Shown here: positions 1-64,000 of the stretch, one piece after another
Layout: each line of letters starts with the position of its first letter
How positions within the stretch are numbered: position 1 is the first letter of the stretch
Source: Escherichia phage ECML-4
Direction: 5' to 3' (one strand)
DNA length: 64,000 nt
Sequence record: JX128257
Notes under the pieces: generated by a model
Seen by the model: only the letters and a program-made list of their open reading frames with translations
Database searches by the model: none
What the model was told of the DNA's origin: nothing
Program-made: the position numbers and the translations under genes

Positions 1-1
1 T

Positions 2-1633
2 ATCCGTGGCGTTCAGCGTCACTCTGGTAAAAACTTAGCATGGTCTGCTCCAGACGTTGCTATTGATAAACTTAACCCTACGGATACCGTCTTCTACCGT
101 ATGCCCCAGATTGTTAAAACTGGTGATGGTACTCTGATGATTTTCTGTAATGAGTTGCATGGTAACAATACAGATATTGGTGCTACTCCAGATCAGCAAT
201 GTAATATCGTTATGAAATACTCCATTGATAATGGGTGGTCTTGGTCGGCTAAGGTAGTGGTAGCTAACTTTGGGGCTACGTATCAGAACGGTGAGATTGC
301 TGCTGTGTATAACCCAGTAGATGGTCGGGTATACTGTTACTTTACTTCCTGCAAAGGCCAGTTGGGTTGGGGATACTCACAGCCAGGCAATGACCCTAAT
401 ACATCATCCCAGATATATGTTACCTACTGTGATGCGGAAGCTCCTACTATATGGCGTACACCAGCTAACATTACTGCTACCCTTAAGCCAGCAACGGCAG
501 ATTTTATCTGGACTTCACCAACTAAACCAGTTGTTTTACCGGATGGTAAGATGGCAATGATTGTGTCTACCGTCACTGGTTCACGGGTTGATTCTTTCCT
601 TACCATCATGAAGTATGACATTAAGTACAGCATGGACTACGTACTTAGTTCCGAAGAATCTGGTGGGGAAGTCGGACTGAACCTTTTGCCGGATGGTCGT
701 ATGGTGATGAACTCTCGTGCTTACCACACCACAGACCTTAAAGGGCTTCAGAAATTCTATATCAGTGATCATCAGTTTAAGAACTGGCAGCACTTATCTG
801 ATTTAGTTACATCGGATAGTAAGGGTGACCTGGTTCCTATTTTTGATGGGGTTAATGGTGTTCTTACTTGGGCGTTTACTTGTGCTAATGGTGTAGGTGA
901 TAATTCTATTGGTCGTACTAACTACCGAGTATGGATTAGTCGTGACCTAGTTACTTGGGGGTTAGCTCCTACTGGGGATATCAACACAAGTGATTCTGTT
1001 GGGTACATCGCATCAATGCCTGGTGGTGATGATGGTTATGTAATCTCTACATCTGAATCAGGTGGTTTTGGTGGTATTTGGTTTACTCAATGGAATGCTA
1101 AGTATATCCAGAACAGAAACTACAACCGCTATCACAAAGAGTTGCGAGAATTAGAGTCAGTAGATGAAACAGCAATGCTCGCATCCGGCGCTATTCCTAA
1201 CTACTCTTTTTACGTAAACAAAGACTCCAACCTAATTAACTTCAACCGCAACGGTACTCCAGTTAAGATTCAGCAATTGGGGGTTAGTCAGAATGCTGTT
1301 GATAAGTACACTACAACTCAGACCCTAGCATCTATTCCTGTAGATGGTGTTGATATTGTATTAGTCACTGGTTCCGGTATTACTCTTACCCTTAGTGGGT
1401 TTAGCGGTGGATATATGGGCCAGCGTGTGACAGTTATCTCTGATTCATCTGGTGGTGGGGTAGTGCTTAAACGTGCTGATACAACATTGCCTACTGTAAC
1501 GGACAGATTCCACTTTAATGTGGCAGGAGCCTTTACTGCTTTGAGGGTAGACTATGCAACTAAGATGATGGTTACTTTAGTTAAGACTCCATCTGGTTGG
1601 TTCACGGAAAGTATTGCTAACGTAACAATCTAA
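2..1633 (+). CDS. Tail fibre/tail-spike-like protein with Asp-box (BNR) repeats, 5'-truncated at window edge
   Basis: Frame is open from the window start (no stop upstream of the ATG at 101). Asp-box motif S-x-D-x-G-x-S/T-W (SIDNGWSW) and a degenerate copy (SRDLVTW) suggest a sialidase-like beta-propeller. Hairpin terminator follows. Confidence 0.5.
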   Translation: MRGVQRHSGKNLAWSAPDVAIDKLNPTDTVFYRMPQIVKTGDGTLMIFCNELHGNNTDIGATPDQQCNIVMKYSIDNGWSWSAKVVVANFGATYQNGEIAAVYNPVDGRVYCYFTSCKGQLGWGYSQPGNDPNTSSQIYVTYCDAEAPTIWRTPANITATLKPATADFIWTSPTKPVVLPDGKMAMIVSTVTGSRVDSFLTIMKYDIKYSMDYVLSSEESGGEVGLNLLPDGRMVMNSRAYHTTDLKGLQKFYISDHQFKNWQHLSDLVTSDSKGDLVPIFDGVNGVLTWAFTCANGVGDNSIGRTNYRVWISRDLVTWGLAPTGDINTSDSVGYIASMPGGDDGYVISTSESGGFGGIWFTQWNAKYIQNRNYNRYHKELRELESVDETAMLASGAIPNYSFYVNKDSNLINFNRNGTPVKIQQLGVSQNAVDKYTTTQTLASIPVDGVDIVLVTGSGITLTLSGFSGGYMGQRVTVISDSSGGGVVLKRADTTLPTVTDRFHFNVAGAFTALRVDYATKMMVTLVKTPSGWFTESIANVTI

Positions 1634-1638
1634 AATAC

Positions 1639-1666
1639 AAGCCCCCAATAAGGGGGCTTTCTTTTG
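1639..1666 (+). terminator. Rho-independent terminator-like hairpin (GCCCCC-aataa-GGGGGC then T-run)
   Basis: Perfect GC stem followed by TTTCTTTTG, directly after the stop of the upstream CDS. Confidence 0.6.
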
Positions 1667-1757
1667 CTATGTCTCGTTAACCTGACAGGAACTGGAAGTT
1701 CAAAACTATCAGGTGGAGGAACTGGGTTTTTATTTCTATCTGTTTGTTGGCTGTATA

Positions 1758-1764
1758 CTAAATA
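1758..1764 (+). promoter_or_regulatory. Putative late promoter element CTAAATA
   Basis: One of nine CTAAATA copies found in intergenic DNA; eight lie 24-49 nt upstream of a start codon. This one is 34 nt before the ATG at 1798. Confidence 0.4.
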
Positions 1765-1797
1765 TCTCTATAAAATGGCACTAGATGGAGCATCAAA

Positions 1798-4700
1798 ATG
1801 CAATCTACAAATTTAAACCGTCGCCCGTATTGGGATGACTGGAATCCTGGGAAACGTTTTTCACGGATTCTTTTTCGTCCGATGCCTATCAAGGTTCAGA
1901 CTCGCGAACTGAACCAGATGCAGACTATTCTTCAGGATCAAATTGAAAAACTGGGCAACCATCTGTTCAAAGATGGTTCTATGGTTATCCCTGGCGGTCT
2001 GACGATCACCAATGCCGCAGTCTCTTTGAAATTCACTTTGGCGGGTGGTACTGAATTCACCGATCTGGAAGGTATTTCTGAACTCTACGTTTTGGGGAAA
2101 GACAATAACGCCAAAGCGCGTGTGTTGTCTCTTGAACGTGATCTGTCTGCTCCTGATACGATGTTGGCCATCCTTGAGATGACTGAAGCGGGTAATGCTG
2201 ACGGATTCCATGTTAACGATAATCTGTATTTCCAGACTTACGACGTGAATGATAATTTCATTCGTATTGGTTATGGGATCGCGGCTGCTGTAACTGGTTC
2301 TATCGTTGCTCGTATGACGAAAGGCGTTTACTTCATTCGTGGGATGTTCCTTGATGTTGATGACGCGACTCTCATCGTCGATAAAACTTCAAACACTTCT
2401 TCCCATCGCGTCGGGTTTAAAGTCACCGAAACCATCGTGACTGAATCTGAAGACGAATCCCTTTATTCAAACGCTCAGGGAACGATTAACTCCAAAGCCC
2501 CAGGCGCTCATCGTCTTCGAATAGATCTGGTCTTATCTCGATTTGATTATGATGCTGTGGTTGAAGACTTTGTTGAACTGGCCAAAGTTCGTGATGGTAA
2601 AATCCAGTCTATGGTGACTCAGTCCACCTATAATATTCTGGAAGACACGTTGGCTCAACGGACGTATGAAACCAACGGCGATTACAACGTTTCAACGCAT
2701 CAGATCGACATCCGCGAACACCTGAAAGTCAATAACAATGGTGGAGTATTCAATGCTGCTGATGGCGGCGACGAAAGTAAATTCGTGTCTGTAATGAAAC
2801 CAGGTATTTCCTATGTTCGCGGTCGTCGTATCGAAAACGTCGGGGAAGAGTTGGTGATCGTTGACAAGGCACGGGATACCGATGTCCTGAATAACACGCC
2901 TGTCGCAGTTGCTACAGGGAATTATCTGGTCACCAAGAACTCCAAAGGTGTTCCAGTAATATCTCGCACTGTGCGATACAAGTTATTGAACGCATCCGGC
3001 GCTACTCAAGCCACGGCGTTGTGTATATCCGCTGAACGCAATTCAACTGAATTCCGCCTGTACATGCGTGATTTAGTTGTGACTGGGGACGCGTCCACTA
3101 TCACCAAAGTGTCTTATGAAGAAAGTGGGATCACCATGTTTTCTGCTGAACTGGAATCCAACCAGTTTAACCAGAGTTCTATGGTAGACCTGATCTTCTC
3201 TCTTCCGGTCTTCGGTGTTAAAACATTAGCGCCAACAGGTTCCGTGGATATCAACTACACAGTCCTCAGAACTTATAAGGTGACGCTAGACAGCAGCGGT
3301 TCTGGTTCTATTTCAGCCCCGCTGGGATATAGTTTTTCCCCAGAATTTTCGTTGTACTCTGCAGCGAAATCAGATGGTTCGGAAGCGCAGTTCGATATCT
3401 CTGGCTCTTTGTCTTTGACTGGTTCTCCGGTCGGTTCGGCGCTGCAGATTTCTCTGGGTAGTGGTAATGCTAACCAGTCAATCAATTTGCTGGCGCTGAT
3501 GATTCGTACCACGGCCACAATCAAAACGAAGACCATCACTGAAACAACTGAAACAGTGACGTTCACATCACAGACCAGCCGTCCTTTGGCGAATCACGAT
3601 GGTTGGAAATTGGTATCGGTCAAAAACGATACTGGCGCAGACGTGACCTCTAGCTTCGTTCTAGATGGTGGACAGCGTGATGCAGGGTATTACAAGTCTA
3701 ACTTGTTATCCAGCGCTGGAGCAATCTCAGGGACGTATACAGTGGTGTATCAATACTTCGCCCACAGTTCCGGTGATTTCTTCTCTGCTGATTCGTATAC
3801 TTCGATGGATTATAAAGATATCCCGAATTATACATCTTCTACATCAGGCGCGGTGTACGGCCTGGCAGATAGTTTAGATTTCCGTCCGAAAATCACCAAC
3901 GGAACTTCTGACACAGATATGGTTCGTCCAAACACTGCAGTTATTCTGGACACAGAATATTATCTGCCGCGTATCGACGCGATTTATCTGGCAGACAACG
4001 GTGTGTTTGGTGTGGCTCGAGGCATCAGTTCTAATAATCTGGCTTCTCCAGCAATCCCAGCGAACGCCATGCGTTTGTATGAATTGTTGATCCCGCCGTA
4101 TACACCGAATATTGATGATATCCAAATTCGAACTATTGATAATCGTCGTTATACAATGCGCGATATCGGTAAACTGGAAACCCGTATTTCCAATGTTGAA
4201 TACTATACCTCTCTGTCACAGCTGGAATCTTCAGCGATGACACAGCAAGTGTTTGACCCCATCACGGGTAATCCTCGTTTCAAAAATGGTATTGCAGCTG
4301 ATCCGTTCAAAGACTTCCGGTTGATTGATGACTTGTCTGAAGATTGGATGGGTTCTATCGATACCGAAAACGGACGTCTACGCCCGTTTGTACAACAGAA
4401 CGTTGTTGACATGACTCCGGTTGGCTGGAACAAAGTGATGGATGGGATGGTGGTTTGTAATTACACACCTGAAATCTCAGTGAACCAAGAATATGCGACG
4501 ACGACGATCAACGTTAACCCGTATGCAGTATTCAATTGGGAAGGTTTCTTGAAGATTAACCCGACCACAGACTACTGGTTCGAAAACTATTATGTTGCCC
4601 CGCGTATTATTAATGAAACGATCAACACCCGTGGTACTGTACAAGAAGGTTCAGTGTACGGAACATGGCGGACTGTTTCTGTTTCTGATCGTGTTTGGGA

Positions 4701-6636
4701 GCCGCATGGTGCTGGTGGTGTGTGGTGGGGATATCGTTACCGCACGACTGTTTCTGCCCGTGATGTCACCACATATACATACACGGACAAAACAACCACG
4801 ACCATGACTGGTGAACAGATTGTGGAGACGCAAGTTATCCCATACATGCGCGAGATCGATATTTCTTTCGACGCATCTGGACTGCGACCTTTCACTCGTA
4901 TGTATGCGTTCTTCTCTGGTCGTGACGTCAATCTGTATTGCAAACCGAATGGTGGTAATTTCGGTGACCCAATCACCACTGATGCCAATGGTGCTGTTAA
5001 AGGTGTATTCCGCGTTCCACAGAACGATACAATCAAGTTCAACACAGGCGACAACGTGTTCCGCTTAACGGATAGCCCTGTTGACAGTAAATCTGCGGAT
5101 GATACACTGACCAATGCAGAAATTGTTCATAAATCTTTCGGTAAGAAACAAGGTATTCAAAAGACCTTTGTCAACACTCGTGTCCTGGGTTACACTGCCA
5201 GTACTCGCACCGAAACCAGCACTTCTGAAGTTGTGGTCGACCAATGGCGTGATCCGATTGCCCAATCGTTTATGGTAGCGACTAAGAATGGCGGCGAGTA
5301 TATCGAAGGCGTGGAAGTATTCTTCTCTACCAAGTCACGTGATGTTCCGATCACTCTGGAAATTCGCGAGATGGAGAATGGCTTACCTTCTCATACAGTC
5401 ATTACTCGTAAAACTTTGAACCCGTCTGAAGTGACGATCTCTACAGACTCTTCCGGCGGTACGAAGTTCACCTTTGATTATCCGGTGTATCTGCAAGCAT
5501 CGACTGAGTTTGCTATCGTTTTGTTGGCGAATACCCAGGATTACAACGCGTATATCGCGGAAATGGGCAAGAAAAACCTTCTGTCCAACGAATATATCGC
5601 CAAACAACCGTATACAGGGGTGTTCTTCACTTCTTCAAACGGTTCTACATGGTCTCCAAACCAAATGGCTGATATGAAATTCCGCATATATCGTTGTAAC
5701 TTCGCTGCGGGACAGAACGTTGTAACATTTGATTCGAAGCTCGGGCCAAAACAACGTCCGTTGGGATTGAATACTCTGAACTGCGTGAGTGGGTCTTCTG
5801 TTGTGACTGTGTTTGCACCTGGTCATGGTTTGGTTGCTGGGAACAATGTTACTCTTTCTGAATTGACAGGTGGTTGTGGCTTTACTCCTGAACAACTTAA
5901 CAAAACGTTTACTGTGACAGATGCGAGCTATACTTCATTCAAGATTGATGTTGGCGCAGCAGCAGACAGCAACGGTCAGATTGGTGGCGACAACGCATCT
6001 TTCTTGGGAAATTATCTGGTTGATATGTTCTATGCCAGCGTTACCAATTCGGCTCTGGAAGGTTCAATATTGAAACTGGAATATCGTTACCGCGATGCCA
6101 CTTCAAACTCCATGTCGGATTGGGCTGAATTTGAAACTGATACTGATGTTGCTCTGCCGACTGAAGGTATCTATCGCCAGGTTGGTGACTTCCAGATTCG
6201 TGCTACTATGACTCGTAGTGAAAACAACGTGTACACAGCACCGATGATTGATGGTGATGACCTAAGTGTAATCTTCAACTCTTATGGCGTAGATCCTTTT
6301 GAAGACGTTTTCAAATATGTCACAAAGGACATTGGTTTCGATAACCCATGTTCGACTGTGAAACTGTTCTTCGGGGCGATGCTGCCTTCTCAATCCTCCA
6401 TGAAGGTGCAGGTAAAACTGCTCCGAGCAGGGCAAGAGATGGATAGCGTGGATTGGGAAGACGTTACTCCAACTTCGCCTCTGGTTAACGACGGTTCTAC
6501 ATTCTTTGAATATGAGTATGATAAGACTGTGGCAAGCAACAATCCGTTCGTTGGACTGAAAGTCAGAGCACTTGTAAGGGGGAACCGAGTTGCTCCTCCT
6601 TCATTCAAAGACTTCCGTCTTATTGCTCTGGCATAA
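1798..6636 (+). CDS. Large (1612 aa) virion structural protein, putative tail fibre/baseplate-associated
   Basis: Single uninterrupted ORF with codon usage like neighbours; sits between a tail-protein gene and the neck genes; preceded by a late-promoter-like motif. No catalytic motif recognised. Confidence 0.45.
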   Translation: MQSTNLNRRPYWDDWNPGKRFSRILFRPMPIKVQTRELNQMQTILQDQIEKLGNHLFKDGSMVIPGGLTITNAAVSLKFTLAGGTEFTDLEGISELYVLGKDNNAKARVLSLERDLSAPDTMLAILEMTEAGNADGFHVNDNLYFQTYDVNDNFIRIGYGIAAAVTGSIVARMTKGVYFIRGMFLDVDDATLIVDKTSNTSSHRVGFKVTETIVTESEDESLYSNAQGTINSKAPGAHRLRIDLVLSRFDYDAVVEDFVELAKVRDGKIQSMVTQSTYNILEDTLAQRTYETNGDYNVSTHQIDIREHLKVNNNGGVFNAADGGDESKFVSVMKPGISYVRGRRIENVGEELVIVDKARDTDVLNNTPVAVATGNYLVTKNSKGVPVISRTVRYKLLNASGATQATALCISAERNSTEFRLYMRDLVVTGDASTITKVSYEESGITMFSAELESNQFNQSSMVDLIFSLPVFGVKTLAPTGSVDINYTVLRTYKVTLDSSGSGSISAPLGYSFSPEFSLYSAAKSDGSEAQFDISGSLSLTGSPVGSALQISLGSGNANQSINLLALMIRTTATIKTKTITETTETVTFTSQTSRPLANHDGWKLVSVKNDTGADVTSSFVLDGGQRDAGYYKSNLLSSAGAISGTYTVVYQYFAHSSGDFFSADSYTSMDYKDIPNYTSSTSGAVYGLADSLDFRPKITNGTSDTDMVRPNTAVILDTEYYLPRIDAIYLADNGVFGVARGISSNNLASPAIPANAMRLYELLIPPYTPNIDDIQIRTIDNRRYTMRDIGKLETRISNVEYYTSLSQLESSAMTQQVFDPITGNPRFKNGIAADPFKDFRLIDDLSEDWMGSIDTENGRLRPFVQQNVVDMTPVGWNKVMDGMVVCNYTPEISVNQEYATTTINVNPYAVFNWEGFLKINPTTDYWFENYYVAPRIINETINTRGTVQEGSVYGTWRTVSVSDRVWEPHGAGGVWWGYRYRTTVSARDVTTYTYTDKTTTTMTGEQIVETQVIPYMREIDISFDASGLRPFTRMYAFFSGRDVNLYCKPNGGNFGDPITTDANGAVKGVFRVPQNDTIKFNTGDNVFRLTDSPVDSKSADDTLTNAEIVHKSFGKKQGIQKTFVNTRVLGYTASTRTETSTSEVVVDQWRDPIAQSFMVATKNGGEYIEGVEVFFSTKSRDVPITLEIREMENGLPSHTVITRKTLNPSEVTISTDSSGGTKFTFDYPVYLQASTEFAIVLLANTQDYNAYIAEMGKKNLLSNEYIAKQPYTGVFFTSSNGSTWSPNQMADMKFRIYRCNFAAGQNVVTFDSKLGPKQRPLGLNTLNCVSGSSVVTVFAPGHGLVAGNNVTLSELTGGCGFTPEQLNKTFTVTDASYTSFKIDVGAAADSNGQIGGDNASFLGNYLVDMFYASVTNSALEGSILKLEYRYRDATSNSMSDWAEFETDTDVALPTEGIYRQVGDFQIRATMTRSENNVYTAPMIDGDDLSVIFNSYGVDPFEDVFKYVTKDIGFDNPCSTVKLFFGAMLPSQSSMKVQVKLLRAGQEMDSVDWEDVTPTSPLVNDGSTFFEYEYDKTVASNNPFVGLKVRALVRGNRVAPPSFKDFRLIALA

Positions 6637-6688
6637 ATAATGTTGAAAGGTGGGCGTAAAGCCCACCAAACCAATAGAGGATAAAAAT

Positions 6689-6937
6689 ATGCGTGGAATG
6701 AAAGTACAGGGGCACGCATCCATGTTGAGAAGCAGTTCTTGCCCTGGCGCGATTATTTGCACCGATCACGCCGCTGGTATGGCTGCATTGCAAGCCCGTC
6801 AACGCAATGAAACCCGTGAAGCCACCATTGTTGAACAATCAAACCAGATATCTAATCTGGAGGCAACAATCAAAATGATGGCCGAAAAGTTGGGGATTGA
6901 AATCCCCGAAGGAGGTCAGAATGGCGACGCAAGCTGA
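6689..6937 (+). CDS. Hypothetical small protein
   Basis: ATG with AGAGGA ribosome-binding site 8 nt upstream; no signal peptide seen. Confidence 0.3.
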   Translation: MRGMKVQGHASMLRSSSCPGAIICTDHAAGMAALQARQRNETREATIVEQSNQISNLEATIKMMAEKLGIEIPEGGQNGDAS

Positions 6938-7262
6938 AAGAACGGGGCTTGACATCCGTGGTATCTTAACCGCTGTCGTGGCTTCTGCATTGGTCTCTGC
7001 GGCATCATTCCTTTGGTTCATGGGCGGGATGGAAACGCGCGTGAATGTATTGGAACGAGATTCCAACAAGATGGATCAAGTTCTTCAGAAAGTGAATGAC
7101 ATGAGTGAACGTATGGCGATCATGAATACTGACCTCGCATATGTCAAACAAAACATGGCTGAGTTAAAACTCAATAGTAGCAGTCTTTCAGATGATGTTC
7201 GCACACTGCGGATTACTGTATCTGATTTGCAGCAAAAGGGGAATAACAATGGCCGTCAATAA
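6921..7262 (+). CDS. Membrane-anchored coiled-coil protein (i-spanin-like topology)
   Basis: GAAGGAGG site then ATG; one N-terminal TM helix (ILTAVVASALVSAASFLWFMGG) followed by about 80 aa of heptad-repeat sequence. Confidence 0.4.
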   Translation: MATQAERTGLDIRGILTAVVASALVSAASFLWFMGGMETRVNVLERDSNKMDQVLQKVNDMSERMAIMNTDLAYVKQNMAELKLNSSSLSDDVRTLRITVSDLQQKGNNNGRQ

Positions 7263-8001
7263 GATTCGAGACAAAAAATCTTTTATGAATTATGTCTTGC
7301 GTAAATTGGGCGCTCCTGTGATCCAAATTAACCTTGACAGTTCACAAGTCGAAGATGCAGTCGATGATGCTCTGCAGAAATTTTGGGAATATCATCGTGA
7401 TGGTAGCCAAGATGCGTTCTTCCTGTACCAAGTTAAACAAGAAGATATCGACAAAGGATATATAGAATTTCCCGATGATATTGACGATGTGATTGAAGTT
7501 ATCCCTGGACCTCCTATTGAGTCAATCGGAAACTGGGCAACTCCTCAATGGCAAATGGCTCAAGCAATGCTTGTCCCCAAAGCAGCGCTGGTTTCTATTC
7601 GTCTCATTGATTATGTTTCCATGCAACAACGCCTGTCGGATATCACAAGCGTCTTAAATGTTCGCCGTAATTTTGTGTACAAGAAGTTCCAGCGACGCCT
7701 TTACCCGCAGTTTGCTGCCATTGTTGATGAAACCCTGGCTTTTCGTTGTTATCAAAATATCGATCCTGAATCAGAAGAAAACGCTGAAGCATGGAATGAT
7801 ATGTGGCTGAAAGCATATGCAACCGCTCTCGTCAAACGGCGTTGGGCAGAAGTGCTTAAGAAGGCAAGAGGCATCCGTCTCCCAGGTGGTATCGAATTGG
7901 ATGGTGATAGTATGTTCAGTGAGGCTGAGACCGAGATAGAGCGGTTGGAGGAAGAATTGCGTACTGGTCAGCAATACCCCATTGATTTCATGATGGGATA
8001 A
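7249..8001 (+). CDS. 13: Neck protein gp13
   Basis: N-terminus (LRKLGAPVIQINL) and C-terminus (YATALVKRRWAEV, RLPGGIELDG, EEELR) match T4 gp13; position upstream of gp14. Confidence 0.8.
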   Translation: MAVNKIRDKKSFMNYVLRKLGAPVIQINLDSSQVEDAVDDALQKFWEYHRDGSQDAFFLYQVKQEDIDKGYIEFPDDIDDVIEVIPGPPIESIGNWATPQWQMAQAMLVPKAALVSIRLIDYVSMQQRLSDITSVLNVRRNFVYKKFQRRLYPQFAAIVDETLAFRCYQNIDPESEENAEAWNDMWLKAYATALVKRRWAEVLKKARGIRLPGGIELDGDSMFSEAETEIERLEEELRTGQQYPIDFMMG

Positions 8002-8003
8002 GA

Positions 8004-8031
8004 GAAGGCGGGTTATCCCGCCTTTCTTTTT
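8004..8031 (+). terminator. Rho-independent terminator (GGCGGG-ttat-CCCGCC then TTTCTTTTT)
   Basis: GC-rich hairpin plus T-run directly after the gp13 stop. Confidence 0.6.
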
Positions 8032-8242
8032 ATAACTTGATGTCGCGTCCGGAAGGATCTGAATTTGCTAGAATATAACCATCAACCACGTTCTTTTCGT
8101 CCCACCATTCAATAAAATCATTTCCCTTTTCGCCTTTGATAAGACCCACAATGTTATATGAATCATCGGCGATTTTAGCGTCTACACAGATAATTCTCAC
8201 ACGCCTTCCGTCACGAGTTTCTTTAATATCTTCAACCTTCAT
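8030..8242 (-). CDS. Hypothetical 70-aa protein on the opposite strand between neck genes
   Basis: Only ORF filling the 300-bp gp13/gp14 gap; GAGGAA site 7 nt upstream of its ATG on the minus strand. Confidence 0.45.
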   Translation of the reverse strand: MKVEDIKETRDGRRVRIICVDAKIADDSYNIVGLIKGEKGNDFIEWWDEKNVVDGYILANSDPSGRDIKL

Positions 8243-8273
8243 TTATCAATTCCTCAAAAGAATTAATGATTGA

Positions 8274-8280
8274 CTAAATA
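8274..8280 (+). promoter_or_regulatory. Putative late promoter element CTAAATA
   Basis: ctAAATACCTTCAAAATTGAG, nearly identical to the element upstream of the sheath gene; 24 nt before the gp14 ATG. Confidence 0.45.
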
Positions 8281-8303
8281 CCTTCAAAATTGAGGGTAAA
8301 GTC

Positions 8304-8945
8304 ATGGCTACTTCAAAATATTTCAACTATACAGCACACCAAGGTACTCAAAAATTAATTGATGACTTGGTGGTCGAGATGATACAATTGCGTGGGATTG
8401 ACGTCAAGTATATTCCACGTTCTATTGTTGAAAAATACCCAATTTTAAACGAGGCCGAACACAAATTCGACCAAGCGTTTGACATCGAAGTGTACATGCA
8501 GGATTATCAAGGCTTCAACACACAGATGTGGGAAAAGTTCGGCGGTATTCAATTACAAGATGAAGTGACCTTCACTATTGCTCGTCGTCGTTTTTCAGAA
8601 GTTATTGGTAATGGTCCAGGCCTTGAACAAATGCCTCAGGAAGGTGATTTGATATATCTCCCAATGGCGAACAAAATATTCAAAGTGAATAACCCGAATA
8701 ACGACGAAGAATTTATGCAATTCGGTAAATGGTACACATATTCCTTACCGTGCACGTTGTTCCAATATGGTAATGAAGATTTTGATACTGGTGTATCTGA
8801 AATTGACGACATCGATAAACGTTTACAAGATCTAGACGGCGATGGTGTCTATAAAGATGCCAGTCTACAGACAGATAACCAATTTGCGGACGAAATAGAG
8901 AAAGATCTTTCGCCCAATAAAATGAAGATAGACTTCGGGGAATAA
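8304..8945 (+). CDS. 14: Neck protein gp14
   Basis: Size and position between gp13 and gp15 as in T4; start/stop abuts gp15. Confidence 0.65.
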   Translation: MATSKYFNYTAHQGTQKLIDDLVVEMIQLRGIDVKYIPRSIVEKYPILNEAEHKFDQAFDIEVYMQDYQGFNTQMWEKFGGIQLQDEVTFTIARRRFSEVIGNGPGLEQMPQEGDLIYLPMANKIFKVNNPNNDEEFMQFGKWYTYSLPCTLFQYGNEDFDTGVSEIDDIDKRLQDLDGDGVYKDASLQTDNQFADEIEKDLSPNKMKIDFGE

Positions 8946-8947
8946 TC

Positions 8948-9646
8948 ATGGCCAGACCATTTGAAAAATATTTCTACCATGAATCGTTGTTGAAATATAT
9001 CCATGTTTTCAACGCTATCATGTCGGATTTAAAAGTCAAAACCGAACGTGGCTTGATGGAAATCCCGCTGCATATGGCTATTGGTCGCCGTAATGACCTC
9101 AACAGGAACGTACCAGCCAATATGCTGCCATTTGCAACAATGTCCTTTGGTCAGTTCGAAATCAATAAACAGGTGACGAAGTCGTATCACAACCAAATAT
9201 CGACAGCCACGGCACGGTCCAAACAACGCATTCCGATCATTATAGATTTTGAATATAACATCAGAACGAAGAAACTGGTCGAAATGCTACAGGTGTTGGA
9301 ACAAATTTATTCTGTGTTCACTCCTTCCATTGATTGTCAGATAAAAGACAACGATACGTTATCTCAAGATCAAAACGTAAAGATCATGTTGACATCCCAT
9401 ACCATTTCCGATAACTGGGAAGGGGATGCCGCTGAATCACCCCATATAGATTGCACCTTTAATTTTCAATTACATGGACACATTTATGGCGAAGATTATT
9501 GGGTCGATGATGGCTCTGGCGGTGGTGATCCGAACGTTATCAAAGAGATAATTATTGAAATGTCTAATGATTTGAACATGCCATGGTCGGAACTTCCTGA
9601 GTGGTTCCGAGTTGATAAAGACGGCATACATCATCCGGAGGATTGA
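8948..9646 (+). CDS. 15: Tail sheath stabiliser / tail completion protein gp15
   Basis: Conserved position between gp14 and the terminase genes; tightly packed with neighbours. Confidence 0.6.
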   Translation: MARPFEKYFYHESLLKYIHVFNAIMSDLKVKTERGLMEIPLHMAIGRRNDLNRNVPANMLPFATMSFGQFEINKQVTKSYHNQISTATARSKQRIPIIIDFEYNIRTKKLVEMLQVLEQIYSVFTPSIDCQIKDNDTLSQDQNVKIMLTSHTISDNWEGDAAESPHIDCTFNFQLHGHIYGEDYWVDDGSGGGDPNVIKEIIIEMSNDLNMPWSELPEWFRVDKDGIHHPED

Positions 9647-9648
9647 TC

Positions 9649-10329
9649 ATGAGCAATATGTCAGAAAGGTTACTCGCTACGCTTGATGCGGTGACCGCCC
9701 GAGACGAAGTTGGGAAGGAGGCGATGGAGGCTGTCGCCCCTCGTCCAGGTATTGACTTCGATGAAAATACAGGTGAATGGTTTGGTGAACGTCCGGAAGG
9801 GTATCAGCCGATTCCTGAACCTCCATCATTGGAAGATATCGCGTCCAAAGAATCCAAGGTTCCGGAGTTTGCGGATACTGATGCCACAACAGATTACAAG
9901 CGGATACGCGATACAACATACGCCATGCAGGAAGCCACGATGTTCATGATGGGGCAAGCTGCTAAATTAGCTGCATCTACCGAAGCCCCAAGAGCGTTTT
10001 CCGTGTTTCGTGAATTGGGCGAACTCATGCGCGGCCTGAACAAAGACCTGATGGAAAACCAAAAAACCATCAAAGCTGTGACAGGGGATAAAGAACCGCC
10101 GACTGATGACACGACAGTGGATGTTACCACTTCACCCGACGGGACCACAACAGTATCTGTTGGGAAAAAGGCGAGATCTTCGCGCGATTTATTGAAGACG
10201 ATCGAAGATGCACGCCGCCGCGCTGAAGAAAGAGCACAAGCAAAGGCCGCACAACAACCAGAAGATGAAATCATTGATGGTGAAACAGTTGACGTGAAGG
10301 AAGAAGACGATGGCGTATCAGAAGCGTGA
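9649..10329 (+). CDS. 16: Terminase small subunit gp16
   Basis: GGAGG site 8 nt upstream of ATG; central region (EAPRAFSVFRELGELMRGLNKDLMENQKTIK) resembles T4 gp16 ([30 protein letters not shown]); directly upstream of the large subunit. Confidence 0.65.
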   Translation: MSNMSERLLATLDAVTARDEVGKEAMEAVAPRPGIDFDENTGEWFGERPEGYQPIPEPPSLEDIASKESKVPEFADTDATTDYKRIRDTTYAMQEATMFMMGQAAKLAASTEAPRAFSVFRELGELMRGLNKDLMENQKTIKAVTGDKEPPTDDTTVDVTTSPDGTTTVSVGKKARSSRDLLKTIEDARRRAEERAQAKAAQQPEDEIIDGETVDVKEEDDGVSEA

Positions 10330-12520
10330 TATAGAATATGCCCCAATTAAAACGGGGTTCAAAATAGACGATGTGAAATTGCGTATGGACCAAACGTTCA
10401 TGCGCAAACCTTCTGTGCGTGCTCCTCGAGTCGAGTTAATGCTGACAGATGAACAAGAAGACGAATTCGTTGAATGTTCTATGGATGCACACTACTTCGC
10501 CGCCAACTATTACAAGATAACCACGATCGATAAAGGCTTTATCCTTTTCGATATGCATGATTATCAGAAACAATTGTTCCATGACTTTCAGGACTATCGA
10601 TTCAATGCGGTCGTCCAGGCTCGTCAGTCCGGTAAATGCGTCCGTGGTGATACTCTTGTTTATGTCTATGATACAATCAGTCAACAAGAGTTGCATCTCA
10701 CCATAGAAGAGCTTCACAAGCGCTTCGAAGGACCGAACCATGCTGTGCCACTGAATACCATTGGCAACCACAATAAGTTTGTAGACAGCCGTTTCGGGAA
10801 ACGATATTTTGTTGAGTCCGACACTGGCTGGGTTCCGGTTATTGCCGCTCATAAAACGAAAGAATACGCTGAATACGTGGTCAGGACTGAAACCGGACGC
10901 ACAATTCATGTCGCAGATGAGCACATGTTCTTCAATGAATATGGGCGCGAAGTATTTGCTAAAGACATGGAGGCTGGAGATGCCATAATGACCCAGGAGG
11001 GAATAGAATTCATCTCTGAGATCTGGGAGACTGGTGAGTACCACCACATGTATGACTTGCAAGTCAAGTCCAGCGATCAACGTTATTACACGAATGGGTT
11101 CCTCAGCCATAATACCACGGTCGTGGCTGCGTTTCTTCTTTGGTATGCGATGTTCCACTCAGACAAAGAAATCGCGGTACTGGCAAACAAAGAGAAACAA
11201 GCGATTGAAATTCTTGACCGTATCAGGAAGGCGTATCAGGACCTCCCATTCTTCCTTCAGCAGGGTTGTGAGAAGTTTGGTTCTACACTGATAGAGTTTG
11301 AGAACGGCTCTAAGATATATGCTTATGCAACGTCTTCGGACTCTATTCGTGGTCGTTCTGTATCTCTCTTGTACGTGGACGAAGTCGCATTCATCGAAAA
11401 TGACTTTGAATTTTGGGAATCAACATTCCCAGCGATCGCATCTGCTGATACTTCACGTTGTATTCTGACCAGTACTCCGAAAGGCCAGCGAGGGTTGTTC
11501 TATGATATCGTCACCAAAGCAGACCCGCGCCATCCGCAATACAACGACTTCCATCTTACCGAAGTCCCTTGGTACAAGGTTCCGGCGTACACCAAAGACC
11601 CTGATTGGGAAACCAAACAACGCGCTCGTCTGGGGGATGCCCGTTTTGACCAGGAATTTGGAATCAAGTTCCGTGGTTCTGTAGGTTCATTGATACCAGC
11701 CAAATGCTTGGATAAAATGACATCCAAGTTATATCGAGAGCCTAATGAGTTCACCAAAATTTACAAGGAATATGACCCGCAACGCATCTACTTCGGGATC
11801 GCAGATACGGGGAAAGGTGTTGAAGGAGATTATTCGGTTCTGACAATTCTGGATATAACGGAATACCCGCATGTCATAGCGGCCAAGTACAGGAACAATA
11901 CAATACCTCCGATGATGTATGCATACACGATAGCTGATATGTGTACTGAATACGGGGAGTGTCCAGTCCTTGTAGAAACCAACAACGACGTTGGTGGACA
12001 GGTTATTACAATCTTGTATCAAGAAATTGAGTATCCAGAGATTATATTCACGTCGACGGATAACAAAGGGACAGGGAAACGGATTGGTGGTCGTAAACCA
12101 GAGCCAGGCATTAACACCAACAGGAAAGTGCGATCTATTGGTTGTGCTAACCTGAAAGCGCTTATTGAGAAAGAAATGTTGGTGATTGAAGATCAAGACA
12201 CGATAGATGAACTCAGCACATTCGTGTTCCGTGGTGCGCGTTATGAAGCAGATGATGGATGTCACGACGACTGCGTTATGCCGTTGGTATTATATTCTTG
12301 GGCAGTTAAACAAGAATGGTTCAGTGATCTGACTTCTACCAGTATTTCTCAAGACATGAGAAATAGAATGTCTTCGACTGAGTCACAACAAGTATTCCCA
12401 TTTGGTGGTTTAGTCGTGGGAGACACTCCATCTGGAACTGAGCATCTCCCTGGGTTCGGTGGTGTTCAAGTCTTCGACGAACGTTCAGGGATGACAATGG
12501 ACGAGTGGTTTAAGAATTGA
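10310..12520 (+). CDS. 17: Terminase large subunit gp17, interrupted by an in-frame mini-intein
   Basis: Walker A region QARQSGK/TTVVAAF flanks the insertion; downstream LLYVDEVAFI (Walker B-like) and nuclease region align with T4 gp17. Confidence 0.85.
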   Translation: MAYQKRDIEYAPIKTGFKIDDVKLRMDQTFMRKPSVRAPRVELMLTDEQEDEFVECSMDAHYFAANYYKITTIDKGFILFDMHDYQKQLFHDFQDYRFNAVVQARQSGKCVRGDTLVYVYDTISQQELHLTIEELHKRFEGPNHAVPLNTIGNHNKFVDSRFGKRYFVESDTGWVPVIAAHKTKEYAEYVVRTETGRTIHVADEHMFFNEYGREVFAKDMEAGDAIMTQEGIEFISEIWETGEYHHMYDLQVKSSDQRYYTNGFLSHNTTVVAAFLLWYAMFHSDKEIAVLANKEKQAIEILDRIRKAYQDLPFFLQQGCEKFGSTLIEFENGSKIYAYATSSDSIRGRSVSLLYVDEVAFIENDFEFWESTFPAIASADTSRCILTSTPKGQRGLFYDIVTKADPRHPQYNDFHLTEVPWYKVPAYTKDPDWETKQRARLGDARFDQEFGIKFRGSVGSLIPAKCLDKMTSKLYREPNEFTKIYKEYDPQRIYFGIADTGKGVEGDYSVLTILDITEYPHVIAAKYRNNTIPPMMYAYTIADMCTEYGECPVLVETNNDVGGQVITILYQEIEYPEIIFTSTDNKGTGKRIGGRKPEPGINTNRKVRSIGCANLKALIEKEMLVIEDQDTIDELSTFVFRGARYEADDGCHDDCVMPLVLYSWAVKQEWFSDLTSTSISQDMRNRMSSTESQQVFPFGGLVVGDTPSGTEHLPGFGGVQVFDERSGMTMDEWFKN
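10637..11113 (+). mobile_element. Mini-intein (159 aa, Hint domain only) inside the terminase P-loop
   Basis: Begins with Cys (CVRGDTLV, block A), ends YDLQVKSSDQRYYTNGFLSHN (blocks F/G) with Thr at +1; host protein reads QARQSGK-TTVVAAF once removed. No endonuclease domain visible. Confidence 0.75.
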
Positions 12521-12523
12521 TCA

Positions 12524-12530
12524 CTAAATA
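12524..12530 (+). promoter_or_regulatory. Putative late promoter element CTAAATA
   Basis: cactAAATATCTTTCAAATTGAG, 43 nt before the sheath ATG. Confidence 0.45.
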
Positions 12531-12572
12531 TCTTTCAAATTGAGCGAAACTCTACCGAGAAGGAATAACATT

Positions 12573-14468
12573 ATGGCAACTCAAAGCTTCAGCGTTGCGC
12601 CGTCCGTACAGTGGACTGAGCGTGATGCCACGCTTCAGACTTCTCCGTCCGTGGTTGTTCAGGGCGCGACAGTCGGCAAATTTCAATGGGGTGAAGTCGA
12701 ACTCCCAGTGCTGGTGACTGGTGGTGAGACGGGTTTGGTGAAGAAATTCTTCAAACCTAATGACAGCACTGCGACAGATTTCCTTGTGATTGCAGACTTT
12801 TTGTCTTACAGCTCTATGGCATGGGTCACTCGTGTTGTTGGTCCTCTGGCCAAGAACTCTGTCACCAAAGGCCAGACAGCCATCACGATCAAAAACAAGC
12901 TGGATTTTGAAACAGCAAGTCCGTCAGCGTCTATCACTTGGGCTGGTCGTTATCCAGGATCTCTGGGGAATGACATCGCCATCAATGTTTGTGACTCCGC
13001 TGGATTCCCGACATGGGAATTCCGTAACAACTTTGCGTACGCACCTCAGTCTGGTGAATTCCATGTTGTGGTTGTAGACAAAGTTGGGCGCATTACTGAC
13101 TCTGCAGGCGCAGTCGGTCAGGTTGACCGTATATCTGTTTCTGGCACGGCAACTGCAGCTGGCACCATCAGTGTGGCAGGTGAAGATATCGCATATCTGG
13201 ATACTGATACTCCGGCCACTTTGGCGACCAAAATTGGCGCGGCGCTGACGGCGCTAACAGATGTTTATTCTTCTGTCGTTGTTAAGTCTAACACTGTCAT
13301 CGTGACCCATAAAGCTATTGGTCCCCAGACAGTTACTGCTATTGTTCCAGATGATAAGGGGCTGACTGCAACCGCCGTGATTACCACTGTTGGTGCATCT
13401 GGTTCTATTATCGAAAAATACGAACTCATGCAGAACACACAGGGTTCCAAAAAGTCCGATGGCGCGAATGCGTACTTCAAAGATGTCATCAATGATACAT
13501 CAAATTGGGTGTACACCTTCGCTACCGCTCTGGCCGCAGATGTTGTTGAATTAGAAGGCGGCGTAGACGACTACAATATCAACCGTGTCGCGGCTATCCA
13601 AGTTCTGAACAATGCCGAAGCATATGATGCGAAGCCAGTATTTGCATACTGTGAAGAGTTGATTGAACAACAGGCATTAATCGACTTGTCTACCGAGCGA
13701 AAAGACACCGTTTCCTTCGTGTCGCCTTTGCGTGATACCGTGGTCGGCAACCGTGGCCGTGAGATGGACGATGTGGTCGCTTGGCGTGAAAGTCTGGTGC
13801 GCGACTCCTCCTATTTCTTCATGGACGACAACTGGGCATACGTGTACGATAAATACAACGATAAGATGCGCTGGATCCCTGCTTGCGGCGGTACAGCGGG
13901 TGTTTGGGCACGTAGTATTGAAATCGCGGGTATCTACAAATCTCCTGCGTTCCACAACCGTGGCAAATACAACAACTACAATCGAATGGCGTGGTCTGCG
14001 TCTTCCGATGAACGTGCCGTGTTGTACCGCAACCAGATTAACAGCATCGTGACCTTCTCCAATGAAGGTATCGTGTTGTATGGTGACAAAACTGGTCTGA
14101 CACGTCCGTCTGCTTTCGATCGTATCAATGTTCGCGGTCTGTTTATTATGGCAGAACAGAACATCGCTGCAATCGCCAAATATTACCTTGGTGAGAACAA
14201 TGATGCGTTCACTCGCAGTCTGTTCAGCAACGCTGTTCGTCCTTATATTCGCCAGCTGGCAAATATGGGCGCGATCTACGATGGTAAAGTCAAGTGTGAC
14301 GAAGATAACAACACTGCTGACGTTATTGCGGCAAACCAGATGGTCGCTGGTATCTGGCTGAAACCGGAATACAGCATTAATTGGATCTACTTGGATTTTG
14401 CTGCCGTTCGACCGGACATGGAGTTCAGCGAGATCGAGTCCGGCGGCGGTATCGTCGCGGCGTCCTAA
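12573..14468 (+). CDS. 18: Tail sheath protein gp18
   Basis: N-terminal GATVGKFQWG matches T4 gp18 (AALAGKFQWG); C-terminal block (GDKTGLTRPSAFDRINVRGLF) matches T4 (GDKTATSVPSPFDRINVRRLF); ATG with AGAAGGAA site. Confidence 0.85.
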   Translation: MATQSFSVAPSVQWTERDATLQTSPSVVVQGATVGKFQWGEVELPVLVTGGETGLVKKFFKPNDSTATDFLVIADFLSYSSMAWVTRVVGPLAKNSVTKGQTAITIKNKLDFETASPSASITWAGRYPGSLGNDIAINVCDSAGFPTWEFRNNFAYAPQSGEFHVVVVDKVGRITDSAGAVGQVDRISVSGTATAAGTISVAGEDIAYLDTDTPATLATKIGAALTALTDVYSSVVVKSNTVIVTHKAIGPQTVTAIVPDDKGLTATAVITTVGASGSIIEKYELMQNTQGSKKSDGANAYFKDVINDTSNWVYTFATALAADVVELEGGVDDYNINRVAAIQVLNNAEAYDAKPVFAYCEELIEQQALIDLSTERKDTVSFVSPLRDTVVGNRGREMDDVVAWRESLVRDSSYFFMDDNWAYVYDKYNDKMRWIPACGGTAGVWARSIEIAGIYKSPAFHNRGKYNNYNRMAWSASSDERAVLYRNQINSIVTFSNEGIVLYGDKTGLTRPSAFDRINVRGLFIMAEQNIAAIAKYYLGENNDAFTRSLFSNAVRPYIRQLANMGAIYDGKVKCDEDNNTADVIAANQMVAGIWLKPEYSINWIYLDFAAVRPDMEFSEIESGGGIVAAS

Positions 14469-14471
14469 ATA
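14465..14471 (+). promoter_or_regulatory. Putative late promoter element CTAAATA overlapping the sheath stop codon
   Basis: cCTAAATATAAG, 33 nt before the homing endonuclease ATG. Confidence 0.35.
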
Positions 14472-14478
14472 TAAGACA

Positions 14479-14502
14479 CATGCCCTCTTCGGAGGGCATT
14501 TC
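14479..14502 (+). terminator. Hairpin (TGCCCTC-ttcg-GAGGGCA then TTTC)
   Basis: Inverted repeat after the sheath gene; it contains the ribosome-binding site of the next gene, so it may be an attenuator rather than a full terminator. Confidence 0.4.
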
Positions 14503-14503
14503 A

Positions 14504-15226
14504 ATGATCTTTATAATAGAGAACATCGAAATGATCGGAAGTGTCTACAAAATCACAAATCTCACCAACCAGAAAGCCTATATCGGGATCACCACACGCG
14601 ACCCAATAGACAGGTGGTGGGAGCATTGCAACAACGCTCAGAACGGCTCTGATTACTTCATTCACCAGGCCATCCGTAAATACGGCGAAGAATCATTCTC
14701 GGTTCAGGTAATCGCGCAGACCAATTCTATAGAAGACCTCAAAGAATTAGAGATCATCTTGATAAAACAGCACGGCACTCATATGTCTACACAGAAAGGT
14801 TATAACAAGACTTGGGGTGGTGACGGCGCAACTTCTTCAGGGAAAGCGGGGGCAATAGACGTTAATACTGGTGAACGTTTAGGACTAATAGATTGTTCAG
14901 ATCCTCGTTGGGATATGGGGGAGATTATTAGTTGCAGACATGGAGTCAAACATAAAGATAATACCAGGTTGTCCAACTATGCCAAAACTCGGACTGGCGT
15001 TAAGAACCCCAATGCCAAGAAGTTCAAACTGATTTCACCATCCGGTGAAGAACATGAGATACATGGGAATTGCAAAGAATATGTGGAAAGCCTTGGGTTG
15101 AAATATTCAGCTCTTTATGATTATATTGAGAAAGACATCCCTGTTCCTCCGCCTTCTATATTTCATAAGAAGAATGCTTCACAAGAACGATTGAACACTG
15201 TTGGGTGGAGACTCGAAAGAATATGA
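14504..15226 (+). CDS. GIY-YIG homing endonuclease (free-standing, Seg-like)
   Basis: N-terminal VYKITNLTNQKAYIGIT (GIY-YIG) plus downstream R and E/N positions; GGAGGG site upstream; inserted between the conserved sheath and tube genes. Confidence 0.75.
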   Translation: MIFIIENIEMIGSVYKITNLTNQKAYIGITTRDPIDRWWEHCNNAQNGSDYFIHQAIRKYGEESFSVQVIAQTNSIEDLKELEIILIKQHGTHMSTQKGYNKTWGGDGATSSGKAGAIDVNTGERLGLIDCSDPRWDMGEIISCRHGVKHKDNTRLSNYAKTRTGVKNPNAKKFKLISPSGEEHEIHGNCKEYVESLGLKYSALYDYIEKDIPVPPPSIFHKKNASQERLNTVGWRLERI

Positions 15227-15681
15227 TATACGCATACAAAATTGAAATGGTTTGTAATGGAAAGGTCTACATCGGTGTGACCAATCACCCACAACGAAGA
15301 TATGATCAGCATTTTGCGAATGCCTTTCATCATGGAGTCCAAAGTGAATTGTATGACGCCATGCGTAAGTATGGAACATCTGGATTTACTTTCGTTGTAA
15401 TTGCTCAGACCGATGAAGTCCATAAATGGGAATTAGAGAAGCAACTCATCGCTCAATATAATTCTTATGAGATGGGTTACAACATGAATAAAGGCGGTAA
15501 TGATGGAAGTCATATGCTGGGTAAAACTGCAGCAAAATTGACATCCACAGGTGAACACATTGGTCTTGTTTCTCTCATAGATCCCCGTTGGGAATTGTGT
15601 GAAATCGAACCTGTTTCAAGTAATGTTCATCATGGTTTCGATCTTTCTTCTATGAAGATTAAAAGATTGACGACTAATTAG
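15223..15681 (+). CDS. Second GIY-YIG homing endonuclease paralogue, shorter (about 152 aa)
   Basis: IYAYKIEMVCNGKVYIGVT motif; shares a DPRW(D/E) block with the upstream copy; start overlaps the upstream stop (ATGA). Confidence 0.6.
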   Translation: MIYAYKIEMVCNGKVYIGVTNHPQRRYDQHFANAFHHGVQSELYDAMRKYGTSGFTFVVIAQTDEVHKWELEKQLIAQYNSYEMGYNMNKGGNDGSHMLGKTAAKLTSTGEHIGLVSLIDPRWELCEIEPVSSNVHHGFDLSSMKIKRLTTN

Positions 15682-15711
15682 AATTGTGTACTCTTATTTG
15701 GAGATATAAAA

Positions 15712-16245
15712 ATGGCGACAGTCAATGAGTTTCGCGCAGCCATGTCACGAGGGGGCGGCGTACAACGCCAACACCGCTGGCGTGTGACTGTAAACTTTCC
15801 TTCTTTTGTTGCTGGTTCCGACACAATTCGCGACGTGTCCTTGCTGGCTGTAACTACCAACACCCCGACAGGTCAGCTGGGTGAAATTCTGGTGCCCTGG
15901 GGTGGTCGTGAACTTCCATTCCCAGGCGACCGTCGTTTCGAAGCACTGCCTGTAACATTCATTAACGTTGTGAACAACGCGCCGTACAACGCATTTGAAG
16001 TGTGGCAGCAATTCATCAATGGTAGTGAAAACAACCGTGCCAGCGCGAATCCAGATGATTATTTCCGTGATATCATCATGGAGCTTCTGGATGCGAATGA
16101 CAATGTCACCAAGACATGGACTTTGCAGGGTGGCTGGCCTCAAAACCTCGGCCAATTGGAACTCGATATGTCTGCGATGGACTCTTATACACAGTTCACC
16201 GTCGATCTGCGTTATTTCCAAGCCGTGTCAGACAAATCTTTATAA
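15712..16245 (+). CDS. 19: Tail tube protein gp19
   Basis: C-terminus GGWPQNLGQLELDMSAMDSYTQFTVDLRYFQ matches T4 gp19 (GLWPTNVGELQLDWDSNNEIQTFEVTLALDYWE). Confidence 0.85.
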   Translation: MATVNEFRAAMSRGGGVQRQHRWRVTVNFPSFVAGSDTIRDVSLLAVTTNTPTGQLGEILVPWGGRELPFPGDRRFEALPVTFINVVNNAPYNAFEVWQQFINGSENNRASANPDDYFRDIIMELLDANDNVTKTWTLQGGWPQNLGQLELDMSAMDSYTQFTVDLRYFQAVSDKSL

Positions 16246-16255
16246 TGTCCTCGGT

Positions 16256-16276
16256 GCTGGGGGAATCATATTCCCC
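16256..16276 (+). terminator. Hairpin after the tube gene (GGGGAAT-cat-ATTCCCC), no clear T-run
   Basis: Perfect inverted repeat; probably a partial terminator or RNA stability element. Confidence 0.35.
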
Positions 16277-16312
16277 CTCACTAATTACAAGAAAATGTTG
16301 AGGACTTAGATC

Positions 16313-17995
16313 ATGGCTGGATACGGCAGAGGGTTCTTCGGTTTGTTTGGCGGCGGCGGTTTGGTGAACGCTAAAGTCGACACCGATAAGTTAGCCCAAA
16401 AACAAGATGAACGGTTGCTAACCAAAGCGACAGTTGTTGCTCTGGACGACGCTCAAGACGGTTCTATAATCCTTCAGGGTGGTGCGAACACCTACAACTA
16501 TGTTGGCGTTGAAAGTGAACTTCTCAGCGTTAAAACAGTTGTGGAAGAATATCAGTCCATGGCTCAACAGCCTGAAATTCGCAAAGCGGTGGACATTATT
16601 GTCAATGATGTTGTCACCTGTGAGGAAGATGAAACTCCAGTGACAGTAAACCTTGACAAAGTTGAAGGGATATCTGATACTGTTAAAGAATCTATCACTG
16701 AATGCTTCAAAGAAGTTATGCACTTGATGGACTTTGACAATACGGCATATCAGAAGATCCGGAAATGGTATGTTGACGGTCGACAAGCATATCATGTCAT
16801 CGTTGATCCCACGAATAAAAAAGGCGGGATCAAGAAATTGGTTATGCTTGATTCTCGTTGCATTCGTCCTGTCTATATCGTTGAGAAGGCGATGCGTGAA
16901 GGCGGTATTGAAGCAATAGAATCTGTAACATTGAAGTATTATTACAACCCGAATTATAATCGAAACCAATTCACTGGCCAATCTGGTACTTCCCAGAACT
17001 TCCAGCCTTCACAGCAAGAACTCGTATTCGATGACGAAAGCATTGTTTACATCGATAGTGGTGAAGAGCCATTGGCCAATGGTATTGTCCCAGGCCTTTT
17101 AAATCCTGCTATCCGTCCGTTGAACAACCTGGTTACGACTGAAGATGCGACTGTAATTTATGCCATCACTCGCGCCCCTGAGAAACGCGCATTCTATCTT
17201 GACGTCGGTACTCTCGGTAAGAAATCTGCTGAAGAATACATGACCATGATGATGGGTAAATTCAAAAACCGCAACGCATATGACCGCACCACTGGTAAGA
17301 TAACAGGTAATGCCCATCTTATGGGTATTGCAGAGGATTATTGGTTGCCGCGCCGCGAAGGTCAGAATGCTACAGAGATCGCGACTGTTGGGGGTGGGAA
17401 TCAATTGGGTGAAATGGATCACGTGAACTATTTCCGTGAAAAACTCTATGATGCTCTAATGATCCCTAAGAGCCGCCTCCAAGAGGAAGGATCTATTAAC
17501 ATTGGGGGTTCTAACCTTGCGGAGATTACACAGGAAGAGCTGCGTTTCAGCAAGTTCTGTGCTGGGTTACGTCGTCGTTACTCCCATTTCTTTATGGAGT
17601 TTTTACGTCGCCAATTAATTTTAAAAGGTGTGACTGACGAAAAAGATTGGAATGAAAAAATCAAGCCGTTTATTAAGTTTGAATTCACTTCTGATAGCTA
17701 TATTCGTGAGCAACAAGAAAACGCCATATTAAATGATCGCCTGGCTTCTCTGAACACTGTTGAGCCTTTTGTTGGTTCTATATTCTCCATCGATTATGTC
17801 ATGCGGAATGTTCTGCGTATGTCAGACGAAGAAGTTAAAGAACAACAGGCTAAGATCGCGGAAGAGAAGAAGAAAGGTCTCTATCCGAAGGTTCAAGCAG
17901 ATGAAACTGGCAATTATAGTGGTTCAGATGTTAGTCCGTTGAAGTTTAAACCTGAGACTCTCCCATTCTCCGGTTCAACAGACGATAGTATTTAA
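16313..17995 (+). CDS. 20: Portal protein gp20
   Basis: 560 aa, immediately downstream of the tube gene as in T4; a late-promoter-like variant CTAATTA lies 26 nt upstream. Confidence 0.8.
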   Translation: MAGYGRGFFGLFGGGGLVNAKVDTDKLAQKQDERLLTKATVVALDDAQDGSIILQGGANTYNYVGVESELLSVKTVVEEYQSMAQQPEIRKAVDIIVNDVVTCEEDETPVTVNLDKVEGISDTVKESITECFKEVMHLMDFDNTAYQKIRKWYVDGRQAYHVIVDPTNKKGGIKKLVMLDSRCIRPVYIVEKAMREGGIEAIESVTLKYYYNPNYNRNQFTGQSGTSQNFQPSQQELVFDDESIVYIDSGEEPLANGIVPGLLNPAIRPLNNLVTTEDATVIYAITRAPEKRAFYLDVGTLGKKSAEEYMTMMMGKFKNRNAYDRTTGKITGNAHLMGIAEDYWLPRREGQNATEIATVGGGNQLGEMDHVNYFREKLYDALMIPKSRLQEEGSINIGGSNLAEITQEELRFSKFCAGLRRRYSHFFMEFLRRQLILKGVTDEKDWNEKIKPFIKFEFTSDSYIREQQENAILNDRLASLNTVEPFVGSIFSIDYVMRNVLRMSDEEVKEQQAKIAEEKKKGLYPKVQADETGNYSGSDVSPLKFKPETLPFSGSTDDSI

Positions 17996-18002
17996 AGTTC
18001 AA

Positions 18003-18009
18003 CTAAATA
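18003..18009 (+). promoter_or_regulatory. Putative late promoter element CTAAATA
   Basis: aaCTAAATATAG, 28 nt before the ATG at 18037. Confidence 0.4.
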
Positions 18010-18036
18010 TAGAAAATTAATTCGGAGATCAAAATC

Positions 18037-18207
18037 ATGAGCGCAATTGATATCGTTCGTGCAGTAATTGACGGTGACACTGAAACTGCTGTTGCAGAAT
18101 GCAACATGGAACTTGATGCACGTAGTCAAGAACTATTGAACCAAGGCACAGCATATGTTCTGGATTCTATCGCAGCCGATATGAATTCAAACAACAACGG
18201 CCAGTAA
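18037..18207 (+). CDS. Small prohead core protein (gp67-like by position)
   Basis: 56-aa ORF absent from the supplied track (below its length cut-off); GGAG site upstream; sits between portal and protease as in T4. Confidence 0.45.
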   Translation: MSAIDIVRAVIDGDTETAVAECNMELDARSQELLNQGTAYVLDSIAADMNSNNNGQ

Positions 18208-18215
18208 GGAGATGC

Positions 18216-18533
18216 ATGATGGAAATCACAGAGATCGCCACGTTCGCTGATTTCCTGGCCTCTCGTATGGACGAGCAGCGAGTCATCGATAAAGTGAACG
18301 CTCGTGGTAAACGCCGCCGCCGCTTGAAATGTGCCCCTGGGTTCAAATTGTCGGCTGATGGTTCACGTTGTGAAGTTATGGACGCCAGCGAACGTCGTGT
18401 TCGCAAGATCGGCAACCGCAAAGCCCTCCGCTCTAAAAAGCGTATGGGAATGGGCTATCAACGTAAAATCGAGCGCCGCAAGAAAAAGGCTATGAAGTTC
18501 CGCAAAATGATGGGACTGAGTAAGAACAAGTAA
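18216..18533 (+). CDS. Highly basic prohead core/internal protein (gp68-like by position)
   Basis: AAGGAG site; Arg/Lys-rich (RRRRLK, RRKKKAMKFRK); located between the gp67-like and gp21 genes. Confidence 0.45.
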   Translation: MMEITEIATFADFLASRMDEQRVIDKVNARGKRRRRLKCAPGFKLSADGSRCEVMDASERRVRKIGNRKALRSKKRMGMGYQRKIERRKKKAMKFRKMMGLSKNK

Positions 18534-18540
18534 GGAGTTT

Positions 18541-19209
18541 ATGATGAAACTGTTGCGTGAGATCACAGCGATAGGGAAGGATCTTCAAATCGGTGAGGCC
18601 ACAACCTCAACTGGTGGGAAGGCCATGTTCATCGAAGGTCCGTTTGTGATGTGTAACCAAGTCAACCGTAACGGGCGTAACTATGATCTGCAGAAAGTGG
18701 GTATTCCTGCTGTCGAAGCATACGACAAAGAGTATATCCAAGATCGTCGCGCAATCGGTGAAGTCACACATCCTGACTATCCTTTCCCTAATTTAGTGGA
18801 AGCTGCGCTCAAAACCGAATCCCTTCGCTGGGAAGGCACTAATGCCATCGGTCGGGCGCGAATTTTAAACACACCAAAAGGCCAAATCATTCGTGCATTG
18901 GCCGAAGCAGACTTCAATCTGGCCGTATCTACTCGTGGCCTGGGTGAGACTAAGTCGGTAAGCGGTTATGATGATGTTCAGCCTGGCTTTATGCTTACCG
19001 CCGTTGACGCAGTTGACCGTCCTTCTGGACAAGTTTGTTATGTTAAGGCTGTGAGTGAATCTGTTGAATGGCAGCTGGACGAGGCTTCGGGTATTTGGAT
19101 GCCTCGTGATGTTAAAGGGAAAGTTGTAGACCAGTTGGTGAAAGCCAATATCCAGGTTGAAGACGATTTCCTGCGCCGCCTTGATGCAGCATTGAATCAT
19201 CTGGGCTGA
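18541..19209 (+). CDS. 21: Prohead core protein and protease gp21
   Basis: IGEVTHP / AVSTRGLGE / TAVDAVDRP align with T4 gp21 LGELNHP / GVSSRGLGS / VGVDAVWGP. Confidence 0.8.
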   Translation: MMKLLREITAIGKDLQIGEATTSTGGKAMFIEGPFVMCNQVNRNGRNYDLQKVGIPAVEAYDKEYIQDRRAIGEVTHPDYPFPNLVEAALKTESLRWEGTNAIGRARILNTPKGQIIRALAEADFNLAVSTRGLGETKSVSGYDDVQPGFMLTAVDAVDRPSGQVCYVKAVSESVEWQLDEASGIWMPRDVKGKVVDQLVKANIQVEDDFLRRLDAALNHLG

Positions 19210-19220
19210 ATTTCAGCTCA

Positions 19221-19227
19221 CTAAATA
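19221..19227 (+). promoter_or_regulatory. Putative late promoter element CTAAATA
   Basis: cactAAATACTG, 29 nt before the scaffold ATG. Confidence 0.4.
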
Positions 19228-19255
19228 CTGAAAAATCGTTCAGAAGGAAACTATC

Positions 19256-20095
19256 ATGAAACCTGAATTGCAAAATCTGTTTGAAGGCGTTAACGGCATC
19301 AGCCCAGATTTCCTGGATAAAGTATCCAATTTGCTGGAATCGAAAGTTGAAGCGGCTCGTCTGAAAGCTATCCAAGAAACCGAAGCAGCTGGCAACGTCG
19401 AGCGCCTGAATCTGGTAGAATCTCACCAGAAAGAAATCGCCGACCTGAAAGAAAATTTCATTCTGCAATTGGCTGGGAAAGTTGACTCATTCCTCAACGC
19501 GGTGGTTGAAGAATGGGCTAACAAAAATGCCCCAGCTATTGACGCTCAGATCAAAACTGAAGCTGCTGAACGCTTCCTCACTGGTTTCTCCAACGTGCTG
19601 AAAGAAGCAGGTGTGAGTTTCGCTACTGACCCAGATGGTCATATTGCCGCCCTCACCAGTCGCCTTGCTGAAGCAGAACAACGCGCCAACATGGCTAATA
19701 CAGAGTTGAGCCAACTCAAAGAAAGCGAGTCTAAACGCCAACGCACCGACGTAATTGATCGCATTTGTGAAGGCATGGTTGACACCAAGAAAGACACTGT
19801 TGTCAACCTGCTGGAAGGTATTGAATTCCAGACCGAGTCTGAATTCGAATCGCGTGTTCGCACCTTCCGTAATCTGGTAGAAGGTAAAGATGACTTCTCT
19901 GACAAAGTCGGTAAAGACAATGAAAAGGGTAAGCCGGATGGCGACAAGGCTGAAAAAGACATCAAAGAAGGTAAGAAACAGAAAAAAGAAGGTGATGATG
20001 TTGACGACGACAAAGACGACGACGACAAAGACGAAGTTGGCAAAGAAGTCAACGAAGCCGTCCGTCGCCAGATCAGCGCCATTCTGAACGGCTAA
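19256..20095 (+). CDS. 22: Prohead scaffold protein gp22
   Basis: Coiled-coil-rich with a very acidic Lys/Asp/Glu C-terminal tail; position between protease and capsid genes. Confidence 0.75.
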   Translation: MKPELQNLFEGVNGISPDFLDKVSNLLESKVEAARLKAIQETEAAGNVERLNLVESHQKEIADLKENFILQLAGKVDSFLNAVVEEWANKNAPAIDAQIKTEAAERFLTGFSNVLKEAGVSFATDPDGHIAALTSRLAEAEQRANMANTELSQLKESESKRQRTDVIDRICEGMVDTKKDTVVNLLEGIEFQTESEFESRVRTFRNLVEGKDDFSDKVGKDNEKGKPDGDKAEKDIKEGKKQKKEGDDVDDDKDDDDKDEVGKEVNEAVRRQISAILNG

Positions 20096-20108
20096 TTTTA
20101 GCAGCCAC

Positions 20109-20134
20109 AGCCCTCGAAAGGGGGCTTGATTTTG
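20109..20134 (+). terminator. Terminator-like hairpin after gp22
   Basis: AGCCCTC-gaaa-GGGGGCT followed by TGATTTTG. Confidence 0.45.
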
Positions 20135-20186
20135 AACTACTAAGTAATTTCAACTTAACTGAATATCAATGTAAGGAACGAGCATC

Positions 20187-21509
20187 ATGACTAAGAAACT
20201 TGTAACCGAAGAAATGCGCAAACAGTGGCTGCCAGTTCTCCAAAAAGAATCTGAAGCCATCCAACCTCTGTCTGCCGAAAACGTAACCATCCGTCTGATG
20301 CAAAACCAGGCCGAGTGGAACGCTAAAAACCTGGGCGAATCCGACGCTCCTGGTTCTGTAAACAGCACTGTCGGTAAATGGCAGCCAGTCCTGATCGACA
20401 TGGCAAAACGTCTGGCGCCGATCAACATCGCAATGGACTTCTTCGGCGTTCAGCCGCTGTCTGGTCCTGATGGTCAGATCTTCGCACTGCGTGCTCGCCA
20501 AGGCGTTGGTGACGGTTCTACTACCGCTCAGGCGCGTAAAGAACTGTTCATGAACGAAGCCGATTCTGGCTACTCTGGTGATGGCACTGTACAGGCTGGC
20601 GACCCGTCAGGCTTCAGTCAGGCTGAGATCGAAGGTTCCGGCTCTGTCGTGACCACTATCGGTAAAGGTATGCCGTCAACCGACGCGGAACTGCTGGGTA
20701 CTACCACCAATCCGTGGGCGCGTGTTGGTATCACCGTTCAGAAAGCGACCGTTACTGCCAAGTCTCGCGGCCTGTATGCTGATTACAGCCATGAACTGCG
20801 TCAGGATATGATGGCAATTCACGGCGAAGACGTGGACAATATCCTGTCTGACGTGATGGTAACTGAAATTCAGGCGGAAATGAACCGTGAATTCATCCGC
20901 ACCATGAACTTCAGTGCTGTTCGTTTCAAAAAATTCGGCACCAACGGTGTTGTTGATATCGCGCAGGACATCTCCGGTCGTTGGGCGCTGGAAAAATGGA
21001 AATTCCTGACTTTCATGCTGGAAGTCGAAGCGAATGGTATCGGCGTTGACACCCGTCGTGGTAAAGGCAACCGTGTTCTGTGTTCTCCGAACGTGGCGTC
21101 TGCTCTGGCGATGTCCGGCATGCTGGACTATGCTCCGGTTCTGCAGGAAAACACCAAACTGGCTGTTGACCCGACTGGTCAGACCTTCGCGGGTGTTCTG
21201 TCCAACGGTATGCGCGTCTATGTTGACCCGTATGCTGTAGCAGAATATATCACCCTGGCGTACAAAGGCGCGACTGCGCTGGATGCTGGTATCTTCTTCG
21301 CACCGTATGTGCCGCTGGAAATGTACCGCACCCAGGGTGAAACCACCTTCGCTCCGCGTATGGCGTTCAAAACCCGTTACGGCATCTGTGCTAACCCGTT
21401 CGTTCAGATTCCGGCTAACCAAGACCCGCAGGTTTACGTGACTGCTGACGGTATTGCTCAAGACAGCAACCCATACTTCCGTAAAGGTCTCATCAAATCT
21501 CTGTTCTAA
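20187..21509 (+). CDS. 23: Major capsid protein gp23
   Basis: DMAKRLAPINIAMDFFGVQPLSGPDGQIFALRA aligns with T4 gp23 GMVRRAIPNLIAFDICGVQPMNSPTGQVFALRA; C-terminal FFAPYV...FKTRYGI...NPF also conserved. Confidence 0.9.
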   Translation: MTKKLVTEEMRKQWLPVLQKESEAIQPLSAENVTIRLMQNQAEWNAKNLGESDAPGSVNSTVGKWQPVLIDMAKRLAPINIAMDFFGVQPLSGPDGQIFALRARQGVGDGSTTAQARKELFMNEADSGYSGDGTVQAGDPSGFSQAEIEGSGSVVTTIGKGMPSTDAELLGTTTNPWARVGITVQKATVTAKSRGLYADYSHELRQDMMAIHGEDVDNILSDVMVTEIQAEMNREFIRTMNFSAVRFKKFGTNGVVDIAQDISGRWALEKWKFLTFMLEVEANGIGVDTRRGKGNRVLCSPNVASALAMSGMLDYAPVLQENTKLAVDPTGQTFAGVLSNGMRVYVDPYAVAEYITLAYKGATALDAGIFFAPYVPLEMYRTQGETTFAPRMAFKTRYGICANPFVQIPANQDPQVYVTADGIAQDSNPYFRKGLIKSLF

Positions 21510-21528
21510 TCAACAGATTTTGATAAAC

Positions 21529-21557
21529 AAACCCCGCCATGTGCGGGGTTTTTCTTT
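21529..21557 (+). terminator. Strong rho-independent terminator after the capsid gene (CCCCGC-catgt-GCGGGG then TTTTTCTTT)
   Basis: GC stem plus long T-run; a near-identical copy occurs at 37717-37746. Confidence 0.8.
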
Positions 21558-21603
21558 ATAGGGATTCACTATAAGACCGCTAATAGTTTTCAATAAGTGG
21601 GCA

Positions 21604-21840
21604 ATGAACGATCATTACCTAACTTTCACAACTGGAACGCTACTCATGGCTAAAGAAACTCTGACTAAAGAAAACTCTAACTTCGCAGAATGGCATGCAG
21701 AATTAGAGCGTGTCGCTCGTTCTCAACATGGCTCTGCCGCCGATGCTATGGCGTGGCATGAAGATTATGAGTCTGGCAAAACCCCGCGTCAGGCTTGGGA
21801 AGATGAATGGGGGTGGAATGATGCAGACTCTAATTCGTAA
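21604..21840 (+). CDS. Hypothetical small protein
   Basis: ORF after the capsid terminator; start uncertain (21604 or 21646). Confidence 0.3.
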   Translation: MNDHYLTFTTGTLLMAKETLTKENSNFAEWHAELERVARSQHGSAADAMAWHEDYESGKTPRQAWEDEWGWNDADSNS

Positions 21841-22051
21841 GATATATCTGGATAAGAACTATTTGGAATCCAAAATCGAAGTTTTCTCGGCTCAAAAAAT
21901 AATTGAAGACGGTGAAACGAGATATTATCTGAAACCTGACCTTTATCTTCCAGGAAGTAGTTTGAATCGCGATATAATTCAGTCGGACGGTATTACTGTT
22001 CGTTGGGAAATGGCGTCACAGGAAGACAACTGTCATAGCATAACACTTTGA
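21818..22051 (+). CDS. Hypothetical small protein
   Basis: ORF overlapping the end of the upstream ORF; start uncertain. Confidence 0.3.
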   Translation: MMQTLIRKIYLDKNYLESKIEVFSAQKIIEDGETRYYLKPDLYLPGSSLNRDIIQSDGITVRWEMASQEDNCHSITL

Positions 22052-22066
22052 AGAGAGATCTATATT

Positions 22067-22507
22067 ATGTCAAAAGAAAAATACATATTCATCAGCCCCG
22101 CTACGAAGGAGTTCTTCATCTCCGACGTGAAAGATCGTGTTGAGAAGTTCCGCTACATGCGCAGCTATGGTCTGGCATCCGGTGATATTGATTATCAGTC
22201 ACTGGACAATGATCGCCAAGATCTGATCGACGACGGTTGGCGTTTAGTTCCGTCCCCTCAGTACATTCATATCACGTTGTACTATATGAAGGACAGCGGG
22301 AAGTTCTATTCCGAAGGTGAACTCGTACTCAATCGAGGAGAAGCAGAAGCCGAACCTGCCAAAACCTGGATGTTGGCGATGGATCAGATCCGTGAATTGC
22401 TGGACTCCGGTAATCTGCCTGGCCTAATCAAGGGTTCAAAATTCGACGTGTTCGTTACTGGCCAGGGTCATCCTGGTGGATACCCACATCTGTTCCGTAT
22501 TAACTGA
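22067..22507 (+). CDS. Hypothetical protein (146 aa)
   Basis: Compact ORF with ATG; no recognised motif. Confidence 0.4.
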   Translation: MSKEKYIFISPATKEFFISDVKDRVEKFRYMRSYGLASGDIDYQSLDNDRQDLIDDGWRLVPSPQYIHITLYYMKDSGKFYSEGELVLNRGEAEAEPAKTWMLAMDQIRELLDSGNLPGLIKGSKFDVFVTGQGHPGGYPHLFRIN

Positions 22508-22515
22508 GGTCAATT

Positions 22516-22890
22516 ATGAGCAATTTACCACTGCTTCAAGTCGGTGACGTATTCATTCTCACGGCAGAAATGACCGTTGAAACTCAGGTGCCAAAGCATT
22601 TCTTGTATTCTAATTGCAAGGGTGATTGGCAAATGGACTCTGGTTATATCACCCCTGAGGGATTCTTCGGTTACATGCAAGGACATTACGTCGTTACCAA
22701 AACAGCCCTACAAGGCGGTAGCACTGGTCATGATCCATACCCTGACGGCCATCATGTTTGGGCGCAGCATACCGAAAATGAACGCATCAGAATCTGTTTC
22801 TATCAGACAGGTAGTTTCAGGAATATGCACCGGAATGTTCCAGTAGTCGGAAAGGCTAAGGCGCAAACATGGACTTGGGAGAAATTATGA
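22516..22890 (+). CDS. Hypothetical protein (124 aa)
   Basis: ORF 9 nt after the upstream stop; His/Gly-rich block GGSTGHDPYPDGHHVW of unknown meaning. Confidence 0.4.
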   Translation: MSNLPLLQVGDVFILTAEMTVETQVPKHFLYSNCKGDWQMDSGYITPEGFFGYMQGHYVVTKTALQGGSTGHDPYPDGHHVWAQHTENERIRICFYQTGSFRNMHRNVPVVGKAKAQTWTWEKL

Positions 22891-23123
22891 AAATCAAAAA
22901 GATAGGTGCAAGCCCATTGACGGGAACAATCTTCCAGGGCACTTTGAACACCAAGACCAGTATGTGGGTCGGTGAGAAGACTGATGTGACTAACGACTGT
23001 GTAGCGGCTACGGCTGAACACATGCGTCACATCAAGAAAGACTACTGCTTCCCTACTAAAGACGGCAAGTTCCTGGTGCTGAGCGCTGAGGTTCACGACA
23101 CCCTTCCTGATCGCTTCAAATAA
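22887..23123 (+). CDS. Hypothetical protein (78 aa)
   Basis: Start overlaps the upstream stop (ATGA). Confidence 0.35.
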   Translation: MKIKKIGASPLTGTIFQGTLNTKTSMWVGEKTDVTNDCVAATAEHMRHIKKDYCFPTKDGKFLVLSAEVHDTLPDRFK

Positions 23124-23148
23124 ATTTAAAATTTATTCAATAAACGGG

Positions 23149-23177
23149 GTTTACTTCTTCAATAAACCCCGTATACT
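23149..23177 (+). promoter_or_regulatory. Early promoter, sigma70-type (-35 GTTTAC, 17-bp spacer, -10 TATACT)
   Basis: GTTTAC at -35 is the T4 early-promoter hallmark; embedded in a 10-bp inverted repeat; the same module recurs at 58506 and 42352. Confidence 0.5.
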
Positions 23178-23226
23178 TCATTCCATAAGCAGCACAATAC
23201 TGACTCTGAAATGAAGGAAATATATC

Positions 23227-23493
23227 ATGGCACGTTCAATCCACGATTTTAAAGACTCCGATATCCTGGCTTTCATTATGGATGGTCGCATGGTAGTTGT
23301 AAATGACGGTAACGACCGCCACAACACTACTCTGGTGATGAACAACGAAGTTGTTTACAGCAACACCCGCGAAGGCATGATTAAGATGCTTCAGAATCCT
23401 CATCGCTTCGGCGACAAAATGCACAAAGATTACAAAAGCCGCTGCCCAATGCTGGCACAACGCCTGGCCTGGGCAATGCAAAACGCCGCCTGA
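23227..23493 (+). CDS. Hypothetical early protein (88 aa)
   Basis: Preceded by the early promoter and an AGGAAATATATCATG initiation context. Confidence 0.4.
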   Translation: MARSIHDFKDSDILAFIMDGRMVVVNDGNDRHNTTLVMNNEVVYSNTREGMIKMLQNPHRFGDKMHKDYKSRCPMLAQRLAWAMQNAA

Positions 23494-23540
23494 TCAACAA
23501 GCCCCTGCAGGGGCTTCCCCAAATTTGAAGGAACTATATC

Positions 23541-23870
23541 ATGACTTTTAAAGGCTTCGTGGCATTTGACGCCACCAAAACAAACGTACTCAGCAACCCA
23601 CAGCTGGAAACCATCACTGAAATGCGCCAGTGGGTGATGAAAATCACTGGCCACCAAACTCGCAAAGACCTGGAGGCCGAGTTCTATATCGAACCTGCCG
23701 AGGTTTACTTCAACCGTCCTGTTGACGAACCGTTCATTCGTCAAGATCTTGACGATAACGATATCACGCTGTCTGTGTTCTCTGAAGCCAAGGCTGATAT
23801 GATCGTAGACGGTCTGTGTGACGAGTCCTTCACATACGATGAATACTGTGATCAGTGCCAAGACCTGTGA
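23541..23870 (+). CDS. Hypothetical early protein (109 aa), acidic with a Cys-rich C-terminus
   Basis: AGGAACTATATCATG initiation context shared with several other early genes. Confidence 0.4.
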   Translation: MTFKGFVAFDATKTNVLSNPQLETITEMRQWVMKITGHQTRKDLEAEFYIEPAEVYFNRPVDEPFIRQDLDDNDITLSVFSEAKADMIVDGLCDESFTYDEYCDQCQDL

Positions 23871-23939
23871 TTTGTTCTAAACCTTTGAACGAGGTATGTT
23901 AAGCGCATACCCTATCCCTTACAAATAGAGGACTTTATC

Positions 23940-24260
23940 ATGGCAGTAAGATCGGTTGAAATCTCGAAGATGGTGCGTCGCGGAACCCGTAAACCCCGCG
24001 CGGGGCGTCATCTGAACACCAAACTGGATCTTCTGAAACAGAAGTTCGGCGGCCACAGTGTGTTTACCCGTATCCGCAACGCATTAAAGGAAGGGCGAAC
24101 CGAGTTGGAGCTATATCGTCCGAACGGTTCGACTCGAGCGTATCAGACCACCGACGGTTTGCTGGAACTGATCCGCCTATCAGGGATGAACATAGAACCC
24201 CGTTCATCAGGAACCCCGCTATGCAGCCTGTACGTCATCAGCAATCTTGGGGCGCTGTGA
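23940..24260 (+). CDS. Hypothetical basic protein (106 aa)
   Basis: ORF with AGAGGA site upstream. Confidence 0.35.
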   Translation: MAVRSVEISKMVRRGTRKPRAGRHLNTKLDLLKQKFGGHSVFTRIRNALKEGRTELELYRPNGSTRAYQTTDGLLELIRLSGMNIEPRSSGTPLCSLYVISNLGAL

Positions 24261-24265
24261 GTTCT

Positions 24266-24688
24266 ATGAAGAAGTATATCGTTCTTATAACGGGTTCCCG
24301 TTCTATAACTGAGCGGGACAAAATATTTGCCAAATTAGATGAACTCTTAATCCCTCACGAGATAGAGACGTTTATTGAAGGTGAAGCAGTGGGTGTGGAT
24401 CTGATATCCCGTGATTGGTGTGAAATCAATTATGTGCATATCACACCAATGCCGATTCCTCAAAATTACCATACGTTATATGGGAAAGGTGCGGGCAATC
24501 AACGTAACAAAGATATGCTGGACAAGGCTCTAACATTGGCGAAGCAAAAAGATCTTGAGGTCTTTGGAATTGCATTATGGGATGGTTCGTCTACTGGGAC
24601 GCAAGACATGATCAAGCGCATGAAGAAAGCGGGAATAAATGTCAATATCACTCTCATGGGCAAACCCAAAACCAAACGATTGTTATAA
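24266..24688 (+). CDS. SLOG/DUF2493-like Rossmann-fold protein
   Basis: IVLITGSR...EGEAVGVDLISRDWC...GIALWDGSSTGTQDMI resembles the DUF2493/LOG/DprA-like pattern (GxR, GxD, W, GS-GT). Confidence 0.45.
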   Translation: MKKYIVLITGSRSITERDKIFAKLDELLIPHEIETFIEGEAVGVDLISRDWCEINYVHITPMPIPQNYHTLYGKGAGNQRNKDMLDKALTLAKQKDLEVFGIALWDGSSTGTQDMIKRMKKAGINVNITLMGKPKTKRLL

Positions 24689-24718
24689 ATAAATTTGCCA
24701 CCCATGAGGAGTTATACC

Positions 24719-24889
24719 ATGTTACAAATACTGTTGGTGCTTTGTGTCGCATTTACCATGTACTTCATGGCACGCATCGGTTTTATTACTTTAGATGACA
24801 TGAAGGGTATCCCACGTGAACCCAAATTCATCTTTCTGAAGAAGTTTGCCAAAAAGTTCTCAGAAAACTTTATTTATCATCTACCATGA
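24719..24889 (+). CDS. Small membrane protein (one TM helix)
   Basis: GAGGA site 8 nt upstream; hydrophobic segment LQILLVLCVAFTMYFM. Confidence 0.35.
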   Translation: MLQILLVLCVAFTMYFMARIGFITLDDMKGIPREPKFIFLKKFAKKFSENFIYHLP

Positions 24890-24919
24890 TTAAATACCCC
24901 CAAAATTGGGGGTATTTTT

Positions 24920-25648
24920 ATGAACGCACAAATCTATGATGTCCTTTCCTCTGGCAATGCATTTAGCAATCCGCTTCCATCCCTCTCCGGTCCTTCTCAG
25001 GATTTAATAACCAGTGGCATCACCAATATACCATTGATAACTGCCAACGCTACTCCGGAGATGCAGGCGGCTATGGCAGCTGGTGGACTAACACCAGAAA
25101 AACTCACAGCAGCCAGCACCATGTATAGCACCGCCAACACAGGGATAACAACTCTGAACACATATGGCGACCAAAGTATCAATGACGCGTATTCTCGCAT
25201 CGGTACTTCCGTGTCATACAAATCAGGTCTGAAGGGTATATCACGAGAGCCAAACAATTGTGATTTGATCAACAAGGCTTTTGGTGTTGTTCAGGATTTA
25301 GGACGCCAATGGCTGAATGCTATGGAAGGCGCTCTACAGACCGTAACAAACAAGATATCGGAATTGTATGAGATGATCATGGAAGGTGCCTCAGAAGGAA
25401 TGGCAAAGCTGCAGGAATTGGCTGCAGAAGTAACGGGACACATCAATACTGCGATAACCGCAGTCAACGGGGTTATAAGTGATATTACAGATGGTATAGC
25501 CGCAGAACTTGCTCACATTGAAAGTATGATCAAAGAGTGCTTGAATTTCTCTTTTGCTAACGTGCTCGGGGAATGGGCTAAAGATCTGTGCGCCGGAGGT
25601 GTTATTGACAAAATAGGGACTCCAGCATTAAAAGAATCCCTGAAATAA
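24920..25648 (+). CDS. Hypothetical protein (242 aa), Ala/Thr/Gly-rich
   Basis: ORF follows a hairpin; no clear ribosome-binding site. Confidence 0.35.
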   Translation: MNAQIYDVLSSGNAFSNPLPSLSGPSQDLITSGITNIPLITANATPEMQAAMAAGGLTPEKLTAASTMYSTANTGITTLNTYGDQSINDAYSRIGTSVSYKSGLKGISREPNNCDLINKAFGVVQDLGRQWLNAMEGALQTVTNKISELYEMIMEGASEGMAKLQELAAEVTGHINTAITAVNGVISDITDGIAAELAHIESMIKECLNFSFANVLGEWAKDLCAGGVIDKIGTPALKESLK

Positions 25649-25649
25649 A

Positions 25650-26348
25650 TCAATGACGAGCAGGGAGGACTCCCACTGGTTCGATGCCTTCGATCATCAG
25701 GGAGTCCACTCCAACATCGCTCAGGCGAATCCAAACCTTACCCCCTGGCCTTATCTCATAGATGTTCATCTCGTTTCCAACAGCAGACCCATTCACAAAA
25801 ACGCCTTGAGTAGCAATCCGAATAGGCGTTTTGGTGTTGTTGATTATCTGAAAAGATATCGTGATATCCCTTGTCAATTCCACATTTCTTGCTTTTGTAT
25901 ATCTCCTCAATTTTTCAAAGAAAGATGGATTGAATGTGGCTATGATGCTGTTGTTTTGTGAGTAGTAAATACTGGCAGACAGATAAGGGATTTTTCCCTC
26001 ATCACCTTTCCTCAATAGAGGGATCGTGGTTTTCCAGTACGGTCTCAACGCCTGGTTGTTATCATCAAAACAACCGACGGCTTGTATGGTTTGGAAATTC
26101 TGGAAGTCTGCCACAACTTGATCCAGTAACTTTTTATTACATTTGTCGACATCAGCAGAAATATTGACTGGTATAGTTCTGATTTCAGGATCCCAAAGAT
26201 CGGTGACAGAAATCACGGACGTGACAAAGATACGGCAGCTTGTAAGTACAAGCACCATTATCATCGTCATGATCCATTTTCTGAATCCGCGTATCAGGAA
26301 CACTAAAAAATTCTCCACAGCAAAGGTGCTAACATGACAGGTGTACAA
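25650..26348 (-). CDS. Putative lipoprotein / membrane-anchored protein on the minus strand
   Basis: One 232-aa ORF fills the gap exactly, whereas the + strand has only three short fragments; N-terminal hydrophobic stretch ending in a lipobox-like LTSC. Confidence 0.45.
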   Translation of the reverse strand: MYTCHVSTFAVENFLVFLIRGFRKWIMTMIMVLVLTSCRIFVTSVISVTDLWDPEIRTIPVNISADVDKCNKKLLDQVVADFQNFQTIQAVGCFDDNNQALRPYWKTTIPLLRKGDEGKIPYLSASIYYSQNNSIIATFNPSFFEKLRRYTKARNVELTRDITISFQIINNTKTPIRIATQGVFVNGSAVGNEMNIYEIRPGGKVWIRLSDVGVDSLMIEGIEPVGVLPARH

Positions 26349-26831
26349 TTCAAAAACGAAAATCCTAATTTCGCGGCTTCCGATAAATGGCGCTTAACCA
26401 TCGGAGACCTGGTGCTGCTAACCCGTTCGATACACGACTTCAGTATCCCTGGCGTGTATTCCGAAGGTATCGAAGGCCCATCCCCTGGCGATGTCCTAAA
26501 CTCTATACCTTCAGAACGTCTCACGTATGACCCCATCGTATTTACGTTCGTTATCGATGAGAGTTGGTACAACTGGGAACAGATTTACAATTGGATCGCT
26601 TCGAACGCGGGTTCAGATTTAGCCGTCAGTAGAGATATTACGATTGAACTTTTAGACAACATGAACCGTCCTGTTGGGCTTCAGTTGCTTCTAGAAGAAG
26701 GGCGACCAACAGCGCTAGACAACGTGTTGGTTGACGTGGATGCATCGGTTCCTCAGTTGGTCACAACGGTGACATTCAAATATCTGAAACTGACTCCGAC
26801 CCGCGTAACCCGCGAAATTGATAAACAATAA
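26334..26831 (+). CDS. Hypothetical protein (165 aa)
   Basis: ORF with ATG; no recognised motif. Confidence 0.4.
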   Translation: MTGVQFKNENPNFAASDKWRLTIGDLVLLTRSIHDFSIPGVYSEGIEGPSPGDVLNSIPSERLTYDPIVFTFVIDESWYNWEQIYNWIASNAGSDLAVSRDITIELLDNMNRPVGLQLLLEEGRPTALDNVLVDVDASVPQLVTTVTFKYLKLTPTRVTREIDKQ

Positions 26832-26869
26832 GTTATAATACAGAGAGTTGAAACAGCAGGAAATAAATC

Positions 26870-27325
26870 ATGAGTGAAACAAAATTTGAAACAATGAAGA
26901 CCGAAGATATAATCGCGGAATTAGATCCTCTTATTTCGGTGAATCCTGAAGACATGAATTTAGACCAAATATCATTGAAAATTGGTCGTTCATGGATGGC
27001 TGTCCAGCGCCATTACATTCGTGAAGGGCGTTATCTAGAATTTTTGACAGGAAAATTCCGTCAAATCGATCTTTATTTACGTCGGTATTATGCAGGGGAA
27101 TTACCACCCAATATTTATGTCGAACGTCCCCTGAAAGTTCGCCCCCTGAAATCTGATATAGACGTTTGGGTAAAGGCTGATGACGATTACATTGAGTTAT
27201 CGAGCATGTTGCAAGAACAAAAAGCCAAAGTAAAATTAATCGAAAGTAGTTTAGAACGTTTGAATAAACTCGGCTATGAAGTGAAAAATGCGATTGATTG
27301 GCGAAAATACTTGGACGGCATGTGA
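26870..27325 (+). CDS. uvsY: UvsY-like recombination mediator
   Basis: RRYYAGE and the C-terminal block (WVKADDDYIELSSMLQEQKAKVKLIESSLERLNKLGYEVKNAIDWR) resemble T4 UvsY (RLDYYSG, KVDTSLQYWGILLDFCSGALDAIKSRGFAIKHIQDMR); next to uvsW as in T4. Confidence 0.5.
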   Translation: MSETKFETMKTEDIIAELDPLISVNPEDMNLDQISLKIGRSWMAVQRHYIREGRYLEFLTGKFRQIDLYLRRYYAGELPPNIYVERPLKVRPLKSDIDVWVKADDDYIELSSMLQEQKAKVKLIESSLERLNKLGYEVKNAIDWRKYLDGM

Positions 27326-28071
27326 TGGTTTCCCTGCAGGCTTTGCGTAAACTCAATGATTTTGAGAACCGCCATTACACATTTCAGCAGTATGCCTTGC
27401 CCTTTAAGGAACTGACTTGTGTAACAACGGAAAACGGACGCCATTATGTGTCTCCAACAGGCGTCAAACTCACATCTGTAACAACGATGTTGGGGCGTAC
27501 CGGAGATCATACATGGTTAGAAGCCTGGCGGGACAAGTTAGGACACGAAGCCGCCGATATCGAAACAGAGCGTTGCGCAGACCGTGGGGAAAAACTTCAT
27601 TTGGCCTGTGAATTATATCTCAAAAACAGGCCGATGAAGGAAGTGTTAGAAGCCGCAGGGGAATACGTGTTTATGTTTAAACAGGTCTTCCCCTACCTGA
27701 ACAAAATGAGCAAGATATACGCGCAGGAGATTCCGTTATATAGCGAAGTCCTTGGTCTTGCTGGTCGTGTTGATCTCATCGGCGTTTACGAGGGAATCCC
27801 TAGCATTATCGATTTCAAAACATCCAACACCCTGAAAACTCGGAGCATGATAGAAGATTACAGCATTCAACTATGCCTGTACTCAGTCATGTTTCAACAG
27901 ATGTTTAATGTTAAGATCGAACGTTTGGTCAATATTATATCTAACGAAAATTCTCTTGTCCCGACTATAATCGAATTTAATCGAAAAGACGTTATTTCTA
28001 AAATGTTTGATCGTGTTCGCCTGTATCATAAAATGGATAAAGAACAGAACGGGATCTGGGCGGATCGCTAA
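27325..28071 (+). CDS. PD-(D/E)xK nuclease of the RecB/Cas4-like family
   Basis: Motif II GRVDLIG, motif III IIDFKTS and a C-terminal QxxxY (QLCLY). Confidence 0.55.
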   Translation: MVSLQALRKLNDFENRHYTFQQYALPFKELTCVTTENGRHYVSPTGVKLTSVTTMLGRTGDHTWLEAWRDKLGHEAADIETERCADRGEKLHLACELYLKNRPMKEVLEAAGEYVFMFKQVFPYLNKMSKIYAQEIPLYSEVLGLAGRVDLIGVYEGIPSIIDFKTSNTLKTRSMIEDYSIQLCLYSVMFQQMFNVKIERLVNIISNENSLVPTIIEFNRKDVISKMFDRVRLYHKMDKEQNGIWADR

Positions 28072-28074
28072 ATA
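28068..28074 (+). promoter_or_regulatory. Putative late promoter element CTAAATA
   Basis: gCTAAATACTCC, 26 nt before the uvsW ATG; T4 uvsW is itself a late gene. Confidence 0.4.
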
Positions 28075-28099
28075 CTCCATAATATTGGGGGAATTAGTG

Positions 28100-29605
28100 A
28101 TGTCAGAAATTCAAATAATCAAAGTTAACGAAGTGCGCATGCGAATCTTGGCGGAAGACTATATCCGCGAAGAACTCAATGATTACTTCAAATTTGAAGA
28201 TCCTAATTTCCAACCGAATCCCTTCAGTAAATGGGATGGCGTGGTACGCTTGTTCACAAAGAGTTCTGGCCTTATAGACATCGGTCTGTTGTTTGAGGTG
28301 TTTAAGTTCTGTAAGATGAATGGTTACACCATCAAATTAGATCCCGCCTTAAAATATATCCAAGATATACCAGACGAAGAGATACATACATTTATCAATT
28401 CCCTGAACGCTGTTTACCGTGATGAAAACAAGCAATACCAAATCGCAACAGTGCGCGACTATCAATTCGACTCAGTGGCCACAGCAATACGCCAATCCAG
28501 ATGCGTGCTAGAAGCGGCTACGAGCGCGGGTAAATCGTTTATTTTGTACATCATGGCGCGTTACTACAGGCAACGCAGAGAGGCACTGGAAAGCAATCTC
28601 AAGACGTTGATCGTTGTACCTTCCATTCACTTGGTGACTCAGTTGTATGACAACTTTGAGGAATACAGCCATGGCACAAATTGGAATACCATGATGAATG
28701 TCCAGATGATATGTGAAGGTGCAACAAAGGATATATTCAAGCCCATAGTCATTTCCACTTGGCAGGGTATTCAGAATCAGCCCAAAGAATGGTTCCATCA
28801 ATTTGGGGATATTGTTGTCGACGAAGTGCACACATCTAAATCTGAAAAGCTATCTTATATCCTGAACAACTGCATTAATGCTGACCAAAGATTGGGAGTA
28901 ACCGGAACCCTCGCGAATACAAAGGTTGCAGGGTTGCAGGTCGTTGCCCATTTTGGAGCATACCATAAAATTATTACAGCACGTGATTTAATAAATCTTG
29001 GTTATGCCGCAGATATCCATGTCAACATGATTGAAGTCATACATCCCATGGCGGATTGTATAGAAATGCATGGTGCTGAGTACCAAAAGGAAATAGAATT
29101 CCTCATAGCGAATGAACGTCGAAACGAGTTAATAGCCAGAATGGCATTGTCTTTGAAAGGTAACGTGGCCGTTATGTTCGAACGCATTGACGCCCATATG
29201 ATGATTGTTTATGAAATGCTTTCAGCCGTTAAGAAAAACGTATTTGTCATTAACGGCGAAGTTAAGACAGAAGTTCGTAAACAAATTCAGGCAGCGATGG
29301 AAGAGGGCGAAGATATAACACTGCTGGCATCTTATGGGACCATGCAACAGGGAGTGTCGATCAAAAAACTTCATCATTTGATATTGGCACACCCGAGTAA
29401 ATCCTATATTCGTGTCATACAGACTTTAGGGCGTCTCATGCGCCAGCACTCTTCAAAGGATGTCGCCAAGATCTGGGATTTAGTAGACAACTTGCGTTAC
29501 AAAGGATTTTCGTACAACCATGCCCTCAGACATTCGCATGAGAGATATAAATTTTATCTTATGGAGCGACACCCTGTACAAATGAAGAAAGTGTCGCTCC
29601 AGTAA
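28100..29605 (+). CDS. uvsW: UvsW SF2 DNA helicase
   Basis: N-terminal domain, Walker A (ATSAGKSF) and DExH box (IVVDEVH) align with T4 UvsW. Confidence 0.8.
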   Translation: MSEIQIIKVNEVRMRILAEDYIREELNDYFKFEDPNFQPNPFSKWDGVVRLFTKSSGLIDIGLLFEVFKFCKMNGYTIKLDPALKYIQDIPDEEIHTFINSLNAVYRDENKQYQIATVRDYQFDSVATAIRQSRCVLEAATSAGKSFILYIMARYYRQRREALESNLKTLIVVPSIHLVTQLYDNFEEYSHGTNWNTMMNVQMICEGATKDIFKPIVISTWQGIQNQPKEWFHQFGDIVVDEVHTSKSEKLSYILNNCINADQRLGVTGTLANTKVAGLQVVAHFGAYHKIITARDLINLGYAADIHVNMIEVIHPMADCIEMHGAEYQKEIEFLIANERRNELIARMALSLKGNVAVMFERIDAHMMIVYEMLSAVKKNVFVINGEVKTEVRKQIQAAMEEGEDITLLASYGTMQQGVSIKKLHHLILAHPSKSYIRVIQTLGRLMRQHSSKDVAKIWDLVDNLRYKGFSYNHALRHSHERYKFYLMERHPVQMKKVSLQ

Positions 29606-29606
29606 T

Positions 29607-29984
29607 TCATTTATCTTGATTCACATAGGCGGGGGTTGCCTCGCCGTCTTTGTTAGAACCGAACAAACAACCCATCGTGTTGATGCATTGTTGTAGAACT
29701 TCCGGCTCAAGAATCTGACTCATCAGTTCTTCATTAGATTCCATCAGCGGGATGACTTTCACTTCCCGCGCCTGTCCTTGTTGGATAATGCCGATATACA
29801 GACCTTTGGTGTCTGGCAGTAACGGGATCACCATCATTGGTGTCACAACAAACTTAGAAGTGCGATAGAGGCTGTGTAAGTAAACACCTTTCAATGTCGG
29901 TTGTTCTTCTGCCAACATTGAAGACATTGAAAGGTTGGATTCTTGAACTTCCCCCACTGCATATAAACCCACGAATTGTTTCAT
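29607..29984 (-). CDS. Hypothetical protein (125 aa) on the minus strand
   Basis: ORF diverging from the AT-rich intergenic region; no motif recognised. Confidence 0.35.
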   Translation of the reverse strand: MKQFVGLYAVGEVQESNLSMSSMLAEEQPTLKGVYLHSLYRTSKFVVTPMMVIPLLPDTKGLYIGIIQQGQAREVKVIPLMESNEELMSQILEPEVLQQCINTMGCLFGSNKDGEATPAYVNQDK

Positions 29985-30320
29985 ATATCACTCTCTTGTT
30001 AGTAAACATAACTACATAATAATCTCATGCTGTGTTTAGACCAAATAAATTATTTTGCTAGTTGAATAAAAATCGCTTTCTTGTTGAACAATCCGTGCGT
30101 AATATACGAGTTGTGAGCTTTGCGAGCAACGAGTATTATCACGAGCGAAGCGAGTAGACTGATAAAGAAAGGTTTTATTAAAACAGAATATTATAAATGC
30201 CGTCAGGCATTTATTTATCGCGCGTAGGGCATTTTAACACTTGTTCTATAACTGCAAACACGCGATACTAATTTGCGTCAAACATGACTTGAACCCCACT
30301 ATATTTTGAGGATATAAACA
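29985..30320. promoter_or_regulatory. AT-rich 335-bp divergent intergenic control region
   Basis: Longest non-coding stretch in the window; perfect hairpin AAATGCC-gtca-GGCATTT, short GCGAG direct repeats, TATAAAT-like element; lies between a minus-strand gene and gp45. Confidence 0.4.
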
Positions 30321-30989
30321 ATGCAAGAGATCACTCTCTCTGAACGCACTTTACAACTGCTGGCCAACTTTGAAACCATTTGCCCTTCTATCGTTCTGGC
30401 ACCTGGTAAAAAGCTGCGCACTGTTAACGACTCCAGCACCGTCATCGCTATCGCTGGCATCGACGAAGACTTCCCGTTTGAATTCCCTATTTTGGACCTG
30501 ACCAAACTTCTGGCCATTCAGCGTCTGCCTAGTTTCAAAGGCGGTAAAATCGAAATGTCGGAAGATCATATTTTACTGAAAGGTGAAAACTCGCAGCTGC
30601 AATTCTGGCGCTCAGCAAAAGAATTGACTGTCGTTCCTGCCGACAGCATTGATCTCCCGTCCGTTGAATTCGAAGCGACGGTCACTCCTGAAAAAATGAA
30701 AGAGCTGACCCGCGCCTGTTCTACTCTGGGACACAAAACTGTTCGTCTGGTTGCCAGCGGCGGTAAAACCCGTCTGGTCGGTACGACTACGACTATCGAT
30801 AATTCCAACGATTACACCGTTGAATTGGGTGAAACTGCTCTGGCTGATTTCGCTATGCCTGTCGACGTTGTTAACCTGAAAATGATCGAAGGTAACTATG
30901 TGATCCGCGCCTGTGCTGAAATGCAGCTTGTTAACTTCCAGTCGGCTGACGGCACCATCAACTACTACGTTGGCATGCAGCTGGATTAA
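30321..30989 (+). CDS. 45: Sliding clamp gp45
   Basis: LLANFETICPSIVLAPG and QFWRSAKELTVVPA align with T4 gp45 LLKNFATINSGIMLKSG and IFWPAADPSTVVAP. Confidence 0.85.
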   Translation: MQEITLSERTLQLLANFETICPSIVLAPGKKLRTVNDSSTVIAIAGIDEDFPFEFPILDLTKLLAIQRLPSFKGGKIEMSEDHILLKGENSQLQFWRSAKELTVVPADSIDLPSVEFEATVTPEKMKELTRACSTLGHKTVRLVASGGKTRLVGTTTTIDNSNDYTVELGETALADFAMPVDVVNLKMIEGNYVIRACAEMQLVNFQSADGTINYYVGMQLD

Positions 30990-31069
30990 TCAATATCGCT
31001 TCGGCGCTTTATTATCGGTGGCGGGGTTATTATCCCGCCCTTTGAAATGTTTTATCTAAAGAGGCTGCA

Positions 31070-32059
31070 ATGTCCAACATTACTATCGTTACAGACCAAT
31101 ACGCGTGGGAAAACAAATATCGTCCTGATAATTTAGATGAGATCGTTCTCCCCTCAGACGTCCGTGCCAAGATCCATGGTTATGTTACCTCTGGCAACGG
31201 AAACATCCCCTCTATGCTGTTCTACTCCCCTCAGCCTGGTACGGGTAAAACTACTTCTGCTCTGGCCGTGTGCAATGAAATCGGTTGTGTGAAACCTCTG
31301 ATGATCAACGCATCGCTTGACAACAGCATTGATGTGATTCGCGATCGTGTTATTCAATATGCTACTGGCGTCAGCGTTTTCGGTGGTCGGAAAGTCGTCA
31401 TCCTCGACGAAGTTGAGCGTCTTTCTATGGCGGCTCAGGAATCATTGAAAGGTATCGTGGAAAAGGTTTCCAAGAACTGCTCGTTTATCCTGACTACCAA
31501 CGCCAAACAGCGTGTCAATGAGCCTCTGCGTTCTCGTTGCCGTGAAATTGATTTCATCTGGTCCGAAAAAGAAGCCGACGAAGTTAAACTTCAATTTATG
31601 CGTCGTTGTGCCACTATCCTGACAGAAGAAGGCATTCCATACGAAGCTGGTGTTATTGCGTCGATTGTCAAGTCGTATTTCCCCGACAACCGTAAGATTA
31701 TGGGCACCCTTCAGGATAATGCCACCACGTTTGGTAAAATCGATGAACGTGCTTTAGCTCAGGTAAAAGCGGGTGAATTCCAGGCGTTGGTCGATTTCTT
31801 AAAGACCAATGATTGGGCTGGTATGAAGCAATGGGTGACCGACAACCAAAACTACATCACAGAGGACTTCTACTCTCGTTTCTTCCATTTCTGTGTTCCG
31901 CAGAACAAAGAGAAGAATCCTTTGATCCAGAACGAATCTATCCCAGATTTGGTCTGTGTTTGTGGTCAGTCACAGATTGAACATCGTTCAGTTGGAGACG
32001 TCTGGTTACACGGCGTTTACTTCCTGACCAACGTCATGCTCAACATCAAGTGGAAGTGA
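31070..32059 (+). CDS. 44: Clamp loader large subunit gp44 (AAA+)
   Basis: Walker A SPQPGTGKTT, Walker B VVILDEVE and sensor motif SRCREI align with T4 gp44. Confidence 0.85.
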   Translation: MSNITIVTDQYAWENKYRPDNLDEIVLPSDVRAKIHGYVTSGNGNIPSMLFYSPQPGTGKTTSALAVCNEIGCVKPLMINASLDNSIDVIRDRVIQYATGVSVFGGRKVVILDEVERLSMAAQESLKGIVEKVSKNCSFILTTNAKQRVNEPLRSRCREIDFIWSEKEADEVKLQFMRRCATILTEEGIPYEAGVIASIVKSYFPDNRKIMGTLQDNATTFGKIDERALAQVKAGEFQALVDFLKTNDWAGMKQWVTDNQNYITEDFYSRFFHFCVPQNKEKNPLIQNESIPDLVCVCGQSQIEHRSVGDVWLHGVYFLTNVMLNIKWK

Positions 32060-32063
32060 TATT

Positions 32064-32486
32064 ATGGCCGCTCCGTCACTGTTCGATTACCTGGGTGCTC
32101 TGAACAGCACCAAAGAGAATCTGTTGTTGACCGAAGACCCCGAAATCAGAAAGGCTTTTGATCCTTTCATGACTCGGCGCGGCCTTGCTCAGAGTAAAGA
32201 CACGTTGGTGGTTGCAGAACGAATGAACCGCTTCCATGCCATTACTCCTTGGATGCAATGGAACCTTGCGTTTCATAGTATTCCAGCAAAACGCCGTTAT
32301 GACAAATGGTCTAAGAAAGGAGCCATGGACCCTGATGTAAAATTGATTTCTGAGTATTACTACATCAGTCCTGAAAAGGCTTCTGAGTATGTTCGATTCC
32401 TGCCGAAAGAAGTCCTGGCTGAAATCAAGGCGAAGGTCGAACGTTCCAACAGCAACGAAAAAGCTAAACCGCGCAAGGCTAAGTAA
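32064..32486 (+). CDS. 62: Clamp loader small subunit gp62
   Basis: Small ORF directly after gp44 and before regA, as in T4. Confidence 0.6.
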   Translation: MAAPSLFDYLGALNSTKENLLLTEDPEIRKAFDPFMTRRGLAQSKDTLVVAERMNRFHAITPWMQWNLAFHSIPAKRRYDKWSKKGAMDPDVKLISEYYYISPEKASEYVRFLPKEVLAEIKAKVERSNSNEKAKPRKAK

Positions 32487-32515
32487 TTCAAATTATTGTT
32501 AAAGGGGTACGAGTC

Positions 32516-32980
32516 ATGGCGCGTAATACGCTGGACATCTTGAAACTTTCAGCTGTTAACGATGAGGCCAGCATCGTTGATTGTATGGTTGAAGTTCAAT
32601 TGAACCAAGATAAACCAGGAATTTTCCTGGGTATCAAGGAAACGCTGAGCCGCATCGGGGTGAACACTCGTCAAGAGCCGAATACCCTGTACCAAACATG
32701 TCATATTCTGCATAAATTTGGCAGATATCACATCGTGCACTTCAAGCATCTTTTCATGCTGGATGGGCATTACAACGGCTTTACGCGTGAAGATGTCCTG
32801 CGTATGAATCGGATTATTCGGCTTTTGGAGCAGTGGAATATGGTTAAAATACTGCATCCGGAACAGATTACCGAAGTTGCTGATATGTCTCGAATCAAAG
32901 TTGTAAAACATGACCAAGTTTCTGATTGGAAACTGGTTCCAAAATATACCATCCGCCCGAGTCGGGCGAAAAGCGAATAA
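32516..32980 (+). CDS. regA: Translational repressor RegA
   Basis: IKETLSRIGV...LYQTCHILHKFGRYHIVHFKHLFMLDG...WKLVPKYTI aligns with T4 RegA; similarity starts at Met-24 (nt 32585), so the true start may be 32585. Confidence 0.75.
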   Translation: MARNTLDILKLSAVNDEASIVDCMVEVQLNQDKPGIFLGIKETLSRIGVNTRQEPNTLYQTCHILHKFGRYHIVHFKHLFMLDGHYNGFTREDVLRMNRIIRLLEQWNMVKILHPEQITEVADMSRIKVVKHDQVSDWKLVPKYTIRPSRAKSE

Positions 32981-32996
32981 CTGGAGTCGCTATATT

Positions 32997-33860
32997 ATGA
33001 CAACTACATTTAATAAAAACGTGAGACTGAATCTGGCTTTTGGTAATGCTGTAGGGGACGTGACCAACCCCGACTTTAGCAAAATTCGCAATCAGGCAAA
33101 ACTCGTGCTGGAAGAGACCCGCGAACTTCTGGAAGCGGCTTATTACGATCATCAAGTGGTTCTAACATTAGAATTGAATCCTCGAGAAAGCGAGACGCCG
33201 ACCACTACCGAAGATCTGATGAAAGCCATCATGGACGCGCAGGGTGATATCACTACTGTTAACGACGGTGTGGCCCATATCGCGGGTTTCAATGGCGATG
33301 AGTGTTTACAGCGCGTGTTTGCTTCCAACATGAGCAAGTTTATCCGCTCTGAAGATGAAGTCGGTCCGGCTCTGGACTATTACTATTCTCGCGGTTTCCC
33401 TGATGGGCAATTGCGTGTGGAAGGCGAATTCCCTCAGGCATGTATTAAAGTTAATGAAACTGTCGTTTGGAATGGTAAAGAATATCCTAAAGGGAAATTC
33501 CTTAAAAACATGGCCGTTTTCCAAGAGCCTGATTTTTCTGACATGCTGACCAAAACTCCTTCCCGTCAGATCAACGATATCGTTGCCAGCATGGCGATTG
33601 AAGAAGGTCAGGTGTTTATCGATGATCTCAATGGCGTGGCGTTGGTATCCCCGAACACATTGGGTGTAATCCTTTCCATGGCTGTTGAAAAAACTTCTCA
33701 ACCTGTAGAGATCGACGGGCAAATCGAAAGTTATGTGCCAGCGTTCATCGTGGATGACACCAATATGCCTAAGCTGTGTGGGGTGTGGGGTTCTAATGTT
33801 CGTGTTTATGCGAGCACTCCAGTGCAGAACACGGTAACACACCTCTCCCGTATCGATTAA
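32997..33860 (+). CDS. MazG-like NTP pyrophosphohydrolase-like domain protein with C-terminal extension
   Basis: N-terminal LVLEETRELLEA...EDLMKAIMDA resembles the EExxE/ExxD metal-binding helices of MazG/dCTPase-type all-alpha NTP-PPases; the C-terminal 180 aa are unassigned. Confidence 0.35.
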   Translation: MTTTFNKNVRLNLAFGNAVGDVTNPDFSKIRNQAKLVLEETRELLEAAYYDHQVVLTLELNPRESETPTTTEDLMKAIMDAQGDITTVNDGVAHIAGFNGDECLQRVFASNMSKFIRSEDEVGPALDYYYSRGFPDGQLRVEGEFPQACIKVNETVVWNGKEYPKGKFLKNMAVFQEPDFSDMLTKTPSRQINDIVASMAIEEGQVFIDDLNGVALVSPNTLGVILSMAVEKTSQPVEIDGQIESYVPAFIVDDTNMPKLCGVWGSNVRVYASTPVQNTVTHLSRID

Positions 33861-33929
33861 TATAAACCGTTATTCATTAAACAACAGAGGCTATAATGGC
33901 CTCTGTTTTTGTATTCTAGAGAGGATACC

Positions 33930-35153
33930 ATGAAAGATAAACCGTGTGACATTCCTTATTGCGGTGTTCGGGAAACCAAAATTAAATCTGCACACCCCAC
34001 GTTAAGTCCATTCCATAAACAACTCGCATACGAATGGATGAGCGAGCGCTATAAGATCCACGTGAGAAAGGACGTCCAACGTCTTCCTGCTCCTTGGACG
34101 GATAATCCCATACTACGGCAGGTCAAGTTCTGTAACGTCCGGAGAGAGCACGACAGGCAGTCTCTTAACCTGATCAACAATATCGTCAAGAACGATGCTC
34201 TGGGCATTGCCGACAAGATGTTCAACTGTGTTCTGTTCCGCATGTTCAACCTCTGGGACCCGATCAAGGCTATCGGTGACGCTCGTACTATCAAAGAGTT
34301 CGCAAACATCGATCTTGATGCAACCCGCAAAAGTCTTCAGGAATTTGAGGCCAACGGTGGTAAGATCTTCACCAATGCCTTCAACACAGGCGGTCTAAAG
34401 CAGTGTCTGGCGTTCCCCGAACTCGTTGTCAACCACAAGGAGCAGCGCTTTGGTGGTATGATGGTTAAGGTACACCGTGTTGGCCAGGGTATCGTTGATG
34501 AATTGGATTACAAGGTCGCCAAGAAGCTGGTTGAAGAAAATCCTGGGGAGTACACGATCGAGGGCTGGGAGCCGTACATGCCGATGCGTGTTATCCGTTC
34601 CCTGAAGGCATTTGTCAACAAGTATCCTGATTATTTCAATGATCTTTTACGTCTTGACTCTCCGCTGAAAGTTTACCAGCGCATGTATGACGACATTGAA
34701 GGGCTTGGGCCATTCCTGGCATATCAGATATGGGTGGACTTCACATACATCCCTGAGTATCCATTCAGTGAGAATCACTTCACCATCGCTGGCCCAGGTT
34801 GCCGTGCGGGTATTGACCTGATGTTCCTGGATAAGGACGGTATGACTCATGAAGAGTGCATCTTCTGGGTTCGAGATCACCAGTATCAATTGTTTGCCCA
34901 GTATGGTTATGTCCAAGAGCAGTTCTGGTCAGCCGAAGCGCCGGAAGATCAGTGCATGAATGTCATGCAGCTGGAGAACATGTTCTGTGAATTGAGCAAG
35001 TACACCCGCTGTGTTGAGGCTATTGAGAGAGGGGAAAAGCCACGCGGCAAGGTAGGTTACGATGGAGGCGGAGAATACAAAAAGCGGTGCGATGAAGTTG
35101 TCCTCAAACGCGGTTCCGTCAATTTGTTAGATCGTTTGAAGAAACCTGAATAA
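33930..35153 (+). CDS. Conserved hypothetical enzyme-sized protein (408 aa)
   Basis: GAGAGGA site then ATG; no P-loop or other canonical motif recognised; adjacent to the MazG-like gene. Confidence 0.4.
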   Translation: MKDKPCDIPYCGVRETKIKSAHPTLSPFHKQLAYEWMSERYKIHVRKDVQRLPAPWTDNPILRQVKFCNVRREHDRQSLNLINNIVKNDALGIADKMFNCVLFRMFNLWDPIKAIGDARTIKEFANIDLDATRKSLQEFEANGGKIFTNAFNTGGLKQCLAFPELVVNHKEQRFGGMMVKVHRVGQGIVDELDYKVAKKLVEENPGEYTIEGWEPYMPMRVIRSLKAFVNKYPDYFNDLLRLDSPLKVYQRMYDDIEGLGPFLAYQIWVDFTYIPEYPFSENHFTIAGPGCRAGIDLMFLDKDGMTHEECIFWVRDHQYQLFAQYGYVQEQFWSAEAPEDQCMNVMQLENMFCELSKYTRCVEAIERGEKPRGKVGYDGGGEYKKRCDEVVLKRGSVNLLDRLKKPE

Positions 35154-35265
35154 AGAATCGCTTTACTTCATTCTTCAATAACCCCATTTCAACGTATATT
35201 GACCTCACTTTAACGACGCGCCCATTTAGGGCGCTCAATTTGAACTGAAACAGGAAGACTATACC

Positions 35266-37287
35266 ATGGCAGAATTCAAACCTTTCGCAACGGCTGTTAA
35301 TGATAACGTGCTGGCGATGTCCGCAACTGGTCTGTTTATGACCAACGTTGATAAAGATGCTCTGTGGGATTTGTATTTGGCATCCTTCCCAGCTGGTACC
35401 AACCCGATGTACCGCGAACGCACTGAACACGACTGCACCTGCTGTAAACAATTCATCCGTAATATCGGCGGCGTCGTGACTATCGATGCTGACCTGAACG
35501 TTATCTCGATTTGGGACAACATTGAGCTGGGTAACGAATACGACGTGGTGGCTGCGGCGCTGTCGACCTTCGTTAAACAACACGCAATCGTCGACGTGTA
35601 TTTCAACGATTCTGCTAAAGTCGGCCTGTCTCATAACCACGAATCTGGTGAAGACGGCAAAATCCGCACGTATAACCATTTCCACACCGAACTGCTCGGC
35701 AGCTATGTCCTGCGTTCTGATGCTATTGCATCTAAAAAAGGTGAAATCCGACAGGCTATCGAATTATTTGAACGCGGTCTGCGTGAAATTACTCTGGAAT
35801 CAGCAGAAATCGTTCTGGAATTGATTGATCAGAATTCTTTGTATCGCGGCGCTGAACATAAAGCTGCGGTGATGGGCTTCGTAGTAGCCAAGACGGCATA
35901 TGAAGAAATCCCAGAATCTAACCGTTCTCTGTGGGCATGGCGCACTGGTTATCGTTCAAACAATCATGTTCCACATGGCATTCGCAACACCGTTATCGGT
36001 ACTCTGTTGACTGATATCAGTGAAGGCGTGGAACTGGAAAAGGCCGTTAAGTCGTTTGAAACCAAAGTTGCCCCAGCGAACTACAAACGCCCGACGGCTC
36101 TGGTCTCCAAGTCCATGATCGAAAACGCTCAGAAAGAAGTGATTGCTCTCGGTCTGGAAGATTCGCTGGCGCGTCGTTATGCAGTTTATGACGACCTGAC
36201 GATCAATAACGTTCTGTTTGCAGACCTGGCTGCTCAAAAAGCGATGGATCCATTCGCTCAACTGGCCGCCGAAGTGAAAACGCCGACCAAGTCGCTGGAT
36301 AAAGTTGAAGAGATTGGCATTGACGACTTCCTGAGCAATATCCTGCCGAAAGCGCATTCAATGGAAGTGCTGGTTGAAAACTCGCATACTGGCAACCTTA
36401 TGTCTCTGGTCGCTCCGGCTATTGCAGGTGCTCCTAACCTTTTCAAATGGGGCAACGGTTTCTCATGGTCATACAACGGCGAAGTGGCCGACTCCATCAA
36501 AGAGCGTGTGAAAGCGGCTGGCGGTAAAGTCGACGGGTTCCTCCGTGTATCCCTGGCTTGGCACAACAACGATGACCTCGATCTGCATATGTTCTTTAAC
36601 GATATGGAACATGTGTACTTCCGCGATCGTCGTTCAATGACTGGTGCTCATCTCGATATCGACATGAACGGTATGGACGGCATCGACCCGAACCGCTCTC
36701 CGGTAGAAAACATCATCTTCACTGATGAAAGAAAGCTGCGTGACGGTGAATATCGTTTTGAGATTCACAACTACAACCAACGTGAAAAGATCGACGAAGG
36801 GTTTGAAATTGAAGTTGAATACAAAGGCGCTACGCAACGTTTTAGCCACAATGGGTTAAAAGACCAGGGGCGCATCACTGCCGTCGTTCTGACTGTTAAA
36901 GACAAACAAGTCGTTAGCATCAAGTCTGAGCTGGCGAATGTTGATAAATCCAAAGAAATTTGGGGCATTAAGACAGCGACCTTCCAGAAGGTACAGTTGG
37001 TCCTGAACTCACCAAACCATTGGGATGGTGAACAAACTGGCAACAAGCACGTCTTCTTCATCTTGGAAGGTTGTGCGAATCCTGAAGGTACTCGTGGTTT
37101 CTACAATGAATATCTGAAGCCGGAACTGGATAAACATCGTAAGGTTTTTGAAATGTTGGGTAGTAAAATGAAAGTACAACCCAACGAAAACCAACTGTCT
37201 GGTTTGGGGTTCTCGACAACGCAACGCAACCATGTGTTCGTCAAAGTATCCGGCGCGTTTAACCGTACTGTAAAAGTCATTTTCTAA
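35266..37287 (+). CDS. Large hypothetical protein (673 aa), possibly multi-domain
   Basis: AGGAAGACTATACCATG initiation context; Cys cluster HDCTCC near the N-terminus; no Walker motif; function unknown. Confidence 0.4.
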   Translation: MAEFKPFATAVNDNVLAMSATGLFMTNVDKDALWDLYLASFPAGTNPMYRERTEHDCTCCKQFIRNIGGVVTIDADLNVISIWDNIELGNEYDVVAAALSTFVKQHAIVDVYFNDSAKVGLSHNHESGEDGKIRTYNHFHTELLGSYVLRSDAIASKKGEIRQAIELFERGLREITLESAEIVLELIDQNSLYRGAEHKAAVMGFVVAKTAYEEIPESNRSLWAWRTGYRSNNHVPHGIRNTVIGTLLTDISEGVELEKAVKSFETKVAPANYKRPTALVSKSMIENAQKEVIALGLEDSLARRYAVYDDLTINNVLFADLAAQKAMDPFAQLAAEVKTPTKSLDKVEEIGIDDFLSNILPKAHSMEVLVENSHTGNLMSLVAPAIAGAPNLFKWGNGFSWSYNGEVADSIKERVKAAGGKVDGFLRVSLAWHNNDDLDLHMFFNDMEHVYFRDRRSMTGAHLDIDMNGMDGIDPNRSPVENIIFTDERKLRDGEYRFEIHNYNQREKIDEGFEIEVEYKGATQRFSHNGLKDQGRITAVVLTVKDKQVVSIKSELANVDKSKEIWGIKTATFQKVQLVLNSPNHWDGEQTGNKHVFFILEGCANPEGTRGFYNEYLKPELDKHRKVFEMLGSKMKVQPNENQLSGLGFSTTQRNHVFVKVSGAFNRTVKVIF

Positions 37288-37324
37288 TTGATTTGACAAC
37301 AACTTCGTAATAAGGAACAAAGAA

Positions 37325-37696
37325 ATGTTTGATCAAGCAACCCGTTTAAAACTGCGTTTTAACTCTAACAAAGGTCTGCTGTCTGTTGAGCAGGTTTGGG
37401 ATCTGAATCTGAACGCACTGAACGAGCTGGCGAAAGATCTGAGCCGTCAGGTGAAAGAAGCAGCCAGCGATGAAGAAGACTTCATCGGTGTGAAAAGCGC
37501 GGTCGATTCTCAGTTACAACTGCGGTTCGATATCGTGAAAGCGATCATCGGTGTTAAACTGAAAGAACGCGATGAAAGCGCGACCGCAGCAGAGCGTAAA
37601 GCGAACAACCAGGCGATCATGGAACTGATCCAGCGTAAGAAACAACAGGAACTGGAAGGTCTGTCTGTTGAAGAACTGGAAAAACTCCTGAAATAA
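37325..37696 (+). CDS. Acidic coiled-coil protein (123 aa)
   Basis: AAGGAA site; heptad-rich, Glu/Lys-rich; terminator follows. Confidence 0.4.
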   Translation: MFDQATRLKLRFNSNKGLLSVEQVWDLNLNALNELAKDLSRQVKEAASDEEDFIGVKSAVDSQLQLRFDIVKAIIGVKLKERDESATAAERKANNQAIMELIQRKKQQELEGLSVEELEKLLK

Positions 37697-37716
37697 TCTG
37701 ACGGCTCCGGCCTGAG

Positions 37717-37746
37717 AAACCCCGCCGTGTGCGGGGTTTCTTTTGG
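37717..37746 (+). terminator. Rho-independent terminator (CCCCGC-cgtgt-GCGGGG then TTTCTTTT)
   Basis: Near-identical to the terminator after gp23 (one loop base differs). Confidence 0.75.
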
Positions 37747-37755
37747 ACAAAAATC

Positions 37756-38166
37756 ATGAAATCTATTACGTGTGATTACTGCGGTCAACCTGCCCAATAC
37801 GTCGGGTGTGATGTTGTATACCCCCACCGCCCCGACCTCCGCAATCTGAAGTTCTGGGTATGCTCGCCATGCGACGCTCGTGTGGGTTGCCATACCCATG
37901 GGGATGGTAGACAACCTCTGGGAAGGATGGCGAATGCCGCTCTCCGTGCTGCTAAGCAGGAAGCTCATAGATCGTTTGACCCTATCTGGAAAGGTGGGCA
38001 GAGGAGCAGGAGTGATGCTTACAGCTGGCTGGCTCATAATCTGGGGATCAAGAAGCGCGATTGCCATATCGGCTTGTTCGATATCGATATGTGCCGTAAA
38101 GTAGTCGCTGTGTGTAATCAACTAAAGGCACAAGATAATGTCAAAGGAAATACAAGAAGCATTTGA
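37756..38166 (+). CDS. Cys4 zinc-ribbon protein
   Basis: CDYCGQ...CSPCDARVGCH gives CxxC...CxxC(x4)C; basic C-terminal half. Confidence 0.45.
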   Translation: MKSITCDYCGQPAQYVGCDVVYPHRPDLRNLKFWVCSPCDARVGCHTHGDGRQPLGRMANAALRAAKQEAHRSFDPIWKGGQRSRSDAYSWLAHNLGIKKRDCHIGLFDIDMCRKVVAVCNQLKAQDNVKGNTRSI

Positions 38167-38389
38167 AAAATTATCTCAGGTAATGACCGACTGTAACCGC
38201 CGGAATTATTGTGATGAAGCGTATACCAAATTGAAAACTACTGTTGAAACCGAGCTGGCAGGTCTTTCCGTTTTCAAAGATATTCAGACCGAAGCGCTAT
38301 ATCTGTCGGATGAAGATTTAAGGCGTTGCCCCCGCAAGATTTACCAATTACTGGATCGTTTGGTGAAAGTGGGGGTGAATAATGGGTAA
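38138..38389 (+). CDS. Hypothetical small protein (83 aa)
   Basis: ORF overlapping its neighbours at both ends. Confidence 0.3.
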   Translation: MSKEIQEAFEKLSQVMTDCNRRNYCDEAYTKLKTTVETELAGLSVFKDIQTEALYLSDEDLRRCPRKIYQLLDRLVKVGVNNG

Positions 38390-39107
38390 TCGTGAAGGGA
38401 TTAAACTCACACCAGAACTTCTGAAGTCACATATTGCTGAAGTGATTTATGAAGACCGTGAAGTTGGTGGTCACCGCGTCATTACATGCCATTTCAAGAT
38501 GGACAATGGGTTCGTTGTGTGGGGTAAGAATAGTTCCACATCGGTAGACCCTGCCAACTTCGATGAAGAAATGGGCAAGCAGCTGGCCTATGAAAAGACC
38601 TTTTCTCAACTGTGGGAACTGGAAGCATATCGCGCGATGGTAGAAAAGCAGATCATTGATGTGTCTGCCGAAGATGCTAAGATCAACATTGATGAATATG
38701 TGTCAGAAAGGGAAGCGATACATGAGATGGGTGGTTCTGAATTTCTTAAGGGTAAAGGACAATCCATCGTGTTTCGTCATCCCAAAGATCCAAGTCGGGG
38801 ATTTCGCGTTGAATTTGTTCGCACCGATAATGAACGTTATAACGAACGACGTAATGGTGAGGCAAGATCTTTGGTGGAAGCGTATCTTCGCTCGTTCATG
38901 ACTTCTGAAGAACTAAATTCTGAACTTGTCTTGCGTTTGGCGAAAACGTGTAATGCTGCTTCAGGGGATTATCCGTGGTGTGACCTGTCAGAAGACAAAC
39001 GCCAAGCAGCCTGTGATCGTGTTAAGAAATTCTTGTTAGATCCAAAAGCCCAACCTGGCGATTCCGTAGGGGCACTGTATAGAGCCATTGTGGTGTCCTA
39101 CTTGTAA
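38382..39107 (+). CDS. Phage Gp49/Gp66-like domain protein with C-terminal extension
   Basis: N-terminal ITCHFKMDNGFVVWGKNSSTSVDPANFDEEMGKQLAYEKTFSQLWELEAYRA resembles the N4 Gp49-like family pattern. Confidence 0.4.
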   Translation: MGNREGIKLTPELLKSHIAEVIYEDREVGGHRVITCHFKMDNGFVVWGKNSSTSVDPANFDEEMGKQLAYEKTFSQLWELEAYRAMVEKQIIDVSAEDAKINIDEYVSEREAIHEMGGSEFLKGKGQSIVFRHPKDPSRGFRVEFVRTDNERYNERRNGEARSLVEAYLRSFMTSEELNSELVLRLAKTCNAASGDYPWCDLSEDKRQAACDRVKKFLLDPKAQPGDSVGALYRAIVVSYL

Positions 39108-39208
39108 TTCTTCAAAAGTCTTTCAAAATCAATAACGTCCGGCAAAATGCTGGGCGTTTCAATTAATAAGCCAAGGTATAATGGCCCAACTGAAAACGCG
39201 GGGGAATT

Positions 39209-39568
39209 ATGTCCGTTAAAATGAAAGGCGTTGAATTCAACGCATATTACAATGATGATGAATATTGGGTGAAGAACGCGTGGCATGACGATCATTGCGT
39301 CAAAGTCAACGGTGAATATCGTGAAGAACTCGATGAAAATATTCCCGACGACGCCGATGTGGTAATTGAATCAGGCACTGTTTATATCCCTGTAGAAGGT
39401 GAGAATGGTGCTGAAGAGAAAGATATTTCTCTGGTTAATCATTTCAAAACATGGCGAAAGCAAAAGAACTTTTCTTTCATTGTCGTAACTGTCAAGAAAG
39501 ACAAGTTGGCAGAAGTTCGTGAAGCCATGAGATGCATTCCTGGTGTCATAGAAGTGAAAGGCAACTGA
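39209..39568 (+). CDS. Hypothetical acidic protein (119 aa)
   Basis: ORF with ATG; no motif. Confidence 0.35.
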   Translation: MSVKMKGVEFNAYYNDDEYWVKNAWHDDHCVKVNGEYREELDENIPDDADVVIESGTVYIPVEGENGAEEKDISLVNHFKTWRKQKNFSFIVVTVKKDKLAEVREAMRCIPGVIEVKGN

Positions 39569-39570
39569 TT

Positions 39571-39741
39571 ATGCCTAAACCATTTATTCGTTCCGGAGTT
39601 GATTCTCTAGACTCCCAATTTAAGCCGAGCGAAGTTTTAATCCAACAAATTGAAACCAATCGTGAATTCATAGAACACATGTTGGCAAAGCCGGAAGGTG
39701 AAGCCGCTCAAACCACCAAAGAAGGTAATAACGATGATTGA
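39571..39741 (+). CDS. Hypothetical small protein (56 aa)
   Basis: Short ORF bridging to the vWA gene. Confidence 0.25.
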   Translation: MPKPFIRSGVDSLDSQFKPSEVLIQQIETNREFIEHMLAKPEGEAAQTTKEGNNDD

Positions 39742-41950
39742 ATCATTAACATTTAAAAATGCGGTAGCAACCGTCGCGCCGTCTAACCATGTAATCGTTG
39801 TGGATATCTCCGGTTCCATGTACCGTTCACTTCCTGAAGTTCGCAAGCATCTGAAGGAAAATCTCCCGTCTCTGGTTAAACCAGAAGATACCGTCAGCAT
39901 TCTTTACTTTTCATCCCGTGGTGATTTCGGTACGGTATTCGCTGGTCGTCAGATCAATAGCGCGACCGATCTCAGTGAAATCAATAAACTGATTGACCGC
40001 TTCCTGCAACCGTCCGGTTGTACGGGATTTGTAGAACCTCTGAAGTTGGCTGCTGAAACCGCGTTGAGCCTGAACAAACCTGGTTATGTCAATAACCTGG
40101 CGTTCATGACCGACGGCTATGACAACTGCTGGCGCTCTAATGAAATTCTGGCAGCAGCTGAAGTACTGCCCAAGGCGTTCGATAATGTTACATTCATCGA
40201 ATATGGCTGGTATTGTAACCGCGAACTTCTGGCTCTGATGTCCGAGCGTTCTGGCGCGACTCACGTGTTTGCCGAAGGTCAGACTGAATATCAGACCGAA
40301 CTGGAAAACGTACTGAAATCATCTACGCCGAAAGTGGTTGTTGATGTTCCCCTGGTTTACACTCATGCCATCTACGTTGAAAACGGCGTGGCAACTGTGC
40401 TAGCCGTACAACCCGATGAAGAACACCCGATTGGCCACGTCAGCATCCCTGAAAGCGTTTCTCAGCTGTGGGTTGTAAACCCTGACATGATCGACCAGCT
40501 GGATAATCTGGCAGACACCCAGGCGGCATACGTGCTGGCATTCTATGGCGTGTACACCATGGACGCCGATCTGGTCTGGGCCGCGCTGAAGAAGACGGGT
40601 GACGTCCGCTTCATCAAACAATACAGCAACTGTTTCACCAAGCAGGACTATTCCAACATCAAAGTCGATCTGACCCAGGCTATCGTGGATGAAACTCTGC
40701 GCGGCGTAGATGGCATCGATTACAATATGGTTCCAGCTGAAGATGCAACGACCATTGTTGATGTCTTGACCTACCTGGCCGAAGCCGATGTCTCTGTTGT
40801 CACTAAGCATCCGCTGTTCTCTTACAACAGTATCGGTCGCGGTACTGTGCAGAAAGTTGATGACACTGAAGACAAGCTGGCTGAACAAATCGCCGAAGCC
40901 AAAACCAAAGCAGAGCGTAAAGCGCTGGCTCTCAAACTGGCTGAGCACGAAGATTGGACACCGGAATTTACTCCGGTTGATGACAAAGGGATTGTCCCAA
41001 TTAGCAATCTGGTCTACAATTCAGAGCGCCCTAACATCAGCATTCAGACCGTTCAGCATGGGACGGTTGTTGTGCCGGAGTTCGTACAGAAGAAATATGA
41101 ACTCCCTGAAGAACTGGGAACCTGGCGTTATCGTAATTACACCATCGTCAAAGATGGAATCATCAACCTGAAGACGATGCCGATTACTGCCGAATCTCCG
41201 ATTGTCCGAGCTAAGGTTGTCCAAGATTTGATCGCCATGGGCGTTAATGTATTTGGTGGACCGGAAATCTTCATCGTTAATTTAGAAAGCGTTCCGATGG
41301 TCAACCGCGCCATGACCAAGAACATCAGTGCTGCCGAATTCTTCGCTGACAACGTTCGTCGCGAAGCGCTGAAGGCAAAACAGAAAGTTCTGAAATTCTA
41401 TCGTGATGAACTGGTTGGCAAAGGCAATGCAACTGGTCTGGCTTCTAAATATGGTAAAGAAGCCGCCGATTTCTTGTCGGCAAATGGCATTCGCGACTAC
41501 GGGTTCTCGCCGAAAACTACTTCTGTGGAATCAACCGATGTCTACATGAGCCGTGAGCTGAATGTGAAAATCAAAGGTGCTTCGTCGCTGCCGAGCATTG
41601 CGTCTGTTATCAAAAAGCAAGCAGATGGTAAAAAACTGAATGTCGCTGATCAGTTGATTGCCAATGCTCTGGCCGAATACGACGCTTTTGTTAAATCGCC
41701 AATGATCACCAGCGTACCTGAAGAGACTCAGAAAAAGCTGATTGAAAGCTGGATCGGAGACGCAGCAAAAGCGGCCATTAACGAAGTCCGCGCCCTGAAC
41801 AAAACGCTGTCTAAAGTCGTTTACGGCATCGTCGCTGGTCATGGTTGGTTCACTGATTTGGATCTGGAAGAGTCTACGATGGATGTAGAAGTTGATGGGG
41901 TGAAATACACCGTCACTGCCGAACTGGCCGAAAAAGAAATCAAAATCTAA
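39734..41950 (+). CDS. von Willebrand factor A (vWA) domain protein, 738 aa
   Basis: Complete MIDAS: DISGSM (DxSxS) and downstream MTDGYDN (T...D); AAGAAGG site; no adjacent AAA+ partner in the window. Confidence 0.6.
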   Translation: MIESLTFKNAVATVAPSNHVIVVDISGSMYRSLPEVRKHLKENLPSLVKPEDTVSILYFSSRGDFGTVFAGRQINSATDLSEINKLIDRFLQPSGCTGFVEPLKLAAETALSLNKPGYVNNLAFMTDGYDNCWRSNEILAAAEVLPKAFDNVTFIEYGWYCNRELLALMSERSGATHVFAEGQTEYQTELENVLKSSTPKVVVDVPLVYTHAIYVENGVATVLAVQPDEEHPIGHVSIPESVSQLWVVNPDMIDQLDNLADTQAAYVLAFYGVYTMDADLVWAALKKTGDVRFIKQYSNCFTKQDYSNIKVDLTQAIVDETLRGVDGIDYNMVPAEDATTIVDVLTYLAEADVSVVTKHPLFSYNSIGRGTVQKVDDTEDKLAEQIAEAKTKAERKALALKLAEHEDWTPEFTPVDDKGIVPISNLVYNSERPNISIQTVQHGTVVVPEFVQKKYELPEELGTWRYRNYTIVKDGIINLKTMPITAESPIVRAKVVQDLIAMGVNVFGGPEIFIVNLESVPMVNRAMTKNISAAEFFADNVRREALKAKQKVLKFYRDELVGKGNATGLASKYGKEAADFLSANGIRDYGFSPKTTSVESTDVYMSRELNVKIKGASSLPSIASVIKKQADGKKLNVADQLIANALAEYDAFVKSPMITSVPEETQKKLIESWIGDAAKAAINEVRALNKTLSKVVYGIVAGHGWFTDLDLEESTMDVEVDGVKYTVTAELAEKEIKI

Positions 41951-41994
41951 ATCTAATTGGCGGGGAAACCCGCCTTTACTTTCAGGAAATGAAT

Positions 41995-42306
41995 ATGAGC
42001 AACAAACCGACTTATGTTGATGTCATGCGCGATTTGGCCCAATACGCATGTGACAACCTGAACATGGAAACTTGGCGCAACGGCGATCATAAAGAAAAGT
42101 TCGATAATATCGACGACAACATCGATGCGTTGGCTCCTCTTCGGGCCAAGAGCGATCTCGGCGGTGATGATCTTGACATGATTGAACTCATCATGGAAGT
42201 TGAAGAACAATATGATGTTGAAATCAGTGATGACTGGGTAGGCAAACATGGTGATGATCCCACGCTCGGCGAATTAGCTGAATTGGTAGTTGCCCTCAGC
42301 AAGTAA
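41995..42306 (+). CDS. Acyl-carrier-protein-like protein with Asp in place of the phosphopantetheine-attachment Ser
   Basis: DLGGDDLDMIELIMEVEEQYDVEISDD aligns almost residue for residue with E. coli ACP helix II [27 protein letters not shown]; the DSL serine is D (codons gat gat ctt). Confidence 0.6.
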   Translation: MSNKPTYVDVMRDLAQYACDNLNMETWRNGDHKEKFDNIDDNIDALAPLRAKSDLGGDDLDMIELIMEVEEQYDVEISDDWVGKHGDDPTLGELAELVVALSK

Positions 42307-42314
42307 ACCAAAAG

Positions 42315-42345
42315 AATCCCCAATATTTATTGGGGATTTTTACTT
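42315..42345 (+). terminator. Rho-independent terminator (AATCCCCA-atatttat-TGGGGATT then TTTTACTTTT)
   Basis: 8-bp perfect stem plus T-run after the ACP-like gene. Confidence 0.65.
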
Positions 42346-42351
42346 TTAGGG

Positions 42352-42381
42352 GTTTACTTCTTCTAAAGAATATCCTATTAT
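42352..42381 (+). promoter_or_regulatory. Early promoter, sigma70-type (-35 GTTTAC, -10 TATTAT)
   Basis: Same GGGGTTTACTTCTTC module as at 23149; follows a terminator. Confidence 0.45.
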
Positions 42382-42426
42382 TCAATAACTGGCTAACGTG
42401 GGGTTGGCTAGAAAAGGAGATACAAA

Positions 42427-42666
42427 ATGAAACTACCAGGTCATATTGAAGTTTATATGCGGTTATACAAAGAAGGTAACGCCGCTGCTAAAGAACTACA
42501 CGAACTGATTTTGTCATACGGCGTTAAGTCTGTTACAGAAGTAAAGAACAACAAAATAGACGGCGAATATGTGTCAATCAATGGGCGTGGTCTGAAAACC
42601 AACCCAACATATTTTGTGGGTGTCCATTTAGACACAGGGAAAGAAGTCGTGGAGATCGTGGCATAA
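42427..42666 (+). CDS. Hypothetical small protein (79 aa)
   Basis: AAGGAGA site then ATG. Confidence 0.4.
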   Translation: MKLPGHIEVYMRLYKEGNAAAKELHELILSYGVKSVTEVKNNKIDGEYVSINGRGLKTNPTYFVGVHLDTGKEVVEIVA

Positions 42667-42905
42667 TGTCTAATAAGAAAGTTGAAACGACGGTAGAAAT
42701 TGATCGTAATTGGGGATTACTCCGCGCTAAAGGTTTTCGTCGTGTTTATATGACCAAGGAAGTTTATGTTCAGCGTCGCGACGTTATTATCAGCAAGAAA
42801 GGTAAAGAGTGGGTTGCTGAAGAAGTTGACATTGAAACAGGTGTCGTGGGCAAAGTAAAAGCGAAGGCGGCTATTTTGTTTGCTCTTCTGAAGCATATCA
42901 ATTAA
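42666..42905 (+). CDS. Hypothetical small protein (79 aa)
   Basis: Start overlaps the upstream stop (TAATG). Confidence 0.4.
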   Translation: MSNKKVETTVEIDRNWGLLRAKGFRRVYMTKEVYVQRRDVIISKKGKEWVAEEVDIETGVVGKVKAKAAILFALLKHIN

Positions 42906-42965
42906 TTCTATAAACTCCGGCGGGGTATGATTACCCCGCCTATTTGAAATTGCAGGAACTATATC

Positions 42966-43244
42966 ATGACAGATCAAAGAAGTATTGCTCGTTCGGAAAT
43001 CAAAGATATTATACAGAGCAAGACCAACGAAACTCATGCCCAATCCAGAATGTTATCTCGATTTGTTGAAATTAAGTTTGACATTGAAGAGAATAACAAT
43101 CAGAGAGCGCTGGAGGGGATGTTGGCGATTATCTTGCGCCATTTCACCGATTCAGCATATGACATGGATGATTTAACTCGTTTGTTGAACGCCCAGAATA
43201 TCGTTGGGACTTCTGTTCGTGAATTGCTGTTTAAGTCTGAATGA
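42966..43244 (+). CDS. Hypothetical small protein (92 aa)
   Basis: Hairpin then AGGAACTATATCATG initiation context. Confidence 0.4.
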   Translation: MTDQRSIARSEIKDIIQSKTNETHAQSRMLSRFVEIKFDIEENNNQRALEGMLAIILRHFTDSAYDMDDLTRLLNAQNIVGTSVRELLFKSE

Positions 43245-43281
43245 ACTAACTAAGGGATAACCCTATATCCCGAGGTGTGTC

Positions 43282-43731
43282 ATGTTTCTTACATCCTTTA
43301 TTGACTGGATGAATATCATAAATGGCCTGAGGATTCCTGTTGGGAATCTTGGGCTTTCTCGTTCTTCTATGCCGCAAATCGATACCGACAAACAAGAAGA
43401 TTTTCACAAATATCTTGAAGACAACGGCGTGTCCATAGATGCTGCGCAAGTGCCCATCAAAATGCTTCGTCTTACCCAGAACGAAATCAATAAAATGAAG
43501 GTCTGGAAGATCATGAAGCAAATCAGAAATAAGAAACCTATGGGTAGAGTTTGGGTGTCTTCTGACAATTACGTTGTTGACGGTTCTCACCGATTTGTCG
43601 CTGCGTTGAACATGGATGGTAAACAGCGCATGAAGGTCTACAAAGTTGATTTGCCTGCGATGGAATTCGTAAAACTCGCCAAACAATTTCATGGTGTGCG
43701 GTACAGAACGGTCAGCGATACCCGTTTCTGA
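43282..43731 (+). CDS. ParB-like nuclease domain (ParB/sulfiredoxin fold) protein
   Basis: VPIKMLRLTQNEI...YVVDGSHRFVAAL resembles the ParB N-terminal domain with its DG-HR motif. Confidence 0.45.
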   Translation: MFLTSFIDWMNIINGLRIPVGNLGLSRSSMPQIDTDKQEDFHKYLEDNGVSIDAAQVPIKMLRLTQNEINKMKVWKIMKQIRNKKPMGRVWVSSDNYVVDGSHRFVAALNMDGKQRMKVYKVDLPAMEFVKLAKQFHGVRYRTVSDTRF

Positions 43732-43810
43732 ATACGATAGTTTATTGAAACCCTTTACTCAACATGGTGAGTCGACTATCATTTTATCCAATGAAATAAG
43801 GAGAATCACC

Positions 43811-44500
43811 ATGAAACGTTTAATCCTCGGGGTTGTGCTGGCAGGTCTGGCATTACCCGCCGCCGCCAAGCTGAACTCCACAGGTGACAAACTGTGGTCT
43901 GATCTTTCCTACTGTGCTGGGTTCTCCCAGGCGGTCGCTATCGACAAGTCCGGTTCCATAGAGAATTTCGCTGAACTTTGGAACACGGGTAACGTCTCCA
44001 CTGCTGTTGTTAATGCTGGGATTGAGTTCAACCGTTACAAACAGGGAGCCTACAACTTGAAAGGCTACCTGAATGACGATGAATTTAACCGAGGAGGCAT
44101 GGAGGCTGGCGATCTCATCATGACTGGCCGTATGGGCACACAAGGCCGTATGACTGTAAGGCAATGCCGTTCTCTCCCCTCTCCGGCATTACAGAAGGGT
44201 GTGCAAATCGGGCGTCGACATTTGGATCTGATCAATGATGGCAACCAATGCATCAAGGTGTTTGAATATAGTGCCGACCAAGAATCAGATCGACGTTTGA
44301 AAAAGGAATGGCGGACACGTGCCCTTGGATTGAGAGCATGGCTCGTAGAAAACGATTATTACTACGAGGATCGTGTTCAGAACGGATTGAAAGATCTTTC
44401 TACTAATTTGTCTGTCAATCTAGACGACCCAAGGCTTTCGCGTGAACTCAAGCAAACACGGATTGACTGCGACAATATGATGAAGGAGAACGAAAGATGA
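43811..44500 (+). CDS. Secreted/periplasmic protein with cleavable signal peptide
   Basis: AAGGAGAA site; MKRLILGVVLAGLALPAAA then AKL is a typical Sec signal; several Cys in the mature part. Confidence 0.5.
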   Translation: MKRLILGVVLAGLALPAAAKLNSTGDKLWSDLSYCAGFSQAVAIDKSGSIENFAELWNTGNVSTAVVNAGIEFNRYKQGAYNLKGYLNDDEFNRGGMEAGDLIMTGRMGTQGRMTVRQCRSLPSPALQKGVQIGRRHLDLINDGNQCIKVFEYSADQESDRRLKKEWRTRALGLRAWLVENDYYYEDRVQNGLKDLSTNLSVNLDDPRLSRELKQTRIDCDNMMKENER

Positions 44501-44817
44501 GAAACATAATATTCTTGTTATTCTTTTCTATGTTGGCATCATTCCAAGTTGTGGCAACTCCGGCTAGCAAATTGAATATCTGTGCGGCCTGGTTGTCTAC
44601 TTATCAACAATTTCACCCTGATGATAAAGATACATCCATCCTTTTATCAGATTATGAAGGTGAGTTGAAACGCCTTGATCTCTACAGCGTGGATCAAATA
44701 GAGAATGCTTTGGATTTGCCAATGATGGAGTCCGCTGCCGACAATAGCAAACAGACGATCAAAGATCTGACTATGTGTCGGGAAATAGCGACTAATTTCG
44801 TTGGAAATCAAAGATAA
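44497..44817 (+). CDS. Small secreted protein with signal peptide
   Basis: MRNIIFLLFFSMLASFQVVA signal; start overlaps the upstream stop (ATGA); AAGGAG site. Confidence 0.45.
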   Translation: MRNIIFLLFFSMLASFQVVATPASKLNICAAWLSTYQQFHPDDKDTSILLSDYEGELKRLDLYSVDQIENALDLPMMESAADNSKQTIKDLTMCREIATNFVGNQR

Positions 44818-44867
44818 TTTTCAGGTTAAAATTTAACTTCCATTGAACTGAAAGGAAATACTTCGTG

Positions 44868-45830
44868 ATGATTATTACTAAAAAGATCGCCGAATCGATC
44901 GTTGAAAAGAATAAGATGTTCGCGCCCAACAAAGCAAAGGTCATTCTGATTCACGAAGACGGGCGCGTCATCTTCGCTGAGAAGTTTGAGCAGGGTTGTG
45001 CTTTCTGGTTCGCAGACACTATGCGCGAAAGCAAGCTGCAGGGCATCATCTATAAATTGACTCTGGTTGCCAAGCGCAATGACCAGGGTGATTGGGTTAC
45101 GGTCTGCGATTTCAGCTCTAAGGTTGAAACTAAACCCAAAACCCGCCAAGAAAGGATTTTAGAGGCTCAGGAAAAACTTCGAGTCGCTCGCACATCATCC
45201 GCGGAGAAGCCGGAAATCAAACCAGCCGTTATGCCTGTCACCAAACTGCCTCCAGTGAGTGAAAAATCTGTTGAGCAGTACGCCAAGAAGCGCAAGGGTG
45301 ACGGCATGTCTGTTTCTAAGATGTGTAAGATTGTTGAGCCTTTTAAGGGCCATTCTCCAAATGAGCCGAATCCAGTATCTGAATCCCAGCGTTTGGTAAA
45401 ACTGGAAGACGGCTATGTTGTGGGGAAGTTTGTCTCGACAGTAGAACCGTTCTGTCCAGATACAGCAAAAGTCAAATCGCTGGCTGAAAAAGTTCACGGT
45501 TCAGAATTCATCTCCCTGCGCGAACTCGAACCGCCTACCCGCCGCCGGATCGCAAATGAGTTATTTGTGTCCTTCAGACCTGACGGGAAGATCATCCTGT
45601 GTAAAGCCCTGCGGGATTCTCTACCTTGGACAACCTTGAACATGGTGGTGACACGCGACTTCAATAGATTCGGTATCATGCAAGGCAAGGATTACAACGT
45701 CAACCAGAGCGGCACTTACGTCAATCGTGCCATGTGTTCCAAGCTGGTCTTCCCTGAAGATACCGGAACCATACGTGTTCGTTTAGAATGGGATGAAACC
45801 CTGAACATGTATGTTGGTGATATAAAATAA
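44868..45830 (+). CDS. Hypothetical protein (about 320 aa)
   Basis: ORF; start ambiguous (GTG at 44865 or ATG at 44868). Confidence 0.4.
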   Translation: MIITKKIAESIVEKNKMFAPNKAKVILIHEDGRVIFAEKFEQGCAFWFADTMRESKLQGIIYKLTLVAKRNDQGDWVTVCDFSSKVETKPKTRQERILEAQEKLRVARTSSAEKPEIKPAVMPVTKLPPVSEKSVEQYAKKRKGDGMSVSKMCKIVEPFKGHSPNEPNPVSESQRLVKLEDGYVVGKFVSTVEPFCPDTAKVKSLAEKVHGSEFISLRELEPPTRRRIANELFVSFRPDGKIILCKALRDSLPWTTLNMVVTRDFNRFGIMQGKDYNVNQSGTYVNRAMCSKLVFPEDTGTIRVRLEWDETLNMYVGDIK

Positions 45831-45887
45831 TTCAATAACATTAGGGCGGTTATTATTAAACCGCCTTTTATTTGAGAGACCTATATC

Positions 45888-46559
45888 ATGGACAAATCTT
45901 ATCCTATCATCCTTGGTGCAGACCAAGGGAACCTGCGATTCTCTGAACCTTCCTATATTGCTTACGCCCGTGTTGGAGGGGCCAAATACGTGTATTGCCA
46001 ACATGACCATGGGCGTGGTACAGGCATCCTTCATTACACGGTGAATGACACGACGATGGTCCCTCTGAAGCCAGAAGACGTTGTGTTAGCGAGGCGGGTT
46101 TACATCGACTTCAACGCAATGGACAATAATGAAATTGATGCGCGTTATCATGCCATGAAAAGTATGGAAGGTCATGGGATTATCTATCGCGTTGATCACT
46201 TCGATGATTTCACTCAATCGATCGATTGGTTCGTTTCTGACAAAGTGATGGGCGAGCGGATCGTCACGACTCCGTGGGCACATACAGAACAACTCAGGGT
46301 TTCCACTGTTGCTTATGGAGAAGTAGACGCGTTGTGTCATAAATTCCGCATTTCGGTGACTTGTAATGAAGACCTTGGTGAAGAGATCCAATGGACCGCT
46401 GAATCACCACATTTTCGCGGACTTGAGATGCGTTCCGAAAGTCGTTCCCGTGCCGTAGTTCAGTTGGTCCTGTGGGCGTTCTACCAGCGCACCCCGTTCT
46501 CTTACATGGGACAGAAAGGAATTGATGAACTACTTAAATCCCACTCAGTGGAGGTGTGA
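45888..46559 (+). CDS. Hypothetical protein (223 aa)
   Basis: Terminator-like hairpin at 45849-45866 then a CTATATCATG start context. Confidence 0.4.
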   Translation: MDKSYPIILGADQGNLRFSEPSYIAYARVGGAKYVYCQHDHGRGTGILHYTVNDTTMVPLKPEDVVLARRVYIDFNAMDNNEIDARYHAMKSMEGHGIIYRVDHFDDFTQSIDWFVSDKVMGERIVTTPWAHTEQLRVSTVAYGEVDALCHKFRISVTCNEDLGEEIQWTAESPHFRGLEMRSESRSRAVVQLVLWAFYQRTPFSYMGQKGIDELLKSHSVEV

Positions 46560-46560
46560 T

Positions 46561-46848
46561 ATGTCCGGCGTATGGTGTGATGTATTATTAGTGAGATTTT
46601 CAAACGGGATGGATAACCAGATTATTTCATTCTTTTATCCTGTTCCCTTTTCTTCTATGGGTCTGACTGTCAAGCGCGTTCTTGACATAGAAGAAAAACT
46701 CAACGCCATGCCGTATATGGCGCGACCACACGTGCTGGGTTGTGAACTGTTAAACGAAATGATGATCGATGAGAATCTTGTTGAAACAATTATCACGCGT
46801 GAACAGATGAAAACCATACTGGCTCAGGGAGAACCCCATGTCGAATAA
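46561..46848 (+). CDS. Hypothetical small protein (95 aa)
   Basis: ORF immediately after the upstream stop. Confidence 0.3.
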   Translation: MSGVWCDVLLVRFSNGMDNQIISFFYPVPFSSMGLTVKRVLDIEEKLNAMPYMARPHVLGCELLNEMMIDENLVETIITREQMKTILAQGEPHVE

Positions 46849-47158
46849 ACCGTTTGAACTTAAATTTCGCGTTTGGCATATTCCCCAGGTTCCTGGGATC
46901 GCTTTTCATATTGAGGTTCCAACATTTGAAGAAGCGCAGCGCCTGAAGAATGCTCTGGGTGATTATGATTTGTTCCAGTTCAACAACAATATCAAGCCGG
47001 ATTATTGCAATGCTTCGGGCATTCAGATTTATCAACATGATCTGACCGATGATGATCTTAATGATATGGGTCTGGATGATCGTTGGGTTGATATGGAAGA
47101 TGTTGACGAACTCAACGATTATTTCGAGCATCTGCGCAGTACAGGGTGGGAAATATGA
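46838..47158 (+). CDS. Small, strongly acidic protein (106 aa)
   Basis: C-terminal half is rich in Asp/Glu (DLTDDDLNDMGLDDRWVDMEDVDELNDYFE). Confidence 0.4.
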   Translation: MSNKPFELKFRVWHIPQVPGIAFHIEVPTFEEAQRLKNALGDYDLFQFNNNIKPDYCNASGIQIYQHDLTDDDLNDMGLDDRWVDMEDVDELNDYFEHLRSTGWEI

Positions 47159-47463
47159 TTTCAAAATATATTGTAAAGCCTGGGGATACTCTGTCCAGCA
47201 TCGCTCTAAAATTATATGGTGATGCCCAACAGTATATCAAATTAGCCAGATTCAACAATATCCAAAACCCAGGCCATATCACGGTTGGTCAGATTATTTG
47301 TTTACCCACACCTGTCGAAGACAAAGAACACATTATGATTCCGGTTCAACCGACTCAGAAGTGTTTGGATGCGATAGCTGGTTTATTTCGGCCAGGTTTT
47401 TGTGATGGAACTATTGAACGCCACATTTATCAAGCGATTGTGGAAAACGCAGGTGTAAAATGA
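47146..47463 (+). CDS. LysM domain protein
   Basis: N-terminal YIVKPGDTLSSIALKLYGD...YIKLARFNNI...GHITVGQIICLP matches the LysM peptidoglycan-binding fold. Confidence 0.55.
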   Translation: MGNMISKYIVKPGDTLSSIALKLYGDAQQYIKLARFNNIQNPGHITVGQIICLPTPVEDKEHIMIPVQPTQKCLDAIAGLFRPGFCDGTIERHIYQAIVENAGVK

Positions 47464-47669
47464 TCGGATTAATTCGTTACCTGTTCATATTCGTAATTTC
47501 AACATTCATTTTATTTTTCTTTTTCAAATACTTGAAAGAGACTAAAATCTACCGAAGTAAACGTTGGCGCAAACGGGTGAGGGTAACTTTCCTGCTGCTG
47601 ATTTCTTCGGTTACAATAACCGCACTCACATTGGGTGCATATATCTACATTTTTGAAGGGGTACATTGA
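47460..47669 (+). CDS. Small two-TM membrane protein (holin-like or NfeD-like partner)
   Basis: Two hydrophobic helices separated by a basic loop (KYLKETKIYRSKRWRKRVRV); overlaps both neighbours. Confidence 0.4.
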   Translation: MIGLIRYLFIFVISTFILFFFFKYLKETKIYRSKRWRKRVRVTFLLLISSVTITALTLGAYIYIFEGVH

Positions 47670-48460
47670 TGTTCAAGAAATTGGTGTTCGGTGCAATTAT
47701 GGTTCTGGCTGCAAGTCTACTTTCTGGTTGTGGTGGCGTTATCGATGAAGGTAATGTCGGCGTTCGCACCCAATGGGGTGAAGTAGACATGAACCCTGTA
47801 ACAGCGGGGATCTACACCAGCTTTGTTTCAAGCGTGGATGTTTACACGACCAAAGAAGCCGTTGTGAGTCTGACTAAAATGACGCCAAAGGCCAAAGACA
47901 ACCTGACTCTGGAAGACTTGGATGTGGATGTTTATTACACACCCAATGTCGCAAAGGTTCCGTGGTTCCATACCAAATTTGCTGGCCAGAGCGCCGAACT
48001 CGATGATGGCACGATAGCGGTGGGTTTCAATCTAGTTAAAACTGCTGCAGCATCTTCTTCGATGGACGCCGTTTCTTCTCTTGATTCTATGACAATTCAC
48101 ACCCAACGTGCTGAATTAGAGAAGATGATTAAAGACCGCACTCAGCAACAATTAGAGACTGCAGCGCCTGGCATGTTCACAATCACACGCGTGTTGGTCA
48201 AAAAGGCACTGACGGATCCTTCCATTGAGCAGTCTATCCGTGATAATGTTATGGCGGACAAACGATTGGATACGGCAAGAAAGAACGTTGAAATTCGCGA
48301 GCAAGAAGCCCAAGCGAACCAGAAACTGACCACCTCGCTGACGCCTGAATATCTTCAACATGAATATAACATGGTATTACAATCATGCGCCAACAGTGGA
48401 AAATGTACTCTGATCGTTGACGGATCCGGCTCAGGTAAAATGCTGAACGTCGGCAAATAA
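47669..48460 (+). CDS. SPFH (band-7/prohibitin-like) domain lipoprotein
   Basis: Signal peptide with lipobox (MFKKLVFGAIMVLAASLLSGC); IDEGNVGVRTQWGEV...NLTLEDLDVDVYY and an Ala/Glu-rich helical tail fit the SPFH fold. Confidence 0.55.
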   Translation: MFKKLVFGAIMVLAASLLSGCGGVIDEGNVGVRTQWGEVDMNPVTAGIYTSFVSSVDVYTTKEAVVSLTKMTPKAKDNLTLEDLDVDVYYTPNVAKVPWFHTKFAGQSAELDDGTIAVGFNLVKTAAASSSMDAVSSLDSMTIHTQRAELEKMIKDRTQQQLETAAPGMFTITRVLVKKALTDPSIEQSIRDNVMADKRLDTARKNVEIREQEAQANQKLTTSLTPEYLQHEYNMVLQSCANSGKCTLIVDGSGSGKMLNVGK

Positions 48461-48543
48461 ACGCTTTATTCAATAATATTTGTTAGGTAAGCTGTAGTCC
48501 TCTTGTAGTGAAACATTGTAAACAACTAACTGGAGTAATCCGA

Positions 48544-48822
48544 ATGAACCGTACTGATTTTATCGCTCACATCGCCCAGACTCAGGGTATGACCAAAGGC
48601 GAAGCAGAGAAGATCGTGGCATCCTTTATCAACGGCGTAAAAACTGCAGTCGCAGCTGGCCAATCTGTCCAATTCGTCGGCTTCGGCGCGTTTGAAGTTA
48701 AACATCAGGAAGCGCGCACTGGCCGCAACCCGCTGAACGGGCAAGCGATTCAGATCGAAGCGAAAAATGTTGTTAAATTCAAAGTCGGCGAAGGTCTGAA
48801 AGCTGCTGCCAACGGCCAGTAA
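48544..48822 (+). CDS. HU/IHF-family DNA-binding protein
   Basis: MNRTDFIAHIA...VQFVGFGAFEVKHQEARTGRNPLNGQAIQIEAKNVVKFKVG aligns with E. coli HU ([30 protein letters not shown]). Confidence 0.85.
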   Translation: MNRTDFIAHIAQTQGMTKGEAEKIVASFINGVKTAVAAGQSVQFVGFGAFEVKHQEARTGRNPLNGQAIQIEAKNVVKFKVGEGLKAAANGQ

Positions 48823-48947
48823 TCACATCCAGAGCGGTCGTGCCTAGCACAGCGTGTTAGGCTAAAAGAGAAAGCCGAGGTTAATGCCTCGGCTTTTTCG
48901 TTGTTGGAATTCGGGTAAACTATAACAGAACCCAAAGGAGGAACAAC

Positions 48948-50669
48948 GTGACAGCATTTAATCAATACCGAAAGGCAATTGACGCCATAGGCCGTAAGGT
49001 TCCTATAGAAGAAATACAAAGCCTTGCCAAAAACGAATTTCCATATGACAAGGCGAACCAAGGCCAGATGGAATGTATCGTCGAAGCCGTTGATGCCTTG
49101 GTCAACAAAAAGGTCAAACACGTGATCATTGAAGCCCCAACTGGAGTGGGGAAATCTTTGATTGGGACAACAATTCATAAAGTGATTCGCCATTTGGTTT
49201 TACAGGCCGATCCTTATGGGCAATTCCGCACGTCTATCAGTACGCCCACCAAAGGTCTACAAGATCAGTATGCTGCTGAAAAGGCGGTGGCGATAGACAT
49301 CCTGAAAGGCAAGAAGAACTATCGTTGCCACGTACACCCAGATGTGTATTACAACGCCGTGCAATGCCGTATAGCATGCCGCGACGGGCATTGTAGCAAA
49401 CGCCGTTGTCCTTATGTACAGGCGCGCAATTTATGGACTGATATTTCGTCATTGCGTTGCACTAATGCAGCTATGATGATTGAGATGTGCACCACCATCT
49501 GTATGAAGCCTGAAAACCGTTCCGATATGCTGATCTTAGACGAGTGTCATAAGATGCCCTCTACGCTCCTAGAGCACACGATAATGGAATACAATACAAA
49601 GGCTGTGGATGGGCTGCGAACTATCCCCGAAGGGAAGGAGATAGTCTCTATCATTGCCGATATCGTAGAACGCACCAAGGACTATGTCTTGGGCAAGTTG
49701 TATTCCTTGTCCGGTGAAATGCATTCGATGTTTGAAGACCTCCATCTTAAAGTGGAGTCTTTGTTGGAAGTTCTTGAAGAATTGGTTGAAGATGACCGCC
49801 TGAGTGAAAGCCAGGTGATGAAACTCGCCGACATTATCGATGTACTACACAATCTGAGTGATTATTGTGGTATTATGTCTCAGACAAAGGCCAGCACCTT
49901 TATCGTACAGGAAAAGGGAGATGACTTTATTCGGTTTAAACCCGTCATGCCTTCTGATGTAAGTGAATTTGGATTGTTCAGGAAAGCCGATTACCATGTT
50001 CATATGTCGGCAACAATCTGCGGAATCGATTCATATGCCCGTTCCTTGGGTATCCGCCAGGGGGATTATCATTCAATACAGATTGGAAATCCAATCCCAA
50101 TTGAAAATCGGAAAGTCAACTATATGCCCATCGTTAAGATGACCAACAACATGGGCGATTATGAAATGAAAAGGCTGACGGAATACATTGATGAAATAAT
50201 CGCATTCCATCCAGGGCAATCTGGCATCATACATACAGTGAGCTATGATCGCGCATTAGCAATACAAAAATTCAGCAAATACCAGAACTTTATCCATGTG
50301 CCACGCACTCGAAAGGCGTTGATGGATATTATGGAAAATGCCTTCAGGACAAAAACACCTTGTGTTATTGCCAGTCCGGCCATGGAAGAAGGATATGACT
50401 TCAAAGGTGATTACAGCCGATTCCAAATACTGATCAAAGTTCCTTACGATTATTTGGGTGATCCATTGATCGCACATATTAATTCAGTGGATCCGTCTGC
50501 GTACTTCCGCAACGCAGTATTGCGCATTGTTCAGATGTGCGGACGTTCGGTCAGGGGTGTGGATGACTGGGCTGCAACATACATAATCGATTCTTCCTTT
50601 GAATCTCTTATGATGCGCAACCCAGAGTTCTTCCCAACCTGGTTCACCGATGCAGTATTTGAAGTTTAA
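48948..50669 (+). CDS. SF2 helicase of the XPD/DinG-like type with a Cys-rich (Fe-S-like) insertion
   Basis: GTG start with AAAGGAGG site; Walker A EAPTGVGKSL, DExH-like LILDECHKM, and a cluster of cysteines between them (YRCH, CRIACRDGHCSKRRCP, RCTN). Confidence 0.55.
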   Translation: MTAFNQYRKAIDAIGRKVPIEEIQSLAKNEFPYDKANQGQMECIVEAVDALVNKKVKHVIIEAPTGVGKSLIGTTIHKVIRHLVLQADPYGQFRTSISTPTKGLQDQYAAEKAVAIDILKGKKNYRCHVHPDVYYNAVQCRIACRDGHCSKRRCPYVQARNLWTDISSLRCTNAAMMIEMCTTICMKPENRSDMLILDECHKMPSTLLEHTIMEYNTKAVDGLRTIPEGKEIVSIIADIVERTKDYVLGKLYSLSGEMHSMFEDLHLKVESLLEVLEELVEDDRLSESQVMKLADIIDVLHNLSDYCGIMSQTKASTFIVQEKGDDFIRFKPVMPSDVSEFGLFRKADYHVHMSATICGIDSYARSLGIRQGDYHSIQIGNPIPIENRKVNYMPIVKMTNNMGDYEMKRLTEYIDEIIAFHPGQSGIIHTVSYDRALAIQKFSKYQNFIHVPRTRKALMDIMENAFRTKTPCVIASPAMEEGYDFKGDYSRFQILIKVPYDYLGDPLIAHINSVDPSAYFRNAVLRIVQMCGRSVRGVDDWAATYIIDSSFESLMMRNPEFFPTWFTDAVFEV

Positions 50670-51433
50670 TAACCTGCAATAAACGATAAATGGCACTTGA
50701 TATTTGGTTCAAGTGTCGTTATCGTGATGATCATATTATCCACATCTTGGCTGAAAGATATATTTGCTATTGGTTTAGTCTGAACGTGGTTGTACAGGCT
50801 GTATATCAAATCTTCACCACGGTATCCGACTTTACCATCAGTATCCTGCCAATGGCCTAACGTGGATTCATGAGCATGTACTCGGAATTCTATCATATGG
50901 AACAATGCTTTTGGGATTGTTTTCAGTATGCTGGTTCCGACAACAGGGATATCAATAGCAGAGTCGTTGGAATTGCCCTCATATACTGAAGCCCAACCAA
51001 ATGTTGGATCTCCTCCCGCCACGGGAGTTCTCTTCCAGTATTGGAATTCTGGATTACCCGAAGCGTTCTTTTGCAGAAGGATTACTTCACCGCCTTCAAA
51101 ATTAGAAGTGTCTATATCATCACGTGCTAATAAATCAGCTGGAGAACCAATAAATTTCCAGGTTTCGCGATCTAAAATAGACTTATAATAATCGGTGAAT
51201 ACGTTGCTGTCGTCAGCTGCGTTGATTGCGTCTTTAAGACCTTCACCTGTGACCATCTCATTGAGTTTTAGCCACATGTTTTTGACAGCTGACGCAGCTG
51301 CGACTTGACCTTCAGTCCCACCCGCCGTGTAGTCATAAACGATGTCCAGCTTTTGTATGGAATCATTTATAGACAAGAGCAAACGCTCAATTTCTGTGGC
51401 GGTCAGACTGAAACGATATGCGCGTTCTGACAT
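50666..51433 (-). CDS. Hypothetical protein (255 aa) on the minus strand
   Basis: Single long minus-strand ORF filling the gap between helicase and RNase H; GAGGAA site on the minus strand. Confidence 0.45.
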   Translation of the reverse strand: MSERAYRFSLTATEIERLLLSINDSIQKLDIVYDYTAGGTEGQVAAASAVKNMWLKLNEMVTGEGLKDAINAADDSNVFTDYYKSILDRETWKFIGSPADLLARDDIDTSNFEGGEVILLQKNASGNPEFQYWKRTPVAGGDPTFGWASVYEGNSNDSAIDIPVVGTSILKTIPKALFHMIEFRVHAHESTLGHWQDTDGKVGYRGEDLIYSLYNHVQTKPIANISFSQDVDNMIITITTLEPNIKCHLSFIAGY

Positions 51434-51475
51434 GATTCGTTCCTCATCGATAAAACCAGTTTGGGATACTTATAC

Positions 51476-52003
51476 ATGATTGAAATATACACTGACGGGG
51501 CATCTTCCCCGCAGAAGACACAAGCCGCAGGTTGGGCATTTGCTATCAGTCCAATCACTGGAGAGCAATGGAAAGTGTTTTATGGGTATTTACCCCCACC
51601 GTCAACGAATAATATCGCTGAGTTGCTTGGGGTTATAAACGCCTTGAAGATTCTATGGAAATTCTCTAATTGTGGGGAACGCTGTATTCCCTCAGCCCGT
51701 ATTATATCCGACAGCCAATATGTTATCAATAGTGTTTTGGAGTGGCGTAGAAAATGGGAATATGAAGGGATGCCGCCTAAGAACACAGAACTCCTACTCG
51801 AATTGTTCAATTATTATGACAAAGTTTGTTCAATTTGTGAACTTGAATTAAAATGGGTGAAAGGTCATGCGGGGAATATCGGCAACGAAATCGCAGATCA
51901 GTGGAGCGTCAGAGCCAAAGAAAATAGCTCGATGGTTCTTGAAAATAATCGTTTCCTGGTCAGAAAGGTTGTTGGTTCTTTCAATGAATTCATTGGTATT
52001 TGA
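51476..52003 (+). CDS. RNase HI-type ribonuclease H
   Basis: IYTDGAS (Asp 1), NNIAELLGVINAL (Glu), ISDSQYVI (Asp 2), KGHAGNIGNEIADQ (His/Asp) in canonical RNase HI order. Confidence 0.7.
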   Translation: MIEIYTDGASSPQKTQAAGWAFAISPITGEQWKVFYGYLPPPSTNNIAELLGVINALKILWKFSNCGERCIPSARIISDSQYVINSVLEWRRKWEYEGMPPKNTELLLELFNYYDKVCSICELELKWVKGHAGNIGNEIADQWSVRAKENSSMVLENNRFLVRKVVGSFNEFIGI

Positions 52004-52014
52004 GGATTATCACG

Positions 52015-52785
52015 ATGGGTATGAATTTTGTAGACAGGGGTGATAACGTCACCAAATATTTCACTGACGAAGATAACGATCGAGTTGTGGGGATATTGCG
52101 TGATTGGATCCCTGCTCGTAAAAAGGCATTAGCCGAAGGAACACCCCTACCAAGAATCCCCAATTATGTGGCCATGAATGTTCAGATGATAATCAAGAAT
52201 ATGAGTATGCGCTACAACTACCGTGATTATCCATATCGTGAAGACATGGTGAGTGAAGCGGTTGTGAACATCCTTCGTTACCTTCACACCTTTGACGTTA
52301 GCCATATCGGCAAGAAAGGAAAGATCAACTTCTTCTCTTGGGTGACTATGTGTGCTGATCGCTCATTCGCCAAGAAACTCACGAGTGAAGAAGAACACAA
52401 CTATATTAAATTGCGTTCCTTTGAAGAAGCAGGTGGGTTCGCAGCTTTATCGGATGACCCAGACTTCCAACAACAAACCTTCGTTGATAGCACTGGGATA
52501 ACGATGGACTTTCGTGAACGCATCGGTAATTTCGAAAATAAGAAAGAAGCCCAGCGTGAAAAGGAACGCCAAAAACAAACGGCTATCAAAGAAGAGGAAA
52601 AGAATAAGAAAATCCCTCGCGGTATACTTCAATGTCTTACGAAGAGTGAAAATACCATTACCGCTGACGCCGAAGATAATTCAGATAATGACTTTGGCTC
52701 TACTCAATTTAGTCTTGAAGATATAATGGACAGCCCCACATTGTTAGCCGAATCAGTTGGAGAAAAGAATAATGGCGATTGCTAA
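52015..52785 (+). CDS. 55: Late-transcription sigma factor gp55
   Basis: Central region (VAMNVQMIIKNMSMRYNYRDYPYREDMVSEAVVNILRYLHTFDV...FFSWVTMCADRSFAKKL) aligns with T4 gp55; position before gp47/gp46. Confidence 0.65.
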   Translation: MGMNFVDRGDNVTKYFTDEDNDRVVGILRDWIPARKKALAEGTPLPRIPNYVAMNVQMIIKNMSMRYNYRDYPYREDMVSEAVVNILRYLHTFDVSHIGKKGKINFFSWVTMCADRSFAKKLTSEEEHNYIKLRSFEEAGGFAALSDDPDFQQQTFVDSTGITMDFRERIGNFENKKEAQREKERQKQTAIKEEEKNKKIPRGILQCLTKSENTITADAEDNSDNDFGSTQFSLEDIMDSPTLLAESVGEKNNGDC

Positions 52786-53887
52786 AATTGGCGATTTACA
52801 CATCGGGAGCCGCAATGGTTCCCGTTACGTTCGTGAATTCATAAAGAATTATCTCATCAACTATTTTATTCCCGAATTGGTAGATGCAGACATTAAAGAA
52901 GTTTGGCAATTCGGCGATACATTTGATGTTCGCAAATTTATGTATGGCCGCGACAAAGATTGGTTGAAAGATGAACTGACTCCAGCCCTGAGAAAGGCGG
53001 GTATCAAATGGAATGGCATCGTTGGAAACCATGATATCACATTAGAAGAATCTAACCGTATCAACTGGCCATCCTATCTGAATGAATTAGCGCCAGACGT
53101 CTATCATTATTACAGTGAACCCACTGAAGTTTCGATTGAAGGCGAAAAGGTATTGCTTCTCCCATGGATCAATAAAGAGAATTATGATGCATCTGTTAAA
53201 GCGATACAAGATACAGACGCCAAGTACTGTTTTGCGCATCTGGAGTTGGCAGGGTTCAAAATGTACCAGTCCTCTGTATGTGATAAAGGTCAGATCGACG
53301 TGGCGCTCCTTTCCAAGTTCGAACGCGTGGATACCGGACATTTCCATACCCGTTCGATGGAAGGTAACATTCAGTATATTGGGACTCCTTATCACCTTAC
53401 CTGGGAAGACCATAAAGACGGGACGAACCGAGGATTCTATGTAGACGACATGAAAGGCGGGGAATTGTTTATTCCCAACAACGAGCAACAAACGTTGTTC
53501 CGATTCATCGAATACGACTACACCCAAATGTCTTCCGACACCGAAGGAAACTGGATTGACCCAGATTGGCTAAACAATGGTTTGGGTATTGAAGGGCAAA
53601 TCGTTAAAGTGATTGTACAGAACCGTGATAATGCCAAGCATTATGAAAAGTTCTGCGACGCGCTGAAGCGCTGTAAATGCATCGATTACAACTTTATAGA
53701 TCGGACTATCACAGTCTCGTCTGAGAAGGTAGAAGTCACTGAAGAGATGGTGGCGACTGATGCTGTGGAAGTCCTGAAGAAAGATATCCGCGCCGCCAAT
53801 AATATCCAGCGCCCTGAAAATGTTTGCAAATTAGCAGAACAATTCTATAATGCTGCCCAACAACGCCTGAACACATTGGATGCATAA
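52772..53887 (+). CDS. 47: Recombination nuclease subunit gp47 (Mre11/SbcD-like phosphoesterase)
   Basis: N-terminal IGDLHIG, later GNHD and H-x-H metallophosphatase motifs; directly upstream of gp46. Confidence 0.8.
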   Translation: MAIAKIGDLHIGSRNGSRYVREFIKNYLINYFIPELVDADIKEVWQFGDTFDVRKFMYGRDKDWLKDELTPALRKAGIKWNGIVGNHDITLEESNRINWPSYLNELAPDVYHYYSEPTEVSIEGEKVLLLPWINKENYDASVKAIQDTDAKYCFAHLELAGFKMYQSSVCDKGQIDVALLSKFERVDTGHFHTRSMEGNIQYIGTPYHLTWEDHKDGTNRGFYVDDMKGGELFIPNNEQQTLFRFIEYDYTQMSSDTEGNWIDPDWLNNGLGIEGQIVKVIVQNRDNAKHYEKFCDALKRCKCIDYNFIDRTITVSSEKVEVTEEMVATDAVEVLKKDIRAANNIQRPENVCKLAEQFYNAAQQRLNTLDA

Positions 53888-53889
53888 TA

Positions 53890-56223
53890 ATGAGCAACGT
53901 AGATCTATTATCAAAATTTGGTTCGCTGTTGAAAGAAGCGGACGCTCCTGTTATTGTTGAAGCACCATTTGAAATCCGTGGGGATATTACTCACAAACTG
54001 ACTTTCCATCGTGGTCGCGCTAAGAACTTTCGTTCTATCGGTAATGAATTCATGGAAATTGATTACCAACGCAATTCGGCAACCTTGGTTACATCCGATG
54101 ACAATGGCGCTGGTAAATCCACCATGCTTGTCTGGCTGCTGTTCTTCGTTCTGTACAACGACACGTACAGCAAGAAAGAGAAGAAAGCCGGATTGGTTAA
54201 CTCTCAAAACAAAAAGGAATGCGTGGGTGAAGTTGAGTTCTCAACTCGCGGTAGTGAATGGAAAGTCCGTCGCGGTATCAAACCAGATTTTGTAGAAGTT
54301 TATCAGATGGTGGAAGGAGAGTGGAAGCAAGTCGTGAACGATGCGGCCAAAGCTGATATGAACAAGTACATCGTGAATCTCATCGGTGTGGACCAGAAGA
54401 TGTTCGAGAACTCTTTGGTTCTGGGCAAGGAGAAGTTTATTCCTTTCACAGAGATGTATACTGCTGACCGCCGCGCCATGGTTGAAACAATTTGGGACTT
54501 GGGTTTCTTCAGCCTGATGAATGAGGATGTTAAAGCATCTATCAAGGCGGTAACGAACGAACTCACGACGGTCACCAATGATTACGCCTTTCATGATGTG
54601 AATCTAAAAGGCCAGCAAGCGCAGTTGGAACAGATCAATAATTCCAATGCGATGATTCAGCAACAATCTGCGGATATCCTTGTCCAAGAGAAGGAACGTC
54701 TGAATAGCCTGAATTCAGATATCGGCGCAGTGCAGGAACAACTGACAGAGTCCCGTGCTCAAGACTCTAAATTGGAATCAGAATTATCAGAAGTCCGTAA
54801 TCGTCTGAACGCTGAAATGAAGGTGGATATCGATGCCATCAATGACGAGTATTTTGCCAAAATTCAAGCGGTTCAGGATGAGGCTGATACCAAGGCTGAA
54901 GACTATGAACGTATCGAGGTGTCTGATGGCGAACGTTCATTACAAGAAATTCGGGAGAGAATGGCGGTAGTCGCGGAACGTAAAAATGATCTGGTCAGCC
55001 AACGGAATGCTAACCTGGATGAACTGAACAAAGCATTAGCGCGGCGTCAGCAGGGTGAGAACTTCCGTATCAAATTCGTAACAGAAATGGAAGGACATGA
55101 ATCTGCCATCAAACGTTTCCACGATATGGGCACTTGCCCTACGTGTACGCAATTAGTGTCGGACGATACCAAATCACGCATTGAAAGTCAATATTATCCG
55201 CAAATCAGTGAACTGACTGACAAGATTCTTCAGGTTGACACAGCCCTAGAAGAAGTTAATTCCCTGATTGAGAATTACAACGTCAAAGATTCAGAATTAT
55301 CTTCTCAGATTTCGGTTGTTGACAAAGAACTGGATGCTTTGCGCAATGAAATCCGAGAAGCGGAATCAGCGATTGCTGCATTAAAACGCGACATCCAAGG
55401 ATTCTATGATGTGGCAGCTGTTGAGAAAACATCTTTACAGCGGGAACAACAGTCCAAAATTAACGATATCCTCAAGGCCGTAGACACCCGTTACGAAGAT
55501 ATCACGACGTCAATCCGTCAAGCGCGTGAGCAGCTCTCTAAGAGCATCAACGACACGACTGATAAACTCACCAGCCTGAAATCACGCCGTGCCCCTCTGG
55601 AGGCATCCATTGCCGATTTAGAGCGTAAATTGGCGGTTAAGCCGACACCAACTGACGCCCTGGAAGAAGAGATCGCTCGCATCACGGCGTTAATGGAAGA
55701 TCTGAATGCGCGGCGCGTAGAGTTGGATGAGAAATTGCAAGACCTGAACCATCTTCTGTTCTTCCTAAAAGATGATCAGACCAAGGCTCGAATTATCAGC
55801 CTGTATTTGCCTTTCCTCAATAGTAAAATAAACGAGTATCTTGAAGCACTCAATATGTTCTTGGATATTGCTGTTGATGATACATTTGAAATCACCATGA
55901 GCGCTGCAGGTCGTAAAGGGCAAAGCATCTTCTCATTATCTACTGGTCAGCGTAGTCGCCTGAACCTGGCTGTGACATTAGCTTTACGCGATGTTGCAAA
56001 CCTCAAGGCGTCGGTGCAATGTAACCTGTTTGTGTTAGATGAAATCCTTGAGAACATGAGTGAGCGCGGCGTACAAGAATCGGTTGAGATGCTGAAGCAT
56101 AAATTTGGCGGGAACAATCTGTTCGTTATCAGTCAACGCGAGCAGGAATTCCAAGAGTATTTCCAACACAACATCCGTTATGGTCTGCGTAATGGCATGA
56201 CTGAAGTGATTAAGAAGGATTGA
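53890..56223 (+). CDS. 46: Recombination ATPase subunit gp46 (Rad50/SbcC-like)
   Basis: Walker A DDNGAGKST, long central coiled coil with a CPTC zinc hook, C-terminal signature LSTGQRSRL and Walker B LFVLDE. Confidence 0.85.
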   Translation: MSNVDLLSKFGSLLKEADAPVIVEAPFEIRGDITHKLTFHRGRAKNFRSIGNEFMEIDYQRNSATLVTSDDNGAGKSTMLVWLLFFVLYNDTYSKKEKKAGLVNSQNKKECVGEVEFSTRGSEWKVRRGIKPDFVEVYQMVEGEWKQVVNDAAKADMNKYIVNLIGVDQKMFENSLVLGKEKFIPFTEMYTADRRAMVETIWDLGFFSLMNEDVKASIKAVTNELTTVTNDYAFHDVNLKGQQAQLEQINNSNAMIQQQSADILVQEKERLNSLNSDIGAVQEQLTESRAQDSKLESELSEVRNRLNAEMKVDIDAINDEYFAKIQAVQDEADTKAEDYERIEVSDGERSLQEIRERMAVVAERKNDLVSQRNANLDELNKALARRQQGENFRIKFVTEMEGHESAIKRFHDMGTCPTCTQLVSDDTKSRIESQYYPQISELTDKILQVDTALEEVNSLIENYNVKDSELSSQISVVDKELDALRNEIREAESAIAALKRDIQGFYDVAAVEKTSLQREQQSKINDILKAVDTRYEDITTSIRQAREQLSKSINDTTDKLTSLKSRRAPLEASIADLERKLAVKPTPTDALEEEIARITALMEDLNARRVELDEKLQDLNHLLFFLKDDQTKARIISLYLPFLNSKINEYLEALNMFLDIAVDDTFEITMSAAGRKGQSIFSLSTGQRSRLNLAVTLALRDVANLKASVQCNLFVLDEILENMSERGVQESVEMLKHKFGGNNLFVISQREQEFQEYFQHNIRYGLRNGMTEVIKKD

Positions 56224-56225
56224 TC

Positions 56226-56534
56226 ATGGGAAGTCTGATCCGTGTATCAAAGAAATCCAAGGGCGCTGAAAAGCGCCTGTACAAAGCCGTTCGCCTGATG
56301 ATCCTCTACAAGTACACTGCTGAGAATCAGTGTTGGCGAAAGAAAACACGTGCCCGATATCAGTTAGCTCAGTACAATATGAGGCGTCATGTCGTCCGGT
56401 TGGCGTTGAAGATCGCGGGGAATTACAAGTATTGGACTTGTGAGGCTGTTGGTAGCCGCAAGGCTATTGACCTCATAAATGACCGGAATCTATCTTTTCT
56501 GGTCAATCTATCGGATTATGAGGACATGTCGTGA
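56226..56534 (+). CDS. Hypothetical basic protein
   Basis: AAGAAGGA site then ATG; Arg/Lys-rich. Confidence 0.35.
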   Translation: MGSLIRVSKKSKGAEKRLYKAVRLMILYKYTAENQCWRKKTRARYQLAQYNMRRHVVRLALKIAGNYKYWTCEAVGSRKAIDLINDRNLSFLVNLSDYEDMS

Positions 56535-56860
56535 AAGTCGTCCACTTCAAGAAGGAGCCATACGACGTCTACATTGGGCGGCCTGGCAAATGGGGTAATG
56601 ACTTCGAAGTCAAAGACTATGGGCGCGGCGTTTGTATCGAGTTATTCGAAGACGATTTGTATGTGCGTTTGATTGAAGGGGAAATCACCGAGGATGAACT
56701 CCTTGAACTGGACGGAAAGATTCTAGGGTGCTGGTGTAAACCACGCCCCTGCCACGGGGATGTTTACGTCAAAGTGATCAATCGTATTAAACTATTCCGT
56801 AAGTTGGGTAAATCTTTTACTGAATATTTGAGACAAACATATGTCAGAAGAGAAAGATGA
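56531..56860 (+). CDS. DUF4326-like protein
   Basis: VYIGRPGKWGN...LGCWCKPRPCHGDV matches the DUF4326 signature (IGR...GN, CWC-P-CHGD). Confidence 0.5.
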   Translation: MKVVHFKKEPYDVYIGRPGKWGNDFEVKDYGRGVCIELFEDDLYVRLIEGEITEDELLELDGKILGCWCKPRPCHGDVYVKVINRIKLFRKLGKSFTEYLRQTYVRRER

Positions 56861-57125
56861 AATACAGATTGCTTGTGATATCGCTGTGGAATTATGGAAT
56901 CAGCGAAATAAACATCATCAGGTAGCATTGACACCAAAACGTTACCTAGAGCAAGGTGGGTTGATCGTTGTTGACGCCGTCTTGGGTTTCAACAAGTACA
57001 CAGATATGCAAATCCTCCAAGGGGATTTCATAGTGGCATCAAAATCAGCATGGGACGATCCTATGGAGTTTGTCTACGGCTGGTTAGAGTGTATTGAGGA
57101 ATCATACCATCTGATCTACGAATAA
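56841..57125 (+). CDS. Hypothetical small acidic protein
   Basis: ORF overlapping the DUF4326 gene end; hairpin follows. Confidence 0.35.
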   Translation: MSEEKDEIQIACDIAVELWNQRNKHHQVALTPKRYLEQGGLIVVDAVLGFNKYTDMQILQGDFIVASKSAWDDPMEFVYGWLECIEESYHLIYE

Positions 57126-57221
57126 GGTGAAGGGCACTAAATATCAAGTGCCCTTTATCTTTTAACCCTGTCAGGAGGCTCAATCGAGCTGCAAGTCGAC
57201 AAACACATAAGGAACGCCATC

Positions 57222-57839
57222 ATGACGATGACAACGTTGAAGGCCATGGCCTTGTCCGTGACCTTTACCATTGCCAGCGGGAGTGTGCACGCTTCCCAAA
57301 GTACCACCCAATGTGATTACGAATTTTCTGATCAGCAACTTTCAACTATGGCCACTGCCTATCACATAGGCAAACAGCAAGACCTTGGTTTCACCCTAGC
57401 CGCGATATCATGGAGGGAAAGCCGCGCCGGAGAAGATGTGGTATCCATGCGGAATAACCTGAAATCGGCTAATATGGGGGCATTCCAAAATCGCGTCCAA
57501 ACCGTTGGGAAACGGGAGGGATGCAAAACACAGAAGTGTTACGCCAACGTGGCGATTAAATTGCTGGTCAATCAAGAGTACGCAGCCAATGCAGCCCTTG
57601 ATGAAATGAATTTCTGGCTTGGGTATCATAACCAAAACATCCGCAAATCGCTCTCCTCTTACAATGCCGGTTTCAGTCGTAACCAAAAATCCAATTCATA
57701 CGCTGCTGATGTCGTGAAGAAGGCTAAATATCTTCAACGATGTGTGTCTTTCAAAGGCATGGCAATAAACCCGAAGGTCGACCCAGGAGTGATCGCCATG
57801 AATAAGCGCACGATTGAGAAACTCAAGAGGACCCGATAA
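57222..57839 (+). CDS. Lytic transglycosylase (SLT domain) with N-terminal signal or signal-anchor-release-like segment
   Basis: Catalytic region WRESRAGEDVVSMRNNLKSANMGAFQ and SYNAGFS (SLT family E-S...GxxQ...YNxG); N-terminal weakly hydrophobic Ala/Ser/Thr-rich segment MTMTTLKAMALSVTFTIASGSVHA. Confidence 0.55.
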   Translation: MTMTTLKAMALSVTFTIASGSVHASQSTTQCDYEFSDQQLSTMATAYHIGKQQDLGFTLAAISWRESRAGEDVVSMRNNLKSANMGAFQNRVQTVGKREGCKTQKCYANVAIKLLVNQEYAANAALDEMNFWLGYHNQNIRKSLSSYNAGFSRNQKSNSYAADVVKKAKYLQRCVSFKGMAINPKVDPGVIAMNKRTIEKLKRTR

Positions 57840-58477
57840 TGAATATCACTCCATCTCAGACCGGATACGAGCACTTAATGGTGTTTATTGCGATTCAGGG
57901 GGCAAAAGAAGGCATCATCAGTTCTGAATATTCTGGAACGATGCGCCTGGCTGATTATGTTGCTCCCGAAGCGTTTATCAAGAAATGTATCGACGCATGG
58001 TGCCTTTATGCTATCGGCACGTATCCTACTCCTCCGGCAGGTGAGCTACTGTTTACCGTTCCGACCCCAGCCGCTGGCGACACAGACGCGATCTTTGCTG
58101 ATATGTTGGCTAAAGGTTATCTGGCATATGATAGTGCTCACAATGTCTATGACTTCTCGGCGTTGAATCGTATCTTCGGATACACCATAACATCCGAAGC
58201 CAATATTCCCGATTATGGAATTCTGGCATGGGGTATTGACGGTCTGGGCGCGACATATGCATCTTCTGATGTTGGTCCTGTATTGATTGACACAGGTGTG
58301 ACGATGGAGCAATACATGTCACAATTCCCTCAGCATAATGTTACCGGAAGCGATATCATTATCGTCTATCCTGGTTCCAATGCGTTGTCCCGCCTGGTGG
58401 ACGGCTGGAAGCCTCAGCTGAAGGACATCGTTGCTGGAATCAGATTTCACATCCCTGTCGTCAATCCCACACCTTAA
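57839..58477 (+). CDS. Hypothetical protein (212 aa)
   Basis: Start overlaps the transglycosylase stop (TAATG), suggesting co-expression. Confidence 0.4.
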   Translation: MNITPSQTGYEHLMVFIAIQGAKEGIISSEYSGTMRLADYVAPEAFIKKCIDAWCLYAIGTYPTPPAGELLFTVPTPAAGDTDAIFADMLAKGYLAYDSAHNVYDFSALNRIFGYTITSEANIPDYGILAWGIDGLGATYASSDVGPVLIDTGVTMEQYMSQFPQHNVTGSDIIIVYPGSNALSRLVDGWKPQLKDIVAGIRFHIPVVNPTP

Positions 58478-58505
58478 AATAATTCAATAAAAGGGGCAAA
58501 CGCCC

Positions 58506-58534
58506 CTTTACTTCTTCAATAACTACCGTATAAT
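58506..58534 (+). promoter_or_regulatory. Early promoter, sigma70-type (-35 CTTTAC, 17-bp spacer, -10 TATAAT)
   Basis: Perfect TATAAT; sequence block homologous to the promoter at 23149; preceded by a terminator hairpin GGGGC-aaac-GCCCC. Confidence 0.55.
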
Positions 58535-58582
58535 TCTAAACATAAGCAGTACGACACCAACTTGAAAAGCAGGAACTACATC

Positions 58583-58951
58583 ATGACCAAAACTGAATTG
58601 AACAACATTCTAAACGTTGCTGGGTACAAGAATATTCGTCGTGGGAACAATAAAATCGCGCGTGACCGTAGCAACAAAATCATCAAGGGGTTTCCCCTGT
58701 GTAAAACTGGTCCGCTCGATATCAGCAACCCGTCCAAGCGCTTGTTTAAAGACTTATTACGTGAACTCGGCACTAAAGGCCTGGTGCTAGATAAAAAGGA
58801 TGACCTGGTTGACTTTGGCATCGCGGTTATGAAGATTGCCAAATTCAAAATAACTCTGTGCGTACAGACCATTCAGACATATGACTACTCTGAAGGCCGT
58901 GACCCGAATTACGAAACAAAATATGTCAACGTAAGGATTGAAGGGTTATAA
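58583..58951 (+). CDS. Hypothetical early protein (122 aa)
   Basis: CAGGAACTACATCATG initiation context downstream of the early promoter. Confidence 0.4.
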   Translation: MTKTELNNILNVAGYKNIRRGNNKIARDRSNKIIKGFPLCKTGPLDISNPSKRLFKDLLRELGTKGLVLDKKDDLVDFGIAVMKIAKFKITLCVQTIQTYDYSEGRDPNYETKYVNVRIEGL

Positions 58952-59032
58952 TACGAATATGCGGGGGCTTGATGCCCCTTTCTTTTCGCTAATTAAGGAA
59001 AACCGCACCGATTTATTATCAGGAGAATTACA

Positions 59033-61432
59033 ATGGCCATCCAATCTTTCTTAAATTTCCTTGACGAGTCCAAACAATTGGACGAAGCGTTTAACTCCGC
59101 TCCATACGAATTGACTTTCGGCAAGAAAAATGCTGGTGACATTTTCTTCACGTTCGTAGACGAAGATGAAAAAGAATTCCGCATCCAATTTTATACCCCG
59201 CAGGGGCTGGGCAAGAACGTTCGTCAGGTCTTCATAGGCCAGAAACGTGGTTCAACCTATCCAGACGCAATCGGTCGTTTCAAAAACCCAATGCGTGTCA
59301 TCGCATCCATGATCGAAGCGACTAAACAATTCATGGCGACACCGCTGGGTAAAACCATTGATGGGTTTGCGATTAACTTCTCCAAGAAAGCTCTAGAACG
59401 CGGAACGACGTTACTCCCAAAAATTATTCGTCAATCTGGTCTGAAGCAGAAACTCAACGTCATGGATCTGACTTATACCCCAATCCCTGACCGTGCCTTC
59501 GTATGGGTTGTGCGTAAAGGCAAGGATCCTGCTCAGGTATTTGATGGTCCGAAAATGAAAGGCGTGACTTGGGACGATCCAGACAAAGTCGGAGACGTTC
59601 CGGTTCAGAACAACACCCCTGATGTAGGAGCAGCGCCTTCCCCAAACACAGATTGGAATATCTCCGTCATGGCGAAGTCCAACGGTATCTTCAGTTCTGT
59701 TGTGAAGGTAGTCGGTGCGAACGATGTGACTCTAAGTTCCAATGATCTGGCCATCATGGTCAAAGATGGCGCGATGGCGAAGATTGCCCGCACTCAGTCG
59801 ATCGCTCAGGTGACCGTATTCAACAAAGAATATGTCGGTCGCGGTGAAGTGGATCGCAAAATCATGGCAGCTTCTGACCGTCAGGGAATGGGATGGGAAC
59901 TGAAGTCTGGTGGGAAGATCGTAGCATACGTCGAGTTTGGAATAGGGGCTACTGCTCCCGTCGACATGAAAACTCTTCCAAAAACCGGTTCTATGGATGA
60001 TCTGCGCAACCAGGGTTATATCGCCCGCATCTTGGGCATCGTCGATACATATGCTCCTCAGCAAGTCGGCATGTATGCTGGTGAAAAATTGACTCGGGTT
60101 GGTGCTGGCAAATATCGAACTTCTGGCGGGTTGGATATTCAAGTCTATTTCTGGGGGATTACTAATGGCAAACTTTCTGTAGAAGTGGTTTCTGATTTAT
60201 CTGGCAATGAACAGCTGCTGCTGGAAGGCGACGTGAAAAACGCTGCTTTTGAAATCGTCAGTGCGATATCCCGTGCTGCTGATTCTCAGTTCAAAGGTGA
60301 AGTGGAATGTCGTGTTGTTCCGATCAACGGTGCCCCATACCCGATTCAAAAGGTTTCCCGTTCCCAGGGTTATTCTTATGTCGATTGTATTTCGTTTACC
60401 TTGAAGATCGCCGATGCATTGTTAAATCGTTTTACTCTGGGTAAGGCAGTCAAACTCGATCTGATAAAAGAGTTCCCTCGAACGACGTTTATTGTTCGTT
60501 ATGACTGGCGCAGCAAAGATACTCTGATGGTCCAGTCTTCTGATGGGAAGACTATCTTCGGCGAAATCAACACAAATTCCAGTGATAACGCTGTCATCAC
60601 TGCGAACCTGAAAGCCCCAAGCAATGCGAAGATATTTGGTGAAACCGTTCATGGGTTCTCTGTGGCTTGGGACTTCCAGTTCCCTGCGGGTAGCCAGCTG
60701 CAAGCCGCACGGTTCGTTACGAACGTGACTTACGACTTCGATCGTAATAAGGCCAACATCACGACCATGCTGACCGAAAATGGCCGAAATGTAGTCAATA
60801 GCAGCGGATATGACATTCAGTTATCTGTCAAGTCTGTGCAAGATGCATTGAATGAGACTTCACAACGCCTAAAAGACGCTGCGGCTCAATTGAGCCATCT
60901 CAGTTCATCAAACTATAACCCGAACAAGCTGTTTCTGAATGATATCACCGTCAGTAAGTTTGGTGCAATTATGTTCCAAGACAAAGATCTGGCGCAGTCC
61001 AGAAACCGCACTGCAGTCATTGATGCCCTGGCTCGCGCCAAAGACCAAGCTGCTGGGGGCAAGAACAGCAGCGATCTGGCCACATATTCCGATTCCATCC
61101 GCAACAGTGCTCCCAACGGACGAGATCTTGATTGGCAGGTATACGTGACCAATAGCGGCGCAGTTCTTAACGTCGATTGGAGTATCACCTTCCGTCGCAA
61201 CACAACCGAAGGTGCATATCGTGAGTTCAAAGATCAGATTAACCGTGCCAACCAGTACCTGCAAACGGTATACAACGATGCGAAGGCGAAGGGATACAAC
61301 CCGACCGAACCGAATCTCATGACTTTGGATAGCGCCCGTCAGTCGGACGAATGGGCTATGAGCAATGGTGACAGTGCTTACAGTGAATATGAACAATCAC
61401 TGGGTGGTAATCTCCAGATCCGTCTGAAATAA
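59033..61432 (+). CDS. Large hypothetical protein (799 aa)
   Basis: CAGGAGA site; preceded and followed by terminator hairpins; no motif recognised. Confidence 0.45.
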   Translation: MAIQSFLNFLDESKQLDEAFNSAPYELTFGKKNAGDIFFTFVDEDEKEFRIQFYTPQGLGKNVRQVFIGQKRGSTYPDAIGRFKNPMRVIASMIEATKQFMATPLGKTIDGFAINFSKKALERGTTLLPKIIRQSGLKQKLNVMDLTYTPIPDRAFVWVVRKGKDPAQVFDGPKMKGVTWDDPDKVGDVPVQNNTPDVGAAPSPNTDWNISVMAKSNGIFSSVVKVVGANDVTLSSNDLAIMVKDGAMAKIARTQSIAQVTVFNKEYVGRGEVDRKIMAASDRQGMGWELKSGGKIVAYVEFGIGATAPVDMKTLPKTGSMDDLRNQGYIARILGIVDTYAPQQVGMYAGEKLTRVGAGKYRTSGGLDIQVYFWGITNGKLSVEVVSDLSGNEQLLLEGDVKNAAFEIVSAISRAADSQFKGEVECRVVPINGAPYPIQKVSRSQGYSYVDCISFTLKIADALLNRFTLGKAVKLDLIKEFPRTTFIVRYDWRSKDTLMVQSSDGKTIFGEINTNSSDNAVITANLKAPSNAKIFGETVHGFSVAWDFQFPAGSQLQAARFVTNVTYDFDRNKANITTMLTENGRNVVNSSGYDIQLSVKSVQDALNETSQRLKDAAAQLSHLSSSNYNPNKLFLNDITVSKFGAIMFQDKDLAQSRNRTAVIDALARAKDQAAGGKNSSDLATYSDSIRNSAPNGRDLDWQVYVTNSGAVLNVDWSITFRRNTTEGAYREFKDQINRANQYLQTVYNDAKAKGYNPTEPNLMTLDSARQSDEWAMSNGDSAYSEYEQSLGGNLQIRLK

Positions 61433-61451
61433 ACCATAGCCCCTTCGGGGG

Positions 61452-61458
61452 CTAAATA
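61452..61458 (+). promoter_or_regulatory. Putative late promoter element CTAAATA
   Basis: gCTAAATACATC directly after a terminator hairpin, 22 nt before the ATG at 61480. Confidence 0.4.
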
Positions 61459-61479
61459 CATCAAAATCCTTAGGAGATC

Positions 61480-62052
61480 ATGATGAAACCGTTTATCGAA
61501 TATTTTAAAGAACAAGCCCAGCAGCCGCAAACTCATGGCGGTATACAAGGCAAAAGTGTAACCATCACTAAACAAGCCGATGGAACACAATGGTGCTCCG
61601 GCGCTACCGTGACCCAGATCACTCCTGACAATCAGGCCGATGTCTATAATCTGGAATTGACTAATGGCAACACTACTAAAGTGAAACTGACGCCGGACCA
61701 GGTTCATGCGGTTTCTGTGGGCAAAGATGTTGTTGCCGTTCATGACGGATACGAATTCTTCTTTGGTAAAGACGCCAGCAAAGGCCAGGTCACAGAATCC
61801 TATGCTCAAGAACTAGCGAACATGGATAAGATGATCGGTAAAGCGCTGGGTGTCGGCAAGTCTCGCAAAAGCGGTCGCACTGAATATGAATATTCCGGCA
61901 TCCCTGGTATTGGCAAGGCCGTGGCAATCGACTTCGGCGGTGAAGATGACCCATATGTGATCGTTACTGTTGGTGGCAAGCAACAAGATATCAGTAAGGG
62001 GAAAACCCTGGCCGCGGATATCGCCAAGTACATCGGAGTGAAACCGATATAA
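61480..62052 (+). CDS. Hypothetical protein (190 aa), probable late gene
   Basis: TAGGAG site; late-promoter-like element upstream. Confidence 0.4.
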   Translation: MMKPFIEYFKEQAQQPQTHGGIQGKSVTITKQADGTQWCSGATVTQITPDNQADVYNLELTNGNTTKVKLTPDQVHAVSVGKDVVAVHDGYEFFFGKDASKGQVTESYAQELANMDKMIGKALGVGKSRKSGRTEYEYSGIPGIGKAVAIDFGGEDDPYVIVTVGGKQQDISKGKTLAADIAKYIGVKPI

Positions 62053-62114
62053 TTGTGGTGAGAAATGAAGATCCCCCTAAATACAGGGGGATTTCTTTTT
62101 CTGAGGAAACAATC

Positions 62115-62468
62115 ATGGTTAACGCGAGTATTTTCATCAACCGTGGACTGCTTGCTATAGCCCACTCTCATGCCCTCCACTTCGTTACAACGTCCTATGC
62201 CAAGCACAAGGCACTCGGGGAGTTCTACGGGGAACTGGAGGACTTGCTGGATACCTTTACAGAGGCATATATCGGCGCGGGTGGTGTATATGTCCCAGGG
62301 TTTGAGAATATTAAACTGTACAACCCAGATCCTATATCGTATGTCAATAGCGTTGTTATCGACGTAAACGGAATTTACGGTCAATGTGACAGCCATCTTC
62401 AAAATACGCTCGATGAAATCAAAACCCTGTGCTATCAGACCATCTACAAACTGAAGCAATTGTCTTAA
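62115..62468 (+). CDS. Dps/ferritin-like four-helix-bundle-like protein
   Basis: LAIAHSHALHF...HKALGEFYGELEDLLDTFTEAYIGAGG resembles the Dps signature (H...H, ExxY..EL..D...E, GG). Confidence 0.3.
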   Translation: MVNASIFINRGLLAIAHSHALHFVTTSYAKHKALGEFYGELEDLLDTFTEAYIGAGGVYVPGFENIKLYNPDPISYVNSVVIDVNGIYGQCDSHLQNTLDEIKTLCYQTIYKLKQLS

Positions 62469-62530
62469 CTCAATAGAAAATCCTTCAGGTTATAATTTGC
62501 CCATTCGTCATCAATAGGATACAGATAACA

Positions 62531-63148
62531 ATGGGCAAAATATTCATCCCTTCACATTCAGAAGGTTGTCAAATCGCAGCAAAATATCTTCACAAGCAAA
62601 TGAACTGTGGCGCTGTGTTTGTAGAACCAAATTCTTTTGATAATCGTGAGTCCCCAGACGCCATCGGTTTCAGGCCTGGCGGTTGCTCTATCCTCATGGA
62701 AGTGAAAGTTTCTCGTTCTGATTTCCTAACCGATAAAAAGAAACCACACAGAATTGATCCTTCAACAGGAATGGGGGCATACCGATTTTATGTTTGTCCC
62801 GCTGATGTGATCAAAGTTGAAGATCTCCCACCAAAGTGGGGATTATTATATTTCACTCCTCGGAAATCATTGAAGCCCGTTCACGTTCCGAATATGCAAT
62901 ACTCTTCTTTGTCTTCTCCGGAACATTATGCAAAATATTTGTCTACAGCATTAGACAAAAAGCGGTCGACAGATATTCCCCCCTATCTGTTAGGATACAA
63001 GCAGATGTTGGAAGAATTCGCCCACTTTGAACGAAATCAAGTCGCAGAGCAGAATATTCTATATGGTGCATGGAGACAGCTTTGCATAGCTCAAAGTCGC
63101 GGTGTAAATTATAATGTGACAGAAGTATTCCAAAGGCCAAATATCTGA
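62531..63148 (+). CDS. PD-(D/E)xK nuclease-fold protein
   Basis: SPDAIGF...ILMEVKVSRSDF gives the D...ExK arrangement of restriction-endonuclease-like nucleases. Confidence 0.45.
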   Translation: MGKIFIPSHSEGCQIAAKYLHKQMNCGAVFVEPNSFDNRESPDAIGFRPGGCSILMEVKVSRSDFLTDKKKPHRIDPSTGMGAYRFYVCPADVIKVEDLPPKWGLLYFTPRKSLKPVHVPNMQYSSLSSPEHYAKYLSTALDKKRSTDIPPYLLGYKQMLEEFAHFERNQVAEQNILYGAWRQLCIAQSRGVNYNVTEVFQRPNI

Positions 63149-64000
63149 TGAAATTCTTAGACGAACAATACATCAATTTCCTCGCCCCTCGACTTGACAA
63201 GTTCAGCTGGGAACGCGTAGGCGCTGTCGCCAAGTTCCGTTGCCCTCTATGCGGGGACTCCAAGAAGAGTGCCAACAAACGTCGTGGTCACTTCTTTTAT
63301 GATCGCGACGAAGATGTGTTTCGTTTTAAGTGTCACAACTGCAACGAGATGAGCGGTTGGTCGTTTGAGTTTTGGTTGAAGAAGTTTGATGAGAGATTGT
63401 ACAACGAATATAATCTTGAAAAATTCAGAATCATGGGGGACACCAATTCACGCCCCCTACAAAAACTCAAGCCATTACAGCGCCTCACCCAAACAGCGCG
63501 TATCGGCTCCCAAGTTGCCAAAAGAGATGAAGAGCACCTCGGCAACATGATACGATTAGATTTACTTGATCGTGACCATATTGCTCGTCGTTACGTGGAA
63601 GGCAGGGGAATGCCGGAGAGCGCGTTATCTCTTTTGTATTACAGCAAGAACTTCCGCGAGGATCTTTTGAATTTTGAAACAGACGTTGAAAAACAGAAGA
63701 AGATCCCTGAAGATGAACGGTTGGTTATCCCATTCTGGACTCAAGACGGTCGCATGAAGATCGTTCAGGGGCGCGCATTCGGTGATAACCTTCCTGATAA
63801 TGTGTTGCGGTACGCCACTGTCAAGCCCAAAAACGAGGATACTAAAATCTATGGGGAAGAGCGCATCATATGGAATAAGACCAAATTGGTCGTTGAAGGT
63901 CCAATTGATAGCCTGTTCCTCCCGAATTGTTTAGCAACTGCGGATGCTGACCTTCTGAGCGCCAAGGGGGATATCTATATCCCTGACAACCAATATCGAA
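63148..64000 (+). CDS. 61: DNA primase gp61, 3'-truncated at window edge
   Basis: N-terminal zinc ribbon CPLCGD...CHNC as in T4 gp61; TOPRIM-like acidic motifs further on; frame open to the window end; start overlaps the upstream stop (TGATG). Confidence 0.7.
   Translation, partial: MKFLDEQYINFLAPRLDKFSWERVGAVAKFRCPLCGDSKKSANKRRGHFFYDRDEDVFRFKCHNCNEMSGWSFEFWLKKFDERLYNEYNLEKFRIMGDTNSRPLQKLKPLQRLTQTARIGSQVAKRDEEHLGNMIRLDLLDRDHIARRYVEGRGMPESALSLLYYSKNFREDLLNFETDVEKQKKIPEDERLVIPFWTQDGRMKIVQGRAFGDNLPDNVLRYATVKPKNEDTKIYGEERIIWNKTKLVVEGPIDSLFLPNCLATADADLLSAKGDIYIPDNQYR

Follow-up and report, generated by a model that had tools for sequence, protein, structure and literature searches.

What do three overlapping genes of Escherichia phage ECML-4, which encode a LysM protein, a 69-aa two-helix protein and a 263-aa SPFH lipoprotein, contribute to infection, and do the three act together? 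The genes lie on the + strand of a 64,000-nucleotide stretch of sequence record JX128257 (the whole stretch analyzed here, hereafter the window), and the phage is a Kuttervirus of the Vi01 type. A preliminary description, whose coordinates for all three reading frames (47146-48460) are confirmed here, had read the genes as one envelope operon, with the two-helix protein serving either as an NfeD-like partner of the SPFH protein or as a holin. The gene for the two-helix protein (hereafter the hairpin) overlaps the LysM gene by ATGA and the SPFH gene by a single nucleotide (TGATG), and the LysM start is in turn overlapped, again by ATGA, by the 3' end of a P22 gp17-like gene (46838..47158, + strand; PF17420 at 1.5e-51, phrog_1510), a translationally coupled upstream neighbour that public records label 'superinfection exclusion'. 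The block is kept in 175 phage records, the SPFH protein has many relatives (~134 cluster representatives at E <= 1e-30), and mass spectrometry has detected three peptides from its orthologue gp200 of phage Sajous1 (PMC10892097). These three observations together argue that the block is more than a chance arrangement of reading frames.

The LysM gene proves to be a separate passenger. Its product has 102 aa (47155..47463, + strand) if translation starts at ATG 47155, which is preceded by GGGTGGG and is the more likely start; the alternative is GTG 47146. The LysM domain that had been claimed is present at residues 5-51 (Pfam E = 2.8e-11; 43.6 bits versus a cut-off of 20.9). An export signal or hydrophobic N-terminus is absent, the Pfam match beginning already at residue 5. 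The C-terminal half, which carries two Cys, is more conserved than the LysM half (alignment A4); the structure model can be trusted for the LysM half (pLDDT ~85), whereas the C-terminal half (pLDDT ~50) is too poor for a fold search. Within Kuttervirus the LysM gene is carried by ~48 records versus ~168 for the SPFH gene, presence and absence differ by an exact 309-bp indel, and in Klebsiella Taipeivirus (Menlow) a LysM gene lies between gp17 and HU genes in a genome without the SPFH gene. On the combined evidence of the missing signal peptide, the absence from most Kuttervirus records, the exact indel and the arrangement in Taipeivirus, we conclude that the LysM gene is an accessory passenger linked to the gp17-like gene and lies outside the conserved module, so that the idea of a three-gene functional unit does not hold. 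Two corrections to annotation follow: LysM proteins at this locus are repeatedly mislabelled 'endolysin', and the LysM, hairpin and SPFH genes should not be handled as a single unit.

The SPFH protein (47669..48460, + strand; ATG 47669, alternative TTG 47666) matches Pfam Band_7 (PF01145) over residues 24-216 with E = 3.2e-13 (50.6 bits versus 23.6) and matches phrog_200, 'lipoprotein', at 1e-58. An AlphaFold monomer model has a pLDDT of 89, and Foldseek aligns the model with prohibitin, erlin, HflK/C, stomatin and QmcA at E = 3e-13 to 1e-9 over 230-290 columns, close to the entire length. The SPFH fold, whose absence had been named beforehand as one outcome that would count against the preliminary description, is thus present in the model. 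AlphaFold secondary structure, the family alignment and the fold matches agree in placing SPFH1 and SPFH2 at residues 22-182 (47732..48214, + strand), followed by two predicted coiled-coil helices (48218..48394, + strand), CC1 at residues 184-223 (40 aa) and CC2 at residues 226-242. The profile score assigns the protein to the SPFH/Band 7 superfamily, and the modelled SPFH1-SPFH2-CC1-CC2 architecture is that of the superfamily. The annotation as such is not new: SPFH labels in Kuttervirus date from 2011 (PMC3220722) and stand in several GenBank records.

The elements CC1 and CC2 make up the wall and the roof of SPFH cages, and a published regression relates cage size to CC1 length (subunits = 0.1782 x CC1 length + 10.22; PMC12624060). 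Applied to the 40-aa CC1 predicted here, the regression, which was built on larger complexes and is extrapolated below its fitted range, gives an estimated ring size of ~17 subunits. Just ahead of the conserved TLIVDG segment, the protein carries Cys240 and Cys246 (CANSGKC; 48386..48406, + strand), a pair that is found in close lipoprotein homologues and is missing in homologues with a transmembrane (TM) anchor. Of 127 lipobox members of the family, 58 have the pair; the two residues probably form a periplasmic disulfide.

The protein begins with a lipoprotein signal peptide, MFKKLVFGAIMVLAASLLSGC (47669..47731, + strand), in which a basic n-region, a hydrophobic core and a lipobox with the invariant Cys can all be recognized, as expected of a bacterial lipoprotein. 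The lipobox claimed previously is therefore in place, as LSGC with Cys21 (codon 47729-47731), and its Cys occupies the same position in about three quarters of full-length family members. The lipobox points to a periplasmic location of the SPFH domain, and the domain starts 1-4 residues past the predicted lipidation site, so that it would sit directly on the membrane.

The partner gene (47460..47669, + strand) encodes, as had been described, a two-helix membrane protein of 69 aa, in which two hydrophobic TM helices flank a basic loop, KYLKETKIYRSKRWRKRVR, with 10 K/R, and the second helix is followed by an acidic C-terminal tail of 4 residues. Its only family match is to phrog_11680, to which no function is assigned there. 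A sequence search for homologues of the hairpin gave just 3 close matches, and hairpins were therefore identified by position. An alignment of 25 hairpins (A3) contains no conserved column: lineages resemble one another in architecture, not in residues. Charge counts are 119 K/R versus 32 D/E in the loops and 5 versus 17 in the C-terminal tails, and the predicted topology has the N-terminus out, the loop in the cytoplasm and the C-terminus out. The identification as an NfeD-like partner had to be given up, since Pfam gives no NfeD (PF01957) match at E <= 0.1 and 69 aa are too few to accommodate an OB-fold domain. A two-component spanin, in which an inner-membrane subunit with a long periplasmic coiled coil is combined with a small outer-membrane lipoprotein, was likewise rejected: at most ~6 residues of the hairpin protein would be exposed to the periplasm, and the second protein, at 263 aa and with an SPFH fold, does not fit either.

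The hairpin and SPFH genes stay together in most phage lineages. Of 29 distinct lineages outside Kuttervirus, 26 have a two-helix ORF of 55-73 aa whose end falls between -4 and +28 nt of the start of the SPFH gene. A control with fixed rules, including a start fixed at the first ATG, found such an ORF before 25 of 35 SPFH ORFs versus 3 of 182 other long ORFs (Fisher p ~1e-21, for loci that are not phylogenetically independent). In L031 a hairpin homologue lies ~200 nt upstream of the SPFH gene, and Ab15 has a hairpin-like ORF two genes further downstream. Among bacterial homologues, by comparison, only 1 of 80 loci has such a hairpin; about 25 of the 80 encode a lipobox-like N-terminus and have no hairpin, which shows that the hairpin is no general requirement of lipid-anchored forms, and the neighbours of the bacterial genes are variable and uninformative. 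Phage SPFH proteins that have their own TM anchor (L040, L048-L052) also have no hairpin, a rule to which the cyanophage locus L005, with a short hydrophobic upstream ORF, is a partial exception. In seven cluster representatives, one of them on a 123.5-kb phage-like contig, TM1, basic loop and TM2 are fused directly to the SPFH domain. In those seven proteins the fusion fixes the SPFH domain to the periplasmic side of the inner membrane, which agrees with the hairpin topology predicted from charges. Neighbourhood clustering of 38 loci, in which BLAST split the hairpin families into small groups, showed only two other recurrent genes: one for an RNase T-like protein, in 10 related loci, and one for an RNA ligase, in 5. 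The results bear out the proposal of an SPFH protein paired with a small membrane protein as its putative partner, in the adjacent-gene layout known from SPFH-NfeD operons. We conclude that the functional module comprises two genes rather than three, the hairpin and the SPFH lipoprotein.

The cues as to which membrane holds the lipoprotein diverge. The window protein has Gly-Gly at +2/+3 and thus no Asp+2 inner-membrane retention signal, and the 127 lipobox family members have G (59), T (20), F (14), S (13) and, in just 2 cases, D at +2; the canonical sorting rule of E. coli and Salmonella (PMC4623201) would accordingly route the lipoprotein to the outer membrane and so separate it from a hairpin in the inner one. 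According to this alternative, the protein would mask a receptor or block entry in the manner of T5 Llp/Cor, or alter vesiculation, and the hairpin would act separately in the inner membrane, for example like the two-helix T4 Imm. An HflK/C-like protein of a Pasteurella multocida prophage has been found in outer-membrane vesicles (PMC9872710), and one gene neighbour, as noted, is labelled superinfection exclusion. However, the close pairing and the fusions of hairpin and SPFH domain speak for one shared membrane, the inner one, and homologues that have a TM anchor of their own must be inner-membrane proteins. The Pasteurella protein, moreover, is not among the tblastn matches and could represent a different SPFH clade. 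Gly or Phe at +2 reportedly can also retain some reporter lipoproteins (Seydel et al. 1999), although the sorting literature consulted here gave no support for either residue as an inner-membrane signal. We regard an outer-membrane location as unlikely and favour a module in which SPFH lipoprotein and hairpin share the inner membrane.

An SPFH protein that would face the periplasm from the inner membrane invites comparison with HflK/HflC of E. coli, which likewise has its SPFH domain on the periplasmic side and the same order of SPFH1, SPFH2, CC1, CC2 and C-terminal strand, and which the phage protein matches structurally at E ~1e-11 to 1e-8. The phage ring might capture the FtsH periplasmic domain or co-assemble with HflK/C, and thereby alter the degradation of FtsH substrates, for example LpxC, sigma-32 or phage proteins. 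In line with such mimicry, a T4-like contig with the module encodes a Bax1-I protein ~3 kb away, a family that includes YccA, an FtsH substrate/inhibitor. The HflK/C-FtsH structures 9cz2, 7wi3 and 7vhq are among the fold matches, and in HflK/C the periplasmic domains of FtsH contact SPFH2 within the cage (PMC12624060). Nevertheless, identity to HflK/C is just 14-19%, no NCBIfam HflK or HflC model matches at E <= 0.1, and there is one SPFH gene instead of a K/C pair, on which grounds membership of HflK/HflC was rejected. Unlike HflK/HflC, with one N-terminal helix per subunit, the phage protein has a lipid anchor and a separate hairpin, and its shorter CC1 leads one to expect a smaller ring; a predicted cage of ~17 subunits would fit at most one FtsH hexamer. 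The best PDB sequence matches are to prohibitins, and literature searches gave no experimental link. Mimicry of HflK/C would be one specific way of sequestering an inner-membrane protein and would fit a ring and hairpin on that membrane; we assess it as unlikely.

Other known SPFH systems resemble the phage pair in part. Prohibitin, the best PDB match both by sequence profile (E = 1e-4) and by fold, is close in length (272 and 299 aa for PHB1 and PHB2, versus 263 aa), but PHB1/PHB2 is eukaryotic, mitochondrial, heteromeric and anchored by a TM helix. In stomatin, hairpin and palmitate are both part of one chain, on the cytoplasmic side. The stomatin analogy lies in a hydrophobic hairpin and a lipid modification that together hold an SPFH domain on the membrane, and in the fold match; the phage hairpin, unlike that of stomatin, has a gene of its own, except in the seven relatives mentioned above, where it is fused to the SPFH domain. 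QmcA faces the cytoplasm, whereas the phage SPFH protein is, to judge from its signal peptide, exported. The QmcA-YbbJ pair (PDB 8z5g) otherwise offers the same combination of an SPFH gene with an adjacent and, in the phage, probably co-transcribed gene for a small membrane-protein partner, and QmcA is among the fold matches, but the phage partner, at 69 aa, has no NfeD/OB-fold domain.

The extent of the transcription unit bears on whether the hairpin could be a holin. A terminator-like hairpin at 45843..45867 (+ strand), at the equivalent of an annotated terminator in phage Mooltan, is probably the upstream end of the unit, and a palindromic terminator-like hairpin at 48871..48896 (reported on the minus strand, although the stem is palindromic), where Mooltan also has an annotated terminator, is its probable downstream end. 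Between them the proposed order is a 223-aa ImpD-like gene, DUF7425, gp17, LysM, hairpin, SPFH and HU (48532-48822). A scan for sigma-70-type promoters found 14 candidates versus 8.5 +/- 2.6 in shuffles, not clearly above the shuffles, and no T4-type late motif was found near the block. Searches of the literature returned no transcriptome paper, transcript timing or phenotype data for the module.

Natural isolates provide evidence on whether the module is needed. In phage STP07 an in-frame deletion joins hairpin residue 17 to approximately SPFH residue 198, destroying both genes; the complete genomes BRM 13314 and Liang dang 541 give the same partial match as STP07, and Taipeivirus has neither gene. 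The natural deletions and the absence from Taipeivirus amount to a sporadically lost distribution, and we conclude that the module is accessory and dispensable.

Lysis control, with the 69-aa protein as holin or antiholin and the SPFH lipoprotein setting lysis timing, has in its favour a small protein with two hydrophobic helices, a Kuttervirus gene table that lists no holin (PMC10892097) and annotated spanin genes 2.5 kb upstream on the same strand. However, a terminator stands between the unit and those upstream genes, the window contains no endolysin gene (by collinearity with phage Guerrero it lies ~19 kb away, past the window end), and neither Pfam nor PHROGs gives a holin family match. 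The C-terminal tail is only EGVH, unlike the charged cytoplasmic tail of a holin, and the charge of the protein lies in the inter-helix loop. Isolates such as STP07 are viable with both genes destroyed, which makes a holin unlikely, and Taipeivirus lacks both. The holin reading of the preliminary description is therefore not sustained, and control of lysis is very improbable.

Another proposal is that rings of the SPFH protein keep the inner membrane sealed and energized against abortive-infection effectors or lysis from without, much as in protection of the flotillin/PspA type or T4 rII versus Rex. In its favour, the module is accessory and sporadically lost, and in a T4-like metagenomic phage it lies directly 3' of rIIB (Pfam Phage_T4_rIIB), itself preceded by a 722-aa gene that is presumably rIIA. 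Bacterial SPFH proteins are tied to membrane stress responses (PMC8581546). Against this stands that the proposal rests on context, and that, the hairpin apart, no neighbour is shared throughout the lineages examined, the RNase T-like gene being confined to its 10 related loci. PADLOC returned no defence-system or anti-defence family, and the hairpin and the SPFH protein match no superinfection-exclusion or defence family in Pfam, PHROGs, NCBIfam or PADLOC. We consider a membrane-stabilizing role improbable.

The reading that we prefer is that a periplasm-facing SPFH ring and the hairpin act together on the inner membrane in an accessory role other than lysis, to which we assign a probability of roughly 0.55. 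According to this hypothesis, the 69-aa protein would insert into the inner membrane in the form of a helical hairpin, with its basic loop in the cytoplasm and both ends in the periplasm. The SPFH gene would be translated from the overlapping start, and its product would be exported and lipid-modified at Cys21, so that the SPFH domain would lie flat on the membrane on the periplasmic side. The lipoprotein would then close into a ring or dome, the most likely assembly given that SPFH1, SPFH2, CC1, CC2 and the C-terminal strand are arranged as in prohibitin, HflK/C, erlin, stomatin and QmcA, and the ring would be small, roughly 15-20 subunits, on account of the short CC1. Hairpins would provide a membrane-spanning palisade, which a lipid anchor cannot, and the two proteins together would enclose a small area of inner membrane. 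The pair would serve an early or middle accessory function, outside the lysis machinery, that alters or protects the envelope of the infected cell, possibly by sequestering an inner-membrane protein or by excluding or resisting other phages.

Accessory genes with small inner-membrane or lipoprotein products, such as T4 Imm/Sp and T5 Llp, are known from virulent phages. We detected no sequence or family relationship between these and the window genes; the likeness lies in accessory status and in a neighbour labelled superinfection exclusion. A more specific proposal, which we put forward tentatively and consider possible but doubtful, is that virulent phages of several families build a minimal SPFH corral on the periplasmic side of the host's inner membrane, with a lipoprotein wall and a hairpin palisade encoded by a gene of its own, that traps a specific host membrane machine. 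Candidate targets would be FtsH, a DNA-entry channel or a defence effector channel, and such trapping would exclude superinfecting phages or guard against abortive infection that targets the membrane.

Virus-encoded SPFH proteins have been noted since 2006 (PMC1524935), and a 2026 paper still calls their purpose unclear (PMC13239085). The fold of the window protein recurs in many viral proteomes, among them those of the T4-like phages 44RR, Aeh1 and RB43, of Vibrio, Rhizobium and Streptomyces phages and of giant viruses, most of these proteins belonging to other SPFH clades that tblastn did not match. For about twenty years phage and giant-virus genomes have been known to encode such proteins, to which no function was assigned; a concrete, testable unit is now at hand, and natural deletion mutants of it exist already. 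Its partner is a two-helix hairpin, not NfeD, and is near-specific to the phage copies. Of the SPFH cages whose structures have been solved, that of PHB1/2, which has 22 subunits, is the most compact (PMC12624060); with 263 aa and a 40-residue CC1, the phage protein may assemble into an SPFH ring smaller than any known, which would make it a convenient structural model. If phages do build a corral of this kind, it would be the first function assigned to any virus-encoded SPFH protein.

The three overlapping reading frames of the preliminary description are all present and overlap as it claimed: on the plus strand, a LysM gene (47155-47463; 102 aa; ATG start with a good ribosome-binding site, alternative GTG at 47146), a gene for a 69-aa two-helix membrane protein, the hairpin (47460-47669; phrog_11680, function unknown in PHROGs), and a gene for a 263-aa SPFH protein (47669-48460). 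Pfam gives LysM (2.8e-11) and Band_7 (3.2e-13), both above gathering scores, and PHROGs assigns the third protein to phrog_200, 'lipoprotein' (1e-58). The signal peptide of the SPFH protein, MFKKLVFGAIMVLAASLLSGC, reads as a textbook lipoprotein signal. Across the 2.5 kb around these genes, identity to Salmonella phages S118 and Vi01 is 99.4%, and there are matches in 175 phage records, nearly all of them Kuttervirus (Ackermannviridae); one 'Enterococcus phage' and one 'Pseudomonas phage' record that also carry the block at high identity are probably mislabelled or contaminated. The SPFH gene itself is already annotated: public records label it 'SPFH domain band 7 family protein', 'lipoprotein' or 'regulator of protease activity HflC', and an SPFH domain is noted for the 263-aa protein in the 2011 paper on phage SH19 (PMC3220722). 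The protein is made, since three peptides of its orthologue Sajous1 gp200 were recovered in a 2024 study (PMC10892097). We found no functional study, and according to a 2026 paper it is still unclear why a phage carries such a gene (PMC13239085).

The preliminary description had proposed an SPFH-domain lipoprotein, to be given up if the SPFH fold were lacking; the signal peptide with its lipobox and phrog_200 uphold the lipoprotein, and the fold is present, because both an AlphaFold model and Foldseek matches show it. The model is confident (pLDDT 89) and comprises a signal helix, SPFH1 and SPFH2 (residues 22-182), coiled-coil helices CC1 (184-223, 40 residues) and CC2 (226-242), and a C-terminal tail. 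A Foldseek search of the PDB matches the protein to cage-forming SPFH proteins whose structures were solved recently (E = 3e-13 to 1e-9, 230-290 aligned columns), namely prohibitin, erlin, HflK/C, stomatin and QmcA, followed by flotillin and vault protein. At the sequence level, PDB matches of the SPFH profile are to prohibitins only, and weak, and HflK/HflC models gave no match to the protein. A profile search of 1.84 billion cluster representatives returned 134 at E <= 1e-30 and 3442 at E <= 1e-3; the profile is restricted to a small clade. In about three-quarters of full-length members a lipobox precedes the first SPFH strand by 1-4 residues, and the remainder carry an N-terminal transmembrane helix there; the domain is therefore predicted to be periplasmic and to lie hard against a membrane. 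Near the C-terminus, the lipoprotein homologues of our 41-sequence alignment, and 58 of 127 lipobox members, have a CxxxxxC pair, which would fit a periplasmic disulfide.

Because sequence searches with the hairpin gave few relatives, we sought its equivalents by position. A two-helix ORF of 57-66 aa lies directly upstream of the SPFH gene in phiEa2809, a 174-kb soil phage contig, a Burkholderia gladioli contig and a T4-like contig, where gene callers had overlooked it. Among IMG/VR loci, a two-helix ORF ends -4 to +28 nt from the SPFH start in 26 of 29 distinct lineages (non-Kuttervirus, with a lipoprotein SPFH), and one further lineage has a hairpin homologue approximately 200 nt upstream. 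Under a fixed rule, an upstream hairpin ORF was found at 25/35 SPFH ORFs vs. 3/182 other long ORFs of the same loci. Phage SPFH proteins with their own transmembrane helix (L040, L048-L052) have no hairpin ORF; at the cyanophage locus L005, the only upstream candidate is a short hydrophobic ORF that does not match the two-helix pattern; and among bacterial homologue loci, mostly of Beta- and Gammaproteobacteria, a hairpin occurs in 1 of 80 and closely resembles phage-contig hairpins. The hairpin and the SPFH lipoprotein constitute a conserved module, which bears out the membrane partner proposed in the preliminary description.

Upstream of the lipoprotein SPFH gene of Acinetobacter phage Ab15 (L004 3854-4524) there is no hairpin. 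Two genes downstream, following the gene for a 163-aa repeat protein rich in glycine and valine, is a two-helix ORF of 55 aa whose loop is basic. The closest cellular relatives (L054-L133; 35-44% identity), from Steroidobacter, Methyloversatilis, Rhizobacter, Zoogloea and related Beta- and Gammaproteobacteria, are stand-alone genes with variable neighbours; 55 of 80 bacterial homologues lack a lipobox, most of these having an N-terminal hydrophobic helix, and approximately 25 have a lipobox-like N-terminus.

The aligned hairpins share no conserved residue and have a common plan: N-terminal helix, basic loop, second helix and short, usually acidic tail. Loops of 25 sequences contain 119 K/R vs. 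32 D/E, and the positive-inside rule accordingly predicts a cytoplasmic loop with both ends periplasmic. In seven cluster representatives of the SPFH family (P0079, P0191, P0195, P0197, P0202, P0203 and P0205; L138 4001-4942), helix, basic loop and helix are fused straight onto the SPFH domain; the contig of P0195, 123.5 kb long and phage-like, carries T4 baseplate genes. In the fused proteins the SPFH domain must be located at the inner membrane, on its periplasmic side, and the end of the second helix occupies the position of the lipidated cysteine in the split form. Of the arguments for joint action of the hairpin and the lipoprotein at the inner membrane, the fused forms are the strongest.

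The residues that follow the cysteine bear on the alternative, an outer-membrane location. In the window's protein the cysteine is followed by Gly-Gly, and Asp at +2, the residue after the lipidated Cys, almost never occurs in the family. Gly or Phe at +2 is reportedly able to retain some reporter lipoproteins; we found no confirmation of such a signal in the available literature. Under the canonical enterobacterial rule, a lipoprotein without Asp at +2 is exported to the outer membrane (PMC4623201). Hairpin binding or rapid oligomerisation may hold the SPFH lipoprotein in the inner membrane, and we favour the inner over the outer membrane by roughly two to one.

The LysM gene does not belong to the module, and the three-gene unit of the preliminary description is accordingly not borne out. 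By tblastn of Kuttervirus records, the LysM gene is in only 48, the SPFH gene in approximately 168 and the hairpin gene in 155. In Se-J and other records without LysM, the stop of the upstream P22 gp17-like gene (46838-47158) is joined straight to the hairpin start, so that the two arrangements differ by exactly 309 bp, lying between two ATGAT start/stop junctions (47146-47463 in the window; approximately 2783-2800 in locus L013). In Klebsiella Taipeivirus phages, Menlow for instance, the order is gp17-LysM-HU, and both the hairpin and the SPFH gene are lacking; in Menlow (L053 2172-2809) the gp17-like and LysM genes are coupled, start and stop overlapping, which, in a genus without the module, suggests that their products work together. 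From the Kuttervirus indel and the Taipeivirus arrangement, the LysM gene therefore travels with the gp17-like gene. The LysM domain begins at residue 5, and the protein therefore has no signal peptide; its C-terminal half, with two cysteines, is better conserved than the LysM half and is modelled with low confidence. The label 'endolysin' in several records is unsupported here, there being no catalytic domain.

Two identities suggested for the hairpin were considered. An NfeD-like partner is ruled out by Pfam. A holin is unconvincing: a charged C-terminal tail is absent, there is no match to a holin family in Pfam or PHROGs, a terminator lies between the unit and upstream genes annotated as spanins, and the endolysin, by collinearity with Guerrero, is approximately 19 kb away, past the window end. 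Most tellingly, Salmonella phage STP07 (KY000003; L135 2450-2701) has a natural in-frame deletion that joins hairpin residue 17 to approximately SPFH residue 198, so that hairpin residues 1-17 are fused to the C-terminal 66 residues of the SPFH protein. The same partial hit, at 25% coverage, recurs in BRM 13314 and Liang dang 541. Because the deletion carriers are propagated isolates, the module is dispensable for lytic growth. The preliminary description held that a deletion with no effect on lysis, exclusion or membrane phenotypes would count against it; the natural isolates answer this in part, in that lytic growth persists, and point to a conditional, accessory role. As far as we found, the phage-associated hairpin partner, the fused relatives and the natural knockouts are undescribed elsewhere.

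The annotated spanins, 43691-44500 ('i-spanin') and 44497-44817 ('Rz-like or o-spanin'), each begin with a signal peptide of the Sec type; the 106-aa protein has no lipobox (L-N-I precedes its first Cys), no canonical outer-membrane lipoprotein spanin is evident at 43691-44817, and the assignments look doubtful.

The unit is flanked by terminator-like hairpins (45843-45867 and 48871-48896), is surrounded by replication genes, and comprises genes for a 223-aa ImpD-like protein, DUF7425, gp17-like, LysM, hairpin, SPFH and HU (48532-48822) proteins. In a T4-like lineage on a JGI metagenome contig (L008 1612-5813, 8578-9270), the module, with a 57-aa hairpin ORF uncalled in the source (4831-5004), lies directly downstream of rIIB (Pfam Phage_T4_rIIB), which in turn follows a 722-aa gene taken to be rIIA; approximately 3 kb beyond the module is a gene for a membrane protein of Bax1-I, the family of the FtsH substrate YccA.

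On the anatomy of both proteins, we commit to a model in which the SPFH protein would form a ring-shaped assembly and the hairpins a palisade, together fencing off a patch of inner membrane. Published work regresses subunit number on CC1 length (PMC12624060); by that regression the ring would have about 17 subunits, an extrapolation below the fitted range, and, if so, would be smaller than every SPFH ring solved. Candidate payoffs are sequestration of an inner-membrane protein, for which FtsH, because of HflK/C, would be the obvious candidate, superinfection exclusion, and protection of membrane integrity.

Follow-up and report, generated by a model that had tools for sequence, protein, structure and literature searches.

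The window, a stretch of 64,000 nucleotides of Escherichia phage ECML-4 (record JX128257), belongs to a Vi01-like phage of the Ackermannviridae (Kuttervirus) and not to T4. On its plus strand, an open reading frame of 573 amino acids at 48948-50669, with a GTG start and a TAA stop, was found exactly where the sequence-only reading had placed it. The Vi01 annotation holds the same coding sequence, likewise GTG-started, as Vi01_106c, and nucleotide identity was 99.9% with more than 20 Kuttervirus genomes (Vi01-like phages of Salmonella and E. coli), in which the gene is annotated as 'DNA helicase'. An HU-like gene lies upstream, and RNase HI, gp55, gp47 and gp46 follow downstream. The features of the locus are as follows.

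48871..48896, + strand: terminator-like, G+C-rich hairpin of 10 bp, AAAGCCGAGG-TTAATG-CCTCGGCTTT then TTCGTTGTT, 3' of the upstream HU-like gene
48935..48941, + strand: Shine-Dalgarno sequence AAGGAGG, 6 nt 5' of the helicase GTG start
48948..50669, + strand: coding sequence, from GTG to TAA, of the XPD/DinG-family helicase (573 aa; Vi01_106c orthologue; full-length match to PHROG 2488)
49038..49067, + strand: Q-motif region FPYDKANQGQ (F31 and Q40 invariant)
49134..49157, + strand: motif I / Walker A, APTGVGKS (T65, G66, G68 and K69 invariant)
49242..49271, + strand: motif Ia, TPTKGLQDQY (L104, Q105 and Q107 invariant)
49305..49451, + strand: putative compact Fe-S module, aa ~120-168, boundaries approximate (from Cys invariance, the E. 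coli DinG alignment and an AlphaFold2 pLDDT of 82-90)
49326-49328, 49365-49367, 49377-49379, 49392-49394 and 49407-49409, + strand: codons of C127, C140, C144, C149 and C154, respectively
49539..49550, + strand: motif II, DECH (DExH box; D198, E199 and H201 invariant)
49560..49982, + strand: predicted Arch domain, aa ~205-345, boundaries approximate (from AlphaFold2 secondary structure and full-length superpositions on DinG/XPD)
50001..50015, + strand: motif III, HMSAT (T356 invariant; H352, M353, S354 and A355 at least 90% conserved)
50055..50666, + strand: motor domain 2, aa ~370-573, containing the next three features
50340-50645, + strand: Pfam Helicase_C_2 profile match, aa 465-566
50373-50411, + strand: motif V region, SPAMEEGYDFKGD
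50532-50558, + strand: motif VI, QMCGRSVRG (Q529, G532, R533 and R536 invariant)

Between the hairpin and the start of the helicase gene, neither the sigma70/terminator scan nor the motif survey revealed a recognisable promoter. The generic scan performed at the level of shuffled sequence, and the single occurrence of the T4 late consensus TATAAATA in the 64 kb corresponds to chance. A k-mer survey detected a late-promoter-like motif, ACTAAATA(T/C), 5' of structural genes and of uvsW, as well as sigma70-like promoters of the form TTTACT-n17-TATAaT; the 125-nt gap preceding the helicase gene contained neither of them. Expression of the gene is probably early or middle, via read-through.

By sequence and predicted fold, the encoded protein is a member of the XPD/Rad3/DinG family (SF2B). 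PHROG 2488 ('DNA helicase') matched residues 19-573 over profile positions 2-579 of 579 (E 4.7e-265). With regard to the two Pfam profiles pointed to by the sequence-only reading, Helicase_C_2 (PF13307) was recognised both in the protein (46.2 bits, cut-off 25.3; E 6.9e-12) and in all 89 relatives, while DEAD_2 (PF06733), which covers the Fe-S region of XPD and DinG, gave no match to the protein at E<=1 and matched just 11 of the 89 relatives at E<=0.01 (best 2e-5). We attribute this failure to divergence and shortening of the module rather than to absence of the cysteines. The best NCBIfam matches were DinG (NF008729 equivalog; 60.5 bits, cut-off 598) and YoaA (NF053712 equivalog; 53.9 bits, cut-off 680), both far below their curated cut-offs, and TIGR00604 (rad3) also stayed below its own (26.8 bits, cut-off 246.95). 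When a family profile of the 89 homologues was run against the PDB, it retrieved Finegoldia magna DinG (5e-20), E. coli DinG (1e-17) and Rad3/XPD (about 1e-13), and also FANCJ and CHL1; hhalign against E. coli DinG returned a probability of 99.3% over 493 columns. In line with these profiles, the best 44 Foldseek matches of the AlphaFold2 model (pLDDT 91.9, pTM 0.90) were all DinG, XPD, CasDinG or Hna proteins (E. coli DinG: E 2e-27, TM 0.68), with RecQ next at 1e-9. The model and its superpositions support a four-domain fold in which an Fe-S module and an Arch domain accompany the two RecA motor domains. For the Arch domain, which interrupts motor domain 1 after motif II and before motif III, the prediction shows beta hairpins and long helices (229-242, 256-280 and 287-312); Pfam HBB matched the Arch region weakly (E 0.033). 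At E<=1e-30, the viral subfamily comprised 4,481 clusters at 50% identity, mostly viral.

Both helicase motifs quoted in the sequence-only reading were located, GVGKSL at aa 66-71 and LILDECHKM at aa 194-202. As judged from the sequence, the SF2 motor core is intact, with motifs Q, I, Ia, II, III, V and VI. In particular, F31/Q40, GxGK(S), LQxQ, DExH, SAT and QxxGRxxR were invariant in the 89 homologues and essentially so in 131 more.

The cysteine strings that had suggested an Fe-S helicase were likewise found, YRCH at 125-128, CRIACRDGHCSKRRCP at 140-155 and RCTN at 170-173. Nine of the 14 cysteines of the protein fall within aa 120-200, from motif Ia to motif II. Across the 89 homologues, which share 32-97% identity, C127, C140, C149 and C154 were invariant; the remaining ten vary, with C144 present in 20/89, C171 in 19/89, C181 in 44/89 and C185 in 35/89. 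Furthermore, at least four cysteines occupied the module segment in 127 of the 131 further cluster representatives (23-42% identity), and the module was also present in homologues from haloarchaeal viruses, Rhizobium phages and other phages. Y156, R160 and W163, directly after the module cysteines, are conserved as well. Such conservation of the segment among the aligned homologues is beyond chance. The probable ligands in the originally listed set are C127, C140 or C144, C149 and C154, whereas C171 (of RCTN), C181 and C185 turned out to be non-conserved bystanders. The module has the spacing C-x12-C-x8-C-x4-C and extends over 28 residues from the first to the last Cys, versus 86 in E. coli DinG. 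In the hhalign alignment, C127, C144, C149 and C154 paired with C120, C194, C199 and C205 of E. coli DinG, and in the search of the family profile against the PDB, C154-P-Y aligned with C191-P-Y of Rad3. The second candidate ligand is ambiguous: it may be C140, which is invariant in the clade, or C144, at the position of DinG C194, and the protein has both. By homology, a [4Fe-4S] cluster is the most likely occupant of the module. A DinG-like domain that has three or four cysteines is classed as an Fe-S domain with the capacity for cluster coordination, and one that has at most a single Cys as a vestigial or pseudo-FeS domain (PMC11981726); in the DinG protein of F. magna, the cluster is visible in the crystal structure and the C289A/C294A exchange abolishes stability (PMC13650095). 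The initial assignment to the XPD/DinG-like Fe-S helicases is thus supported by profiles, hhalign and fold, and neither observation named at the outset as speaking against it was made: cysteines are conserved in homologues, and the best matches in the PDB profile search, hhalign and Foldseek are Fe-S helicases instead of non-Fe-S SF2 helicases.

The block of helicase, RNase HI, gp55, gp47 and gp46 found in Kuttervirus recurs in Campanilevirus, a distant relative with a helicase of 34% identity. Adjacency to RNase HI was absent in Tedavirus, an Acinetobacter ackermannvirus, and Rhizobium and haloarchaeal viruses; we rejected strict RNase HI synteny as a functional clue, given its restriction to Kuttervirus and Campanilevirus. 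In the relatives, the helicase gene adjoins genes for DexA, the clamp or clamp loader, primase, ligase and DNA polymerase. It lay within replication/recombination modules, and not within variable accessory islands, in all seven annotated relatives inspected (phages and archaeal viruses), and two metagenomic contigs with homologues were both phage-like. The suggestion that the protein acts in repair or replication fits this gene context. We conclude that the helicase is a core gene of Vi01-like phages and the Ackermannviridae. In the literature searched on phage Fe-S, DinG and Rad3 helicases and on Kuttervirus transcriptomics and core genes, the gene appeared only in generic listings, as an 'ATP-dependent helicase' within the conserved gene set of Vi01-like phages (PMC10892097), and no metal, ATPase or unwinding data were found for any member of the viral subfamily.

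The helicase inventory of Vi01 comprises gp41, the gp59 loader, UvsW (2oca, 2.5e-78) and the DinG/XPD-type gene. A tblastn search with T4 Dda against the window and all but about 0.5 kb of the Vi01 genome yielded no match, the best E value (0.46) falling on a PhoH P-loop. By coarse counts, a Dda-like gene was present in just 50 Salmonella phage records of the collection, versus 165 with the helicase described here. To our knowledge, T4 has no XPD/DinG-type helicase, as the sequence-only reading had pointed out; the remark is correct, but T4 is not the relevant comparison for a Vi01-like member of the Ackermannviridae.

Taken as a whole, these results make it highly probable that the gene encodes a DinG/XPD-type Fe-S helicase with an accessory 5'-3' role in T4-type replication and recombination. 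In T4, such an accessory role falls to Dda, an unrelated helicase of SF1B, and we propose this role here because Vi01 has gp41 and UvsW and lacks Dda. The protein would be a catalytically competent superfamily-2B DNA helicase, with a cluster module between motifs Ia and II ligated by C127, C149 and C154 plus either C140 or C144. As in XPD and DinG, the Fe-S module and the Arch domain would form a pore for ssDNA, through which the two RecA motor domains would pull the strand in the 5'-3' direction. Working alongside gp41 and UvsW, the enzyme would be likely to unwind forks, D-loops and R-loops and to clear obstacles. The presence of the cluster, the substrates, the role in the phage and the 5'-3' polarity are all inferred, the last from family membership only.

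Other explanations of the same data were also considered. The helicase fold could be as described and its four cysteines nevertheless hold a structural zinc ion, or belong to a vestigial module without metal. The unusual compactness of the segment (28 residues versus 86 in E. coli DinG), the lack of a DEAD_2 match and the existence of vestigial FeS domains in CasDinG (PMC10450177, PMC11981726) would be in line with this; however, vestigial or pseudo-FeS domains carry at most one Cys, as opposed to the four invariant ones found here, and domains with three or four are counted as cluster-capable (PMC11981726). Moreover, C127, C149 and C154 are positionally homologous to cluster ligands of E. coli DinG, and C154-P-Y corresponds to C-P-Y/F in Rad3 and DinG, so that we regard a zinc-binding or metal-free module as improbable. 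It is hardly conceivable that the protein is an inactive, helicase-like scaffold resembling the short sDinG group. Although 573 aa is short for the family and some DinG-like subgroups, such as sDinG, lack ATP- and DNA-binding residues (PMC11981726), the Walker A GxGK, DExH, SAT and motif VI Q-x2-GR-x2-R signatures are invariant throughout the 89 and 131 sequences, and Fe-S and Arch modules are present. Membership in sDinG was rejected, since that group has neither an Fe-S domain nor the ATP-binding residues (PMC11981726).

With regard to biological role, the sequence-only reading had also suggested an action against host defences. A helicase devoted chiefly to counter-defence or inter-genomic conflict, e.g., by stripping CRISPR or Argonaute R-loops in mimicry of CasDinG, would agree with the best match in the PADLOC defence library (PDLC01439, 'typeIV_DinG, CAS-IV-A associated'; full-length, E 3.4e-50) and with the activity of DinG-like helicases in type IV CRISPR and Hna defence. 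We consider it very improbable: the PDLC01439 profile is perhaps a generic Rad3/DinG-type one, bona fide PADLOC Csf4 models matched weakly (E 3.5e-6 to 3e-3), NCBIfam cas_csf4 (TIGR03117) scored 12.2 bits against a cut-off of 400, and the gene resides in replication/recombination modules rather than in accessory islands and is conserved in Vi01-like phages (PMC10892097). With weak Csf4 scores, four conserved cysteines and no cas genes near the helicase in the window or the Vi01 neighbourhood, membership in CasDinG/Csf4 was rejected, and the counter-defence suggestion was left unsupported. A mainly transcription-linked role together with RNase HI and gp55 deserves more weight, even if we deem it rather unlikely. 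E. coli DinG is reported to remove R-loops or RNA polymerase at replication-transcription collisions; the phage enzyme might do likewise, or might process R-loop primers at origins. Conservation of the helicase/RNase HI/gp55/gp47/gp46 block from Kuttervirus to Campanilevirus speaks in its favor, whereas Tedavirus, the Acinetobacter ackermannvirus, and the Rhizobium and haloarchaeal viruses do not keep these genes adjacent. Such a role is a refinement of the accessory Fe-S helicase and not a true alternative to it.

As the gene was already annotated as 'DNA helicase', the result is a solid functional refinement of the annotation and not a surprise. If both the cluster and the accessory role hold true, Vi01-like phages would have a core enzyme of replication/repair that needs the host machinery for making iron-sulfur clusters and that is vulnerable to oxidative or iron stress, a dependence that could affect phage performance in vivo; members of the group appear in phage-cocktail and biocontrol studies on Salmonella and E. 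coli O157 (e.g., PMC13097653). T4-type replisomes would then be able to work with an SF2B Fe-S helicase in place of the SF1B helicase Dda, and the protein would offer a naturally minimal XPD/DinG enzyme (about 570 aa) for mechanistic and structural work. Only tentatively, as something possible but doubtful, do we extend this to a very large clade of miniaturised XPD/DinG helicases with Fe-S modules, carried essentially by viruses (about 4,500 clusters). In the Ackermannviridae and elsewhere among phages with a T4-type replisome, it would have taken over the job of Dda, thereby tying phage replication or recombination to host Fe-S assembly and to redox and iron status, and its second ligand would have shifted by one helical turn (140 versus 144) between sub-clades. 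The evidence for a replacement of Dda consists of the complementary presence and absence in Vi01 and T4 and of the coarse record counts.

Among known systems, E. coli DinG (PDB 6FWR/6FWS) and the paralogous YoaA have the SF2B four-domain layout (MD1, Fe-S, Arch and MD2) in common with the phage protein, at an identity of only about 15-20%. DinG and the phage protein also have the core C-x4-C-x5/4-C-P-Y/F in common. However, the latter is shorter (573 versus 716 aa), and the insertion of about 73 residues between ligands one and two of DinG is reduced to 12-16 residues; in the phage clade, C140 is the most probable second ligand, which places it one helical turn ahead of its DinG counterpart. 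The phage helicase is viral and, unlike DinG and YoaA, not under SOS regulation. HolC, the partner of YoaA, provides a criterion that is not applicable to the phage protein. The 2025 classification of DinG-like proteins covers bacteria only and does not include the viral clade (PMC11981726). In F. magna EndoDinG (PDB 9KQH; 16-18% identity), a PD-(D/E)XK nuclease domain makes up the N-terminal part; the phage protein has none. In archaeal and eukaryotic XPD/Rad3 (PDB 2VL7, 3CRV, 4A15 and 5FMF) and FANCJ/CHL1, the Cys spacing is unlike that of the phage protein, which also differs from XPD/Rad3 in being without TFIIH partners.

The closest counterparts are the Rad3-related helicases of the haloarchaeal viruses HF2 and HRTV-8 and other phage DinG-family helicases, which belong to the same subfamily (26-49% identity over more than 94% of the length); these and other PHROG 2488 helicases do not differ in kind and are annotated by similarity alone. 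CasDinG (Csf4) and Hna have the overall fold in common with the phage protein (Foldseek E 1e-16 to 1e-20). Nonetheless, CasDinG occupies a different genomic setting, and its vestigial FeS domain is Cys-free (PMC10450177), in contrast to the four conserved cysteines of the phage protein. Finally, T4 Dda, an SF1B 5'-3' accessory helicase of a non-homologous superfamily and without an Fe-S module, is, as the third and non-replicative helicase of a T4-type replisome, proposed as a functional equivalent only.

The helicase gene opens with a GTG codon behind a consensus Shine-Dalgarno sequence, and its surroundings in the window are as follows:

47146-47463, plus strand: small LysM protein (PF01476, 3e-11), 'endolysin' in Vi01, just 5' of the replication genes
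47666-48460, plus strand: SPFH/Band-7 lipoprotein (PF01145, 3.2e-13), likewise just 5' of the replication genes
48508-48822, plus strand: HU/IHF-type (HU-like) DNA-binding protein (PF00216, 1.6e-29), immediately 5' of the helicase
48871-48896: strong, perfect 10-bp hairpin with T-run, ending the HU-like gene
48935-48941, plus strand: Shine-Dalgarno AAGGAGG, 6 bases 5' of the GTG
48948-50669, plus strand: helicase ORF, 573 codons, TAA stop
50666-51433, minus strand: convergent 255-aa gene of unassigned function, overlapping the helicase stop codon by 4 nt
51476-52003, plus strand: E. coli-type RNase HI (PF00075, 3.8e-25), 3' of the helicase and adjoining its block

All strings quoted in the sequence-only reading were recovered from the translation (GVGKSL, aa 66-71; YRCH, 125-128; CRIACRDGHCSKRRCP, 140-155; RCTN, 170-173; LILDECHKM, 194-202). 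Numerous Kuttervirus phages (Ackermannviridae) of Salmonella and E. coli O157 have a gene annotated 'DNA helicase / ATP-dependent helicase' to which the helicase DNA was 99.9% identical; identity was 99.2% to its orthologue in the type phage Vi01 (Vi01_106c), which has the same GTG start. Judged by these identities, the window is that of a Vi01-like phage, in reversed orientation with regard to the Vi01 record, and T4 is excluded. In the conserved-gene table of a comparative study of Vi01-like phages, the gene appears as 'putative ATP-dependent helicase', between a ribonuclease and a DNA-binding protein (PMC10892097).

The proposed assignment to the XPD/DinG family was corroborated at several levels. 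The helicase matched Helicase_C_2 (PF13307; 6.9e-12, exceeding the gathering score), as did 89 of 89 homologues, along with generic ResIII/DEAD models over the Walker A region, and aligned with phrog_2488 'DNA helicase' over its full length (PHROGs, 4.7e-265). The second Pfam family suggested as a check, DEAD_2 (PF06733), fared differently: it was not found in the Pfam search of the helicase and occurred in 11 of the 89 homologues. When the 89-homologue profile was compared with PDB sequences, the top matches were solely XPD-family helicases, namely F. magna EndoDinG (5.4e-20), E. coli DinG (EcDinG, 1.2e-17), Rad3 and human XPD (~1e-13), Thermoplasma and Sulfolobus XPD, FANCJ and CHL1; hhalign against EcDinG covered 493 columns with a probability of 99.3%. 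An AlphaFold2 model built from the 89-sequence alignment was confident (mean pLDDT 91.9, pTM 0.90, every segment at least 50), and its top 44 Foldseek matches in the PDB were all DinG, XPD/Rad3, CasDinG or Hna (EcDinG: E 2.3e-27, TM 0.68), with RecQ as the next class, from 1e-9. Membership of the curated DinG, YoaA or Rad3 groups was rejected, as the top NCBIfam scores (60.5, 53.9 and 26.8 bits, respectively) were far under the curated cut-offs (598, 680 and 247). By sequence, the helicase is inside the superfamily and outside every curated cellular orthologue group.

The cysteine-rich segment noticed between Walker A and the DExH box (9 of 14 cysteines, aa 120-200) was confirmed. Among the 89 aligned sequences, which share 32-97% identity with the query, C127, C140, C149 and C154 belonged to the 38 invariant columns, whereas the remaining cysteines were variable (C144 kept in 20/89, C181 in 44/89, C185 in 35/89), including C171 of RCTN, which was Cys in only 19/89. 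Exhaustive searching of 1.84 billion cluster representatives with a profile gave 4,481 clusters at the E≤1e-30 threshold, and 16,371 when this was relaxed to E≤1e-3; in a remote alignment of the query and 130 of the best 150 representatives (23-42% identity; n=131), conservation was 100% for C127 and C154, 95% for C149 and 83% for C140, and 127 of 131 sequences had four or more cysteines there. Three or four module cysteines were kept in remote viral homologues including those of Halorubrum virus HRTV-8, Rhizobium phage TM40, Salmonella phage Arash and Vibrio phage 1.031.O.

In the hhalign comparison, C127, C144, C149 and C154 were paired with C120, C194, C199 and C205 of EcDinG, its cluster ligands; in the Rad3 alignment, C191-P-Y stood opposite C154-P-Y. 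A structural zinc site formed by the same cysteines is unlikely, given that the ligand positions are homologous to cluster ligands. Within the family, the second ligand position is of two types, either 9 residues before the third Cys (C140 type, dominant in the helicase's clade) or 5 (C144/DinG type); Kuttervirus-like proteins have both residues, separated by a single turn of helix 138-145, and either could serve the putative cluster. Predicted secondary structure places this small module at aa ~120-168, between motifs Ia and II, and long helices with beta hairpins of the Arch type at aa ~205-345, between motifs II and III.

In both alignments, the catalytic residues showed complete or almost complete conservation: F31 and Q40 (Q motif), G66, G68 and K69 (Walker A), L104, Q105 and Q107 (motif Ia), D198, E199 and H201 (DExH), S354 and T356 (SAT), and Q529, G532, R533 and R536 (motif VI). 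Such conservation speaks against a pseudo-enzyme of the sDinG kind, a group in which neither the Fe-S domain nor ATP-binding residues are present (PMC11981726).

By homology, the helicase would be a 5'->3' ssDNA translocase whose Fe-S module and Arch domain may form a pore for strand separation, in keeping with the family's description in PMC13650095. The sole helicases in the Vi01 annotation are gp41 (with the gp59 loader), a UvsW homologue (window 28100-29605, matching T4 UvsW 2OCA at 2.5e-78) and Vi01_106c itself. A tblastn search for T4 Dda, the SF1B accessory 5'-3' helicase, found nothing in the window and the Vi01 genome (all but ~0.5 kb; best E 0.46, a PhoH P-loop). In the phage collection, Dda-like genes occur in 2,344 records, just 50 of them Salmonella phages; the helicase is present in 165 Salmonella phage records.

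Further 3' of the helicase lie the genes for late sigma factor gp55 and the gp47/gp46 recombination nuclease, and the distant Campanilevirus GR28A shares the block of helicase, minus-strand gene, RNase H, gp55-position gene, gp47 and gp46, its helicase being annotated as 'DinG family ATP-dependent helicase'. Relatives adjoin DexA in an Acinetobacter phage, clamp and clamp loader in an Aeromonas phage, and ligase, primase, exonuclease and DNA polymerase in a Rhizobium phage. The contigs of two metagenomic representatives are of phage origin: one encodes Gp23 capsid and T4 prohead protease, and the second is jumbo-phage-like (262 kb; locus L014, NCBI GCA_902725575.1). On the latter, the distant homologue is located beside two IS605 OrfB/Cas12f-like TnpB genes, a Y1 transposase, an S-AdoMet lyase and a Tad3-family gene.

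Constant siting among replication and recombination genes, conservation in Vi01-like phages and the absence of Dda lead us to infer that the gene product is the accessory helicase serving T4-type replication and recombination. Since RNase HI, which is not the FEN-type enzyme of T4 rnh, neighbours the helicase, R-loop or primer processing is an attractive, if weakly supported, refinement. The suggested role against host nucleic-acid-based defences gained no positive evidence: the strong PADLOC match was to PDLC01439 ('typeIV_DinG, associated', 3.4e-50), which we guess reflects a generic Rad3/DinG profile, whereas genuine Csf4 models matched weakly.

Among the neighbours, the RNase HI and DinG-like helicase pairing and a minus-strand gene at the position of 50666-51433 are kept in Campanilevirus. 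The product of 50666-51433 had no Pfam match; in relatives, its annotation varies between 'putative structural protein' and 'baseplate wedge protein'. Elsewhere, Vi01 carries a second gene annotated 'histone family DNA-binding' (Vi01_008).

Early or middle expression of the helicase would fit, because the late-promoter-like ACTAAATA motif, present before structural genes and uvsW, is absent upstream of it. Promoter-like elements were located as follows:

1758, 8274, 12524, 18003, 19221, 28068, 57137, 61452 and 62077, plus strand: (A)CTAAATA(T/C)
23125-23185, 35150-35215, 42345-42400 and 58495-58545, plus strand: repeated intergenic TTTACTTCTTCAATAA-n-CCGTATA(C/A)T

The former, 25-45 nt 5' of the starts of structural genes and uvsW, probably serves this phage group as its gp55-dependent late promoter; the 8-mer ACTAAATA was intergenic in 5 of 6 occurrences, and the T4 consensus TATAAATA occurred once in the window. 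The TTTACTTCTTCAATAA element, often directly 3' of a G+C hairpin, resembles a sigma70-type promoter (TTTACT, 17 nt, TATACT/TATAAT) and likely represents early promoters; TTCAATAA was intergenic in 9 of 10 plus-strand occurrences.

In the window, two tandem GIY-YIG endonuclease ORFs separate the tail sheath gene (12540-14468) from the tail tube gene (15712-16245):

14381-15226, plus strand: first ORF (PF01541, 1e-8)
15205-15681, plus strand: second ORF (PF01541, 7.8e-10)

As Vi01 has a single GIY-YIG gene there (Vi01_159c), this phage carries ~700 bp more, probably through an additional homing-endonuclease insertion.

Helicase annotations already exist in hundreds of genomes, with relatives labelled 'Rad3-related' or 'DinG family'; the searched literature yielded no biochemical study of any member of the viral subfamily. 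What is new is the sequence evidence for conservation and location of the putative Fe-S cysteines, the size of a mainly viral subfamily missing from the 2025 bacterial DinG classification, the argument from Dda absence, and the alternative second ligand and compactness of the module, with 28 residues from first to last Cys compared with 86 in EcDinG. The helicase is a modestly interesting, new and uncharacterised member, or subfamily, of a well-known kind.

Follow-up and report, generated by a model that had tools for sequence, protein, structure and literature searches.

Whether a small lytic transglycosylase encoded by Escherichia phage ECML-4 is the endolysin of this phage, or whether it serves the cell wall in some other way, was the question raised by the locus analyzed here. 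The window, i.e. the whole analyzed stretch of 64,000 nt from record JX128257, carries on the plus strand an SLT transglycosylase open reading frame of 205 aa (57222..57839), which starts with ATG and is preceded by a Shine-Dalgarno AGGA (57210..57213, plus strand) located 8 nt 5' of the ATG and kept in the alignment of relatives. A first-pass annotation, made from the sequence alone, had proposed a signal-peptide or signal-anchor-release (SAR) endolysin. When the sequence was read directly, the features it had described were all present: the motifs E66-S67, G86-A-F-Q89 and Y147-N-A-G150, a weakly hydrophobic N-terminus rich in Gly, Ala, Ser and Thr (best 12-mer Kyte-Doolittle (KD) value 1.63, 58% G/A/S/T), and a 212-aa open reading frame overlapping the SLT stop by one base (TAATG).

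The region shared 98.5% identity with genomes of Vi01-like Salmonella Kuttervirus (Ackermannviridae), FrontPhageNews and vB_SentM_sal1 among them, and an identical SLT protein (cluster P0001) was already contained in public databases. The names given to it in the records varied among "transglycosylase SLT domain protein", "lysozyme", "lytic transglycosylase" and "hypothetical", while the commonest was "RegB endoribonuclease". The sequence, its SLT/lysozyme-like nature and its homology to Vs.1 of T4 had all been recorded previously and are already known; added here are the refutation of the endolysin reading, an explanation of the RegB misannotation, family-wide evidence for export, and a description of the clade-specific regulatory architecture. 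The biology at the locus is ordinary. Its relevance lies in the family, an apparently secreted transglycosylase found in about 2,100 phage records, T4 among them, and carried there without an assigned function.

Homology searches placed the protein in the Vs.1 family. BLASTP aligned T4 Vs.1 (AAD42672.1, UniProt P13311) with the SLT protein at 32% identity over 173 aa (E 3e-20), and phrog_600, whose function is unassigned, matched at E 2.3e-59 across profile positions 4-176 of 178. Only 25 close relatives were retrieved by a word-indexed search; 609 relatives (351 at E<=1e-10), mostly of 160-200 aa, emerged when a profile was run exhaustively against 1.84 billion representatives. By tblastn, 2,103 of 50,697 phage records were matched, including T4-like Straboviridae, Felix O1-like Ounavirinae, KVP40, and myophages of Aeromonas, Acinetobacter and Vibrio. 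An origin from a plasmid or conjugation system was rejected, with zero tblastn matches in 72,556 plasmids. The likeness to T4 Vs.1 spanned the whole mature domain and included the size class, the E-S, G-x-F-Q-N and S-Y-N-x-G motifs, the same predicted N-terminal signal peptide, and the kind of phage that carries the gene, namely large virulent myophages which also have a separate endolysin and tail lysozyme. In Kuttervirus the SLT protein is the counterpart (ortholog) of T4 Vs.1, and its type is that of a small lytic transglycosylase which stands alone and has the GH23/SLT fold. The link to Vs.1 had been made earlier by the annotators of CBA120 and KVP40.

In Tevenvirinae, vs.1 is located between regB and vs. 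This synteny was absent from the locus, where the gp46/47 operon lies upstream and DUF7270 downstream, and no RegB-like protein was detected by Pfam or phrogs among the eight genes scanned (53,890-61,432). Shared synteny is not a requirement for homology. A RegB identity of the SLT protein itself was rejected: BLASTP against T4 RegB gave a best E of 0.095 across 6 residues, Pfam returned only SLT (E<=0.01), and NCBIfam returned nothing (E<=1). Since regB adjoins vs.1 in Tevenvirinae, the RegB labels are explained by a name that slipped over from the adjacent gene in annotation. The widespread GenBank label is wrong, and it has also entered a published virion-proteome table under "DNA/RNA processes".

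Little has been written on the function of the family. Nolan et al. (2006, PMC1524935) did not identify vs.1 of T4 as essential and proposed "some role in cell lysis" for it; beyond that paper, nothing on vs.1 function was found in the literature, nor were biochemical or genetic data on any Vs.1-family member. A 2022 paper described phrog_600 as a lysozyme-like Kuttervirus hallmark additional to the endolysin and the Rz spanin (PMC9409062), and T4 Vs.1 was classed as early RNA/middle protein (PMC9697503 supplement).

The mature domain (residues 25-205, 57294..57836, plus strand; 20.4 kDa, pI 9.7) is assigned to the GH23/SLT-type lytic transglycosylase fold and contains the putative catalytic Glu66 (codon 57417-57419, plus strand). 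The protein scored 20.9 bits with Pfam SLT (PF01464), 0.4 bit short of the gathering threshold of 21.3, and its relatives T4 Vs.1 (25.1 bits) and P0029 (24.3 bits) lay above that threshold. With AlphaFold2, the family alignment yielded a model (mean pLDDT 85.5) in which residues 29-205 were confident and residues 1-28 were disordered (pLDDT <50). The top Foldseek matches of this model in the PDB were all lytic transglycosylases, at weak E-values (5e-3), and those in BFVD were Vs.1-type phage proteins. The Pfam score below threshold together with the weak Foldseek E-values indicated a divergent member of the fold. A PDB search with the single sequence gave no match; a 37-sequence family profile matched EtgA, a small transglycosylase belonging to the type III system (T3SS) of EPEC, at E 3.5e-6, with the family E66 aligned opposite the Glu of the EtgA AWNES motif. 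Among the 37 family members, E66, Y147 and G150 were invariant (37/37 each), and S67 (36/37), G86 (34/37) and Q89 (29/37) were nearly so or widely kept. With a lysozyme-like alpha-helical fold and the E-S, G-x-(M/F)-Q and (A/S)-Y-N-x-G motifs, the protein appears to be a divergent GH23/SLT-type enzyme which is apparently catalytically competent.

Compared to T4 Vs.1, which has no cysteine, the Kuttervirus protein possesses four (C31, C101, C106 and C174), a weaker h-region, and a basic C-terminal extension of ~30 residues (about residues 175-205) that is clade-specific and absent from T4 Vs.1. Mechanistically it may come closest to EtgA and similar small "specialised" transglycosylases that depend on Sec; other specialised transglycosylases of secretion systems are IagB, IpgF, VirB1 and P19. 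The second acidic residue of EtgA, which we take to be Asp60, was not conserved, its place being held by N84 here and by Ala in T4 Vs.1, and the lack of this equivalent suggests a single-Glu transglycosylase mechanism. Whereas EtgA is specialised for a secretion system, the phage gene lies outside any secretion-system cluster and its product has no known localising or activating partner, so that membership of the EtgA functional class fails on genomic context. The host lytic transglycosylases Slt70 and MltE of E. coli and Slt, MltF and MltD of P. aeruginosa were only 13-18% identical to the SLT protein, which lacks their superhelical, LysM or lipid-anchor modules.

Residues 1-24, MTMTTLKAMALSVTFTIASGSVHA (57222..57293, plus strand), have a signal-like composition and are predicted to be a Sec signal peptide, with K7 in the n-region, a 15-residue h-region and the c-region V-H-A|S (...ASGSVHA|S). 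The V/A-x-A|S site was conserved in the Ackermannviridae clade, and a hydrophobic N-terminus with an AXA-like site was found in 123 of the 136 family members with a complete N-terminus, as scored by a heuristic rather than by a dedicated signal-peptide predictor. The corresponding N-terminus of T4 Vs.1 is MRKALLAGLLAISMMAHS|SEH. Cleavage of the Kuttervirus protein at A24|S25 would leave the neo-N-terminal peptide SQSTTQCDYEFSDQQLSTMATAYHIGK. The weak hydrophobicity remarked upon in the first-pass annotation proved to be specific to the Ackermannviridae clade, in which the hydrophobic segment had a median KD of 1.77 and 58% G/A/S/T, the corresponding values of the family outside the clade being 2.52 and 25%. 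Owing to this unusually weak h-region, export efficiency or cleavage could be atypical in the clade.

The N-terminus is SAR-like in composition (58% G/A/S/T, with a 24-residue uncharged run), yet its core spans 15 residues and is followed by the conserved V/A-x-A|S site. The hydrophobic core of the SAR domains of P1 Lyz and phage 21 R is presumably about 20 residues long. Because of the 15-residue core and the conserved site, a cleavable Sec signal peptide seems more probable than a SAR anchor. The C31/C174 pair co-occurred in 23 of 37 diverse family members, as expected for a periplasmic disulfide, which is probable here.

The open reading frame upstream of the SLT gene ends at 57125, and immediately after it stands a hairpin with a T-rich 3' side (57124..57161, plus strand), likely the intrinsic terminator of the upstream recombination-gene operon. 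Its RNA fold had a dG of -22.6 kcal/mol (z -5.28; 0/200 shuffles equally stable), it was conserved in CBA120, LIMEstone1 and Taipeivirus cp19, and records of relatives annotate a "terminator" feature somewhere under the same ~4.7-kb match. A consensus terminator scan missed this hairpin because the extended stem absorbs the T-run. In the hairpin loop lies the late-promoter-like motif ACTAAATA (57136..57143, plus strand), a putative promoter; a transcript begun there would start inside the 3' arm of the hairpin and thus escape termination. Six exact copies of the motif were counted in the window against 1.59 expected, a number reached in 0/100 shuffles. All six were on the plus strand and intergenic, and the other five preceded VrlC-like, neck, sheath, post-portal and prohead-core genes. 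The relaxed motif CTAAATAY occurred 12 times against 3.3 expected, also before virion-protein genes at 61480 and about 62100.

ACTAAATA matches CTAAATAcCcc, reported to be a regulatory motif conserved in this phage group (PMC7283392), and resembles the gp55-dependent late-promoter TATAAATA of T4. The T4 consensus itself was not enriched, with one copy in the window against 1.8 expected, and was set aside in the analysis in favour of the motif found de novo, ACTAAATA/CTAAATAY; homologs of gp55, gp33 and gp45 are encoded by the phage. The hairpin, the motif and the 5'UTR were almost identical across Kuttervirus, Limestonevirus and Taipeivirus. Two other regulatory candidates were rejected, namely a sigma-70-like site at 57196-57223, which overlaps the start codon and scores at chance level, and a regulatory fold of the RNA across the start region and the conserved 5'UTR (z 0.62).

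The 212-aa DUF7270 gene (57839..58477, plus strand; PF23934 over the full length, E 1.3e-124) is translationally coupled to the SLT gene through TAATG and closes the predicted operon of two genes. Their one-base overlap was kept in LIMEstone1, phiMAM1, ViI and CBA120. After DUF7270 follow a G+C-rich hairpin (58486..58512, strand not assigned), a terminator-like scan match and likely the end of the two-gene unit, and a promoter-like scan match predicting a sigma-70-like promoter for the next ORF (58507-58534). Most likely, SLT and DUF7270 would form a late two-gene unit whose promoter lies within the terminator that closes the early/middle operon before it. This arrangement differs from that of T4, where vs.1 belongs to the early regB-vs.1-vs cluster, whereas in Kuttervirus a terminator and a late-like promoter precede the gene, which forms a coupled pair with DUF7270 within a virion-gene island. 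No Ackermannviridae transcriptome was found in the literature.

A canonical cytoplasmic endolysin elsewhere in the genome, for which the first-pass annotation had recommended a search, was present in relatives of 98-99% identity, outside the window but close to its end. FrontPhageNews and sal1 encode, ~7.5 kb downstream of the SLT gene, an "endolysin / N-acetylmuramidase" of 264 aa, at a place corresponding to roughly 65,390-66,184 in window coordinates, ~1.4 kb past the window end (base 64,000). It consists of PG_binding_1 and PF11860 Muramidase (E 3.8e-58), begins MAILKLGNRGSEV... and has no signal peptide; its gene has its own late-like motif, and it occurs in 217 related phage records. The FrontPhageNews and sal1 genomes also encode a gp5-like OB+CHAP tail lysozyme, and the window itself contains an Rz-like spanin (44497-44817) adjoining the annotated i-spanin (43691-44500). 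No holin family match was obtained among the eight genes scanned (53,890-61,432), and no holin has been identified in Kuttervirus-type phages. Of the proposal of an exported endolysin, the SLT/GH23 type and the export-signal-like N-terminus were thus upheld, while the identity as the phage endolysin was not.

Considered as a whole, these observations were best explained by an exported Vs.1-type accessory transglycosylase that is produced from a late two-gene unit in a phage with a separate endolysin, a reading to which we give somewhat more than even credence. The SLT gene would be transcribed late, together with DUF7270, from the ACTAAATA promoter embedded in the upstream terminator hairpin. 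The N-terminal Sec signal peptide would bring the product to the periplasm without a holin, as a basic mature enzyme of roughly 20 kDa, probably after cleavage behind Ala24. There it would fold with the probable C31-C174 disulfide and cut murein glycan strands with Glu66, acting as an accessory cell-wall-remodelling enzyme and not as an endolysin. Terminal lysis would be carried out by the cytoplasmic PG_binding_1 + Muramidase endolysin together with the spanins. Conditioning of the sacculus before lysis, aid to trans-envelope complexes (spanins) and superinfection effects are candidates for the remodelling function. Among the observations that run counter to this explanation are the 31 spectra of the Sajous1 ortholog in virions, which are unexpected for a purely periplasmic protein, and the early/middle class of the T4 ortholog.

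The former observation leads to a different reading, in which the protein is a virion-associated peptidoglycan-cleaving enzyme that aids cell-wall penetration at the next infection. It supposes that the Vs.1 gene moved into the late virion island and that its product docks possibly via DUF7270 or the C-terminal tail, and we consider it unlikely. The evidence for virion association was conflicting across Sajous1, LIMEstone1 and ViI. In CsCl-purified Sajous1 virions, Harris et al. obtained 31 spectra of gp211 (Sajous1_211), the ortholog of the SLT ORF, which exceeded the 20 of the tail lysozyme. The genomic setting is also consistent with a place on the particle: the SLT gene is preceded by the late-promoter-like motif, is translationally coupled to DUF7270, and heads a cluster of virion-protein genes (in Sajous1 and LIMEstone1, and in ViI by record labels) whose members are DUF7270 and proteins of 799, 190 and 117 aa. 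The signal segment weakened in this clade and the C-terminal extension absent from T4 Vs.1 point in the same direction.

In LIMEstone1, however, the 39 virion proteins include ORF085 (DUF7270) and ORF078-082 without ORF086, the SLT ortholog (PMC3296691), so that the neighbour is present and the ortholog itself is missing. ORF085 is marked as a structural protein in the LIMEstone1 record. An assignment of the 22.75-kDa LIMEstone1 "ORF85" to the SLT protein (22.78 kDa) was rejected, the computed mass of ORF085/DUF7270 being exactly 22.75 kDa. Likewise, the ViI record places the label "phage associated protein" on the neighbours Vi01_096c, 094c, 093c and 092c, and the label is absent from 097c, the SLT ortholog. 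The signal peptide, the AXA site and the Cys pairs indicate the periplasm, whereas tailed-phage assembly is cytoplasmic; a gp5-CHAP hydrolase is already on the virion, and in T4 the ortholog belongs to the early/middle class. A periplasmic protein that is basic (pI 9.7), late and abundant could also co-purify with tailspike-bound envelope debris. Nor does the protein have the usual form of a virion hydrolase, being stand-alone, 205 aa long and signal-peptide-like at its N-terminus. The N-terminal SLT domain of T7 gp16, PRD1 P7 and T4 gp5 are domains of large structural proteins or components of membrane virions and lack Sec signals, in contrast to the free 20-kDa SLT protein with its signal peptide, which is absent from the LIMEstone1 list and the ViI labels.

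A reconciliation of both locations was rated as slightly less likely still. An early periplasmic Vs.1 may have been repurposed in Ackermannviridae through a late promoter, an insulated virion island, a weakened signal and a basic tail, and may now reside partly on the particle, either because some of it evades export or because it attaches to virions when the cell lyses. If true, the repurposed Vs.1 would be a Sec-signal-bearing enzyme acting in both lysis and entry.

That the protein is a holin-independent signal-peptide or SAR endolysin doing terminal lysis, as first proposed, now seems improbable. A muralytic fold that carries an export signal and keeps its catalytic motifs intact, a SAR-like N-terminus (58% G/A/S/T, 24-residue uncharged run) and the late-promoter-like motif upstream would suit such an enzyme, as would the lysis role suggested by Nolan et al. 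and the account of Kutter et al. (2011), who were then unable to identify either a holin or a lysin in CBA120. These points are outweighed by the canonical endolysin conserved in the relatives with its own late-like motif. T4-like phages carry dedicated endolysins alongside the vs.1 family (e.g. T4 e), and the copies in Felix O1-like phages and KVP40 are placed among non-lysis genes. T4 e mutants fail to lyse despite intact vs.1, and T4 Vs.1 is produced early/middle without lysis.

P1 Lyz, phage 21 R and Lys44 of Oenococcus phage fOg44 share with the SLT protein the Sec route to the periplasm without a holin, but each is a sole endolysin linked to a holin or pinholin, while the Kuttervirus group has a separate canonical endolysin. 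The Ackermannviridae N-terminus has SAR-like composition, but its hydrophobic core is shorter, 15 residues where P1 Lyz and phage 21 R presumably have about 20, and a conserved AXA cleavage site comes after it. The fold is SLT/GH23 and not T4-lysozyme-like. Linkage to a holin or pinholin was absent, the transcription unit consisting of the SLT gene and DUF7270 only, with hairpins on both sides, and the coupled neighbour DUF7270 is a virion protein in LIMEstone1.

That the protein keeps the lysozyme-like fold only and works in the periplasm without catalysis or as a regulator, for murein binding, superinfection exclusion or lysis inhibition in the manner of T4 Spackle or RI, is very improbable, although T4 has several small signal-peptide proteins of such roles (PMC7677548, PMC8385771), CBA120 shows lysis inhibition with components that have not been identified, and the Felix O1-like gene adjoins rIIA/rIIB near the spanins. 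Similarity to Spackle or RI was absent in all searches run, and the catalytic triad of motifs was (nearly) invariant across >30% sequence divergence, which argues for retained enzymatic activity.

The octamer ACTAAATA was present in exact copies at 1757-1764, 8273-8280, 12523-12530, 18002-18009, 19220-19227 and 57136-57143, and further sites of the relaxed form CTAAATAY were located at 14465, 28068, 41445, 57724, 61452 and 62077. The motif was strongly enriched in the window and lay on the + strand without exception, with structural genes mostly 15-40 nt downstream of the copies. In FrontPhageNews, a relative, variants of it (TTAAATAC, ATAAATAT) were found upstream of the canonical endolysin and tail lysozyme genes. 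The late promoter of Vi01-like phages was still to be found at the time of Kutter et al. 2011, and ACTAAATA/CTAAATAY is a good candidate for this gp55-type promoter.

Three G+C-rich terminator hairpins in the window (57124-57161, 61437-61459 and 62069-62094) held the late-promoter-like motif in the loop or 3' arm. A small late virion-gene island (57.2-62.5 kb), flanked by recombination genes (gp46/47) on one side and the primase gene on the other, seems to be insulated by this "promoter-inside-terminator" layout. A different element, 'ggggtttacttcttc(a/t)a...tataat', recurred after hairpins and 5' of small ORFs, upstream of 23227, 42427 and 58562 (e.g. 58500-58540), which probably represents the early sigma-70-type promoter class of Vi01-like phages; the literature motif for comparison is TTCAAT[N14]TATAAT.

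The region ahead of the transglycosylase gene (57222-57839) was compared between window positions 57080-57260 and LIMEstone1, Taipeivirus cp19 and CBA120. Across three genera, almost no differences were seen in the intergenic region (96 nt) or in the initial ~30 nt of the ORF; the proteins shared only about 81-83% identity. No significant RNA structure was detected in the 5'UTR of the gene (z 0.62), which leaves the terminator and promoter as the features to which this conservation can be ascribed. An alternative internal start flagged by the annotators of CBA120 (position 3148) corresponded to Met76 of the transglycosylase, and the ortholog of Erwinia phage Bue1 (130 aa) was annotated from Met76 only. 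A protein begun there would lack its signal peptide as well as the catalytic Glu, and in Bue1 this start is probably a gene-call artefact.

A wrong name was widespread for this gene. Its orthologs in Maynard, Marshall, FrontPhageNews, Sajous1, LIMEstone1 (ORF086), Coodle, moki and others were mislabelled as "RegB site-specific RNA endonuclease", a label derived from the neighbour gene of vs.1 in T4-like genomes. The error has now entered a published virion-proteome table, in which the transglycosylase was listed under DNA/RNA processes. For the DUF4326 protein (56531-56860, E 3.7e-22), several records gave the name "NrdA.1" or "ribonucleoside-diphosphate reductase subunit"; this appears to be a further case of label transfer.

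Downstream, translational coupling joined the gene of the DUF7270 protein (57839-58477) to that of the transglycosylase in every member of the Ackermannviridae examined. For LIMEstone1, the DUF7270 product is a confirmed virion component, and the ViI record marks it as "phage associated"; in Sajous1 virions the transglycosylase was detected and the DUF7270 protein was not, so that the virion detections of the two were oddly complementary. The 799-aa protein (59033-61432, phrog_3867), without a match in the Pfam search and named "tail completion protein" in some records, was, with 196 spectra, one of the top five proteins by abundance in the virions of Sajous1. Its gene ranged from 2,388 to 2,721 nt among relatives, and its LIMEstone1 counterpart was two ORFs (081/082).

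The spanin pair was located at 43691-44817, where a 269-aa ORF (phrog_4260; i-spanin per the FrontPhageNews annotation) overlapped an Rz-like spanin of 106 aa (phrog_3843, E 3.9e-58). Since the distance from this pair was 13 kb to the transglycosylase gene and about 21 kb to where the endolysin lies, the lysis genes are dispersed, and the suggestion of the first-pass annotation to this effect was borne out for the Vi01-like group. No holin family match was obtained among eight genes scanned at 53,890-61,432, and none has been identified in this phage group. The SPFH/Band 7 lipoprotein (47666-48460; PF01145, E 3e-13; phrog_200 "lipoprotein") equals the relatives' endolysin in length (264 aa), yet is unrelated; Sajous1 virions yielded 3 spectra of its ortholog. 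The Vs.1-family gene of Escherichia phage mistaenkt (3432-4025), again labelled "endoribonuclease", illustrates the arrangement in Felix O1-like phages: it lies immediately 3' of rIIA-rIIB and about 1.1 kb ahead of the i-/o-spanin pair. This location might hint that the family has a part in lysis.
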